Shown in pieces: positions 1 to 64,000 of a DNA stretch of 64,000 bases. The stretch is from Selaginella moellendorffii. Taxonomy: Eukaryota; Plantae; Lycopodiophyta. Below the pieces are notes generated by a model. That model had not been told where the DNA came from. It did not search any database and saw only the letters and a list, made by a program, of their open reading frames with translations. Location: assembly GCF_000143415.4 (NCBI RefSeq), contig NW_003314370.1, positions 186,001 through 250,000 on the forward strand, given 5' to 3'. The position numbers and the translations under genes are program-made. Numbering within the stretch: position 1 is the first letter of the stretch; every line of letters starts with the position of its first letter.

Positions 1-1702
1 AAACACGCAATTTCCAAGCTCGCCTTTGAGTAGTATGAGTCTCAAATCGCCGTCCACAACCTTCTTGTCTACCTGTACGAAGAAACAAAACCAAGCTTCT
101 TGGTGAAAAACGCTGTGCTCTAGAAAAACGAAGCTGCATACCGCCATTATGTTTTGAAACTTTTCGACTGTCATTGTGCTGGGGGGTGCCACTGGAACTT
201 TCGCACGCTCTAGCAAGTTTAGGATCCGAGACTGAAGAGAAGCGTCTATCCATCCCAGACGGAATGAGAGATCCGCAGCCATTACCTGCGAAGATAAACA
301 TATGAATGATGAGGCAATAAATCGAAGTTTGGGAATTACCGTGCCAGCAGCTACGGCTTCTCCGTGCAGCCAACCACCGTAGCCAATTCCTGTTTCTATA
401 GCCTGCAAGGAAAAGCTAAGCATCGAAAGGAAAGAAAAAGAAAACGAGGGAGAGATAGCTTACATGTCCAAACGTATGCCCAAGATTTAATGTAGCTCTC
501 AAACCGGCTTCCTTCTCGTCAAGCGATACAACCTCTGCCTTGTTCTCACAAGAACGCTTGATGGCATAAGCAAGAGCATCCGGGTCCCTGATGATTTGAA
601 TGTCACAAACGAGGTAGCCAATCGAGAACAAAGTCACCTGGCCAACAGCTTGTCCATGTTTTCCTCTTGCCACTCGAAAAACTTCGCGTCTCTGATCAAA
701 CCATATTTGACGACTTCAGCAATTCCAGAACAGAGCTCTCTCTCTGGAAGCGTGCTAAGAGTATCCGTGTCGATAACCACGCACTGAGGCTGGTAAAATG
801 CACCAATGAGATTTTTGCCAAGCGGATGATTTACACCGGTCTTCCCTCCGACTGACGAATCAACCTGGGAAAGAAAAATCTTGTGACTTTCCACAAACTA
901 GGTTCTAGAAAACAAGTTACCTGAGCCATGAGCGTCGTTGGAATCTGAATAAAATTCACACCGCGGAGAAAAGCCGCAGCAGCAAACCCACACATATCTC
1001 CAATCACTCCTCCTCCCAGTGCCACGAACGTACACCTTCGATCCATTCTGGTCTCCACCGCTTTGTCAAAAACTTTCATCAAAGTTCCCTGGAAAGAGAA
1101 GGAAAGGAAGGTGAACAACGAGAAAGAGCAACCAAACCACGCACCATGTCCTTATACTTCTCACCATCCGGCAGGATAACGCTCTCCACATTTATCTTGG
1201 AACCATTTGCCTTGAGAAGCCCGACTACTTTCTCCAGGTACAATGGTGCCACGGTCGTGTTCGTCACCACCAACACATTCTTTCCTTTCACATGTCTGTA
1301 GAGAAAGATCGGTTTTTCTGAGAGAACTGGAAAGAGAGAAAGAGAGAACAGAGAATTCACGTACTTCTGGAGAAGCTCTGGCTTGTCTAGAAGACCAGAT
1401 CCGATGTAGATTGGATAGGTGCGATCGCTCAAATCCACATCCACGACCTCCATTCTCGCCTCCTCGCTCAAATGCACATCTTGGAGCACCTGTGCAGCTG
1501 CTACCTTGAGCACAGCCCTCCGGCCACAGCCAACCCCCGCGGCGGAGGAGCACCGCAGTGCGAATTGCGCGAACCTGGAAGACGACGATCTCGCGGCAAA
1601 CAAAGCCGAGGAGGACGACGACGTCGCCGCCGCGAATGGGCCATCGCTCGCCGTGGTGGCAGCTCCTCGGATCAATGCCGCGGGCGCTAGCGCTGCCGCC
1701 AT
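1..1702 (-). CDS. DHQS: 3-dehydroquinate synthase, plastid-targeted (multi-exon, 3' end runs off the window)
   Basis: Exons give [82 protein letters not shown] and [16 protein letters not shown]. The Ala/Ser-rich N-terminus from ATG 1702 looks like a transit peptide. Confidence 0.95.
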
Positions 1703-1847
1703 AGCTCCTCCTGCCTCCTCCAAACCTAGGCGCTCGTATTTCCTTTTGTTTGCTCCCGCAAAGCCTCCAATGCTGACCGCTAGGTGGCCAGCTCACCTGG
1801 CCACCTGGACTTCTTAGCCGATGTGTCAGCCACGTCATTGCGGATGA

Positions 1848-4800
1848 TCAAACGCTGGAGAGGACAACGTAGGCGGCCGGGCGGCGAGGATCCAGCTCCA
1901 TGACCCTCTCCGCCACTCTCTTGGCCCTCTTCTCATCGCCCTGGACCTTGCAAGCGCTGAGGAGCGTCATCCACAGCACGTAGCTCGCCGGGACTGGCAT
2001 CTTTCGCAGGAGTTCTTCCGCTTGATCCAGCCTCCCGGCTCGCGCGAGCAGATCCACGACGCAGCCGTAGTGTTCCTGGCTGCCAGCGATCCCAAACTCT
2101 CTGCCCATGGACGTGAAGTGGTAGTAGCCTTCCTCGATCAGGCCACCATGGCTGCACGCCGAGAGAACGCTGACGAGCGTGATGCTGTCCGGCCTGGAGC
2201 TCTCTTGCTGCATTCTCCGGAAGAGCTTGAGAGCCTGCTCGACTTCGCCGTGCTGAGCGTGGGCTGTGACGATCACGTTCCACGACGCAGCGTCTCGCTC
2301 GCGGATCCTCTCGAAAGCTCGCCTTGCCTCGGCCAGCCTTCCCGAGCGGCCAAACATGCTGACGATCGCGTTGCCGACGATGGTGTCCGTCTCGTATCCT
2401 TGATCGCTGATAAGTTTCTCCACCAGCCTGGCTTGCTTGAGCGAGGACGGCGACGATCCGGAGAAGGCGTTGAGCACCGTGACGAAGCTGATCTTGTCCG
2501 GCGCCACGCCTTCCAGCTGCATTCTCTGGAACATCTGGATGGCTTCCCTGCTCAGCCCGTGCTCGGCTTTCCCTGCTATCATCGCGTTCCAGGAGACGAT
2601 GTCTCGAAACTCCATCCTGCTGAAAATCCTGCTTGCCTCGTCCAGGCTCTTGCTTGCCGTGTACATGTTTAATAGTGCCGTGCTGACGATGTGATCCGAC
2701 TCCATCCCTGTCTCTAAGAGAATGTTGTGGATCTTGCTTCCTTCGCTGGCACTCGAACACCCGTTGAGAACTGTCACGAAGCTTACCTTGTCTGCTTTCA
2801 GGCCCTCGAGCTGCATCTCTTGGAATAACTGGAGAGCTTCTCTCCACTTGTCGCGTTGAACGTAAGCAGCAGCGATGGTGTTCCAGGAAACCAGATTTTT
2901 GCCGCACTGGTGGAAAACCAGGTCTGCTTCTTCGAGGCAGCCACACTTCGCGTACATGTTGATAAGAGCGTTCCCGACTGCCGGGCTCGCCGCGAAGCCC
3001 CGCTCGATCGCGTGAGAATGGATAAGCTTGCCTTCTGATAGTGCTGTCAAGCTGGCGCAAGCGTTGAGAGCTGTGACCAGCGTAAAATCGTTCCCCATGA
3101 GCCCCTCGAGTCTCATAAGTCGCGTGCAACCGAGAGCGTCGTCGCTGCTCCCATGCTGGACGTAGGACGAGATTATCGAAGTCCACATAACTATGTCCCT
3201 GTCTTTCATGTCGTCGAAGAGTGAACGAGCTTCTCGAACGTTGCCATATCTGCTGTGCATGTTGATGAGAGCTGAGACGAGAAACACGTCCAGCTCCACT
3301 CCACTTTCAACCATCAGCTCGCTCAAAATTTTGGCTTCTTGCATCCGAGCAGTTCCGTCAATGATGCTGATGAACGTGAACTTGTCAGGAGTGATCCCTT
3401 CGGCCAGCATCCTTCTGAAAAGGTGGACTGCCTCGTCGCAAAAACCAGCCTGTGCGTGTCCTGATATAATGGTGTTCCAGGAGATAGCGTCCCTTTCGAC
3501 CATGGTGCTGAAAAATGCTGCTGCATTGTCGATTCTCCCACAGCTGCTATACATCGTCATGATGCAGTTGCCGACGATCAAGTGCGTGTCGTAGCCACAC
3601 TGAAGAATGCACTCGTAAAGAAGCTCGCCGAAAGTTAGAGTAGCCGGACTGGAGCAAGCGTTGAGGATAGTGATGAAGGTGACCTTGTCCGGAGTACTCC
3701 CCTCCAGCTGCATCTCTCGGAAGAGCTTGAAAGCTTCCTCCCAGAATCCATGCTGGACATAAACCCCGACCATCCTCGTGTACGAGTTCACAGTCTTCCA
3801 GTCTCCAATTCTTTCAAACGTGAAGCGTGTGTCCTCTAAGCTCCCACACTTGGAGTATACGTTGAGCAAAGCGGTGATTACAGCATCGTCACCTCGATCA
3901 AGTCCCGTTTCAAAAATCTGAGCGTGGATGGCCCTGGCTGCGTGTAAGAGAAGAGAATCAGAACAGGCAGTCAAGATGGTAACGAAGGCAATCTTATCTG
4001 GCCTGACACCTTGAAGCTGCATGCGTTGGAAGTACCAGAGTGCCTCCACACAACAACCATGCTGCGTGCAAGCTGCTACAATGGCGTTCCAGGAGACCGT
4101 GTTGGGATGAGGCATTCTCTCGAAAACCTCTCGAGCATCCTCGAGACTTCCGCACTTCCCATACATGTTGACGATCGCACAGCTGACAACAACATCCGAC
4201 TCAAAACCATCTTCCAAAACCTGCGAGTGAATGAGCTTACCATCGGCCATAGACTCGACGTGAGCGCAAGCGCTGATGGCTGTAGCATACGTGATCCTGT
4301 TGGGAAGAACTCCCGATGGTCTCATTCGATGGAAGAGCTCGAGAGCTTCCACACACCGATCATGCTGGACGTAAGTCATGATCATCGAGGTCCACGAGAC
4401 AACGTCCTGCAGTGCAAGCTTGTCAAAGACTCTTCTAGCATCCTCCACACAACCACATTTTCCATACATTTTTATCAAAGAAGTTCCAACCATCACATTC
4501 CTCTCAAGCCCAGCCTCAAGAACAAAGCCGTGAAGAAGCTTACCTCGAGAGAGATCGCCAGTGGCAGTGCATCCATCCAGCACCGTGACGAACGTGATCC
4601 TGTCCGGAGCTAGCCCCTGGAGCTTCATCCTCTGGAAAATTTGGAAAGCCTGCTGGAACTGGCCATCTCTAGCGAAAGCAGCGAGAAGAGAATTCCACGA
4701 TACCTGTGAGGGATGATCCAAGCTTTGGAACACCGTCACCGCATCCTCCACACAGCCGCATTTGCCATACATGTGGATCGTGGCGTTCTGGACGAGATCG

Positions 4801-5051
4801 TCGCGACGAAATTCGCTCGCCTCGACCCTGGAATGGACGAATCTCCCTTCGGCGATTGCGGATTTCTTAGCACACAGGCCCAGCAGCGCCAGGAATGTGC
4901 CCCTGTCAGGCGCCAGGCCCTCCTCGCGCATTCTCTCCAGGGATTCGATCGACTCGGCCAGATGCCCAGCGTGGGCATACGCTGCGGCGATCTTGTTGAG
5001 TGCGATCACACCCGAGCGCTGCTGGAGCTTCAACAGTGCCGATTCTTGCAT
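1848..5051 (-). CDS. PLS-class pentatricopeptide repeat protein, E-type, no DYW domain (1067 aa, intronless)
   Basis: Repeated MYGKCG..EDA..VF / VSWN.II / PD..TF motifs. Ends EHYGCVVDLLARAGRLDQAEELL...WMTLLSACK...ELDPRRPAAYVVLSSV*. Confidence 0.93.
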   Translation of the reverse strand: MQESALLKLQQRSGVIALNKIAAAYAHAGHLAESIESLERMREEGLAPDRGTFLALLGLCAKKSAIAEGRFVHSRVEASEFRRDDLVQNATIHMYGKCGCVEDAVTVFQSLDHPSQVSWNSLLAAFARDGQFQQAFQIFQRMKLQGLAPDRITFVTVLDGCTATGDLSRGKLLHGFVLEAGLERNVMVGTSLIKMYGKCGCVEDARRVFDKLALQDVVSWTSMIMTYVQHDRCVEALELFHRMRPSGVLPNRITYATAISACAHVESMADGKLIHSQVLEDGFESDVVVSCAIVNMYGKCGSLEDAREVFERMPHPNTVSWNAIVAACTQHGCCVEALWYFQRMQLQGVRPDKIAFVTILTACSDSLLLHAARAIHAQIFETGLDRGDDAVITALLNVYSKCGSLEDTRFTFERIGDWKTVNSYTRMVGVYVQHGFWEEAFKLFREMQLEGSTPDKVTFITILNACSSPATLTFGELLYECILQCGYDTHLIVGNCIMTMYSSCGRIDNAAAFFSTMVERDAISWNTIISGHAQAGFCDEAVHLFRRMLAEGITPDKFTFISIIDGTARMQEAKILSELMVESGVELDVFLVSALINMHSRYGNVREARSLFDDMKDRDIVMWTSIISSYVQHGSSDDALGCTRLMRLEGLMGNDFTLVTALNACASLTALSEGKLIHSHAIERGFAASPAVGNALINMYAKCGCLEEADLVFHQCGKNLVSWNTIAAAYVQRDKWREALQLFQEMQLEGLKADKVSFVTVLNGCSSASEGSKIHNILLETGMESDHIVSTALLNMYTASKSLDEASRIFSRMEFRDIVSWNAMIAGKAEHGLSREAIQMFQRMQLEGVAPDKISFVTVLNAFSGSSPSSLKQARLVEKLISDQGYETDTIVGNAIVSMFGRSGRLAEARRAFERIRERDAASWNVIVTAHAQHGEVEQALKLFRRMQQESSRPDSITLVSVLSACSHGGLIEEGYYHFTSMGREFGIAGSQEHYGCVVDLLARAGRLDQAEELLRKMPVPASYVLWMTLLSACKVQGDEKRAKRVAERVMELDPRRPAAYVVLSSV

Positions 5052-5236
5052 CGATCTAGACGATCCAGGCCGAGGCGCGGCGATCCCAGAAGCGCATTCT
5101 TCTCTCCCAATATGACCTAAAATCTCTTTCTTCTCCTCCTAGGGCTTTCTTCTTGCTCGCGCTAGAATGCGTCGCGGATCGGCGCTCTACTCGGCGTGAT
5201 TGGAAGCTCTCTTGCGGGGATCTCGATCTTGTGGCC

Positions 5237-6663
5237 ATGGGAGACATCAAGCACCGCGATAAGGAGAATGATCCGGACAGGATGATGCGCAAGGGCGACA
5301 AGCTGTGAGTGCTTCCTTCTTCCTCGAGCGATTCCCGGACCTAAATTTTCTCGTGCTTGATCGGCAGGACGAAGCTGAGCTTGACGCGATGGACATCGGA
5401 TTGGGCTCGAGCGACCCCGTATTACGAACAAGCCGGTGAGACCATAGCTAGAGAACTAGAGCTTCTTACCCACATTTTTGTGATCTATGTTTAATTCTTC
5501 TTCTTCCTCTTGCTGGTAGCGAATCTGTTCAAGATTGCCAAGAAGACTGAGAAGGCCAAGGAAGCGCATGAGAGAGCAGCAATGGGACAAGAGCGTCTTG
5601 CTTCGTATCCAAAAAACTTACTCCTCGAGAGTTCGTTTTCTTCTATGATATCCCTTTGTCATCCTTGACGCTTAGGAAACTCGGAAAGGCCTTGGCACGC
5701 GGGAAAGCATATGGAAAGCGCTGGAGCTCTCGCGAAAGAGCTTGGATTATGGAACGAGGTGGCGGACTTTTTCAGAAGAGCGAGTGAGCTCTACATAGAA
5801 TCTGGAAAGCCTCAGCCGGCAGCGGAAGCACTCTCGAGGGGTGGAAGGTACTCACATCAAACTCTAAAATGCTGGTTCTTAATAGTTTTTGGATCGGTAA
5901 TTCCAGAGCTTTGGAGGATGGCTTGCCTGACGAAGCCGTGAAGATGTACCTTGAAGCGGTTGGGATTTTTGAGGAGGAGCAACGAGAGCAAATGGCGTTT
6001 GATACATATCGTTCTGCAACAAGTTTGTACATAAAGCTGCAGAGGTATGATCACTGTGTGGCTTAGTTTTCCTGAACAAAAGACTTGCAATCTCAGGTAT
6101 ACAGATGCTGCAACTATGTTGCTAAGATGGGGCCAATCCGCTGATAAATGCAAAGCGACATCGACGCAATGCAAGGTATGTTTGCCTTTCTTGATTTCTT
6201 AGATTCAGCCTTTGTGTTTTTAGACATGCGTGGGTGCTGTTATCGTCTACTTGTACGCTCAAGACTTCAAGCAGGCCGAGCAATGTCAAAATGATCTATC
6301 CATGTAAGTACAGTGGCGATTCTCGGGAAAGAACCAACCGCTCGAATCTCCTCGTTTTGCAGGATAGATGCATATTTCCAAAGCGAACAAAACAGGTTTG
6401 CGGAGCAGCTGCTAAACGCATACCGGGAAGGAAACCCAGAGGAAGTGAAGCACGTCGTAAAATCGAGCGGTGTTATAAATCATTTGGATCACATGGTACT
6501 GTAAACTTTACAATCTCCACTGATCCTTTACCTTTTTGTACTTGCGTAGATCATCCGGCTCGCAAAACAGCTTCCCGTCGGTGATATATCGCACTTAGCG
6601 GAATCTAGTGGCGCGGGAGGAGAGGCAGCAGCAGAAGGATTGGAAGAAGACGATTTGACATAG
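5237..6663 (+). CDS. GSNAP: gamma-soluble NSF attachment protein (gamma-SNAP), multi-exon
   Basis: Spliced exons read MGDIKHRDKENDPDRMMRKGDKL/TKLSLTRWTSDWARATPYYEQA...SPWHAGKHMESAGALAKELGLWNEVADFFRRASELYIESGKPQPAAEAL...LEEDDLT*. Confidence 0.9.
5605..5688 (+). other. probable U12-type (minor spliceosome) GT-AG intron in gamma-SNAP
   Basis: 5' site GTATCC, branch box TCCTTGAC at 5662-5669, purine-rich GAAAG acceptor with no polypyrimidine tract. Removal restores ...LAS-PWHAGKHME. Confidence 0.65.
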
Positions 6664-6845
6664 CCTCGTAAACGTGAGTGCTTCAGTTTCATTGTAACAG
6701 CTTGCGTTTTCTCATATACAGAGGTTTTTTCCAAAACGGTGATCAAAGTAAAAAGTTATAATAAGCGGATAAGCATAAGTGAGAAAAATATGCCATTTTC
6801 TTGGAAGAACATTCATTGTACCTGGTCAGGAGAAAGGTTTTCGAG

Positions 6846-8318
6846 ATGGCGGCATGGTGTGAGACGCCAGGCGTGATCAAGTATGGTATCATTGGGGTCG
6901 GGATGATGGGACGAGAGCATATACTCAACTTGGCAGTGGTGGAAGGGGCTGAAGTTGTGGCAATCGCCGATCCTTTCGAGCCGTCCAGGCAAGCCGCTGT
7001 GAAGATTGCGAATTCTATTCAGAGAGGGCACACTCTTCAGGTGAAAATGGTTTTCTTTCTCTCTTTTGCTCTCATGAGAAGTACGGGTTCAGGTGTTCGA
7101 GGATCACAAGGCATTACTCGACAGTGGAGGCTGTGATGTTGTGATTGTTTCTACACCCAACATGACGCACGCGAGGATCCTTTTGGACATTTTGAGCCAC
7201 CACAGGACGCATCACGTTTTGGTGGAGAAGCCACTATGTACAACGGTGGCGGATTGCAAGGAGGTCTCTATCAGTTTTCCTTTGCTTGATTGGTTCCTGC
7301 CTTCGATCTATTGTTTAGGTACTCGAAGCTGCAAAGAGTCGTCCAGATATCTTGCTGCAAGTCGGATTGGAATACAGATACATGCCACCGATTGCAAGGC
7401 TGATCAAGGAAGTTAAATTGGGGAGAGTTGGCACAGTCAAAATGGTGGCAATTCGTGAGCACCGCTTTCCGTTCCTTGTAAAGGTAAGTTCCTGTTTATA
7501 CTTGCATGTGGCCGATAAACAATGGTGCCGCTATGCTCACAGGTTCATGACTGGAATCGATTCAACAAAAACTCGGGTGGAACATTAGTAGAGAAATGCT
7601 GCCATTTTTTCGACTTAATGAATCTCATCATAGGAAGCCAGCCAGTTCGCGTGATGGCCTCCGGAGGTCAAGATGTAAATCACTTGGATGAAGTCTACGA
7701 TGGCAAGGTACCGAAAAACTTCATTTTTGCCCCGCCCTTCCTGACACACCGTGAACAGGTTCCAGATATCATTGACAACGCCTACGTGATTGTCGACTAC
7801 AGCAGCGGCGCACGGAGCATGCTGGATCTTTGCATGTTTGCCGAAGGCGGCCAGAACGAGCAAGAGATTTGCGTGACTGGAAACGCTGGCAAGGTACTAG
7901 TTTTTCGCTATAGCTTTCCTTTTCCTCAAAGTTTACAAGAAGAAAACCATTCCTCTACAAGGTGGAAGCATTCGTTCCAGACAACACTGTCCGGATCGGG
8001 AGCAGGAGCGGCGGCAGGCAAAACGTAGAAACCATCAAAGTCTTCAACAGCAGAGTCAGGTAAAAATCTAGTTTTTTCTTTTTGTACGCATTGAGCTCAC
8101 TCACAGCCGTTCGCTGCTCACACAGATACGAGGGCCTTCATCACGGCTCAAGCTACTTGGAGCACCTGGAATTCCTAGCTGCGATAAAGTCCCACGGCAA
8201 GAAACCACCTGCTGTGAGCCTGGACGATGGACTCCTCTCGGTGGCCATCGGCGTCGCGGCGCAAAAATCCATCGAGCTAGGAAGGGCAGTCTCCATGGAA
8301 GAAATCAAAGTGTTTTGA
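6846..8318 (+). CDS. Gfo/Idh/MocA family NAD(P)-dependent oxidoreductase (inositol 2-dehydrogenase-like), multi-exon
   Basis: YGIIGVGMMGREH Rossmann motif, STPNMTH, HVLVEKP, QVGLEYRY, GGTLVEKCCHFFDL, HHGSSYLEH. Confidence 0.92.
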
Positions 8319-8518
8319 GCAGGGGATGTTTTACCTTGTTAATTTTCAATCCAAATAAGCCATGAACGTTTCATTCAGGTTGAGGTGCGATGGAGCTACA
8401 AGAAGCTACTTGGATGCCTTCTAGGAGTTTGCAGCTCTTTCCAAAAAGAAATCTAGGAAATGCAACTAAAACTTAAAAGGAGTGTTTGATCACTTAAAAA
8501 AAAGATTTAGGGTTCTTG

Positions 8519-10190
8519 ATGGAGGGACCGCCTCTCTTCTCCAGGGCGGCACTGAAGAAGAAGAAGCGCAAGCGCGGCGATCCGGTGCCAGCAGCAGAAC
8601 GCCCAGATGATGGCAATGCGCGTTCCACCGAGATTTGCAAGGAATCGGATGCTCCAGAGGGCGGCGGCGGTGGTGGATCGTTTGAGGAGCTGGGGGTGGC
8701 GGAATGGCTCGTCGGCGCCTGCAAGGAGCTAGGTATGCGCCATCCCACGCCGGTCCAGAGGGCTTGTGTGCCGCAGATTCTCAAGGGAAAGGATGTCTTG
8801 GGCATGGCGCAGACTGGAAGTGGCAAGACGGCCGCATTTGCGCTGCCGATTCTCCAGCGGCTGGGAGAGAACCCATACGGGATCTTTGCGCTCGTCATGA
8901 CCCCCACTCGCGAGCTCGCCTTCCAAATCTCCGATCAGTTCAAGGCGCTGGGCGCTGGAGTTCATTTGCGCTGTGCTGTGGTTGTGGGTGGCATGGACAT
9001 GACCACGCAAGCACAGATTTTGATGGAAAGGCCTCACGTTGTGATCGCGACGCCGGGAAGGATCAAAGCTCATATTGGCAGTGATCCAGACATCGCTGCC
9101 GCCTTCTCCAAAACGAAGGTGAGAGCTCAGCTCATTTCACTTTTTTCTTTTCATCTCCTTTCACGGCTTTCATTCTTTCTCTCATTCCAGTTTTTGGTGC
9201 TTGATGAGGCAGACTTGCTGCTTGATCGCGGGTTCCAAGACGAGCTGCAGACCATTTTCGATGGCATCTCCAAGCAGCGCCAAACACTGCTCTTCTCGGC
9301 CACCATGACTGGGGATCTTCAGGCGCTGCGAGACCTGTTTGGCCACAGGGCCTTCTTCTACCAGGCATACGAGGGGCTCAAGACTGTGGAGTCTCTCGAC
9401 CAAAGGTATATTTTCATGCCGGGGAAGGTAAAGAACGTCTATCTCACGTATCTTCTGGAGAACCTCGAACTGGAAGACATACGCTCGGTTATCATCTTTG
9501 TGTCCCGCTGCAGGTACGCATAAAAAATAAAAAAAAAGATTCGTTTAAGTTCTAGCATTGGGTTTTCACTTTGTGGAATTTTTTTTTCTCTCTCGCAGGA
9601 CGTGCCATTTACTAAGCTTGATACTGGACGAGCTTGGCATCTCTGCCGTGGCTCTACATTCAGTGAAGACGCAGCCCCAGCGATTGGCGGCTCTGAATCA
9701 GTTCAAATCCGGGCAGGCAACAATCCTGATTGCAACCGATGTTGCCAGTCGAGGCCTGGACATTCCAACCGTGGATCTAGTTGTGAATTACGATATTCCG
9801 AGGTTCTTTTCTCTCCTTGATCGCTGCTCATCGCTGAAGCTCGTATGTCTTGCAGGTTTACTAAGGATTACGTCCATAGAGTCGGACGAACTGCGCGTGC
9901 TGGGCGTGGTGGACGTGCGATCTCTCTTGTAACCGAGGTTTGGATTTGCTTTTCTGGTCGCCTGGAGTTTAATTGCTCGGTTTGCGCAGCTTGACGTTGA
10001 GCTGGTACACGAAGTGGAGTCCTTTCTCGGGAAGAAGCTGGAGGAATACGAAGTCAGTGAAGCGGACGTGCTGAAGAACATTACCAAGGTCTACAAAGCA
10101 AAACGAGTTGCAATCATGAAAATGGAAGATAGCGGCATCCAAGAGAAAATGGATGCCCGTAAGAAGATGAAAGTTAAGTCTCGAGCATGA
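8519..10190 (+). CDS. RH36: DEAD-box ATP-dependent RNA helicase, RH36/DDX49/Dbp8 type
   Basis: Q motif [53 protein letters not shown]. Last exon ends KVKSRA* at 10190. Confidence 0.9.
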
Positions 10191-10511
10191 GCTAGCGGTT
10201 AAGGTAGGCTTAAGAAAAGAAAATACCTTGTTTCGTGACCACGATGCCATCGTTAATTTGCTTACTTCCGGCCTGACTGTCCCAGTAGATCTACCATGCT
10301 GCTCCAGAGCCAATGTTATGGAGCTCCATTGACCCTCACCGAGGCTAGAGATGGAGAGAAGCCTGACTTCGTTGATGGGTCTCATGCCATGCTGTGGCTT
10401 TTGCAGGGAATCCATTTGGTGGTCATGGACGTCCACGACACAATGTTGGTTCTTATTTCTTATTTTACAAATTTGTATTTGTCAATAAATGTTTTATAAT
10501 AAAATTAATAT

Positions 10512-10687
10512 TGTGAGGGCCAAATTTACGGCTATGATGCTATATCCTAATATTATTGTAGTGGGATTTTGGTAGCTGTCGGATTAGTTTTAATCTAGAC
10601 TATTTGCTCTTGTATATAAATTACAGTTTTTGGGTTAATTAATATGCATATTTTCTGTATTCCCTTTTCATATTCCAAGCACTAACA
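10512..10687 (+). repeat. 5' LTR (176 bp)
   Basis: TGTGAGGGCC...GCACTAACA; aligns to 15322-15489 and 28384-28544. Confidence 0.9.
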
Positions 10688-10688
10688 T

Positions 10689-10704
10689 TGGTGGAGTTGA
10701 GGGG
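10689..10704 (+). promoter_or_regulatory. primer-binding site, best matching the tRNA-Ala 3' end
   Basis: TGGTGGAGTTGAGGGG lies one base after the LTR. The reverse complement of plant tRNA-Ala 3' ends is TGGTGGAGATGCGGGG (recalled). Confidence 0.65.
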
Positions 10705-13700
10705 CACTTTTGATTATCGCTGAAGAGTGCTTGGATTTGGGATTTTGGTTTAGATTTAACTTTTGCATTGTCTAAATCTAACTTTTCCCATCTCCTTTTT
10801 TTTGTTCTTTCTTCTTAGGATTTTGGTTTAGATCTAGCTTTTTCAATTGTCTAGATCTACAATTTCCTTTTAGCTTTTTGTCATTTTTCTTCTTTTGCTC
10901 TTTCTTTGTTCGTCTTTATGGCAAATTAACAATCTCCTCCTTTAACTCTAGAGCAGTAGTAGATACAATTGTTTGATGTTATGCATTTGTAATTGAACAA
11001 CCAAACTTAATTGATGGTGGCATTCACGGCATGTGGTACAACTTCTCCTGCTCTTGGTGCCAATCCTTACGTTCGGCCGGAATTCTTTCGCGGGAATCCT
11101 AGGGATGATGTGTACCATTGGTTCGATCACTTCACGGTGATTGCCACATATCATTTTTGGGATGATGCTCGACGTTTACATGAGTTTCCCACGTATCTCA
11201 AAAGGACGGCGTTGCAGTGGTACAATAGTTTGAGCGCAGCCACTCGTGGAGATTGGAATGTTCTCCCAGACATCTTCAAACGTGCTTTTGAACATGCCAA
11301 TGATTGTGATGATACCTTCTAACAATTGCATCGTCTTCACCAATGGCCATTTGAGACAGTGATGCAATTTGGCATTCGTTTCCGAAGTCTTTTGCTTTGT
11401 GCGGAGACAAATATGTCGGAGCGGATTAAGCTTGGAATGTTGTGGCCAGCATTTCGTCAAGATTTTGTCGGACTTGTGCATGCACTTGCTCCCGCCACCC
11501 TTGATGATGCTCTTCGCTTGGCACAATGTTATGAGACATTGCCTCTTCCACTTCTCGCTGCACGTCCTTCAGCCCCACTTCCTATGGGTGATGGTCCTGT
11601 TCTAATGGAGGTTGATGCTGCTGCTGCTTGAGTCCAAGGACAAGGGTGAGGACATGGTCGTGGCCGTGATGTTCGTTGCTGGGTGTGTGATGAAGTTAGT
11701 CATACTTATCAGCATTGTCGGCATTTTCCAGATTGGCAACCTCCATTTCTTGGCTGGAGACCTTGGTGTCAGCAACGTCCCGTTGATGCTGCTATAGTGG
11801 AAGGTTTGGACACCGAGATGCATCCAGAAAACAAGGAATCATGTGAGTAACGGAGGGACCTTGCGCGAATAAGTCAATGACCCTTCCATCTTTCTTTTGG
11901 GAGTATCATCAAGGGGTTCACTCGGCACCGGTTCATCCAGTGTTTACTTTCCAAGCTCATTTTTATAACAAGAGGTCTCCTATTATTCTCTCCGTGTTGG
12001 TTGATACAAGTTCGAGTTTATCTTCTATTGCTCGATCTGTTGCCACACGTTGCCATCTACACTTGCGTCATGCGGCGGAACCAATTTTCATTCTTTATGG
12101 CAACGTGCATGTGCACGGGATGAGGCGGACTTGGTTGTGTGTGTGGGCAATTTTGAGCTTTTGCGGGTGGTGCCGAGTCAAGCTTTTGACCTTATTCTTA
12201 GTATGGATTGGTTGCAGCGCAATCATGCCAAGTGTGACTTTGAGGCTTCTCCCCCTTGTCTCATATTTCTTTATGTTTCATCCATTCCTCTCACTTCCGT
12301 ACCTCTTCATCCCTCTATTTCTACCTCTGCTTCCATTACTTTTGTTCCCCCACTATTTGCTCTTATATTTCTGTCTTGTTCTGTTCTTCCCTTTTCCAAC
12401 CCCTCTAATGATCTTTGTGTTGTAGCGGTTGACCGGCTCATGAAGGAGTATTCTAATCTCTTTGAATTTGACCTATCATCCGGGGCCAAGATTGCCACAC
12501 ATCATTCAATTCCAACCAGGGATGCTCGTCCAATTAAGGTTTTTATTCGTCGTCGGTCACCCAAGGAGATTAAGATTTTACATGCAAACATCAAAGAAAT
12601 GTTGGAGAAGGGTGTTATTTGGAAATCGTGAAGTCCTTGAGCATGTGAACCTCATCTTGTGATGAAACCTGATGGGAGTATTCGTTTGTATATCGATTAT
12701 TGTCTATTAAACGAAGTGACAATCCCAAATGTATACCCTCTTCCTCACACTGTTGATCTCTTGGATTGTTTGGAGTGAAGTCATTAGTTCACCACGCTAG
12801 ATCTTGCTTCTGGGTACTGGCAAGTATCGATGGCCGAAGAAGATATTTCTAAGATTGCTTTTTGTACACTATTTGGTTTGTACAAGTTCTTGGTGATGTC
12901 GTTTGGTTTAAACAATGCTTCAGCAACTTTCTAACGGATGATGGACGAGGTTATTTGCGATATGCCAAGATGACTACTGACTTTATTGATGATGTCTTGA
13001 TCCACTTGGAAGGGATGTGGGAGGAGCACATTCGTGATGTTTATAAAGTGTTAGATCGGCTATGCAACGTTGGTTTAAACCTGAAGTGGTCAAAATGCGT
13101 GTTTGGGTCCAAGGACACAACTTATCTTGGGTACCATATTTCTCATGAGGGTTTACAAGTTGATCTTGACAAACTTGTGGCTATTCTAAAGTTTTCTATT
13201 CCGAAGTGTGTGAATGATTTGCAGTGCTTCCTGGGCAAGGTGTAATATCTCGGTCGTTTTGTGGATCATCTTTTTGATCGAACTACACTGTTGCAAGCAT
13301 TGCTAAAGTTATCAACATCATCTTTCATCTGGTCTCCAGATTGTGGGCGAGCGTTTGTGGATCTCAAAGAGCTATTAACAACTCCTCCGGTTTTGGCATA
13401 TCTTGACTACACTCGACCTTTTATTTTGCATGTGGATGCTTTTGACATTGGTCTTGGATGTGTATTGATGCAAGAGAGCTTGAGTGTGTCTGGTCAGCGC
13501 CATCCCATTGCGTATATAAGCCGTACATTACAACCAGCAGAGATGAACTACTCTACGGCAGAGAAGGAGTGTTTAGCAGCAGTTTGGGGTTTCGAGAAAC
13601 TTCATGCATATCTACATAGTTCTCAAACGTTACTTGAAAGTGACCATGCTGTTGTTACTTCATTATTGAAACAGAAGAATCTGGTTGGTCATACTACTCA

Positions 13701-15306
13701 ATGGGCTTTGAAGCTTCAGATATATGATTTTGATGTTGTTTATTGCCCAATGAGTTCTATGGCTAATGCTGATGCCCTTTCTTGAGCTCCTCTTCCTTCT
13801 TCACTTTCTTCTCATGTTTTTTACAAACCTGTTATTCCAGCATCTATAGATTTTCTAGACGAGGATTTTGTGTCATTAACGGTTGTTGTACTTGATGTTC
13901 AATGTCCACAAGACGCGGAGCAAGATCTACCTTCTCTTGATGAAGTTCGCGAGGCTCAAAAGATTGAGTCATGGATTCGAAGGCTTCGAGATGGGTTTGA
14001 GAATCCTGCATCACTTGTTGATGACTTGCCTTTCCGGCATTTACATTATCAATATCACCTTAAAGACAGTCTTTTTTATTTTGTGGGGACGGATCCTAAT
14101 GATCATTTATGGCTGGTGGTGCTTTTTTGTCTTTATTCTGTGGTTTCTCCATGCCTACCATGATTCTCTTATTCTAGGTGGGCATATGGGACATCGTTAT
14201 ATAACCGAGAAGCTGCACAGGTCTTTCTATTGGCCAGAGATGCAGCGTGATATTATCCGGTATGTGTGTAGTTGCATTTGGTGCCAAGCTCGTAATAGTC
14301 CCCCTCGTGTTGTGGAAAGACAGTTGGAGTCAATTGTAGTTTCCCGTTCATTTGAGTTGGTGGTGTTTGATCCTGTGGGACCTTTTCCACGGTCGATTGC
14401 TAACAATAAGTATGTTATTATTGCTTCTGACTACTTAACTCGTTGGGTGAAAGTTGGTGCTTTTGTTAGTGCCTTTGCAACTGTTGTTAGATACTTCCTC
14501 CTCAATCAAGTGGTATTCTAGCATTTTTGTCCAGAGCAGATTCTTTTGGATAATAGTCCCGCATTCATGGATAAAGCATTTCATGTTTTGACGTCTCGGT
14601 TGGGGATACGTCACACTTTCATGAGTGCTTATCATCCACAATTAAATGGTCTGGTGGAACGGCTCATTCGGACATTCAAAGGGATGATTGCGAAGTATGT
14701 GAACTTTCAGCATTCGGATTGGGATGGTTATTTGTTGTCTCTTCGGTATGCATATGTCACAGGGGTGTAAAGTATTGGTGCTTCACCATATAAACTTTTA
14801 TATGGTCATGATCCAATATTACCAACGGAGTTGGGTTTACCTTCACGAGTGCCACGAGCTCTTGATGCTAAGTCATGGGATCAATATTTGACAAGCATTC
14901 TTCCACTTGTTCGAGCAGAGTCTGCCGAACACTTAGACCACATACAAGTGGGACAACAACGGTGCTACAATTCCCATCATCGTCCACATGCAGAGTACAA
15001 AGTGGATGATTTGGTGTTAGTCCGTTTTCCCCATTTTACAGTACATGGTTTATCTAAGGGGCTCCTTGCGCAGTGGAAAAGACTGTATCGGGTGTTGCGG
15101 CAAGTTGGACCACAAGTTTATGAAGTTTGGCATGATGTCCAGCAGGTCAATCCTCCAGAGATTGTGCATGTGCAACGGTTGAAATGTTTCATACAAAGGG
15201 ATCAGGAGCAATTAATACCGTCTACAGATCCATCCATGCCTCCTCCTGACGTTCCTCCAGATCCCGGCCCATCTACAAGAGAACTCAGACAGCCTTCCAT
15301 TATTCC

Positions 15307-15489
15307 GAGAGGAGGGGATGATGTGAGGGCCAAATGTATGGCTACGATGCCGTATACTAATATTAGCGTAGTGGGATTTTGGTAGCTGTTGGATTGGTTT
15401 CAATCCGGACCACTCGCTCCTGTATATAAACTAGGGTTTTTGGGCTAATTAATATGCACATTTCTGTATTCCCTTTCCATGCACTCACA
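15307..15489 (+). repeat. polypurine tract (15307-15321) and 3' LTR (15322-15489)
   Basis: GAGAGGAGGGGATGA immediately precedes TGTGAGGGCC...GCACTCACA. Confidence 0.9.
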
Positions 15490-15749
15490 ATGGTAGAATA
15501 TACAATTTTTAAAGAATATTGCCAGTATTAGCTTTTTGGAGTATCACCTTCATCGTCATCGTCCACTCAGAGCTAAGCACTAGTAAGTGGGTTTTTCGGT
15601 TATGACCAAGTCGGGGCGAGGATTCCAACGCCTTGTTGGTTACCGAAGAAGCGCTGGATCGCTTGCATAATTATTTAACTAAAGCCATCTTGAGCGTCAC
15701 TGACCAACAAATTCACCTGAATAACTAAAGAGTATTTTAAAAGTGGTTT

Positions 15750-16500
15750 AGGTGCGAGGAAGACAAAGGTGTAATGCTTCTATCTTGTTTCTTAAAGTGG
15801 AAAGTAGAAGGTGTGCGTCAATCCTAAAAGTGGCAAGCTCTGATCGCAAAAAACCTTTTCTCTCCCACCTGAAGTGTCAGTTTCACCATCAAGCATTCCA
15901 GTGGCGTGGGTGTTGTGGAGGTACTACATGGAAGCGGTCTCTTTGGTGATAAATAATCTCTTGATACCATCCAGTTCAGTGATGCTACCACACTGCCAAG
16001 AAGTATGCAGTATTGGATTGGATTCAACCTGAGAACTTTGGGCAGCAGTTTTTGGATATCTTTTTTTACTGGTACCATTTATGCCTATACAGCAGGTAGT
16101 GGAAAGAGGTTGGGGTTCTAATGTATAGAAGATATTATGGACTGATTTTGAACACATCATAGGGGAAAATGGTCATTAGGTTTATAAGCCTCAAACTGGT
16201 GAATCTGTGCTTGAGGGGAAATTGGAAAGGTCGGAGGAGTACTGGTATAGTACTTTGGGATTAGTTTCGTTGAGAGGAGAGCTCATCACTGAGATATATG
16301 CACTTACCACTGGTAAAAAGTGTTGATGGTTTTGTAAAAGAGGAAGAAAAGAAATGTCATCATTTTCTTATACGTGGTGAACTCATCCCAGCAAGCCCAT
16401 TTTACCTGGATGATGAGTTCACTATGTTCCATGGACAAACGAAAATGGTGCTTGATTTGAAGACTCAAGTGTGGAAAGTTCAAAAGTTTGTGAAACCAAT
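15750..16500 (+). pseudogene. degenerate gene remnant, possibly F-box plus associated domain
   Basis: Broken frames with ...KWQALIAKNLF (F-box-end-like) and LDLKTQVWKV (propeller-like). Many stops. Confidence 0.3.
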
Positions 16501-16539
16501 AATGATGGAAACAGACGAAAAATCACACCATTGGCGGCA

Positions 16540-17202
16540 AACGACATTTTGTCTGTCACCTCTTCGGCACTATCAAGCTGCCCGTTCCATGCTGTGACAT
16601 CACGAGAGGGCATGGATACAAAGAGTTCCCTGGCCTCACTCGCTCTGCCGCAGTTAGAGAGCCCCTTGATCACTGAGCTCCATGACACAACGTGCCTCTG
16701 CAGCATTCTGTCGAATGCAAGCCTGGCCTCATCCAAGCAGAAGAATTGGCAGTAGACTGCGATCATGGTGTTCCAAGATACTGGGGTTCTCTCAGGCATG
16801 GATTTCCAAGCAGCCATTCGTCCCAAATGCCACGAGCTCTACATTCCATGAGATGACACAGTGTTTTGGACCTGCAAGGCTTGAGCGAGATGCCCCGCTT
16901 GAGGAAACCCGGAAAGTAGCGAGTTCCACGAAAATGGATCCGCATCAAAGCACGTTCATTTCTTCAACGTATCCAAGTTGGGCATTTGCTGCAACAACAG
17001 CATTCCAGGAGACGATATTGCAGAAAGGCATTTTCTGGAACATGATATTCACAAGATTAATGGAGCTGTTCTGTGCGCCAGATGACATCAAGCAGTCCAG
17101 GAGATTACGTTTCTTTTGATCAAGCATAAACTTTGCGCGATCAACACACTGCTTTGAGCATAGGCTGACACTGCGATGTTCCACAACACTAAGCTTCTGC
17201 AT
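16540..17202 (-). pseudogene. PPR (SS/PLS-type) gene fragment
   Basis: MPERTPVSWNTMIAVYCQ..LDEARLAFDRM..HVVSWSSVI...MPSRDVTAWN and MPFCNIVSWNAVVAANAQLG lie in different frames. Confidence 0.8.
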
Positions 17203-17285
17203 GGCATTTTATCAAACATCACCCTTGTCATGTCAATCTTAAGATTTATTATTTGTATTATTTATTTTAGTAACAGCTCGTTGGT

Positions 17286-18511
17286 TTAATTTATTTGGAG
17301 CTTTTGTGAATGCTTGCCATCCAAATATTTTGTGTACACATTTGTGATGTGCTCTTGGTATACGGTTGACTTGTAGAGTGGCGGGTTTTGCTCATCAATA
17401 AGTTCTGGCAGGGGGTCCTATCACAGCATCCCGTGATGGATTGCAAAATGCCACGATGGAGAGACGAGTTTGATCAGGCTGGACAAGGACTCGGTGCTCA
17501 ATGCTCTTGTATTTTCCATTGCTCAAAATCTGGCATGGAAACGAACAAAGCCATGATTAAAATCAATCCAAGTCACTTACTTCAAGCTGATCAGCGATGT
17601 TCACAATGAATGCATTCTTTATAGGCTTCAAGTCGTACCAGAGATCACCTTTCCTGGCCTGGAGTCCGCCAACTTGATCTTCAAACAGGATTGTCAAACC
17701 GCCACTATCGGTGTGGCCATTCATCCCAAGAGCAAGGTCGGGATTTGGGCACGGCGGATAGTAATTTGATCGCAAGATCATCTCTGAGTCTCCAAACGAT
17801 TTCGCGAGGCAGTTTGAATCCAGCCCGAGTCCTTCAGACAAAGCAGACATCAGAGTCTGACTCAGATGTTTCACGCTTGAAACATAGCTGGAAGCGAGCC
17901 TCCTGCAATATCCAAGAAACCAAGCAATCTCATGAAATCCAGATTAGTCAAGCTCATTTACTTGTAGCAGGCTGGTTTTTCCGGCCATGGATGCTCTTTT
18001 TCCCTGTTTGAAAAGTAGTGCTGGAAGTGATCGTGCCACTCCATATGAGTCTCTTGAGAAGGTGTCATACTCGTGCAGTACCGCACGGGCACAAACACCT
18101 CCTCTGTATAATACTTCATCTTCTCCTCAATAGGAAGATCAAAGAGCTCAAGCACTCCATGGACCATGCCTTGCATGGTTGCAACAGGAATCCCGTGGTT
18201 GATCACCTGCATGTGACATCATATTATGAATGATCCTTTTGAGCAGGTACACATCAAAATACCTGAAAGATGCCCCATTCACTCGAAGCCTTGCACAAAG
18301 TTTGAACAAATTTCTCTCGGTCACTCTCCAATTCAGCCATGTCAATCACAGGGATCTCCACTCCGGGAACGATCAAATGCTTCACAGCTCGGTGGCTGGG
18401 AGGTTTGATATAACGGCCAGGAATGGTAACGAGGCCATTATCCATGAGAGCTTTGACACCCTTTGGAAGAACATCAGTCTGCTGATTGACATTTGCAACA
18501 AAGGAAGGCAT
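17286..18511 (-). CDS. 2-oxoglutarate/Fe(II)-dependent dioxygenase (DOXC class; DMR6/FNS/F3H-like), 4 exons
   Basis: IPVIDM...EWGIFQ/VINHGI...NYYPPCPNPDLALGMNGHTD...NIADQLE/ILSNGKYKSIEHRV...RLS. HxD..H and RxS are intact; stop at 17286. Confidence 0.93.
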
Positions 18512-18635
18512 AGCTACAAAATAGGAGGAAATAAGATGAACGAGATTCATAGAATTGGTGGGTTTATATAGTTGATTTTCATGATGTTAAAGTCCAAGTT
18601 GGTGGCCGCGAAAGATCTTCTTTCTAGGTGGCAGC

Positions 18636-18643
18636 CCACGTGG
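18636..18643. promoter_or_regulatory. G-box (CCACGTGG) in the divergent promoter between dioxygenase and MFS genes
   Basis: Perfect palindromic G-box ~70 bp from a minus-strand TATATAAA at ~18563-18570. Confidence 0.45.
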
Positions 18644-19041
18644 CCATCGCCTCAATTCCTTAAAACATCACGTCTTTTCTTTTTCGAGACTCTGGATAGT
18701 AAGTGACGAAGCCGGCAGCAGCAGCGAAGGAGGGAGCCGACATCGCGGCTTCGATTTTCTACATCCATCAGTCACGAGATTACCGAAATAACATAAATAG
18801 ATAGTTGTCAAGCATGAGACTGATGGATTAAAAAATGCCAAGATTGAAAATTAGAGCTACATCTTGCAGATCTTCCTGGTCTTCAGTCCTTGTTGTGTGC
18901 TGCTTGGACACATTTTCTTTCTGGAAGGGACGTAGGAAAACTAAGAAAGACAGTGAATATGTTCTCTTTCGATTTGAATTCCATCCATATTTAAATATAT
19001 GCTCTCCGCTCTTATTTCAATCTAAAGTTTAGCTTAGGATC

Positions 19042-20709
19042 ATGGTTGGGACGATCAAACACCTCTACAACAGTCGATGGATGGTTGCATTGGCAAGTTT
19101 CTTCCTCATGATCTCCACGGGAGGATCACTCAACAATTTCAGTCTCTTCTCGCAGCATCTCAAGCTGTCCCTCGACTACAACCAAAAAAATATCAACACC
19201 ATAAGCTTATTTAAGGACGTTGGCACCAGCGTCGGGATTCTCTCCGGCCTCGTCTATGATCTCACCGGGCCCTGGGTCGTGCTCCTCCTTGGATTTGCGC
19301 TAAACTTTGCTGGATACTTCACGATATGGCTGGCTACAACGCAGAGAATCGCACACCCCCATGTCTGGGAACTGTGCTTCTATCTCTTTATGATCGGCGC
19401 ATCGGCAGCCTTCACCACCACCGCTGTTCTTGTGGCCTGTGCCAAGAATTTCCCCAAGAACCAGGGCATGGTTCTTAGTCTTCTCGACAGTACGCAGGGA
19501 TTGAGCGTTGCGATATTCACGCTGCTTTACCAGGCCTTCTTCTCTCACAGTGACGATTCATTCGTTCTCTTGCTGGCCTGGTTTCCATCGCTCTTGTGCC
19601 TTCTATTCGCGTTTTTCATTCGATCCGTCCCACTCGACGGCCGCTACAATGACTCGAGAACGCTCTTCGTCTTCGTGTCAGTAACTTTGATCCTGGCTGG
19701 ATATCTCATGGCTATTATCATCCTCCAGCACTTCGTGCGCCTAGAGTCTCGGATCATCAAGGCCTTCTTTTCCATTATGCTGATCATTCTCTCCATCCCA
19801 GTTCTTGTGGTTCTGAGACAGGAATCCAAAACCCTCCGGCATCGCCATCGCGAAGAAGTTGATGTTGATCTAGTGGAGAACGCAGCGATAGAAACTCCTC
19901 AAACAGATTATCAACACGTAGATCGTCCGGATCATGGGGCAGACGCCGCTGCTCCAGCTATCGCCTCGCACATTTCGATCTTCTTCGTTAAAGGATCGCC
20001 CGTCAAGCGAGGAGACGATTTCACAATCCTCCAGGCGCTCTGTAGCATCGACATGTTTCTCATCTTCGTGGCCTCAACCTGTGGCATTGGCGCTGTGCTA
20101 ACCGTGACCAACAATTTCGGCCAGATTGGAACGTCCCTTGGCTACTCCCAGGCCGGAACAAACACTTTCATCGCCCTCCTTAGCATCTGGGACTTCATCG
20201 GTGGCGTTGGCGTTGGCTTCATCTCGGATATATGCCTCGCCAGCTATGGCGTCGCAAGGCCCTTCTTCCTGTGCCTGGTTCTCTTGCTTCTCTCGCTTGG
20301 GAGCTTGATAATCGCTCTTGGGCTTCCCGGAGCGCTCTTCTACGGCTCGGTTTTGATTGGGTTGTCAATCGGTGGCCAGTGGTCGGTTCTTTACACCATG
20401 ATAGCGGAGATCTTCGGGCTCAGGTTCTATGGGACGCTCCAAAATGTAACTTACGTCGCTAAGGCGCTGGGAACTTATGTTTTGTCCGTCCGGGTGGCAG
20501 GAGTTTTATACGACCGCGAGAGTAAGCTTGGACCGAGCAATGGAAGTTTGGATGGTGATGAGCTCCTTTGCCATGGACCACATTGCTACAGAACAACCTT
20601 CTTTGTCATGGCTGGAGTGTGCTTGTTTGCATCCATTGTGAGCTTGATCTTGTCCATTAGAACAACAAAGTTTTATAGTGTCACTCTTCGAAAGAGATTA
20701 ACTGGTTAA
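19042..20709 (+). CDS. Major facilitator superfamily, nodulin-like/NFD4-like transporter (555 aa, intronless)
   Basis: LDYNQKNINTISLFKDVGTSVGILSGL, NFPKNQG, RGDDFTILQAL, EIFGLRFYGTL, CHGPHCY; many hydrophobic helices. Confidence 0.93.
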   Translation: MVGTIKHLYNSRWMVALASFFLMISTGGSLNNFSLFSQHLKLSLDYNQKNINTISLFKDVGTSVGILSGLVYDLTGPWVVLLLGFALNFAGYFTIWLATTQRIAHPHVWELCFYLFMIGASAAFTTTAVLVACAKNFPKNQGMVLSLLDSTQGLSVAIFTLLYQAFFSHSDDSFVLLLAWFPSLLCLLFAFFIRSVPLDGRYNDSRTLFVFVSVTLILAGYLMAIIILQHFVRLESRIIKAFFSIMLIILSIPVLVVLRQESKTLRHRHREEVDVDLVENAAIETPQTDYQHVDRPDHGADAAAPAIASHISIFFVKGSPVKRGDDFTILQALCSIDMFLIFVASTCGIGAVLTVTNNFGQIGTSLGYSQAGTNTFIALLSIWDFIGGVGVGFISDICLASYGVARPFFLCLVLLLLSLGSLIIALGLPGALFYGSVLIGLSIGGQWSVLYTMIAEIFGLRFYGTLQNVTYVAKALGTYVLSVRVAGVLYDRESKLGPSNGSLDGDELLCHGPHCYRTTFFVMAGVCLFASIVSLILSIRTTKFYSVTLRKRLTG

Positions 20710-20777
20710 TAAATGTTAGCTGCTGAAATGAACAGTAAACTTCTATAAGGCCATATATATTTTAAGCAATTACTCAC

Positions 20778-20862
20778 TTGAGTTATTATTTTAAATGCAA
20801 AGTCAAACCAGCCTATTGATGGTCGATGTTTTATGGGATAATTTCTCAATAACACAGATAAT
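20778..20862 (+). repeat. diverged direct repeat of 22296-22386 (BSP upstream region)
   Basis: TTGAGTTATTATTTTAAATGCAAAGTCAAAC...GGGATAATTTCTCAATAACACAGAT vs TTGAGTTATTATTTCAAATGTAGAGTCAAAC...GGGATAGTTTCTCAATAAGACAGAT. Confidence 0.8.
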
Positions 20863-21598
20863 CATGCAAAAGAAAGACCATGAGATAAATCATTTCTCTT
20901 GTATGCAATGGATATTAATATATATGATCAGAAAGGAAAAAATTGTAACAATCATTAGCAAATATTTACTATTTAATTTGGTGAGATTAAATACAGTGTA
21001 AGACTTCTTTTATTGTGTACTGCTTCTAATCACTTTATCTACCAAGCTTCATGATAATAAACTACATGAAAAATTAGAAACTCAAAAAGTAAATAATAAT
21101 TAACTAACTATAAAATAGAGAGAGCATAGGAAAACAATTATAATGAAGATTGCCACATGGCAAGTTGTGCAAAGACAAATATAAAATCTATTTACTTACA
21201 CTAATGCTTTAGTTTTAAAGTATATTATCTTGAATATTAAACAAACCTTTAAAATTTTTATTATTTTGCATTTTTAATAAAAAAATCATTTGCTGCACTT
21301 TGCATGTAGCAATGTTTGGTTATAATAGTGTCATTCCTGTTTATTATTATTGAATAATCTAATTGATCAATAATTATAAATATATTTATAAATTACAGGT
21401 TTGCTTAAGCAATCCAAAAAATCATCTAAAGTATTCAATTATAATAATTTACTCTTTATAAACTCTTTAATTATAAATTTAGCTTATAATAGCTAAAAGG
21501 CTATTTAATTTTACCTTTATCTAAGACTCCTATTTGATGTATATTTCATAATGACAATTTGGTTCCATTCTTCAGACAAAATCTATAAACAAAGTTCA

Positions 21599-22261
21599 TC
21601 ATTGAAATTTCTGTTTGTAATCGCTCCACAACTGATCCACACTCTTTCCAGTCAGATCCTGGAAGTAACTTTCACTCCACCCGTCATAGAGCTTCTTGTT
21701 AAGCTCTGCCACAAAGCTGGGATGGAGATCGTTGACATAGTTTAGAAACAGTGCAGTCACGGTATACCCCTCGTCCCAGTGGCTCCCCGACCCCACAAAC
21801 CCATTGGTCGACACGCCTAGCTTAGCCTTGAGCCTCATAAAGTCGGCAATCCCCTCGATCAGTCCCTGTGGCGCCCGGCTCCCCTCCTTGCCGAACCACT
21901 GCCAAATGTGAGTCATCTCGTGGTACAAGACGCTTAGGAGCTCAAAAACCAAGTCTCCAGTGAAAGTAGCAACAAACTGTGCGCTGAGATGGATCTCCAC
22001 ACCAATGGCGTAGGCCACCCCAGGCATGTCGTCCACTGTGAAGTGGATGGTGTCAATCTCCTTCTTGGGTGTGTCGGGGCTCATATACTAGAAGCCAAGC
22101 TGGACGAAGGCCATGGCGTCGGCGAGGATGGAGAGGGCTTACTCCCATGACAGAGTCGAAGCGCTGGCCTCCCGGGGATTCTGTGTTGTGTTGGCGCCTG
22201 TGATGGAGGTGCCTTGAGTTACCTGGAATGTTGCTAGGATAATGAGGAGAAAAATTGCCAT
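21599..22261 (-). pseudogene. plant basic secretory protein (BSP/PR-17) pseudogene
   Basis: Signal peptide MAIFLLIILATF, GGQRFD, YHEMTHIWQW (HExxH), GLIEGIADFMRLKA, WDEGY. A frameshift near 22140 and an in-frame TAG at ~22088-22090 cut off the N-terminus. Confidence 0.85.
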
Positions 22262-22668
22262 TTTCTTTATGTTTTTCTTTTCCTTCTTATATCATTTGAG
22301 TTATTATTTCAAATGTAGAGTCAAACTCGCCCATTGAATAATTGTCTATGTTTCCTGGGATAGTTTCTCAATAAGACAGATGATAAAACAGTTATTTACT
22401 TTATTTTTCCGGCATCTTTCCTAAAGGTAGACCCCATTGTTAATCAAAACGATGAGAAAAACAAAGGGTGGCACCTGCAAACAAAAGAAAGTTTTAGAAA
22501 CAAATCGCAAAAGGAGAGAGAAATCGCAAAGATGGAAGGATTCCAGGGATGCGAGAGAAAACTTTCGGGACAAAGAGAAAATCTCACCACCAAGTCTACT
22601 AGAGCGCTCAATTAGCATGCGAGAGGCACTAGGATTGATACTCTCTACATTCCTTTTCTTTCTCTTCT

Positions 22669-23860
22669 TTGTTTTCGTATGCCCTTAATCTTTGCCTGGA
22701 GCCGGAAGAGCTCATCCATCTCCTCCTCACCTGCACATCCCTGCGATTGGTCGATGGTGGTAGGAAGCTCCACGCCCATATCTCCCGTCTGGGCCGCCTT
22801 GAAAGGGATGGGCGTCTCGCGAGTCACCTCATCGACATGTATGGCAAGTGCGGGCATTTGGACGATGCCAACCAAAGCCTTGACGCGAGTAAGGGGAGCT
22901 CTCTCTCGTGGAGCGCGCTCATCACGGCTCACGGCTCATGTGGATCGATCGGAGGGGCTGTTGGCCTGCTGGACGACATGGAGGACAGGGAATTCTCCCG
23001 GATCAAACCGCCCTCTTGACAGCGCTCAATCTTTGCTCCACACACGGCGCTCTCGCAGGGGGCATTGTGGTACACAAAATAATAGCGGATCCTGGGCTGG
23101 AGAAGAATGTGATAATCTCAAATGCGATTATCAACATGTATGGAAAATGCGGCAAAATCGACCAATCCAGAGCTTTCTTTGATAGAATGTATTTGCGAGA
23201 CACAGTGTCTTGGAACACAATTGTTTCAGCATATGCCCAAAATGGGCATCAGTCGGATGCAGTGAAAATGCTCTTTGTCATGCAGCTCGAGGGTGTCAAG
23301 ATTGGAAAAATCGGATTCGTTACACTCCTCAAGGCTTGCTACGACCCAATGTTCCTGCAGACCGGCAGACTCATTCACTCTTGTCTTGCGGAGGATGGTC
23401 TCCATGAGACGGACGTCACCACCGGAACGAGCCTCGTTCATATGTATGCAAAGTGTGGCAGCCTTGCGGAAGCGCGAGAGATTTTTTAGCGGATGAGCTG
23501 CAAGAACAGAGCCACGGGAGCGAGCTCTCACGCTCTTCCGAGTGATGCAAATGGGATCCGGCACCATGCCAAACTCCATCAACTTCGTCAGCGTCCTCTC
23601 GGCGTGTAGCCACGCCGGGCTCTAGGACGCTCACTGCAGCTTTGTGTCGATGAGGAGCGACTATGGGATCGCCCCCGCTGCGAAGTACTACGTGTGCATG
23701 GTCGATCTTCTCGGGCGATCGAGGAGATGGTACGTTTCGTAGGAAGCTCTCCAGTGGAGGGCGATGCCGTGGTGTGGAGGGCCGTGCTGGCGGCTTGCAG
23801 AAGCCTCAGCAAAGTTGAGATTGGGAACCGAGCTGTTAAGCGGACTCGTGATTTAGAAAA
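22669..23860 (+). pseudogene. PLS/E-class PPR pseudogene
   Basis: LIDMYGKCGHLDDA, NMYGKCGKIDQS..DTVSWNTIVSAYAQNG, HMYAKCGSLAEAREIF*, DAVVWRAVLAACR, split across frames with stops. Confidence 0.85.
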
Positions 23861-24949
23861 AAAGCGGAAAAGAGAAGATAAGCGAAGCAATCCTGACATA
23901 CCCGGTATGAGAACGTCTGAGTTCCAACGTACGTAGAAGAGTTCCACTTCTTCTTTTGCACGAGCATCCAGCTCTCTCTTGAATTTAGTGCTATCGGGCC
24001 GTAAGTTTGGATCTGCAAACAGCGTCAAGTCAGCGTGATCTTTCAACACAGTGCAACAAGACGAAACAAGTCATATCGTCTTCTATTTCAATACCAGGAT
24101 ATTTGAGATCATCCTTGAGACTTGTCAGTTGACTGATCGCTGGGTCCGCTCCTTCTGCATCCATGCTGGACGCGAGCAAAAAAACGCCAAGATCTAAGGT
24201 CTCGAGAACAAAAGTACGATGACTCACCTCAATCTCACGCTACGAAGCTCACAGTTCGCAAACCTAAATCGCACAAGTGTAAGTACCAAGCAAATCTAGC
24301 ATCCAAACACGCCGCTTACACTGTCTTGTTCACAGCTTCGAGAAGAACAAAGGAAGCAAGCTGGAAGCATTCACCAGAATTGCTCCAGCTTCTCTTTTTG
24401 TTGCTTGATGGTCACCCATAGTTGCACCAGCACAGCAAGCTCCATGAGCAGCAAAGATCCTACAATCGGACGAATCCTGAGGAGCTTTACACTCAAGTCC
24501 ATGTCAGTAGAGAGACAAGACCAGCCTTATTTTGTTGCCCGCATGAAGCGCAGATCTTGAAACGGTGACCCTCTGGGCAGGACACGAAGGCACCCAGCAT
24601 TGGACACAGCACAGCCGCTTCCAGCAGCAGGATCCGCCATATTCGAGATTTAGGGTTCTTCAGGGATGGCTGCGGAGCGACGAGCGCTGCTACCGCTTCT
24701 CATTCTCATTCGTATTCGGGGCTCTAATCGGACCCCGTACTTCTTCACTTAAAAGCGCCATCGTTGGGGCGGGCGGAGCAATAGCTTGAAGCCGGCTGGT
24801 CTGGGATACAGTTTATTTGAGCAGCAGCGTCTGGGCTGAGGTTCGATTTCATCCAATTGTTTGGATAGGTTTGTAACTTGACTTTCGATTTTCTCCAGGA
24901 TCAAGATGCCTGAGAGTCGCTTGGCATCTCTATGTTCGCAGCAATCAAC

Positions 24950-25835
24950 AGTGAGTTCGAACCGGTTCGTGAGGCAAAGGCCAAGACTTGTTGTTTAAGG
25001 CGTTCTCGAACCAGCCGGATCCACAGAGCTGTGACAGCTAGTGCTGGACAAAGGAATGGAGCATCTGGTGCATTGTCAATCCATACTTCGCCGCAGCGGA
25101 AGAATCTCAATTGAGGCTATGGTGTTCCAGCTCCCCAGTTAACCATGTACATACCCCTATAAATTCTCTCTCCTGATCTTGTTCCAGGGTACTGCAGCTG
25201 GCGGCACGCCTGAGGTTGTTGCGGATAGAACCACCGGATTGCTTAGCCCGGTTGGGAAAGAAGGTGTTTCAGCTTCAAATGGCACAGTTAGAAACGAGCA
25301 TGGCCGGCAACGGTTCCTCGTATTGCAAATGCACTGAGACAGATATTACAGCAGCAGCAGTGAGCACATTTGGCTTCTGCTTCTCGAGCATCACGGACAT
25401 ATTAGTGCTGGGCCAGCATGTTTGTACAGGAGGCGGGTAGGGTCTCCCAGGCATAGATATCCTTTGGGAACAAACAGAAGTCGTGTTGTACCGAACAGAT
25501 CGAGCATGCAGAACTAATTCGGTTGAATGTGGATGTCGGCTGTCATACTTTGGAAGGTTTCTCAGGCGGCTGCAACAGGCGCACAAAGACCATAGCATCC
25601 TTCCCTTGGAAGATTAATATAGCTTTCTGCTTATGCCCAGCCAGGGCATAGCATGAGAATGGTCTAGGAAGAGGTTACGAGCCAGCATGGCTCGGTTGGC
25701 TTCAGCCATATGTATGCTGCCAGCATTGCATTTGCACTCTACATTTTCCGTAACTTGCTTGCTCTGAGCGTAGCCACCTGACATGCTGCATTGTCGAATT
25801 CTCCGCAGCGATTCACATACAGAGTTTCCATTATT
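24950..25835 (-). pseudogene. highly degenerate PPR remnant
   Basis: Scattered minus-strand motifs LYVNRCGEFDNA, NAMLAAY, KQKPNVLT, ICLSAFA and SWNTIA in shifting frames. Confidence 0.5.
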
Positions 25836-25991
25836 TTTATCTGCAACCAAGTTTCCAGGTTCGTTTTGATGATTTGAATTTTTGGAGAGAGCGTGACCAA
25901 GGTATAATCAAGGAAATTTATCTAGGACAGCTTATATACTTATTAACTTCACACGTTTCCTTATGGAATTAATACCACACCATATACGCAA

Positions 25992-26882
25992 TTAGTGTTT
26001 CGGTTTTGGACGCGGAGGTTCATCAGATCCATCGATTGCACATGGTGTAGCCTGGCTCATGCTGAGGTCGTGCCAAACTTGGAGGTACGGGAACAGCCCG
26101 AGTACACGGGCACGCTCACTCTCCATCAAAGCGCGAAACACAGACCTGTATAAACAAAAGCATATATAGAACGCGTACAAACAGCGGGAGATTCACCTGA
26201 TAAACACCATCACGGGCATGGTGTTGATGGGAACACTTAAGCCAGCGATGCTGTCATGGTCCGTCACTATGGCTCCCAGACGTGGAGTCTGTCCGAAAGG
26301 TCCTTCACTGCTACTACTTGCACCTCCAGCTTTGAGACAGTTTACACATCGTTTGACGCACACGACATTAGATTCGCCTTTCTTCTTCTGGTGCTTCTGC
26401 ACGGCGTAAGTTGTATCAGCCGACTCATTCACTCGTGCCAGCTTCTCGAACACAGCATGCTCCGCACAGTTCTCGAAGTCGCGGCCCTTACTGGGCTTGG
26501 CCTCTTTATCCTCGTCGAGAAGTGCCAAGTGGAGCCTGGAATGGGTGTCATCATCAAAAGCTGAGACTTGAACTCCCAGCCTCTTCTCCACATCCTTGAT
26601 GCTTACTGGATTTGGTCTACCCCCTGCCATGTCCATCCTCAAACGAACGTTAGCACCCACAACTCTTGTTCCTTGTTCCGTGACTCCACAGCACAGCACA
26701 TCGCTCACTTGCCCCTTCTTTGCATGCTCAATAGGAGCCTGGCGAACCAACATCCCCAAGTGCAAAATGCGCAGGAAATGGATGAATGCGTCCCCATCGC
26801 TGAGACCTGGAATACCTTGCAATGCCTTCCACAGCTTTTGAGCATCGGCAAGGTTCACCTGCTCAGAATCCTTTGAGGCCAT
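25992..26882 (-). CDS. orphan protein with cytidine-deaminase-superfamily zinc motif (279 aa, 2 coding exons)
   Basis: GCCATGG start at 26882. A 51-nt GT-AG intron (26146-26196) joins the exons in frame. Motifs VLCCGVTEQGTRVVGANV, NCAEHAVF and KRCVNC. Confidence 0.7.
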
Positions 26883-28383
26883 GGCTTTTTGAGAAACGCC
26901 GTCCTGCTGAAGGTTATTTATCACATGACTAGCCGGCGATTGTACAGGGAGGGAGAAAAATAAAAAGAAATGTCTCATGCACAAATTGACGTTCCATCAG
27001 ACAGCTTGAAGTTGTGACGGCGATTGAGACCTCCAACTTGTCAGTCTATGATCTACTTCTTTAGTTCAGCGTCTCTGACTGTCCGGAAAGGTCGAGTGCT
27101 ACGATGCTCCACTCAGTTTTGTGCCAATGTCACATCATTCAACAACAAAAATTTTTTTTTAACTCATGTGCTTGCCCTAGTCCTCAATGTGAGCTGTTTG
27201 ACCGCAATGCTTAGCATGAGTGATCTAGCTTAAAGTTCATCAGATTTTGGAGAGGCGAAGACGGAACCTTTCTCCCCTTAAACGCACCTCTAAATCTTGA
27301 AATGCTGATCGACAAATTTCTAGTATCTGTTTTTGCTTGTGAATCTAATGCTCACTCTTTGAAGCTTGCACTTCTCCTCACACACACACACACATATATA
27401 TGGTCTAGCTTTTCTTTTCGTTGCTGGCCAAGATCAGCACAAAAGAGAAGAAATCTTCAGGTATGGCTGTACTCTTCAGTATTTTGTTTCTTTATTCCTT
27501 CACTACGATCTGCTCATATCTATCTGTAGGCAGCAGGGGGAAAACCACTGCTTGGATGTTGGACATTAGTTTTGGGACTGGGTTGCTCCAAGCATCACTC
27601 TATACTATGGCGCTCGATTGAGGTTTGGCCATGGCACTAGATGCAGAGCTCTAGACTATGGCGAGGAAGAGACGGACATTTTTCCATTCCATCTCAGTTA
27701 GAAACCACATGCCTAATCATCTAGAATAGAATTGGAACAACTCCTGGTCATTTCAGAAATAGAGGCAACGAGAGTCAATAGCTATCTCAATCGATTTCAC
27801 CAGAGTAGCCAGACCTGGAGACCATCCCAGTTAAGGAGATAATGCTACACTGAGACCGTTGGCCCCAAGGATAGAATTGAGTTTTGTCACCCATATCACA
27901 AATTAAGTTTCAGTGCGCCTGAAAGGTTTTGGATTCAGGCAGAGTTTCGAGATCAAGGATCTGAGCTTGCATCACCATGCTTACATCGGAATTTAAATAG
28001 AATCAAAACACCGTGTACCTGAGAGTTCAAGGGTCGGGATGAGAAACGTCTGGACTGCCCTCCACGACCTCAGATGTCAGACTCCAGTTGCTTTAGAACG
28101 CACTGAATTTACGTGAAGAGCTGCATCAAACTTAAACGTTGGTTAAGTATTACCTGAAAGCTATTTGAACACGTATTAAATTAAAGAAGAGCAGGCGAAG
28201 TAGGTACTGACTGCTTGACTAGTGATCAAACATGTTGTTATAAGCTTTCAAAGGTTACTGGCCAATTGCAAGGCTATGGCGAGGAAGAGATGAAGCTATT
28301 GTTCCATATTTACAGAGGGTGTGAATCCACACACACATATGCTATTAATTGAAAGAGGTTGTTTTCTTCTTTTTTTCTGGCTG

Positions 28384-31300
28384 TGTGAAGTGTACAATTA
28401 CAATGCCATATATTAATATTAGCATAGTGGGATTTTGGTAGCTGTCGGATTGGTTTCAATCCGGACCACTCATTCTTGTATATAAGTTGAGGTTTTTGGG
28501 ATAATTAGTATGCACATTTTCTATACATATTTCAAGCACTCACATTAGTGGAGTTGAAAGGCATCCTTTGATTGTCTCTAAAAAGAGTGCTTAGATTTAG
28601 GATTTTGGTTTATCTAGCTTTTGCATCGTCTAGATTTAACTTTTTCCATTTTCTTTCTTTTGTTTTTTCCTTTTAGGATTTTGGTTTAGATTTAGCTTTT
28701 GCATTGTTTAAATCTACCATTTCCTTCTAGCTTTTTGTCATTTCTCTTCTTTTGCTCTTTTTTTTTTGTTCATCTTCATGACACATTAGCAATCTCCTCC
28801 TTTGACTCTGGAGCAGCAGTTGGTACAATTGCTTGATGCTATACACTTGCAATTGAACAACCAAACTCAATTGATGGCAGTGTTCATGGCATGTGGTACA
28901 ACTCTTCCTGCTCTTGGTGCCAATCCTCGCGTTCGGCCCGAGTTCTTTCACGGGAATCCTGGGGATGATGTGTACCTTTGGTTCTATCACTTCATGGTGG
29001 TTGCCACATATCATTCTTAGGATGATGCTCGACGTTTGCGTGAGTTTCTCACATGTCTCTAAGGGACAGCATTGCAGTGGTAGAATGGTTTGAGCGCAAC
29101 CACTCGTGGGGATTAGAGTGTTCTCCCGGACGTCTTCAAACGTGCCTTCGGACATGCCGACGATTGTGATGATGCTTTCCAACAATTGCATTGTCTTCGC
29201 TAAAGGCCATCTGAGTCGGTGATGCAATTTAGTGTTCGTTTTCGAAGTCTTTTGTTTTGTGCAGAGCCAAATATGTCGGAGCGGATCAAGCTAGGAATGT
29301 TGTGGCTAGCACTTCATCAAGATTTTGTTAGACTTATGCATGTAATTGCTCCCGCCACCCTTGACGATGCTCTTCACTTGGCACAACGTTATAAGACATC
29401 GCCTCTTCCACTTCTCGTTGAGTGTGAGGACGTGGTCGTGGCTATGATGTTCACTGTTGGGCGTGTGATGAAATTAGTTATACTTATTGACCTTGTCAGC
29501 GTTTTCCAGATTGGCAACCTCCATTTCCTGGGTGGAGACCTTGGTGTCAGCAACGTCCCATTGGTGCTGCTGCAGTGGAAGGTTTGGACATCGAGTGCAT
29601 CTGGGAAACGAGGAGTTACACAAATAATGGAAGGACTTTGTGCGAATAAGTCAGTGACCCCCTTTTTTTTTTTTGGGAGTATTATCAAGGGGTTCACTCG
29701 GCACCGGTTCATCTAGTGTTTACTTTCCAAGCTCATTTTTATAACAAGAGGTTTTCTATTATTCTCTCTGTGTTAGTTGATATAGGTTTGAGTTTATCTT
29801 CTATTGCTCGACTTGTTGCCACACGTTGCCGTCTACACTTGTGTTATAGGGTGGAACCAGTTTTTATTCTTTATGGCAATGGCCGTATATATATATATGC
29901 ACGGGATGAGGCAAACTTAGTTGTGCATGTGAGCGATTTTGAGCTTGAGTTGCAGTCATTGCGGGTAGTGCTGAGTCAAGCTTTTGACCTTATTCTTGAT
30001 ATGGATTGGTTGCAGCGCAATCATGCCAAGTGTGACTTTGAAGCTTCTCCCCCTTATTTCATACTTCATTATGTTTCATCCATTCCTCTCATTTCCGTAC
30101 CTCTTTGTCCCTTTACTTCTACCTCTGCTTCAATTACTTTTGTTCCCCCATTATTTCCTCCTATGTTTCCGTCTTGTTCTGCTCTTCCATTTTCCGATCC
30201 CTTCGACAATCTTTGTGTTGCAGTGGTTGACTGGCTCATAAAAGAGTATTCTGATCTTTTTGAATTTGACCTATCGTCTAGGGCCAAGATTGCCACACGT
30301 CATTCGATTCCAACCGGGGATGCTTGTCCAATCAAGGTTCCTATTCGTCGTCGGTCACCCAAAGAGATTAAGATTTTATGTGCAAATGTCAAGGAGATGT
30401 TGGAGAAGGGTGTTATGCGGAAGTCGTGGAGTCCTTAGGCATGTGAATCTCATCTTGTGACAAAGCCTGATGGGAGTATTCATTTTTGCATCGATTATGG
30501 TCTGTTAAACGAAGTGACAATCCCAGATGTGTACCCTCTTTCGCACATTGCTAATCTCTTGGATTGTCTGGGGTGAAATTGTTAATTCACCAAGCTAGAT
30601 CTTGCTTCTGGGTATTGGCAAGTACCGATAGCCGAAAAAAATATTCCTAAAACTGCTTTTTGTACACTATTTGGTTTGTACGTATTTTTGGTGATGCTGT
30701 TTGGTTTAAACAATGTTCTAGTAACTGTCAAACGGATGATGGACAAAATTCTTTGCGATATGCTGGAGGTGACTGCTGATTTCATTGATGATGTCTTGAT
30801 CCACTCGGAGGGGACGTGGGAGGAGCACATTTGTGATGTTTGTAAAGTGTTAAATTGGCTACATGACGTTAGTTTAAAGCTGAAGCGGTCGAAGTGTGTG
30901 TTTGGATCCAAGGACACAACTTATCTTAGGTACTGTATTTTTCGTGAGGGTTTCCAAGTTGATCCTAACAAACTTGTGGCTGTTCTAAAATTCCCTACTC
31001 TGAAGTGTGTGAATGATGTGTAGTGCTTCTTGGGCAAAGTGCAATATCTCGGTTGTTTTGTGGATCATCTTTCCAATCACATTGCACCGTTGCAAGCGTT
31101 GCTGAAGTCATCAACGTCATTTTTCATCTAGTCTTCTGATTATGAGCGGGCATTCGTGGATCTCAAAGAGCTATTGACGACTCCTCCAGTTTTGGCATAT
31201 CCTGACTACACTCAACTTTTTATTTTGCGCGTGGATGCTTCTGACATTGATCTTGGAGGTGTGTTAATGCAAGAGAGTTCGAGTGTGTCTGGTTAGCACC

Positions 31301-33216
31301 ATCCTATTGCATATATAAGCCATATATTACAACCAGCGGAGATGAACTACTCCACGATAAAGAAGGAGTGTTTAGCAGCAATCTAGGGTTTCGAGAAACT
31401 TCATGCATATCTATATGGTTCTCAGATGTTACTTGAAGGTGACCATGTTGCTGTTACTTCATTATTGAAGTGGAAGAACCTGGTTGGTCATACTGCTTGA
31501 TGGGCTTTTGTCGCGAATATGACTTCGGGTATCGAAAATTACCTATCAACTAGTCCTCACAGACACTCTTACCTTACTGCCACGATGGCAGGAGGTCGGT
31601 ATTGCTAGGCCCGTTATCAGTCTCCGCCTAAGCTAGTTGAGAAACTGGTCTTCGCGTGTGCACTTGACCAGATGAGCATAAGGAAGGAATTCCTAAGTGT
31701 CTATTTAGTCAAGCATACTTGACCTGGTTAGAGAAACTTATTCGTTGACTTGCACTTGCTAGTGTTGGGAACCCCCGCGATATTGAGCTTGGTCCCTCAA
31801 TATTCGCTAGATGATAGTTTACTGTGTCTGCCAAACACCCTCGCTATCATGCCCTTAGCGTTAGTCTCAATTCGGTCCTAAATGCTATTTATGGAAAGTG
31901 TCTAGATTCGCTCATTTAGCATATCTACGGAATGTAGAGATCGGCCTGAACACAATGGTGTTCGTCTCATGTCCAAATTCGTAATTTAGGGACATTCCAT
32001 ATTTAGTAAGTTTCGAGCTTGTCCCAAAGACTAACTCCTGATACTAAGGGAGGCTTGGGGTGAAAGCCCAAAGCATGTTTTCCTCAAGGGGGGGGGGGGC
32101 CGGGGGGGGGCTCCAAATGTATAGTAGGGATAGTGAGTAGGTTGGGCATGGCTAACTAACCTGAGGCATAGTCTAACTCCCGCTTGCGTGGCTGTCCTTG
32201 TTCTGCATCTGGCTTGGGTCTAAGCCTAAGTTCCACTCAATGCTAACTGGTGGAGTACCCATGTCCTTGCGTTAGGCCACTGGTATGCCGAAATAGCGCC
32301 AGACTCCGTTTGGCTTTGTTTTGCGTACTGGTCTTGGCATTGGGATAGGATAAAGGGTCAAAACCACGTGTGCTACAGCTTTGAAGCTTCAAATATATGA
32401 TTTTAATGTTGTTCATTGCCCAGGGAGTTCTATGGTTGATACTAATGCCTTTTCTCGAGCTCCTTTTCCTTCTCCACTCTCTTCTCATGTTTCTGACGAG
32501 CCTGTTGTTTCAGCATCTGTGGATTTTTTAAACGAGGATTTTGTGCCGTCGGCAGTTGCTGTGCTTAACATTCAGTGTCCACAAGGCACAAAGCAAGATT
32601 TACCTTCTCTTGATGAGGTTCGCGAGGCTTAGAAGATTGAGTCGTGGATTCGAAGGCTTCGATATATGTTTGAGAATCTTGCATCACTTGATAATGACTT
32701 GCTTTTCTAGCATTTACATTCTCAATATCGTCTTGAAGATGGCCTTCTTTATTTTGTGGGGACAGATTCTGATGATCATTTACGGCTGGTGGTGCCTTTT
32801 GTCTTTATTCCGCTGTTTCTTTATGCCTACCATGTTCTACGTGGGTATATAGGATATCGTCGTGTAACCGAGAAGCTATACAGGTCTTTCTATTGGCCGG
32901 AGATGCAACGTGATATTATCTAATATGTGCATAGCTGTGTTTGGTGCCAAGCTCGTAATACTCCCCCTCATGCTGTGGAAGGACGGTTAAAGTCAATTGC
33001 AGTTTCCCGTCCATTTGAGTTAGTGGCATTTGTTCTTATGAGACATTTTCTACGGTCGACTGTTGGCAATGAGTATGTTATTATTGCTTCTGACTACTTG
33101 ACTCATTGGGTGGAAGTTAGTGCTCTTGCTAGTGCCTTTGCAACTGTTGTTAGATACTTCCTTTTCAATTAAGTGGTATTTTAGCATTCTTGTCCAGAGC
33201 AGATTCTTTTGGATAA
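28384..33216 (+). mobile_element. second, 3'-truncated copy of the same Ty3/Gypsy family
   Basis: 5' LTR 28384-28544 and degenerate PBS TAGTGGAGTTGAAAGG. Collinear with 10512-14550 through gag-PR-RT-RH-IN. Similarity ends at ...ATTCTTTTGGATAA inside integrase. Confidence 0.93.
31509..32377 (-). mobile_element. solo LTR (869 bp) of a different family, nested in the Gypsy RNase H region
   Basis: TG...CA termini with 5-bp TSD GCTTT (31504-31508 and 32378-32382). Copy 1 has the uninterrupted TGGGCTTTGAAGCTTC. Reverse complement matches 61565-62222. Confidence 0.92.
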
Positions 33217-33584
33217 CTATTTTATAAAAGAGAACCATCTCCAACTCCACAACTCCATTCTTACTTTGCCGTTGCTAAGTTCATTTAGTGCTCATGTACG
33301 TGGAATTGCAACAGGCCTAGAGATCTTCAATATCTACTTGCTTGAAAGATCTATTGTGGTCCTAAACTCTCCAGGCCGAGACACCCCATTATCACATCGA
33401 AGACCCTTCAAGCATCCATGAAGCTTTGCAATTATGGATCAATTATACATGGAAGAGGTCCCCTAGCTCTAGAGGCCCTGGAAGCGCCAAGTGAAGCAAG
33501 TCTAAGAGTGCAGTGGTGGACAGGTCCACGGCCAAGGCAACCCAGCCGCGAATCAACAGTCATGGACAGTGCACTAGTTGTCTA

Positions 33585-33885
33585 TATGAATTGCTTGGCA
33601 TCACTTGGCCACCTCATCTCACTGAATCTCAGCAACAATTCACTCTCTGGCACAATCCTTGGATCGCTGGGTGATATTCCAATGCTATGGACGACCTTGA
33701 ATCTCATAGTTATGAACACGGCCGGGATCCTGGTTGTGTTCACTGTGTTTCATGAACACAGCCATGGGTCGTGTTCCCACGGCCATGTTCATGAACAGTA
33801 TATACTGTTACGAACATGGGCCATGATCCCGGCCGTGGTTGTCGGGATCACAGCTTGTGTTTGTAACAACAACTTAGGGCGCACG
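33585..33885 (+). pseudogene. leucine-rich-repeat (LRR-RLK/RLP-type) fragment interrupted by an insertion
   Basis: LASLGHLISLNLSNNSLSGTILGSLGDIPMLWTTLNL [insert] NNNLG fits the plant LxxLxxLxLxxNxLSGxIP consensus. Confidence 0.7.
33706..33868. mobile_element. MITE-like nested-palindrome insertion
   Basis: GAACACGGCC-like 10-mers in alternating orientation, a CACGGCCGGGATC/GATCCCGGCCGTG inverted pair and the palindrome AACAGTATATACTGTT. Confidence 0.55.
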
Positions 33886-34287
33886 CAACAATCTAGGGTG
33901 CACCTCCATCTCCTCCAAGCTCTTGATCTTGCTCACTGCCGCTGCCACTGCCAGTTCTTTCTCATGGAAGATTGCGATCGTGGCATTTGCCCTTGTTACT
34001 CTTTTTCTCGATGGCGAGCATCCAGTTATTTCTCTTGGCAGCTATCAATGCCGATCCGTTCGAGATCCATGCGCTAGCCGTTGCTGTGGCCTGGCCTGGC
34101 CTGGATCACTTGTGTCAAGCCTCATTTGGGGACATTCCTTTGAGATTCGACAGCGATTGAGAAGAATGGTTGGAGCTACACTAGCATTGGACTTTTCCCC
34201 ACTCTTGCTCGATGTCGTTCTCATGAGCAGCCTCCAACATCAACATCCCGAACTCGAATCGTGCCTTCCTTGGTTATAAAAGTGCTC

Positions 34288-35328
34288 TCAGAAAAGTTGA
34301 TGGAGCTCAACGTTTCGAAGTTTAGCATGATACCTGTGAAGGTATAACATAGTTCAATATCTTCAAATCACAAATATTTTCTTTTCTCCATATGCATTCG
34401 ACAGAATGGACTGGAGCTCATTATTATTTAAAATTTAGGTTATCCCTTCAAGGTTTGCTTTCCATTTAGTTTTAATTAGCTAGTTTCGTATCCCGTAGGA
34501 TCCGACGCTTCCGGGTGATCTGAGAGGAGCGCACTTCACCAGTGTATTGCTCTTCTCAGGTTGGTAATGACGAAAGACAGATTATCTTGACACTATCTTG
34601 TTGTTTCAGATCAGCTGGTGTAAAGTGGAGGTTTCCGTGGATTCTCCGAAAGACGTAGCTAATATATCAACTTTGAAACCTGTGTCTGAGATCCCGAGGC
34701 TGATTGTTGCTATCATCTGTCTGAAGACGGTAGTCAATCAGAAACAAAATCTAAATGAGATTGTCTCTGCATCGGTAGTGTTTTGCGAGCGCGTGAAGGT
34801 ATACTTGTCACATTTGATTTTGTGATGAACTTGTGACATAGTTTTTCTGCAGGTAGATCCACCCATGCCGCAGTCCGAGTGGAACAAGCAAGAGATGCTA
34901 GAACATTTTAGCATCGTCCGCAAGCTCGATGGCGGAGTATATCCGATGGGATTTTCTTCTGAGGTATCACACATCAATAACAAGAGCAGGTGCAGCGTTT
35001 TGAGCTGTGAGGGGAGGTAAACTTGGCAACGTGGGCCACTTATCCTGATTTCTTTGTTTCCTGCAGTGAGCGTGCCCTATTGAATTGTCTGATGATCAAG
35101 CTTCATCAACTAGACCCTGACGTGCTAGTTGGACATAACGTTTCGGGGTTTGATCTCGACGTCCTCCTGCATCGCTTGCAAGTACGAAAGCTATGCGATT
35201 ACGACATTTGCTCATTGATGTGTATCAGGCGTGCAAAGTTCCAAGCAACGTGTGGTCTCGAGTCGGGTGGCTGAAAAGGTCTCAGATGCCTAGGCTGGTT
35301 GGTGGTGGAAATAATTTTGGAGGAGGAG
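34288..35328 (+). pseudogene. POLA1: intron-containing internal fragment of DNA polymerase alpha catalytic subunit
   Basis: Exons ISWCKVEVSVDSPK...NEIVSASV, HFSIVRKLDGGVYPMGF, SERALLNCLMIKLHQLDPDVLVGHNVSGFDLDVLLHR, WSRVGWLKRSQMP. No N-terminus and no polymerase domain. Confidence 0.88.
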
Positions 35329-35805
35329 ACTGGCCAGCTTCCAAGCTTCTTGGGACACGCCTCTTAATTTCAGCTACAATGTTCCGTACCAAGGGACTTT
35401 GTGAATCTCTCAAATTCCTGGAAGAGGAATGACATCGAAGGAGAAGTTCCAACTTTTCTCTTTGCGCATGAGAGTCTTGTGGGTTTTACGCCTTGTTGCG
35501 AACAAGTTACATATTAGCATTTGTTCCAAATCCTGAGATTGCTTGAAATGATCAAATAAATAAGTATTTTAGGGCGCCTGAGACATTGCTGCGGTTTCGC
35601 ATTGGAACATTGAAGGTTAGGACTATCGGGGGCAATCCATTCCGAAACTCTCGTGTCAAACAAAATGATCCTATCAATTTCTTTATCATAGTATTTAAAA
35701 TACACAAGGTTAACTAATTATTTAAAGTCTGGTCATGGTAAAGATATTATAATCTGAGTGAACAAAATTGTTGAAGTTTAAAATGTTACAGGTGGCCCAA
35801 ACTTA

Positions 35806-38212
35806 TCAAGAATGTTGAGCCTGTTCTTCAGTACTGGCGTTGCTGGTGGTGGTAATAGGGGTGGGGTTGGTCGTGATGGTGTTATCACCACTAGCTTGCA
35901 GTGATCTATATTGCAAGCGTACGCTCTCGTTGCTGTCCAAAGTCCTAACTAAATACCTGCACAAAAAAAAGAAGAATCCATCTTAACTAACAAGGCGAGA
36001 AGAGGCTTACCAGCCATTTAGACATTGCGAGGTTATGATCGCTTCTCGACCAACGAATTTCTCTGGAGTCCGTTTGTTTCCCTGCACAGAAAATATTATA
36101 TCGCAAAAATCTCTGACACACAAACAACCATCTCACCTTGATCTTGACTCTTTCGTTTACTTTGAAAGGGTACTGGACACCTTTTGTGACTTTCCCGCTC
36201 TCCTTCTCGGTTGGAGAACCAATGTTTTCCTGCTTGACTAGGAACAATGAGATTCTGAAAGGAAAAAATGGAAATAATGCTACCCGTCGTCTCACGTCCG
36301 TCTCTCCATGTCCATTCTCTTTCCGACGCTTGGCCCTTGACTGTATTCTGTTTTGTTCCTCCCGCCTAAATGCAGCAGCTGCCGCCCTGAGCGCTGGAAA
36401 CACAAAGAATAACATTACACCAGTTTTTAACGTCTCGATGTTAGAATGCCTTACCGATGTTTGGAATCAAGTGCTGGCTGTCGATAGCTGCGGAACACGA
36501 TGGACAAGTGCCCTGAAAGTAGCTCGTCACGCATTACGAAAGCAAACTTTGAATTTGACGAGGCCATTACCGATTCCCTCGTTCTTTGGAGAGTGACGCA
36601 ACCAAATGAATGGCCACACTTGGGATTCAGCATGGCATCCTCGAGATATTGACCCCTGAAGGACAGCTATAAGGCGAGAGAAAGAAAGGCAGATGAATAC
36701 ATACGAGAGTGGATCGGAAAGTGCTAGTTTAAGCGAACTATCTTCATGTCCCTCCTGCATGCACATAACCATAAGTCCTAGTTGAAAAGCACCACAGTTC
36801 AGTCACGTACCAGGCTACTATCTCCACTGTTAACCATCAACGTTTCTGCAGCCGATAAGCCATCCATGAACTGCGCCACGGTAATGGCCCCATATCCTTC
36901 AGGAACACAGTGACCAGCGCTCTTCAACGCAGCTGCAATGTCGAAGGTTGCATTGTGACGCGGCATTAATCTAAACGCTAAGGAAGTCCTGCCAGTTTCA
37001 TACGGTCACCTTGTCAGTGGTCCCGTAAGATAAAGACGTTACCTTGTTGCTCCAGGAACCGGCGATAGCGCTGGCATTCCCATCTTATAAGGCGAAGGAC
37101 GACGTAAACCAGCAGTCGCTTGATGAAGAGCTCTTCCAGCAAGTAGCAAGAGGTCTCCAGGAGAGAGAGCACTGTCTGCTGTGTACCAGTGTCCATTAGA
37201 ATCATTCACCTGTCCAAACAATGATATTATTTCGTAATCCCATGACTCGTAGCTCCAAGACTTACAAGCAATCCTGGTGCATCGGATGCAATGAGCATCA
37301 AAAGTCCTTTCTCTACCTCCTGCAAGTTATCGCCCGCTGCCAGTGATCCCTTTCCACAAGCACCAGGAGAACTATGGTGTAGACTTGCCGTCAGATCGGA
37401 AGATGATACATCGCCTGGTGGCAAAGGTGAGTCGTCTAGTAGCGGAAAGAAGACGCTGGATAAGAAAGGTAAGAAACCACTGAAAAAAATCAGAGTTTTT
37501 TATTGAACTTACTCTCCACGAAGACGAAGATAGCGAGCAATAACACTCAGAGATGCTCGCGATGCCTTACCCATGCATCTGAAAACATCCGGCATGCAAG
37601 GAGGCGGAGGATCAGCCTCCTCAGACCTTATATGTAGAAGAGAGAAACGTGAGAATGAGACCAACGAAAGAAGAAGTCCTATACAGACCTTCCGGCTTTG
37701 TAGACGAATGAATCCCGGCAAGCAGTACTCTTGTTCCAATCCGAGGAGCCCCATGCATGGGTGGTGGTGGTCGTATGTACACAGTTCCTAAGATAGAGCT
37801 TGGCCGATTGAAGAGCACACCTCACGAGCTTGGCATCCTCGGAGCTGAGCTCGATAATCACTGCATTGGCCCTGGCGAGCGACGTGGAGACTGCATCCAC
37901 TGCCTTGAGATAGACCGGAGATGGCTCCCCTTCTTCCGGAAGCATGTCCGCCAGCTTCACTCTCATGAGCCCAGTCTCCCCCAGCCCGTTCGCCGGAGCC
38001 CCGAAACCTCCTCCCGGCAAAGTGGAAGACGGTGGAAGTCCCAAAGTGAGATTGGACATCCCAACGCCACCGGAGGAGAGAATTCCCGCTGGAGTGGTGT
38101 TGGAATGGTTGGCGGTGTTGAGAGGTTGGCCGCAAGGAGTTACTGTCACTGGAGTTCTAATCCCCGCGGAAGGACCCATGATTGGCATTTGCATCGCCGA
38201 GGCCATCTTCAT
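35806..38212 (-). CDS. 2OG-oxygenase-like domain + U-box/RING + KOW-like protein (PUB62/PUB63/At3g19895-like), multi-exon
   Basis: RVKLADMLPEEGEPSPVY, EVEKGLLMLIASDAPGL, PGDLLLLAGRALHQATAGLR, LSDPLS..CGHSFG, KGVQYPFKVNERVKIKGNKRTPEKFVGREAIITSQCLNGWYLVRTLDSNESVRLQYRSL. Confidence 0.85.
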
Positions 38213-38811
38213 TGGGAATCCATGCCTCTTTTCCACCGCCTCAAACCTCCTCGAAGAACAAGTAGAGCAAAAGACCTCCGGTGAAGCTAACCTGTGACCT
38301 CGAGCGCTCGCATTTGGTGTGCTCGGCGAATTCACGCACACATGCGCATGGAGAGCGAACCTAGCGTGGGCAGCAGCAGTAGCATATGATTACCGCGACT
38401 CATGGAGCTAGCAGCATCAGCCCCGGCCCTGCGCAAGCCCTAAAATCCACAATGCGAGCGCCAATCCTGGCCGATCCAAGGGGACGAGGAAGAAATCCCA
38501 AGACCTAGCACCGAAATATTTCGTTGCTCACGCCAAATCGCTTCGCTGCGCCGCTGTGCCTCTGCTGTGCCGCGCCGCTGGCCGATCGAGCACTGGATTC
38601 TTTCCTCTCGTCACACAAAGGCGCTGGCGCGCGATGCCGCTCGCCCGCTCGAGAAAAAGGAGAGGAGAGCAAAGATTGTGCCGCGCCGCGCTGCCCTTGC
38701 TACTCACACGCCATAGCCGCGGCGCAATCCTCTCATCTCTCTCGGCGCTCCTCCCTCGCCATTTTCCCTTCAAACAAGAGAAAAAAAATAAAACCAAGCA
38801 CTATGGCCGCC

Positions 38812-38980
38812 TACGTGGCCATGTCATGTCATGTCATGTCATGCCATGGCCTGGCATGCATGATGATGATGGGTACTTACTTTAGAAATGGCCCCCATGC
38901 ATGTGAAGACATGGACCCATGCATGTGGGGCACGCCAGCACATGCGTTTTAAGCCAATGCATTTATGATGGACATGCATG
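38812..38980. promoter_or_regulatory. ABRE (TACGTGGC) plus four RY (CATGCATG) motifs and a (CATGT)n tract
   Basis: TACGTGGC 38812-38819; CATGCATG at 38855, 38896, 38918 and 38973. Confidence 0.5.
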
Positions 38981-39088
38981 TCATAGCTGCCAACTTACTG
39001 GCGGGTTAAATAACGCTTGTATATTACAGAGCTCCGTACTTGGTAAAAACCCCTGGCCGTACTGGTAAAATCTCGAATTTTAATCCTT

Positions 39089-42000
39089 TCAGTCCACTGG
39101 CATGGATTGCGACGAATTGGCCATGAGAAGGCCAATCATGTCGGAGATTAGCGAGCGTCCATTGACGCTCTTCTCGACGCTGAGGAACTCTCTCAATCGC
39201 GCTTCGAGCTTCTGGGCCGTGTCGGGTCCCAAGCTTGACACCGAGAGGATTGCTCGCAGCGTTGCTTTCAAGCACTCCAAGGCCGAGATATGAACCTGGC
39301 AATGGAAGAAACCAACAAAGAAAAAAAACAGAACTTGTAAGACAACGCCAAAAAAAATTTCACATTTTTATCACCTGAGAGACCTTGACGTTGGATACGC
39401 AGTCCAAGATAGGTGGAATAAGTTTCTCCTGGGACTGCAAACAGTAAAACCAATGCTTCAAATGGTCACTGTAAGCTTTTGTGCTCAATACATACCTGTT
39501 CATCCGCAACTCCCCCAGGACACTTCTCTGCGAAGGCTTGAGTGGAGTGAAGCGCCGCTAGCCTCACTAAGGCATTGGAACACAAAAACATCACACAGGA
39601 GACAAAAAAGCCACGAAATGTTTACCTTGCCAAGAGCTGCTGTTCATGCCTGTTAGCAAAGACGCGATAACTCTCCCCGCGTATTCTAGTACGGTGGAAT
39701 CGGCACTGGACTTTAGGCTGGCAGTGAGGCAAGAAAAAGCTTGTTCAAAATGCGTTGATCCTTTTCTCGGTTCATCTGAGACAGTAAGAAACACACCGTT
39801 AAACAGGAGAGCAGAAACAAAATATGAAGATACCCGCTGATTTCTCCGAGTCAGCAGTGTCCTTAGCGGCCAGCTCGTCGAGAACAGCTGAAGCAACCAG
39901 TTTGAACAGATCACAGTCACTAAAAGCCTCTACAACCTAGAAGCATGACGACACAAAAACCGTGAGCTTTTCCGTGCAGAGAAAGAGGAAAGATACCTTT
40001 TCCAAGCAGGAGTATCCCGCAGCGCGAAAAGAGCTCTTTTTCCGAGAAAATGAGGCGATCACAGTCTCAACCACTGTACTGGGACTAATGAAGTCCGCTT
40101 GTTCGGACATGTTTGTGAAGCCCTTAGGACAGCCTTTACAAAGTGCAGAGATCGCCTCAAAAATGCATTCTTTTCCCTGTTGAACGAAGATGAAATAAAC
40201 GTAAGGAAACTTAGTACTACCTCCCAAGTGCGACCACGCAGCTCATTGAGAAGACTCTTCATAAGTTGCTGAGCGAATGGCTCTGCTGATTCTCCAGTAA
40301 CCTCCACGGCTTTGATAACAGCTTTTGCACTCTGAACGCACAACAAGATTTATCATAGGCGTTTCATTAAGGTAGTACCTGCTGCTTTCGAGTCCAAGAT
40401 GACGTTGCAAGGCCATCGAGAAGAAGTGGCATAATTTCGAGCATGTACAGTTGAAGTGCTACGGTCTGGCTACTGGTATTTTCCTCCCAGACCTCCTCGA
40501 AATCGGATCTCACTGACTTCTCTTCGTCAAATCTGAAAAACAAAAAACGCTTATCCAACACAAGTATCACAAATAACAAACCTCCCGATAAAGGCCACAG
40601 GAAGAACAAGTGTAGCTTGTTGCTTGAGCCCGTCACTGGCTTGACGAGAGAGCTCCTTAAGCAAAAGTCCGCTGGCAATTCTGGAGTCCTTGTCTCCGGA
40701 TTTGTAAAAACCAACAATATCAGCTATATGTTGTTCCAACAAACGATCGCCGGAAACCTTCATTACTGCTGCGCACGCAGCTGCAAAGGCTTTCTTTGCG
40801 GCTGTGCTTTTCTCTGATATCACTGTAGGGATCAAAACCTTCATAATGGGTCCGGCATACTGCCTCAAATCGGAGCCTACTTGCTGTGACAATAAAGCAA
40901 TAAACCTTGCGACACCAGCCCTGGCATTTTCATGATAAACACAGATGACATCAACTTTTAGGAAACAATATGCATACCTTGTATTTAGCCCCACGCCGGA
41001 CCGTACCAATTGAACCAAACGCGGAACAAGAGATTCAAGAGTTTCTTCATCTATCTGACGCAGGCAAAAGTCCAGTGTGTCCCACATTGGAGAGTCTTTT
41101 GCGAGAGAGAACCTCGCGCTGTCAAGTTTATCTGTACTTATGCCCAGTCTTTCTGCATGCATCTACGTCCATAGAGATCCGGAAGAAGGACGTGAAAAAA
41201 GAAAAACAAACTCTTACTTCAGCGTAGTTTAAGCGCTGGTCCTCAAGACTCGAAAGACTTTCCAGCATACAAATCACCAGGTTAGGCAACTGAGGCCTTA
41301 TAGCTTGTCCCGCATTCTGAAATAACGTTTTTACAGCGATCAGTAGAAACAGTTATCACTCACCTTTACAAGTTTCATCACCAAGTTGGTAGAGAGCAGT
41401 TGTATTTCGGCTACTGAGCTCGAGATGCCACTGGAAAGTAAAAGAGGTAGCACAATGCCCATTGCTGCACGCGCTTCAGAGTCAGCTGTAAGAGAGGTGT
41501 CACAAAGTCTCAAAGTTAATGAGCTGAGAGCCCGGCATAGAATTCCTCCAGCACTTCTGACAGTTTCTTTGATGTCATCCATCGCTCGGAAAGCCATTGT
41601 CCACATTTTCAACAGATAGTTTTCAACCTGATCAGAAATTATTAAGTTCTCACAACGCAGAAACACTAGTCTCTCGTACCTCTGGGAACTTGCGACCTTG
41701 TATTAGATCTGCCAACGCCGCACATGCTGCTTCTCGCGATCGCCATAACCTCGAACCTGCGTTCAGTAAGAGGTCTTCCATTATATCGACATAAAACATG
41801 TCGATCGTTTTCTTTGGCTCGGCCACAAGAGACCTCCAAATGTGTCCCATTGCATCCTACAGTTAAATGAGAAAAGGAGTGACTTTCAGAATATTTACGG
41901 GTGTACCTGAATATTTTTGTTCGGATCATGTTGATAGCGAAAGAGTTTAGGCACGAGTCCACGCAAATGCGGCTCCAAGGCATCACCAGCACGTTTGGCA

Positions 42001-45000
42001 ATTTTTGCGAATCCAAAAGCTGCTCCCCGTCTTGAGTTTAACGAAGCCTGATAGTTTGCAAGGTCCATAAACTTGTACACGAGATCTGGTTGCCCCATCT
42101 CGTTCGCCAGGTTGCAAAGCTCTTTGTACGTACTAATATTTCCACCACCTGGAGCTTCACCAATACTTCCCTCTGCAAAAACCTCTGTATCCTCCATCAA
42201 CTACAAGAAGAGAAACACAGCGTAAGAATGAAGGCCCTCGTCAATAAACGACAGAACCTTGATTGGTCTTTTCTTCTTTGCTGTGCCGGAAAGAGTCCCC
42301 ACAAGCGCCTTCACAAGCTCCTCCCGCGTAGCAGCGTCCCCGAGTTCATAAACAACACTCATACCACGTGATGCCATTTCTTGAGTAAGCTCGTTTTGCT
42401 CTCCCAGTAAATAAGAAAATGCCTCCTACAAACGTGAAGCATTGTAAGAAAAAGGTGCACAAATATAAATAAAAAAGAAAAACCTGAATTTTTGGAAGCA
42501 AAGCCTGAATTTGCAGATGACGTCCACAGTAGATTACAAGAGACAGTAGCCAGACCGATCCAGCACAACGCTCCTCCTTTCTGCTACTGAATATGAGCTC
42601 ATCAAGCAGCACCTTGAGAATCTTGTCTCTAGAAGTTTTGCGTTGGTCGTCAATATCCACAGCCTTTGCACTACGGTCCTCGACAGACGCAGGGTCGTCG
42701 CTGAAAAAATTGGTCGAGTGTGACAACGACACAAAATTTGATCGCAGAATTGTATCTACGTCGACGGGAATAACACCCCAGATGAAGGCCATCGCTTCGC
42801 CCACTGAAATAAGAACGTCTTCAACCTACAAAACAAAGTGTCACGAGACTCTAAAATCTAGATGTAAGAAAAGTACCAACCTTGGACCTCTTCAGCTGGA
42901 AGAGCATTTCAACTGCAAGATCAAGAAGCTCAGGTAGAGGATTACCAAAACATAGGTGTCCAATAGCGATCACAGTTCTCTGGACAACTTTAGCTTCTTG
43001 AGACAGAAGAAGCTTTTTGAAGTGAGCGAAAACGGTCGCTAAAGTTTCGTTTCCTTCTTGTACTTCTTCTTCTTTACTTAAGTCTCCAAGAGGAACTGCC
43101 AGTGGAGCACGCAGACCAGCATGGCCCAACGCTTCTGCGGCAAATCCTCCTAGTTGAAACTTCTCAGACCCAAGAAGTCGAATGAGAACTCTGGTCGTAT
43201 TTTGCTGCACGTCTTCGGAAACCTTGAATAGTAGAAAGACGGTCGTTAAGGCTATTTCCCACCTACATCGATTACTTACAGAAGGAACTCCAGTCCTACA
43301 TTGAGCCAATGCATAGCCTGCTGAACATATAGAACCATGTGCATTTTCGAACCTGCTGATCAGTGCTTAGTTTTCACACTTGTATGGAAGGGGAGAAAAT
43401 ACCGATTTTTTGTGGTTCCCTCGACAAAACTTTTCAGCAAATCCGAAGCTTGCAGAGGATCTAATCCACCGATCACGATTCCCAATAGTCGACTGATAGA
43501 CTCACGAGTATTCACATCAATGTTTCCCAGAAACTGTTTTAGCCAGTCAATACGTTCAGCATAAAGTTGTGCGAATTTCTGCAAAACATAATGTCAATAG
43601 AAACCGTAGTAAAAACTTGGAACTCACAGTAGGTTGTTCCGAAGCAAGAGTGAGAAGTCCGGCAGAGCACAAAGCATGAAGTTCGGCCACCCCTTCATAT
43701 GCCATTCCATGTTCCAACAGCAAACGCAAAGACACGATTTCTTCTTCCTCTTGAGTTCTAAGCTCGTAGCACTTCATAAGATAAGATACCATTGCAACGT
43801 AGACCTTTGGAGGAAAAAGAAGATTGCGTTCCCCGACAACAGACGGCTTCATAATGCCAGGCTGCTTTTCGCAGATGAAGGACATCAGTTCTTTCAGCGG
43901 CGGGTATGTGTTAGCGTTGCTGCTGACAGAGCCCTTTGTGATTTGCAACCCCTCTGAGCTCAACTCCCTGTATGTATAACATTTCGTCAGCTGTGAACTT
44001 GGTATTGTGGAAAATAATGAATTACCTTATATCAAGTTTCGAGTCGCCAGCTCCACACATACAGAGGTAGCGACTTGGAACGTGACTTGATTTATATAAT
44101 CGTGTTGCCCAGAAAATGACACAAAACCGAACTTCCCCTTGAACCTATACATCAGGTGTCAACACTGTCGGAGACTAAAACTGTAAGTCTCACAGAATTT
44201 ATGTTTTCCAATAACAAATCTTCGATGTCCTTTTCTACTGTTGGCGGGCAGTCCTGTAAAGCACAATAAACGACTGGGTCTGGAGTGGAACGGAATCACA
44301 AACCTTATAGGCCATAGCTAATGCATTTACCGCCTCCTGCAGGGTGACACGCATTGATGCGTCTTCCACTTGCAGCGCACGAAAAAGACGCTTTGCCATG
44401 TCAGAATTGCTCCTGTTAAACAGGAAGTAAAAACCACAAGTAAATTCAACAGCAACAGACCGAAAGAGATGAGGTGCGCGTTGTGCGAGCTGACCAACAG
44501 CTTGATATCCAAACACTCTCATAGGGTACATGGCCGGGTCTGCAGAAACAGATAGGGTGATCGACCATAATTTAAAGCAACGCACCTATTTCCTTTTCAT
44601 CAAGAAACTTGATGAAGTGACTAAGAATGAGGGGAGCCATCAACTTAAGTTGGTCGCTAGAGGCCTGCATAAGAAAATACAGGCTTGAGCATTACACATG
44701 TTAGAAGTAAAACACGTACATGCTTAAAAACCCACACGGTGAACTCCATCCCTGCTTGTTTCAGTTTTTTGGTCGTGGCTTGTCCTGCAAAAAACTGTTA
44801 GACATCTTTACATGCCTGGGTGCTTATTGTCGTACCATTGAAACAGTCGAAAATGCATTGCAGAGTCATCGGGAAGATATTTGCTGCTGCAACAGAATGG
44901 GTAAGCGCGCTCATGATCTTAGCCTTCAGTATCGGACTAGCAGCGCTAACTTTTCCATCAGCAGGTACTCGATCGTTAGCGGGGGTGCCTGAAAAGCGGC

Positions 45001-46199
45001 ATGCAATCAGAGAAATAAAAAGAAGAATGCAACGTAATAGATACTCACCGAGAAAAATCGTGAACAGACTCTTCACAAACGTTTTATCCTCCATGTTAAC
45101 ACCGGATGCCTTCTTCTTCAGCAGCTCCTCACCTCGCTTTGCAACCAAATCGTTTCTGCAAGCAAAAGATAGGGCTTAAAATGTTGTCATCACAAATCAT
45201 ACCTGTCTGAGGAAGCAACAAGTAGAGTAAAATAAACATCTTGGGGCGCAACTTCCATCTTCGCAATTAGATTGAGGAAACCCATCTATTGCGACCAAAA
45301 CAATTATAGAAAGAACTTCATGAACACAACTACCTTTCGAGGAACAAGGTGCTCGCTTTGGATCGGCGTTTTACCACACACACGAGCCACCTGCGCCAAC
45401 GAAAGACCTGGTGGTGGAACTCTAGATCAGAAAATAAAGTTATAAAGCAATCACGAAAAGAAGCGTTTGTAAATACCCTTCTTGAGAAGCCGATGGAACT
45501 TGATATAACAAGGTTTGGGAAATAAATTCGAACAAGATCGGGTAGTCTTGGGACGAAAGACAAGCCTTCAGCTTCGTTGCTACATCCTCAAAGACTCGAT
45601 CTGAAGAAACCTTCTCTAAAGCCTGTTCAAAGTCTTCTATCTTTCAGTGCGAATGAATTGAATCCCAGACCTTGGCAGTAGTCCTTAAGAAAATATCCCT
45701 ATGCAACGGAGGAAAAGATGCGAGCCCAGTGAGCATCTCAGGAACAATGGCTATTTGTTCCTAAAAGTTTAAGCCGGATTACCAAAGAACGATGGAGAAG
45801 AAAACGCTTACTTCAGAGGTGGATCGATCAAATGCCATCTCAATGTAAACCAGCGAGAAGTTCTTCACGATCACCGCCGCATCGGGCCGCCTGTAGACAC
45901 CGAGCAGCTCTGCAAGCGGCAACTTGATAGAACGTTGCTCCTTGACACGCTTATTGATGTGGCTCAGCATTTCAGTCACCTGTAATCTCAATCTCCCAAT
46001 CACGATCGCATTTTCCCTCAAAAAAAGATCCTACCTTGACTCTGGTGGCATTGCTGCTCGACGACATGAGCGAGATCGCGTAGGGGAGGAGCTTAGACAA
46101 CACCTTCTCCAGCTGCGCATCCTCGGTGAACACCAGGCGAGTGAGAAATCGCTCCACCATCGCGAGCTCCTCCTCGGCGCTGGACGACGACGACGCCAT
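39089..46199 (-). CDS. ECM29: proteasome adaptor and scaffold protein ECM29 (HEAT repeats), many short introns
   Basis: [114 protein letters not shown]. Confidence 0.95.
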
Positions 46200-46336
46200 C
46201 GCTTCTCTCGCTAATCTACAAAGCCCTAAATTTCCAATGCCCCATAAACCCTAATTTACACCTCATACCGTACGTAACCGTACCGTACATAAATTCCCGC
46301 CAGTTTTTAAAACAAGACGGATATGCGATATTTCAG

Positions 46337-46955
46337 CTAGTAGAGCGCCAAGATCATAGCACCACGTCAAACACATCCGGGAACTTGTCCTGGATCACCG
46401 AGCGCATGTAGCTCATCCTCCAGTAGCCCGGATGCGCTGGTTGAGTAGGTACTTCATTGCGCCAGTGAAGTAGTAGCAGCACTGGAGGATCGCCCGGTCG
46501 CCATAGCAGTAATCAGCGTAGATCTTGCAGAGGCCCTTGCCAGCGAGCGAGTCGGCGAGCCGGTTTTGGTCGCGGCGGACGTGATTGATGGTGAAGCAAC
46601 CCAGGAGATCCATCACATCGGACCAGTACCGGCGTAGAGTTGGGTCCCTGGCTTGAAAAATTCTGCGAACCTGGAAAACGTGTAAACGTCATCTGGAGAT
46701 CTAAAGGAAAAACCCGGAGAAAAGAGAAAGAAATATCTGATTAACGACGAGCTCGGAGTCGCCACGAATGTCGATGTTCTTGATGTTTATGGCCCTCGCC
46801 TTGCGCAGCCCAGCGATGAGCGCCTTGTAGTCCGCCTGATTATTGGTGAAATTGAATCGGACGCCTGGAAGAGATGCACGCCGCAAGGATCTTGCAGCAC
46901 GGACCCATAGCCAGCCTCGGTCAATCACATGCCATTTCCGCTGAGAATATGACAT
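46337..46955 (-). pseudogene. degenerate tandem duplicate of the RNase H gene
   Basis: Near-identical core YKALIAGLRKARAINIKNIDIRGDSELV. FDGASRG is deleted, NNQAE has become NNQAD, and the C-terminal part has a 1-nt deletion and larger deletions. Confidence 0.85.
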
Positions 46956-47142
46956 TCGCTCTACGGATCGCTAGAGTTTGTGTGGAAATCTTCCCCTCAA
47001 TGAAAGAACCCTAACAAGAAATGCAAAAAACGAATATTCGAGTAAACGGGATAATCTTTAAACGGCGCCCGTTAAACCCTAAACAATACAGAACAACACC
47101 GTACATAAATTCCCGCTTGTTTTCAAACCAAGGATATTCTAG

Positions 47143-48190
47143 CTAGTAGAGCGCCAAGATGTGGGCAATGTCATCGTCCTGGTCGTGGATGCCGAGACCA
47201 TAGCACCAGCCCTCGATCACGTCATAAACATCCGGAAACTCTTCCTGGATCACCGAGAGCATGTACTTCATCCTCCAGTAGCCCCGGACTCGCTGGTTGA
47301 GGAGGTACTTCCATGCCCCGGCATCGTAGTAGCAGCACTGGAGGATCGCCCGGTAGCCATAGCAGTAATCGTCGTAGATCTTGCGGAGGCCGTCGATCGC
47401 GAGCGCGTCGGCGAGCTGGTTTTGTTCGCGGCGGACGTGATCGGTGGCATAGATGTCGAAGCAGTCGAGTAGATCCATCACCTCGGACAAGTAGCGGCGC
47501 AGCGTCGGGTTCCTGGCTTTGTAAATTCCTCGAACCTGGAAAACTTATAAACGTCAGAGCTGTGATCGTGATCTTCAAGCTCACTTTCGATAGATCGATG
47601 ATGATTGGAGTAGTGAGCGAGATGGAATGGCTATAGAAAACGAAAAATTAGAACCGACAAGTGAAGGGATGGGAAGCGTGTGTGATCAATGCTTCCAGTA
47701 CCTTTACCTCTTTCCAAAGTGTGAGGGACTGACAGTGTGATCAATTTTTCTCTCCTCCCAAAAAAGCAAAGGAAAAGAATACCATGCATGGATTGGCGCA
47801 CTAGAACTTCTCGATCGCTGCTCAAGCACTAGAACTTCGAGATGACTGCTCAACTACTAGAACTTCTAGATCACTGATCAAGCACTAGAAGCGCGATGAC
47901 TAGATACTAGTGAGGACCAAAAGATAGAACCGGAATACCTGATAGACGACGAGCTCGGAATCGCCCCGGATGTAGATGTTCTTGATGTTTATGGCCCTCG
48001 CCTTGCGTAGCCCAGCAATGAGCGCCTTGTACTCGGCCTGATTGTTGGTAAAATCATATCCCAGGAACTCGGACGCCTGGACGAGAGGCGCGCCGCGAGG
48101 ATCTTGCAGCACGAATCCATAGCCCGCCACGGTCGATCCCGTGCCGTTGCCTCTGGATGCGCCATCGAACCACAGAGAACAGTAGGACAT
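47143..48190 (-). CDS. stand-alone ribonuclease H (plant RNH1/archaeal-type domain) with ~85-aa C-terminal extension (214 aa, 2 exons)
   Basis: Exons 48190-47939 and 47535-47143. Catalytic D-E-D-D intact: WFDGASRGN, TNNQAEY, RGDSELV, NQLADALA. Confidence 0.88.
47798..47890 (+). repeat. 28-bp tandem repeat (~3.3 copies) in the RNase H intron
   Basis: GCACTAGAACTTCTCGATCGCTGCTCAA / GCACTAGAACTTCGAGATGACTGCTCAA / CTACTAGAACTTCTAGATCACTGATCAA / GCACTAGAA. Confidence 0.9.
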
Positions 48191-48574
48191 CTCTCTACAG
48201 CCCGCAGCCGATCGCTGGAGTTTTGCGCTACACCGATGCGCTCATCGGAAGAACCCTAACAACAAATGCGAAGATAGAATATTCGAGTATCCACGTTTAA
48301 CGGGGCAAAATCTTTCTTGACCAGCGCCGTTAGATTCTCCCGCGCGATGCCGTCGGTTCACCGGCGCCCTTTCGCCATCCAACGGTGGAGGGCTGCTTTC
48401 TTCCACCGGAGGGAAAACTCCAAGGTAGGAAAAATAGGCTTTCAGAGTAGTAGTGGGAAGGAGAAGGCGCCATGTTCTAGGAGGGCTAGATTTCACTAGG
48501 GCGCTCTCGAGGCAGCGAAGAACAGCACAGCGCGATGAAGAACACCAAGAACACCAACAACAAATCCACGGTAA

Positions 48575-50298
48575 ATGTCCAGGGACGGGTTTCCACAACC
48601 CGGAACTCGAATTCCTCCGTTCTTGGATGCCGCCGGCTTGTTCAGCGAGCTCCAGGATGACGAGGTAGGCCGCGGCCATGGAGACAACGCTCGAAACGGC
48701 CTCGAAATCCATGGATTTCCGGCCATCGGGCAGAGGAATCCCCTGGAGCGCGAGGATTACACGGCGTGGCCGTCGCTCCCCGGGGCTTGCGAATTCCGGG
48801 AGAAATCGTGCTCCTGGGCGGCAGAATCGTGCCCCTGGCAGGGAAATTTCGGGAGATCCACGTCCAGGTTTAGTCTCGGTGACTCGCAGTGGCCATCGCT
48901 CGCTCCGCGGCAACAAGAGAGGTTTAGCGGCGTTTTAGAGCGTAATTCCCTGGCTACTCGCATCGCGGATGAGCGCGAGGATATTCTAGGCACCAAAGGT
49001 CCCACTCAGCAAAGCCACCAACAGCTGGGAGGAGAAGATGAAAGAAATGGAGGAGATGGATTCTCGCTAGCAGGGAGGAGACTTGGAATTGAGAGTGGTG
49101 GTAGCAGTGGCAAAGGATGGATGCGGCTGCCTCCCATTCTCATGCCTTCTTCGCACCAGCAGCAGCAGCAAAAGAGGTGTCGCCAAGCTGCCTTTGACAA
49201 CTCTTCCAATCCATCATCGCCGGAGGAGCCGAATGGTTTTGCGAGCCGAGATGCTGGGAAGGGGGCCCCGTCCGCGCCACCACCACCACCATCCGGCTAC
49301 TTGCCCCCTGTCTATCTCATGCTCAACAAGGACTTCGTCGTCATCTCGCCGCTGAAGGAGAATCTGCTGCTCACGCTAGCTCTTGCGGAGCACAGGAGAC
49401 CCTCTACCCCTCCAAGCTTCGACGAGGCATCTTCCGCGGCGGATTTGTTCGAGACATCGCCGGAAGTAACAGAAGTAGCACGAGTTGCTGCTGCTGCTGC
49501 TACTGCTACTGCTACTACTGCTGTGGGAGATGCCAAGCGCAGGCAAGTTTTCGTTGGAAGGTTTGAGGCGTTCTCGTCCTTCGTGAAATTCGGGCTGGGA
49601 CGAGATGCCATGCGCGTGGCCACTGAAAGCAATGCCGGGGGAACTTCTACCATCTCTGAGGTAAGTACAAGAATATATGTTATCATATTTTCTGTTTTAT
49701 AGTGGTTTCTGGCGATGGACTCCTCGTGCATGCAGTCCCTCTCGGTGGAGTATTTCGTGAGGAAGTTCAAAGCCACGGACGTGGTGACGGAGATGGAGGT
49801 GGAGTACTGCGCCATGAACTGGAAGAAGGTGGATTACATTTGCAACCTGTATGGCCAGAGAGTCGGAGTTTCGGTCACCAGGGCGATGTCTTACCCGAAT
49901 CCAGAAGACTTCTCCCCGCAGATGGCTTACAGGCTGCTCTACAAGAAACTCTTTGGACTGGTAAGAGCGAAATTTTTCTACTCTTGGAACTTTGCTAAAT
50001 CTCATCCCGCACAGGTTGTGGCGAGGCATGGAGTGACGGACAGGCACAGCTTCTCCCAGTGTGTTCTTCATGTGTGGTGCGAGACGACGACCACTGCAAA
50101 GCTTCTCCAGGCCCAGTACAAAGGTATGCGCCCCTCACAAAACTTTAGAAAATTTCCTTTTGTTTCTAACCTTGTGGTTTTCTTTCAGAGGTTTCCGAGG
50201 AGCTAGACATCACGGACGATGTAATAATGGTGCTCACAGTAGCCGAAGGCTGGCATGCCCGCCCGATCTTCTACGAATCGTGCTTGGTTAGAGACTAA
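48575..50298 (+). CDS. AAC4-like protein (Dictyostelium 'AAC-rich clone AAC4' family), long disordered N-terminus, 4 exons
   Basis: With intron 49661-49735 removed: NAGGTSTISESLSVEYF...TEMEVEY...KKVDYICNLYGQRVGVSVTRAM...RLLYKKLFGL...VLHVWC. Stop at 50298. Confidence 0.75.
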
Positions 50299-50429
50299 CT
50301 TTGCATAATTTATGTTGGATTTTCACTGCAAAATTTTCTTACCTCTGAGATGATCTTTCTTTCCTTGTCCTACCGATTCGGCAGCCTTGAAAACACCGTA
50401 GAGCTTTTCACGGAGTTGGAGCGATCCAC

Positions 50430-52114
50430 TCACTGCAAGAATCTCCACCGACACCTGTGAGAGCCCTCCTCTTCGTACTGTTTCTTTGTCACCGAGCAGC
50501 CTTGAAACTCAGGACTAGAAGCTAGCAGGGCTCCTCCATACCATGGAGCTTTGATCGGGCTACACAAGCAAGTAAAAACAGAGGCAGAGTAAATCCCCCT
50601 TAATCCTTTTTTTCATTTGAAGCTAACCTGTCTGTGAGTTGGATATTGAGGTTGTATTCATCAGGTACCAAAGGTCTGAGCTCGCTTTCCCTGTGTCACA
50701 AAATGGAAGAACAGGGAAGTTCGTGAAAGTCTCAAAGCAGAAACTTTGAGATCCTTACAGTTTCTCCTTGAAAAATGGGAACTGGACGCATCCTCCAGTC
50801 AGTATGATGCTGTAAAAAACTCGGTTAAACAGCACTTCAAAGCGTAAAGAAATGTACTTGGAGTAGAGCAAAGGATGAAGATCCGGGTGGCAAGAGTTGA
50901 TAGCTCGGACGATGCATTCGGAAAGCCCAGCTTCCTCCATGCCTTCAATTAAGCAGCAGTGATGTGTCAGCTTTTCACTAAAAAACTGAAAAGTTCACGG
51001 CCATACCAAGATCTGCGGGCTGGAACAACATCTCGGGCACCATGAATCGCTCGTTGGTCAGTGTAAGTTCCTGTCCAATTCATCCAGAGATAGTCAAAGA
51101 ACAAATGAAAGAAAGTTCCAAGTTACCTGATCATCAGCAACAGGAATAGCATTTCGTCGATTTGGATCTGAAGCTTCCGCAGCCTCGTCCACAGCGGCAT
51201 CAACATCCATCGGAGCTTGGGCCTCTTCTTTCTCTTCTCCCTGTTGCTCTCCACCTTGCTTGGAAAAATAAGCGGCAGCGGCAGCGGGATCCTTGACAAA
51301 TCCACGTTTGTTCTTGACACCATCCGGAAGAACGTACTGGCAGCGGATATAGTTCTCCCGTCCCTTCTTCCTGAATCCACCACTGTGTAAAAACGAGAGG
51401 AAAAGCTTTACATCGAGAACACCACCTTGCCACGTCGAGGTCGCCAAGAACATTCTTGGAGCAAAAGCACAGTGAATGCTTCACATCCTCCATGATATAA
51501 GTCTCGTCCATGACATTCCAGGCCCTGTAGGAAACGAGCTCCTTGAGATAATTCGTGAGAGCTTTGCCGCCGAGATTGATCCTCTTGATGCCATGGTAGA
51601 CTGGAAATCCTTGCACGATTGGCACGGCGTGCGTGAAGGAGAATCCGCAATCCACCACCAAGCTGCAATTCCCGAGAGCCAGCCTGCTCTTGGGCCTCCG
51701 ATTTGCTTCGTATAAGTGGACCAGCGGCGCGGCGTGAGAGACGAAGAGGCTCTGGAATCCAAACTCCTCAAACACGAGCTCGTCGGTGTTCTTGCGGATG
51801 GCGCTCAGAGTGAAAGGGGGCTCGACGAGGAACAATGCCGTCTCCGGCGGGCGAATCTTGACGAGCGCCTTGAAGACACGGTCCCAGACCTCCTTCTCGG
51901 CATCGCAGTGGACGAGATAGCCGCGATCGAAGGGACGGCGGAGAGAAATACCTTGAATCTCGTCGCATTTCTCCAGCTGATCGGCGATTATCCATTTCTT
52001 GGAGCCGCGTGGGCGAGCTAGGCAGTTGGGGACGACGATTGGATCATCATGCGTGCCGACGATACCCGCCTTGACAAAACCCCCGCCGTTGTCGAGGACG
52101 AGAATGTCGTCCAT
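50430..52114 (-). CDS. ARP6: actin-related protein 6 (SWR1 complex), multi-exon
   Basis: LVLDNGGGFVKAG, RRPFDRGYLV, LVVDCGFSFTHAVP, GGKALTNYLKELVSYR, LTNERFMVPEMLFQPADLG, WYGGALLAS. Confidence 0.95.
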
Positions 52115-52154
52115 GAAAGGAGACCTAAAATAAAAACCCTAAAACAGAGGATGT

Positions 52155-52227
52155 TACCGTCCGTGGGGTTCGAACCCACGACCATGTGATTAAAAGCCAC
52201 GTGCTCTGCCAGCTGAGCTAGGACGGC
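52155..52227 (-). tRNA. trnK-UUU: tRNA-Lys(UUU), with stem mismatches (possibly decaying)
   Basis: GCCGTCCTAGCTCAGCTGGCAGAGCACGTGGCTTTTAATCACATGGTCGTGGGTTCGAACCCCACGGACGGTA folds as a cloverleaf with anticodon TTT, A and B boxes, and a T4 run ~10 nt downstream. Confidence 0.88.
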
Positions 52228-53095
52228 AAGGTCAAACTAATGCATCCCACCAATTTCCTCCAGCCCAGTGTAGCAATCATATGTTACTCAGAGCTTTTTT
52301 CTATAAGAGAGAGATTGATAAACTTCTTCTTCATTGAAGAGGATTGTAAGCAACTAGGGTATAGTATTATAGATTAAATAAATTTGTTCCAGGGAACTAG
52401 CCTAAACTAGCAAATTTTTCTCAACCAAGAACAAGAACAATTTCTCTTGGTATACACACTTGGTATATGCAATTAATTTGTTAGGCACAACCAAGGTAAA
52501 TTGTCAATTATCTTGAGTCAAAGCCTATGTGATAAAGAATACAAGAAAATGTGGCATGGGGGGAAGATAAAGTGGCTGAGGTTAGGCTAGTACATCAGAA
52601 TTCCCATTAAACAACATATTGTTCCAAAAGTGACTTGGCAGTGCCCCTCCCTTTTAGTTTTTTACCCTTTTCTGTAAATTTGTGCCATGTTCTCCCACCT
52701 TCGCCCATAACTCCCACACCTCCCACCCACATTAGAAATACTAAATTAGTTATGAATCACTGCAACTATATCTTATAGCAATTGACTTCAAAAGTAGCAT
52801 CCAAACTATTAAAAACATGTTCAATCATTTTTTATATCACCAAGTTTAAGTTGGATGCCAGCTCCTTCTTGGTAGAAACACTTTTTTTAATTAACAAACT
52901 TCTAAATACAAACACTTTGAGCATAATTTGGATAACACTAATTGCTAGATAAAGTTGCATACTTCCTTGATAAGTTGTTGATGTCTTAGAAGCTCATGAA
53001 ATTATCATAATATGAATCCTCACAAATACATTTATTTCCAACCACTATAGTGATGTCTTTATTATAAATTTGATTTAGTCTATGATTATAAGGAT

Positions 53096-53466
53096 TATAA
53101 CACACATGGTTTTACCCTTTATCCTATGGTGATTTACTATAGGATAACACCATGAAGTGGAACCTAAACCTTCCATGTGCCACATGTTACATGCCACATG
53201 TCCATAGGACAGTAGTATAGAATTCAAGGTTCAGAGCCTTGAGCCACTAAATGAAGGAATGGTGCCAAACTTTTAAGCATGAAGCCAAGGAGTGATTGAA
53301 CTGGACCACAGAGCAACTTCCAAGCATACAACCCAATGAGTGAAGGGACAGGAGCCTGGAGTGACTTAAAACAATCCTAGAACAACCAGCATCCTAATGC
53401 CAGGACTAATACGCAAAACAGAGTTAAACGAAACCTAGCGCTATTTCGGCATACCGGTGGCTTAAC
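53096..53466 (+). mobile_element. degenerate 5' part of the LTR family also seen at 61565 and 31509
   Basis: CACATGGTTTTACCCTTTATCCTATGGTGATTTACTATAGGATAACAC...GGCATACCGGTGGCTTAAC is collinear with 61565-61940. Confidence 0.85.
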
Positions 53467-54139
53467 ACATTTCTCCCATCCACATAACATCAAATTAGTA
53501 CTTAAATGTTATGTATAAAAGAAAAAATATGATTTTTTACATAACAAAATGATGGAATGTATATAATGGTCTCAATATCATATTTCTTACAAACTTTCAT
53601 AGTAACTATAACTTGCATTTTTTGGAAATCACAATCCAAGATACACATAATAGTTAGTCCTAAATAAATAAAAAGAATAGGATAGATTATTGCAACAACC
53701 AAAATGTAAATAAAGCATAACTTACCAAGTACACTCATTATTGTTTATTTCAACACATGGTAAAATTATTAAATAGATTAACCATTCCAAGTGCTTCCAG
53801 TGGCGTTGATCATCCATAACTTGTTAGCTCCATCTATTGAAGCACAATAGTTCCACCGATAATGCTTACCAATTTAATATTTTTTATGACTATCTAATGT
53901 ATGAGTTCCACATAAACTCAATCATTGATATTGGCTTTTTATAAATTCTCCCAAGAAGCACGTCCCAAATGAAAAAAGTTGTATCAGTATTATAACTAAA
54001 GCTATAGCTCCATTATGGCTATAATTGCTACCTCCACTATAGCCACAACCACTGCTTAGTCTTAGAGTTTTGAGAGCTCATACTATTATTAACATTGTTA
54101 CTAGTTAATGTAAATAAAGATCTCACTAATAAATATATA

Positions 54140-54910
54140 TAATTTACCACAACTTTTGTGATTTGAATTATTGTTCCACCTCTTAGCCCTCCCACCGCTA
54201 CAAGTGCTACACTAATACTCTTGCTAATTAATGCAAATAAAAATTTTATTAACAATTAAATACCTTTTGCCACAACCCTCATTGGAACTACTATTGGAAT
54301 TATTATTTTTTATCTTTTAACCCTCTTATTTTTATAGGTGTTACTATTAGTATTTTGCTATTTAATGCAAAGAAAAATCTTACTGATAAACACATATCTT
54401 GTTTTATAATTCCCGCTAGAATTGCTAATCTACCTTTTAGCCCTCTCACTACTATAAGTGTTACTTTTAATATTCTTGCTAATAATGTAAATAAAGATTT
54501 TTATCATAAATACATACCTTTTGCCACAACTTCTATTGGAAACATTCTTTTGCCTCTTAACCCTCCCATTATTATAAATGTTTTTGTTAGTATTCTTGCT
54601 AATTAATGCAATAAAAATGTTTATTGACAAATACATACATTTTGTCACAATTCTTGTTGAAATTATTACTCAACATCTCAGCCTTTTTGTAGTTATAGTT
54701 CTTGTTGCAAGGAAATATCTTAGTGAGAACACATATCTTTTACCATAACTCTTATTAAAACTATCACTTTACCTCTCAACACTTTTGTTATTACATTTGT
54801 TAATATTAATGTTTTTGTTAGTTAATATAAAGAAACATTTTCCTTATAAACATATACCTCCTACTTTATCTATTGAAATTGCCCTTGTTCCAAACCCTCC
54901 CATTGTTATT
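54140..54910. repeat. degenerate ~120-bp minisatellite, about 6-7 units
   Basis: Recurring CATAYCTTTTGYCACAAYTC...CCTCTYAACCCT...TATTCTTGCTAATTAATGCAA blocks at ~120-bp spacing. Confidence 0.7.
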
Positions 54911-57900
54911 CTTGTTAAAGGAGCATTAACTGGAATTATTTTTAATCAAGAATAGTTTATTGATAAATATTTTTGTATTGCTCCAAAATCTCTTAAGGCT
55001 GTTCCGCCTACTACTAATGGCATATTAACCCTAAGTAACGAAAAAAAAATATCATTTCCTACCTACTACTTTCTTTGGTGGTTTGTAGTAAACAAAAACT
55101 AAGATGACCATTATCTTGTTAATTTTCCTTCCATAATACTTTAAACTAGCAAGATAAATTTTATATTTTGGGCATTGATTGCCCAAATATACAAAAGTTC
55201 TTTCATAAAAAACTTTAGGACATTGTGAAAAAGTTACTTCCACTACAACAACCATATTATCAATTAAGCCATCTTTGAGGAGAGGAATTACATTTACACT
55301 AATAACTTTTACAAAACATATGCAATATAAATATTTTCTTCTCTAAATTAATAGTAGATTTGATAACAACAATCAATAAACCTCCTATTTAGGCAAATAA
55401 TGAATACCAACAATTATCTATATTTTAGAGTGCAATTGAAATTTAACTCTTCAACTATTATACTATCTAATATTTGTTTTATCCTTTTTTAACAACAATG
55501 AAAGCTATTTTAATTTTTTCTCTTCCTCTTTATATCCTATCTGAATAGTGAACTCAATTAAACAACTTTCTAAGGGCTTACAATGTTTTAATCAATTCTA
55601 AACTTTGTACCACTTGTAGGAGTTTTGGGCCATTGACCAACTTTAATAGGCATGGGTGAGAGCATGTCATGTAAAATAAAAAGGTAGAATAGTCTATACT
55701 TGGAAATTCCTTTAACATACTATTATTAATGGATATAGGGGGCTGCTAATAGCCAAATTGAGTTAATAAAAAAGTCACAGCCTATTAAAATAACACCCAA
55801 ACTAAGCCAGTTAGGTATTAGTCAAGCAAGTAATGTTTAACGGGATGTGCTTATGAACCACTTTAACAGGCATATCCTAAGTCTATTGAGGTAGTACATG
55901 TGGCACTTAATCATTGTTAATTTAATCAAATCTTACTATATATACTAAAGTACAACCTTAGTATGATTTTCCTACTCAATCTAGTAAGGCACTTTAAATT
56001 ATTTGCACAACTTCATGGATTTTCTATGGCTCATGGCATGGTATAAAAATTCATTTAGCACATTCAATTTTGCTCAATCTAGGGTTTATGGTTACTAAAG
56101 TTTTTAAGTATTTGAAAGAAAGGTTGAAGTCTATTGAGATTGTGTGAATTATTGTAATGCTTTCTTGTAAAAGTTAAATGGACAAGATTAGTATTAGAGT
56201 TGATAACCAATTAAAAATTTAACACATATATTTTTCAATGAATCATGCTATTGTGTAATCAATATGTATTGTGTAATAAATAATTAAAAAAGCCACATTA
56301 ATGCCTCATTTAGTGAGGAGCTAGTGAATTGTGTAATTATAAAATACATCTTTATATTGTGGCTTAAAAGGCTAACTTTTACTTATACACTCTCCCAATT
56401 CTACTGATGAAGCATGGCCTAGCCAAAAAACATGTATTAAAGAAATATTTCAACTCTAACCTATTATAAATTAGGCTGCAGAGTAATAATATCAAACATC
56501 TCCTTGATATTTATGCTCTTTACACTAAAACAATTATAAAATTTGTGTTTCAACCATTACATTTATGAAAGAACTTGGTGTCTTTTTGTGCACTTAACTC
56601 AAGTGTCATGGTGGCATATTATAGAATAGCAACACTACAACATAGTAAAACTTGAGCTATTTTGGGTGTTTAACTGAATGGTATTGTTGTTATATTATAT
56701 ATTAGTGGTGTCAATCCACTATTATTAATTCTTTAGTAGTTAATATATAAAGATCAACTCAATTTTCAATAGCAAGATGTTTAATTGATTTACTCTAAGT
56801 TGTTAAATAATTCCATAGGAGTAAGTGGAGTGGAATTACTTCCCTTTGGAAAGGTATTTACTAATACTATTATACACTAGCACTCATAAATTGAAAAATG
56901 AAAGCATGGTTTATATATGTTAACACTTTTTATCAACTATATGGCCAAGTGTTATTACATTTGGTGAAAAAGATCTTGTTATAACTCTTTAATGTTGTTA
57001 TCCTCACCATCACCTTAGTATTTACTTTAGTGATGTTTGTGTTTTTTTGTTTTAAAGAGTTTCTTCTAGTGGTGGAAGAATATCCTCCTCTTCATTCACA
57101 AAGTCATCTTCTTTAATGATTTTTATTTTGGTTTGGTTTTTGTACAATTACCCTTGAGAGGAATTCAAAGAGTTATCATTTGTAGTAAAAATGTTTGTAG
57201 TATCTAAATTATAAGGACAATAACATATATTTATAAGAAGGATATTTAATCAAGAAAATGGTTTATGTTTGTGAATATTCCTTTTCTCAAGTGTTCAATT
57301 TTTTTAAAAATATTTTAGCCAATGTTTACTAGTGAAATGCTCTATAATATTATATAGATAAATTATCATCACCTAATTGTTATTGGCTTTGTTTGTTATG
57401 GCTCCCTATAAAGTTTGAGGAGAACAATAGTAAGCCTAGATGGAGTTGAGGCGAAAGTTTGTGGCTTTAGGATGGGTTTGGGTGCCATTGGACTGCCTCA
57501 AATGTTAAATAAACATTTCAAGATTAGTCATAGATAAAGGTGGAATTCTTGAGGTTTAAAATAATAGTAGAATCATATGTTAAACCATGCGCAATTGGAA
57601 AAGAATGTTATAGTATAAATTATCGTACATGAAACATTCTAAGATGTCCACCTTTAACTTGTTTAGTTCTATCACTTTTACTATTCCCTCTCTTTTCCAT
57701 AGTTTAGATGCCAAGTCTTGGTGAATGCAATCCACTTAATGATATAAGTTGTAGTGAATGGCTGGAGGACCAAGGATATTTGATAATAAAATGCCACTAA
57801 CAACTTTGGATCGGCTGCCATAACATTCATAACAATAAGACAAGGATTGCTGATTATTATTGGCATAGATGTGCATTGTAGTAATAAGTGGGGAGATAGT

Positions 57901-58680
57901 TTATCACCAAACCAAAAAAAAAAAAAAGTCAATAGTATCCAAAAAAAATAAAAATATAGTGGTATATCTATGGCTAAAATAGTAGCCAATCTTGAGGGTT
58001 GACTTAAATATTTATATTGACCCTTAAAGCAGCTATGAAATTCTAATGGGAAACGAGTTTGCTAGTGTCGCAACATTGTTAACTCAATTTACAGAAAAGA
58101 GCACATGGAAAATAATATTGAGCTAGGTTGTTTTTTACTCTAGGAGGTAGATGGCCATATAGCATCATTTGAGTGGCAGATGGAGTAGTGGCACTTGAAG
58201 TGACCAATTGAGTAGGGGTAGGTGCAAATGGGCTGTTAGTATCAACACTAAATAAACTTGTATGAACACATATCATAGTTGTGTTAGTGGCAATGCAACC
58301 AACTAAACACCACTATGGGCTTGGGGCATCTAGACTTGCTTGTTCTAGATGCTTGGGCTGCTACTTTCTAGAAAAGAGGGAGAGGAGAAAGAAACATATT
58401 ATAGGTTTAGCATATGTTGCAATATATGCAATATTAGACAATATTTCACTTGCTCAAACACAGTTAAGAGTTATAGGTGGATAGCATCAAAGTTAAGGTC
58501 TCCACTGTAGATTTTGGCAAATTGAGTAAATGGTTGGTTATCAAAGGTAATTGCACATTACCTTTGATTATGAAACATCAAGTGGTTGATTGCATGCTCA
58601 CTAAGCATTTTCTACATAGTGTCTATTGTTATAGGGGTGGGTGGGGCAAACTTGCAAAACAGAAAGGATTGGTTATACAA

Positions 58681-58790
58681 ATTTATATAATTGGGGACAA
58701 CATAACCACAATCATAGCTATAATGCTCTTGCTTGGGCAACAATTTTGTGATTATAGAAAAGCCTCCAATGTTGTTTGTGTGGTAATTGT
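58681..58790 (-). mobile_element. Ulp1/C48 protease relic, probably from a decayed DNA transposon (MULE/CACTA/Helitron)
   Basis: Minus strand reads LPKQEHYSYDCGYVVPNYINL, matching the PxQx(3-5)DCG catalytic-Cys motif. Flanks are AT-rich and full of stops. Confidence 0.45.
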
Positions 58791-59829
58791 GCTCTCAGCT
58801 CATCCAATTAAATCCTCATATGACTCAGCAAAAATGAACCATTAATGAAATCATATATAGTGTAATTATAAAATGAAATCACTTTGTATTTAAGGCATAT
58901 GTGGGACTCACATAGAAACTCTAACATTTATGATTTGTGTTGAGTATGGCCAAGAACAATTTTGCCCATTAGATCATCCATTGCACATTCAATTATTATA
59001 AATGTATATTTTTAGTTTAGGTTGAGTCCCTCCAAATGTATTACAAAAGCCTAGTTCTAAACATTGTTGAAAGCCCAATGTAACCAAGGAAAACAAAATA
59101 TATTAGAATAAACATAACTATCATTGCTTTAAAGATTATCTTTGATAAAATTACACCTTTCAAGTTAAAGAAAAATGGTTCATGCATATCTTCAATACCT
59201 TTTCCATCAACAACCAACATGATAATTCTATATAAACACAGTTTATGAGGAATTCTTTCAATTTGTTACTTGAGCTCTTGTTTCATTAGTTAAAGTAAAT
59301 TTGTAGGAACATGAGATAACTTGAAGTAGTCACCATATTGATAGGGACGGACTTCATAAAGATTCTAGGTTGCAACCCATATCCTTCATGAGGTATTAAG
59401 CAAAGATACAATATATACTCTGCATATGCCATAGATTAGATATGTTAAGAATTTTTAATTTTTTTGGAAACTCAAAAAAGTGTTTATAAAACCATATTAT
59501 GCACTCAAAAATCTCTCTCCACAAATACTGAATATGCTATAAAATGAAATGGATTTAATCCTTATCTAGGTAAAACTCTAACATTATGAGTACATTGCTA
59601 TATGTAAATGTCCTATATATAAAACTCTTGGCTGTGGATCCCAATATTGGACTATGTCCCTCTCAACCTCATTATACTATAGAGTATTATTGTTTGAGAT
59701 GTGTATTGTTGCTCAATGAATAGTTTGTATGTATGTATTATGAGATTTTTAAAGGTAGCTCATTCACAAGCTACAATATAATGAGTCACATCACAAAATA
59801 TGAGATATATAAACATAACTTATAAATAA

Positions 59830-59833
<4 letters not shown>

Positions 59834-59899
<66 letters not shown>
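59834..59899. repeat. (TA)n microsatellite, ~33 units
   Basis: Read directly from the sequence. Confidence 0.98.
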
Positions 59900-59901
<2 letters not shown>

Positions 59902-59920
59902 ATGTCTTTATATATAGAAA

Positions 59921-61370
59921 TATGCGAGAGTGAATGTGTAAAAATACAAGAGTACGAGCAACAAAGAGAGTGTACCTCTTTTTGTGTATATGTCTCAGTG
60001 TCCTGGCCCCCTTTTTCTTATAGAGCGAGTGCTCGGGCGCCCCTGTGGCAGACTGGGTGAGTTCTCCGTGGCTCTAACCTCTTGCATTTTGCTCTGGCTA
60101 CACTGAGACCCTCTCACACTTAGAGCCACCGACACTGAGACACTGGGATTTATGGATGTGTGAATACAGATATAACGCAGTGCCCCTTTGGGTGGTACCT
60201 TGACATATACACCTTTCAAGTTTAGAGTGTCAATATACAAATATTTATGAGGGGGAGGCTCGGAAATTCCGCGAGAGCGTGTGCGGGAGCTTGTGCTCAC
60301 CGACTTACGGCTCCCCACAAGCGCCTCAGGGCCAAATGTGGCCACACCCCTCTATCCACATATCGCAAAAAATGGCCCAAACCCTAGAGACAGAAAACGC
60401 GTATATGTCCACACCTCTAGGAATGTATATATCTATATATATACACGTGTCCCCATCTCTCTCTCTCTANNNNNNNNNNNNNNNNNNNNNNNNNNNNNNN
60501 NNNNNNNNNNNNNNNNNNNNNNNNNNNNNNNNNNNNNNNNNNNNNNNNNNNNNNNNNNNNNNNNNNNNNNNNNNNNNNNNNNNNNNNNNNNNNNNNNNNN
60601 NNNNNNNNNNNNNNNNNNNNNNNNNNNNNNNNNNNNNNNNNNNNNNNNNNNNNNNNNNNNNNNNNNNNNNNNNNNNNNNNNNNNNNNNNNNNNNNNNNNN
60701 NNNNNNNNNNNNNNNNNNNNNNNNNNNNNNNNNNNNNNNNNNNNNNNNNNNNNNNNNNNNNNNNNNNNNNNNNNNNNNNNNNNNNNNNNNNNNNNNNNNN
60801 NNNNNNNNNNNNNNNNNNNNNNNNNNNNNNNNNNNNNNNNNNNNNNNNNNNNNNNNNNNNNTATACTACAATGAATGTGTTATTATATATAATTACAAGC
60901 AACAAAAATAGAAGAATACTTATAGTTTATATAGCAAAGTGTATAAGCCTCCTTTTTCTTATAAATCTATTATTCAAGTGCCTCTGTTGTAGCCTGGCTG
61001 AGTTATAAGTGGCTCAAACCTCTTGAATTTTGCATTGGTTAAATTGATATCCTCTAACAATTAAATCCACCTAATTTGTGCCACTATGATTTATGGCATT
61101 GTTATTACAGATATAATGAAGTACCTTTTTGGGTGGTACCTTGTAATATACACCTTTCCAATTTAGATTGTCAAATTACAAGTATTTATAAAGTGTTGGC
61201 TTGGAAATTCTAAAATAGCATGTGAGGTAGGTAGTGATCTTAGTCTTAAGGATCTTCAGATGCATCTAAGTGCCAAATGTGGCCATACTACTAAATCCTC
61301 TTATTGCAAAAAATGATAGAAAGTCTAGAAACATATAACTAGAAAATGGCCAAACCTCTAGGAAAGTAGC
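59921..61370 (+). repeat. ~500-bp diverged direct repeat on either side of the gap (59921-60430 vs 60862-61370)
   Basis: Collinear anchors TGAATGTGT, CCTTTTTCTTATA, GGGTGGTACCTTG, ATATACACCTTTC, GCCAAATGTGGCCA, ACCTCTAGGAA. Confidence 0.85.
60470..60861. other. assembly gap (392 N)
   Basis: Run of N. Confidence 1.
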
Positions 61371-61564
61371 ATTATTAATATAAACACCTAAACTAAAGTC
61401 TAAGTCACTAAAATTAGATGGAAGGCCACCTTCCTCCTTTTCCTCTATGTCTTTCAAAAAATTTGAAAGGATAGAATTCAATAACAAAGATTTGTAGCAG
61501 GTAATTATACTAATAGTTACTTATCGACAAGTCCTTTTAGATATTCTTTCCTTTCTACAATAAC

Positions 61565-62222
61565 TGTAGCACATGTGGTTTTGACCCTTTATCCTATGGT
61601 GATTTACCATAGGATAACACCACGAAGCGGAACCTAAACCCTCTTTATGCCATGTGACAGATGCCATGTGTCATATGCCACATGTCCATAAGAACCCGAG
61701 GTTCAGGGCCTTGGGCCACTGAACGAAAGAATGGTGCCAAACTTCCAAGCATGGAGCCAAAGAGTGATAGAACCGAACCACAGAGCAACTCTCGAGCATA
61801 AAGCCCAAGGAGCGAAGGGATAGGAGCCCGAAGGGACTTAGAACAGTCCTAGAGTAACTAGCATCCCAATGCCAAGACTAGCACACAAAACGGAGCCAAA
61901 CGGAGTCTGGTGCTATTTTGGCATACCGGTGGCCTAACGTGAAGATATGGGTACTCCACCAACTAGCATGGAATGGAACTTGGGCTTGGACCCAAGCCGA
62001 ACACAGAACAAGGACAGGCACGCAAGCGGGAGCTAGACTATGCCTCAGGTTGGTCAGCCATGCTCGACCTACCCACTATCCCTACTATACATTTGGAACC
62101 CCCACAGCCCCCCCCCCCCGTTGAGGAACACACGCTTTGGGCTTTCACCCCAAACCTCCCTTTGTATTAGGAGTTAGTATCTGGGACAAGCTCGAAACTT
62201 ATTAAATATGGAATGTCCTTAA
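61565..62222 (+). mobile_element. truncated LTR, same family as solo LTR 31509-32377
   Basis: Starts TGTAGCACATGTGGTTTTGACCCTTTATCC and matches the solo LTR reverse complement through the poly-C tract to GGAATGTCC. Confidence 0.88.
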
Positions 62223-64000
62223 CACATCCATAAGCTAAACTTTATAATGCAAAGCTAATGAAGAGCATATCTGCATCAATCCAAAAGCTAAGCATAACGA
62301 AACTATGCTCAACAAGTGATCACCAAACGATCCTCCATGAATCCATCTATAGCAAGACGTAATTCACTTCATAACAAGCACAAAAAGAATCATCAATGAC
62401 CAATATATCCCAACTGAAATCCAACAAGGATTCAATCATTAATTCTTCCTCTCGTAAAGTTAGCATAATCTATGACTGAAATCACTTTTCAAGGAAAAGT
62501 CAAAGCTCAACCCCTACTAAATAATCTCGTCTAAACACAACTAACTCAAATTTGCCACTTAGCTGGTTTGAACGTCAATTTAATTGTTAACTAGCAAATG
62601 CATGAATGCCAATAACACAAAGCCATAGCCAAATCGTCAACACTATCTTCATTAAGACTAATGAAACTCAATATCAATCCTAAGAAGAGACATCTCATTT
62701 CACTCGAATCTCAACCTCAATAATGTCAACGACAAGGCATCACTTCAATGCCATCAACAACAGAACAAAGCTAGCAGAAAGCAAGAGTGAATCACCACTC
62801 AAAACTTTCTAGCAACCAAACTAACCAAAGTCGGAGATACTTTACTTAGTATCCGAGACCAATCTCTTAACAATACTCAGTCACAGATAACACTTCCTCA
62901 AGGAATGAATCACCACATCCAAGACTCCATGAAATCCAACACCACGAATTAAACGCAACCAAATGATATTAACAGAGGTAGAGTTAACATACCAACATGG
63001 ACAAACCATGTAAGTCTAACGACATGATCCTCCACAACACCATCCGGTAAAGCAAACCCATCACTACTAAATCATCATCGAGTGAAGCAAAAGTCAAAAT
63101 CCCTTGACAAAGTCTATAAGCAATCACTAATTGCCAAGCAACTAACAACCACTTGTCAACTTACCTTCACAAAACCCGAACAGTAAACCTGTGTCATCAA
63201 GTTATATACTTGGCCAACATGAACGTAATACCCCAGGCACGAGATAAAGGTTTGTGGACAAGCACAAACTAAATGACCACTCGAATCCAACTCAACCGTA
63301 ATAAACTCACTAACATGTCTAGTCAATAGCTCCGAACATGCCTTGAAGAGGCTAGCTACACATGATCAACATTAAGTCGAAACTCAAGTGAAGACCATGA
63401 AATGGACTCATATCGGTACACAACCTCCTTATAGACAAAGCTATAATATGGGTACCAACATCTCAAACTCAAACAACTAAGTTGAACATCACCATCCTTA
63501 GCCAAGGTGCAGGGCCACCAAGACCAAGTCAAGATCAGCGAGAGCTCACTACTGTCATAGAGTCTAGCAAAATGCAAAGTGCAACCTGCTACCAAGCATA
63601 ACGCTACAAAAGAAAGGCACAAGGGTCACCTTTCTAGAAAAGTGCAACAGTCACTTTTCTACACTAACTCCAGACTCTATCCAACTCAATTGCCTTAGCC
63701 TCAAAAGTTAGCATCCCTTTTGGGCTGCATCATACAAACTACCTACTAAGGTCTAAGCCAACCGAAGTCAACTCCAACCCTTTCACTAGTTTGTATTGGC
63801 TTACGAAAACAGAATGGTTTTCAAGCAAAGTGATCAAAAGATCAACCATTGTATAAGTCTAAGAAAATTTATAGAAAATTTCTATCCTAGAGAAAGAATG
63901 ACTCTTAGTCCAGGAATACAAACTTTCAAGATTCAACCAACTTCCTCCTACTAACAACTTCACATAAGTTCACCTCAACACAAATTCTCATGACCTATAG
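62223..64000. mobile_element. probable decayed retroelement internal sequence
   Basis: Strong A/C strand skew, few CpG, adjacent to an LTR. No domain motif recognised. Confidence 0.3.

Follow-up and report, generated by a model that had tools for sequence, protein, structure and literature searches.

A gene of Selaginella moellendorffii, located in a 64,000-nucleotide stretch of contig NW_003314370.1 (positions 186,001 to 250,000 of the forward strand; hereafter, the window), probably represents a new, hairpin-like clade of zinc-dependent deaminases. The gene is expressed, and the family to which it belongs appears to have been inherited vertically in lycophytes and ferns and is predicted to deaminate a cytosine-type base in the cytosol or the nucleus.

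Gene structure and expression

The gene lies on the minus strand of the window, as do all features listed in this section, and corresponds to SELMODRAFT_448059, with 100% identity of the exon-1 translation. LOC112351222 is the allele of the other haplotype, with 98% identity to the same translation. The coding sequence (840 nt, 279 aa) runs from the ATG at 26882 to the stop codon at 25992-25994. Exon 1 (26197..26882) comprises codons 1-228 plus 2 nt and encodes the N-terminal helices and the entire deaminase-like core; exon 2 (25992..26145) comprises the last 51 codons, encoding the C-terminal helices and the tail, and the stop codon. The two exons are separated by a 51-nt GT..AG intron in phase 2 (26146..26196).

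Spliced contigs from four runs belonging to four studies, with a joint span of 25883-26947, omit the intron. Because the contigs of all four runs skip it, these runs are RNA, and they confirm both the transcription and the splicing of the gene as modeled. Thus, the uninterrupted, two-exon gene for a 279-aa protein proposed in the preliminary description, which was made from the sequence alone, agrees with both the coordinates and the transcripts. The 5' untranslated region (26883..26947) is delimited by the starts of the RNA contigs at ~26935-26947, with the adapter directly following 26947 in the X1 contig, and contains, within its 65 nt, a one-codon upstream ORF, ATG TGA (26921-26926). The 3' untranslated region (25883..25991) ends where the longest RNA contig ends. 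Five nonsynonymous and three synonymous variants were found among the RNA contigs, too few for interpretation.

The GenBank model of SELMODRAFT_448059 is longer, 338 aa, and splices into an ORF further downstream (25614-25850, minus strand) as a third exon. The contigs of the four studies instead continue as far as the stop at 25992 and finish close to 25883, which makes the deposited 3' end look mis-modeled. The 281-aa RefSeq model of the LOC112351222 allele has the same structure as the RNA-backed model.

Distribution and conserved residues of the family

When 1.84 billion representative sequences were searched exhaustively with a HMMER profile, with E below 0.001 as the threshold, a family of nine representatives was obtained: the two Selaginella alleles, a second Selaginella protein (SELMODRAFT_430527), proteins of Diphasiastrum complanatum and Adiantum capillus-veneris, and four unlabeled transcript contigs. 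The member clusters add a second Diphasiastrum isoform and a protein of A. nelumboides. Among the matches from the 1.84 billion representatives, no label points to seed plants, bryophytes, algae, fungi or bacteria, the four transcript contigs bearing no label, and word-indexed homolog searches with the family alignments at E up to 10 neither enlarged the family nor turned up relatives in fungi or bacteria. The family is small and unnamed, and to date it has been detected in lycophytes and ferns alone, in line with the lineage-restricted, unclassified protein initially proposed, its named representatives coming only from Selaginella, Diphasiastrum and Adiantum.

The paralog SELMODRAFT_430527, at a separate locus, is 41% identical to the window protein and shares its motifs and intron position, but its CxE and CxxC motifs are 49 rather than 40 residues apart. 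The Diphasiastrum homolog is ~33% identical. Twenty-six positions are invariant across homologs that share 28-44% identity, among them, in full-length members, C139, E141, R178, C179 and C182; further invariant positions form the strand motifs G203-x-x-V-T-D208 and V217-P218. Because CxE, CxxC and ~20 more positions are invariant at an identity of just 28-44%, the motif pattern goes beyond chance. CAE is present in every member except one, which carries CSE, and each full-length member retains both the CxE and the CxxC signature. The position following the second Cys of CxxC varies (L, R, K or M). The spacing between CxE and CxxC is 40-52 residues across the family, and 53-76 residues separate the strand-2 motif from CxE. 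The proteins have slightly basic isoelectric points (pI 7.7-9.3), and several of their Arg and Lys residues are invariant.

Some features are limited to parts of the family. Three proteins of subfamily B have in common a short acidic stretch close to the C-terminus, SGxxxxxFD[DE]E[IM], which is missing from subfamily A and may be a docking motif. In the A. nelumboides model, which is 623 aa long, the C-terminal portion of 350 aa showed no domain that was informative; the model probably results from the merging of separate genes.

Predicted fold

An AlphaFold2 model of the window protein, built on a 10-sequence alignment, was confident overall (pLDDT 80.3, pTM 0.83), except for the insert described below. 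The model shows a helix (29-47), followed by strands 59-67 and 73-77, the insert, a helix that starts from CAE (140-150), a strand (157-167), an extra hairpin (170-175), a helix that starts from CxxC (180-186), and short strands at ~203-205 and 216-218, with helices at both termini. According to DSSP, the last two elements are a strand at 203-205 and a bridge at 216, both short and with no real helix between them.

The motifs can be placed on this model as follows. The segment VLCCGVTEQGTRVVGANV (residues 62-79; 26646..26699, minus strand, as are the other motifs), originally likened to the β1-β2 region of cytidine deaminases, falls in the first two predicted strands and contains the invariant G76. 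It is separated from CAE by ~60 residues, the insertion expected from the initial reading; the insert (26469..26651) is modeled with low pLDDT (56-64) but contains the invariant A108, R116 and L117. C139-A140-E141 (26460..26468), the proposed first zinc ligand and catalytic glutamate, is located at the N-terminus of the helix 140-150. The sequence KRCVNC (26337-26354), with C179 40 residues past C139, includes C179-V-N-C182 (26337..26348), the proposed second and third zinc ligands, at the N-terminus of the helix 180-186; the positions initially given for both motifs proved exact. The segment from LGAIVTD (202-208) to VPI (217-219), encoded at 26226..26279, covers predicted strands 4 and 5 and a short loop between them. 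The predicted model is a three-layer α/β/α fold that superposes on solved deaminases, with the [H/C/D]xE motif at the N-terminus of helix 2 and CxxC at the N-terminus of helix 3. From this topology, C139, C179 and C182 are expected to cluster around zinc.

In a Foldseek search of the PDB with this model, the fold check suggested at the outset, the best 50 matches were all cytidine deaminases (CDA) or blasticidin-S deaminases (BSD), the best one with an E-value of 0.087 and a probability of 0.91. A shape search of the ESM Atlas retrieved cytidine-deaminase clusters with TM scores of 0.57-0.63. Independently, the single-sequence Atlas model of the Diphasiastrum homolog had a YwqJ/RHS toxin-deaminase cluster as its best match, followed by CDA clusters. 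The named neighbors of the family by language-model features were YwqJ-deaminase, which was the best (0.87-0.88), MsddA-like, Toxin-deaminase and OTT_1508, the sole exception being a Urocanase_N cluster. The top language-model neighbors (0.92-0.93, with 184-197 shared features) were two unnamed, mostly Ascomycota clusters of the Atlas (241 and 225 aa), which ranked first for the window protein as well as for the Diphasiastrum homolog, 33% identical to it, and may be a fungal sister family.

Sequence profiles did not link the family to the deaminase superfamily. None of the 10 members produced a deaminase match in Pfam or NCBIfam at E up to 10; sequence searches of the PDB with phmmer and hmmsearch, using the protein, the family profile and a core-only profile, returned no deaminase; and hhalign of the family against Escherichia coli Cdd (NC_000913) gave a probability of 0.2, with only CxxC aligned, to PCGHC. 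Nevertheless, the structural and language-model lines, each of them moderate, jointly with an invariant catalytic signature at the N-termini of the right helices, make it very likely that the protein adopts the zinc-deaminase fold. When the core alone (residues 26-226) was folded, the model was poor (pLDDT 56), so the terminal helices seem to be needed for a confident prediction.

The alternative that the family is not enzymatic, being either a structural or regulatory zinc protein on a deaminase scaffold or a different fold with another zinc knuckle, is unlikely. The Glu of CxE is invariant, although a zinc site with a structural role alone would have no use for it; two predictors, applied to two members that are 33% identical, both retrieved deaminases first; and both motifs are found at helix N-termini, as in all deaminases.

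Comparison with known deaminase clades

As criteria for assignment to known clades, we used the synapomorphies of Iyer et al. 2011 (PMC3239186). In that classification, the CDA/BSD clade is characterized by a PCxxCR motif in helix 3 and a Glu that is conserved where strand 5 ends (PMC3239186, Table 1). The family shares with this clade the C[H]AE motif in helix 2 (with the one CSE member) but differs from it in most other respects. Instead of PCxxCR, it has RCxNC, with the invariant R178 preceding the first Cys, where the lack of the usual Pro had been correctly noted at the start; instead of the strand-5 Glu, it reads xT(P/M/A/L)xV after VPx, with no conserved Glu. The ribose in CDAs is bound by Asn-x-Glu after strand 2, and this motif is not conserved in the family, which has GASSxLR there. 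The family also has the extra insert of ~60 residues after strand 2, the hairpin before CxxC, and the N- and C-terminal helices, and the 279-aa window protein is approximately twice the size of the tetrameric CDA and BSD.

These differences bear directly on whether the protein is a small-molecule deaminase like CDA or BSD that would use a free nucleoside, a nucleotide or a natural product of nucleoside type, with a role in salvage, in the detoxification of microbial nucleoside antibiotics, or in specialized metabolism. The nearest solved folds are indeed small-molecule enzymes, but both synapomorphies of the clade and the ribose-binding motif are absent, CDA and BSD lack the two inserts and the extra terminal helices, and there is no match to the Pfam CDA family (PF00383). 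We therefore regard such an enzyme as possible but doubtful.

[quoted passage not shown] YwqJ (PF14431; related to SCP1.201/DddA and BURPS668_1122/SsdA) allows the CxE variant that the family has, and the family carries inserts at the same two places, namely, the first insert of 53-76 residues and the extra hairpin at 170-175. However, Gly at position -2 is present in one member only, no His is conserved in the insert, and there is no match to PF14431.

The DYW domains have HxE and CxxCH, end in the C-terminal DYW tail and are fused to PPR repeats. The family, in contrast, has CxE, lacks His after CxxC, matches neither PPR nor DYW models of Pfam and has no transit peptide. No DYW structures were among the top fold matches.

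The signatures of AID/APOBEC (HxE...PCxxC, helix 4 and a long loop that joins strand 4 to helix 4) and of OTT_1508 (GxxK before CxxC) were likewise not found in the family. A different Selaginella gene, SELMODRAFT_427619, has been classified as a divergent OTT_1508-like deaminase by Iyer et al. (PMC3239186).

As the initial reading held, then, the protein fits no standard plant deaminase, and Pfam contains no match for the window protein or for the other members. In shape, the family appears closest to the C-terminal-hairpin division of the superfamily, which includes CDA, BSD and several bacterial toxin deaminases. Since it does not satisfy the defining motifs of the CDA/BSD, YwqJ, DYW, OTT_1508 and APOBEC clades, it appears to form a distinct and undescribed clade within the zinc-dependent deaminase superfamily. 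In searches of the literature on the deaminase superfamily, ferns and lycophytes, we found no publication that names the family or its locus tags; there is no Pfam model either.

Predicted catalysis and substrate

By analogy with the superfamily to which the family is assigned, C139, C179 and C182 would hold a zinc ion, E141 would activate the zinc-bound water, and the activated water would hydrolytically deaminate a cytosine-type base. The pointers to the substrate go both ways: the nearest folds belong to small-molecule enzymes, whereas the Asn-x-Glu motif is not conserved and the inserts are placed as in toxin deaminases that target polynucleotides. Cytosine in RNA, DNA or another polynucleotide is a plausible substrate, with a chance that we put somewhat short of even; the small-molecule substrates of the closest solved structures weigh against it. 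Nucleosides or nucleotides in free form, or a nucleoside-like small molecule, appear less probable, and what remains is divided between something else and no activity. On the whole, a nucleic acid or nucleotide is slightly favored over a free nucleoside as the predicted substrate.

Subcellular location

Every member opens with a conserved helix, NLxxAxxLW; in the window protein, the helix begins at residue 4, and the pLDDT reaches 97 from residue 11. In all members, the first 40 residues include 5-10 acidic residues (Asp or Glu). An acidic, folded N-terminus leaves no space for a plastid or mitochondrial transit peptide. Because the N-termini are acidic, conserved and structured, the protein most likely functions in the cytosol or the nucleus rather than in organelles. 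Two members of subfamily A start with MGSGPS and MGSGHS (the latter being the paralog SELMODRAFT_430527), which would fit the N-myristoylation consensus; the window protein starts with MASKDS and lacks such a myristoylation-like start.

This arrangement disfavors the role initially envisaged for the protein, that of a trans-acting organellar C-to-U deaminase serving DYW-less PPR proteins. The predicted deaminase fold with intact catalytic residues would suit that role, as would the very heavy organellar editing of the Selaginella lineage (PMC4174432), and a broken PPR fragment is found 3 kb away. However, besides the absence of a transit peptide, with a helix from residue 4 in the window protein and acidic first 40 residues in all members, and the myristoylation-like start of two subfamily-A members, the adjacency of genes is functionally meaningless in this plant genome, and none of the labeled matches of the family is from seed plants or mosses, both of which edit. 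Such a partnership is accordingly very improbable, and the cytosolic or nuclear deaminase is retained as the preferred reading.

Genomic neighborhood

The gene was initially described as the only intact one between ~21 and ~35.8 kb of the window, set among PPR pseudogenes. The former does not hold: an intact-looking ORF of 161 aa at 21599-22084 (minus strand) matches the BSP family, a peptidase of plants and bacteria (E 7e-48, profile positions 51-207 of 207), and probably represents the final exon of a gene that is still functional. The latter holds in part: PPR repeats were detected on the plus strand in two overlapping frames, 22669-23019 and 22908-23489, which suggests a frameshifted PPR pseudogene, but ten further ORFs at 23.3-25.4 kb had no PPR match. 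On the far side of the BSP ORF lies a nodulin-like MFS gene (19042-20709). The remains of an LTR retroelement, with protease and reverse transcriptase, are located at 29.7-31 kb. A search for a pair of LTRs at 27-37 kb, by which the C-to-T decay initially ascribed to nearby retroelements might be gauged, found none. The neighboring genes imply no functional link to the deaminase-like gene.

Two other features of the window were observed. At 27609-27652, long contigs (1.4-2.0 kb) of four RNA runs touch the window over only 30-44 bases; in the X1 contig, 44 bases are matched, with unmatched sequence on either side. This contact has the look of either a short repeat held in common or a small exon that belongs to a different spliced gene. 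The G+C content is 0.29-0.31 at positions 54001-60000, compared with 0.42-0.55 across the first 52 kb.

Evolutionary origin

The phase-2 intron is located in an Arg codon after V(M/L)xx(I/F) in the window gene (51 nt), its Selaginella paralog (60 nt) and the Diphasiastrum gene (193 nt). In the maximum-likelihood tree, rooted at the midpoint, the family splits into two subfamilies with support of 100/99: group A consists of Selaginella and a partial Adiantum gene, and group B of Diphasiastrum, Adiantum and the transcript contigs. With this midpoint rooting, the tree fits a duplication that would have preceded the split between lycophytes and ferns, followed by loss in seed plants. The conserved intron and the presence of a fern in each of the two old subfamilies speak for ancient vertical inheritance and against recent transfer.

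The horizontal acquisition considered in the preliminary description, if understood as a recent transfer from a bacterial toxin system, is thus not borne out, and it is, together with bacterial contamination of the assembly, the least probable of the alternatives, being extremely improbable. Although the language-model and ESM-structure neighbors include the YwqJ, RHS, MsddA-like and Toxin-deaminase clusters, and the inserts are at the two places seen in the YwqJ clade, the gene has a spliceosomal intron at a position conserved between Selaginella and Diphasiastrum, resides among plant genes on a plant contig, and exists as two alleles alongside a 41%-identical paralog; the fern copies are on records of 136-181 Mb, and no bacterial match was found among the 1.84 billion representatives. 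A very ancient transfer from a toxin system, predating the divergence of lycophytes and ferns, is conceivable. Within the two plant groups, descent appears to have been vertical.

Biological implications

To our knowledge, the organellar PPR-DYW editors are the only established polynucleotide C-deaminases of plants. An expressed, conserved, stand-alone predicted zinc deaminase with no organelle targeting therefore points to an unrecognized base-modifying activity in early vascular plants, in a family that has been kept for approximately the age of the lycophyte-fern split and is not detected in seed plants. The predicted activity could serve metabolism, RNA modification or defense, and an APOBEC-like role as a mutator of transposons or viruses is a possible candidate.

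We tentatively suggest, as a proposal that is more likely to fail than to hold, that seed-free vascular plants have their own nucleo-cytosolic polynucleotide cytosine deaminase, an analog of AID/APOBEC that would have originated independently within the CDA/toxin-like hairpin division. If so, the targets of the enzyme would be nuclear transcripts or the nucleic acids of viruses or transposons, and the enzyme, being compact and stand-alone, could be the starting point for a new class of base editors. New deaminase clades are sought as base-editing tools, and the functional statements made here for the lycophyte-fern family are predictions.
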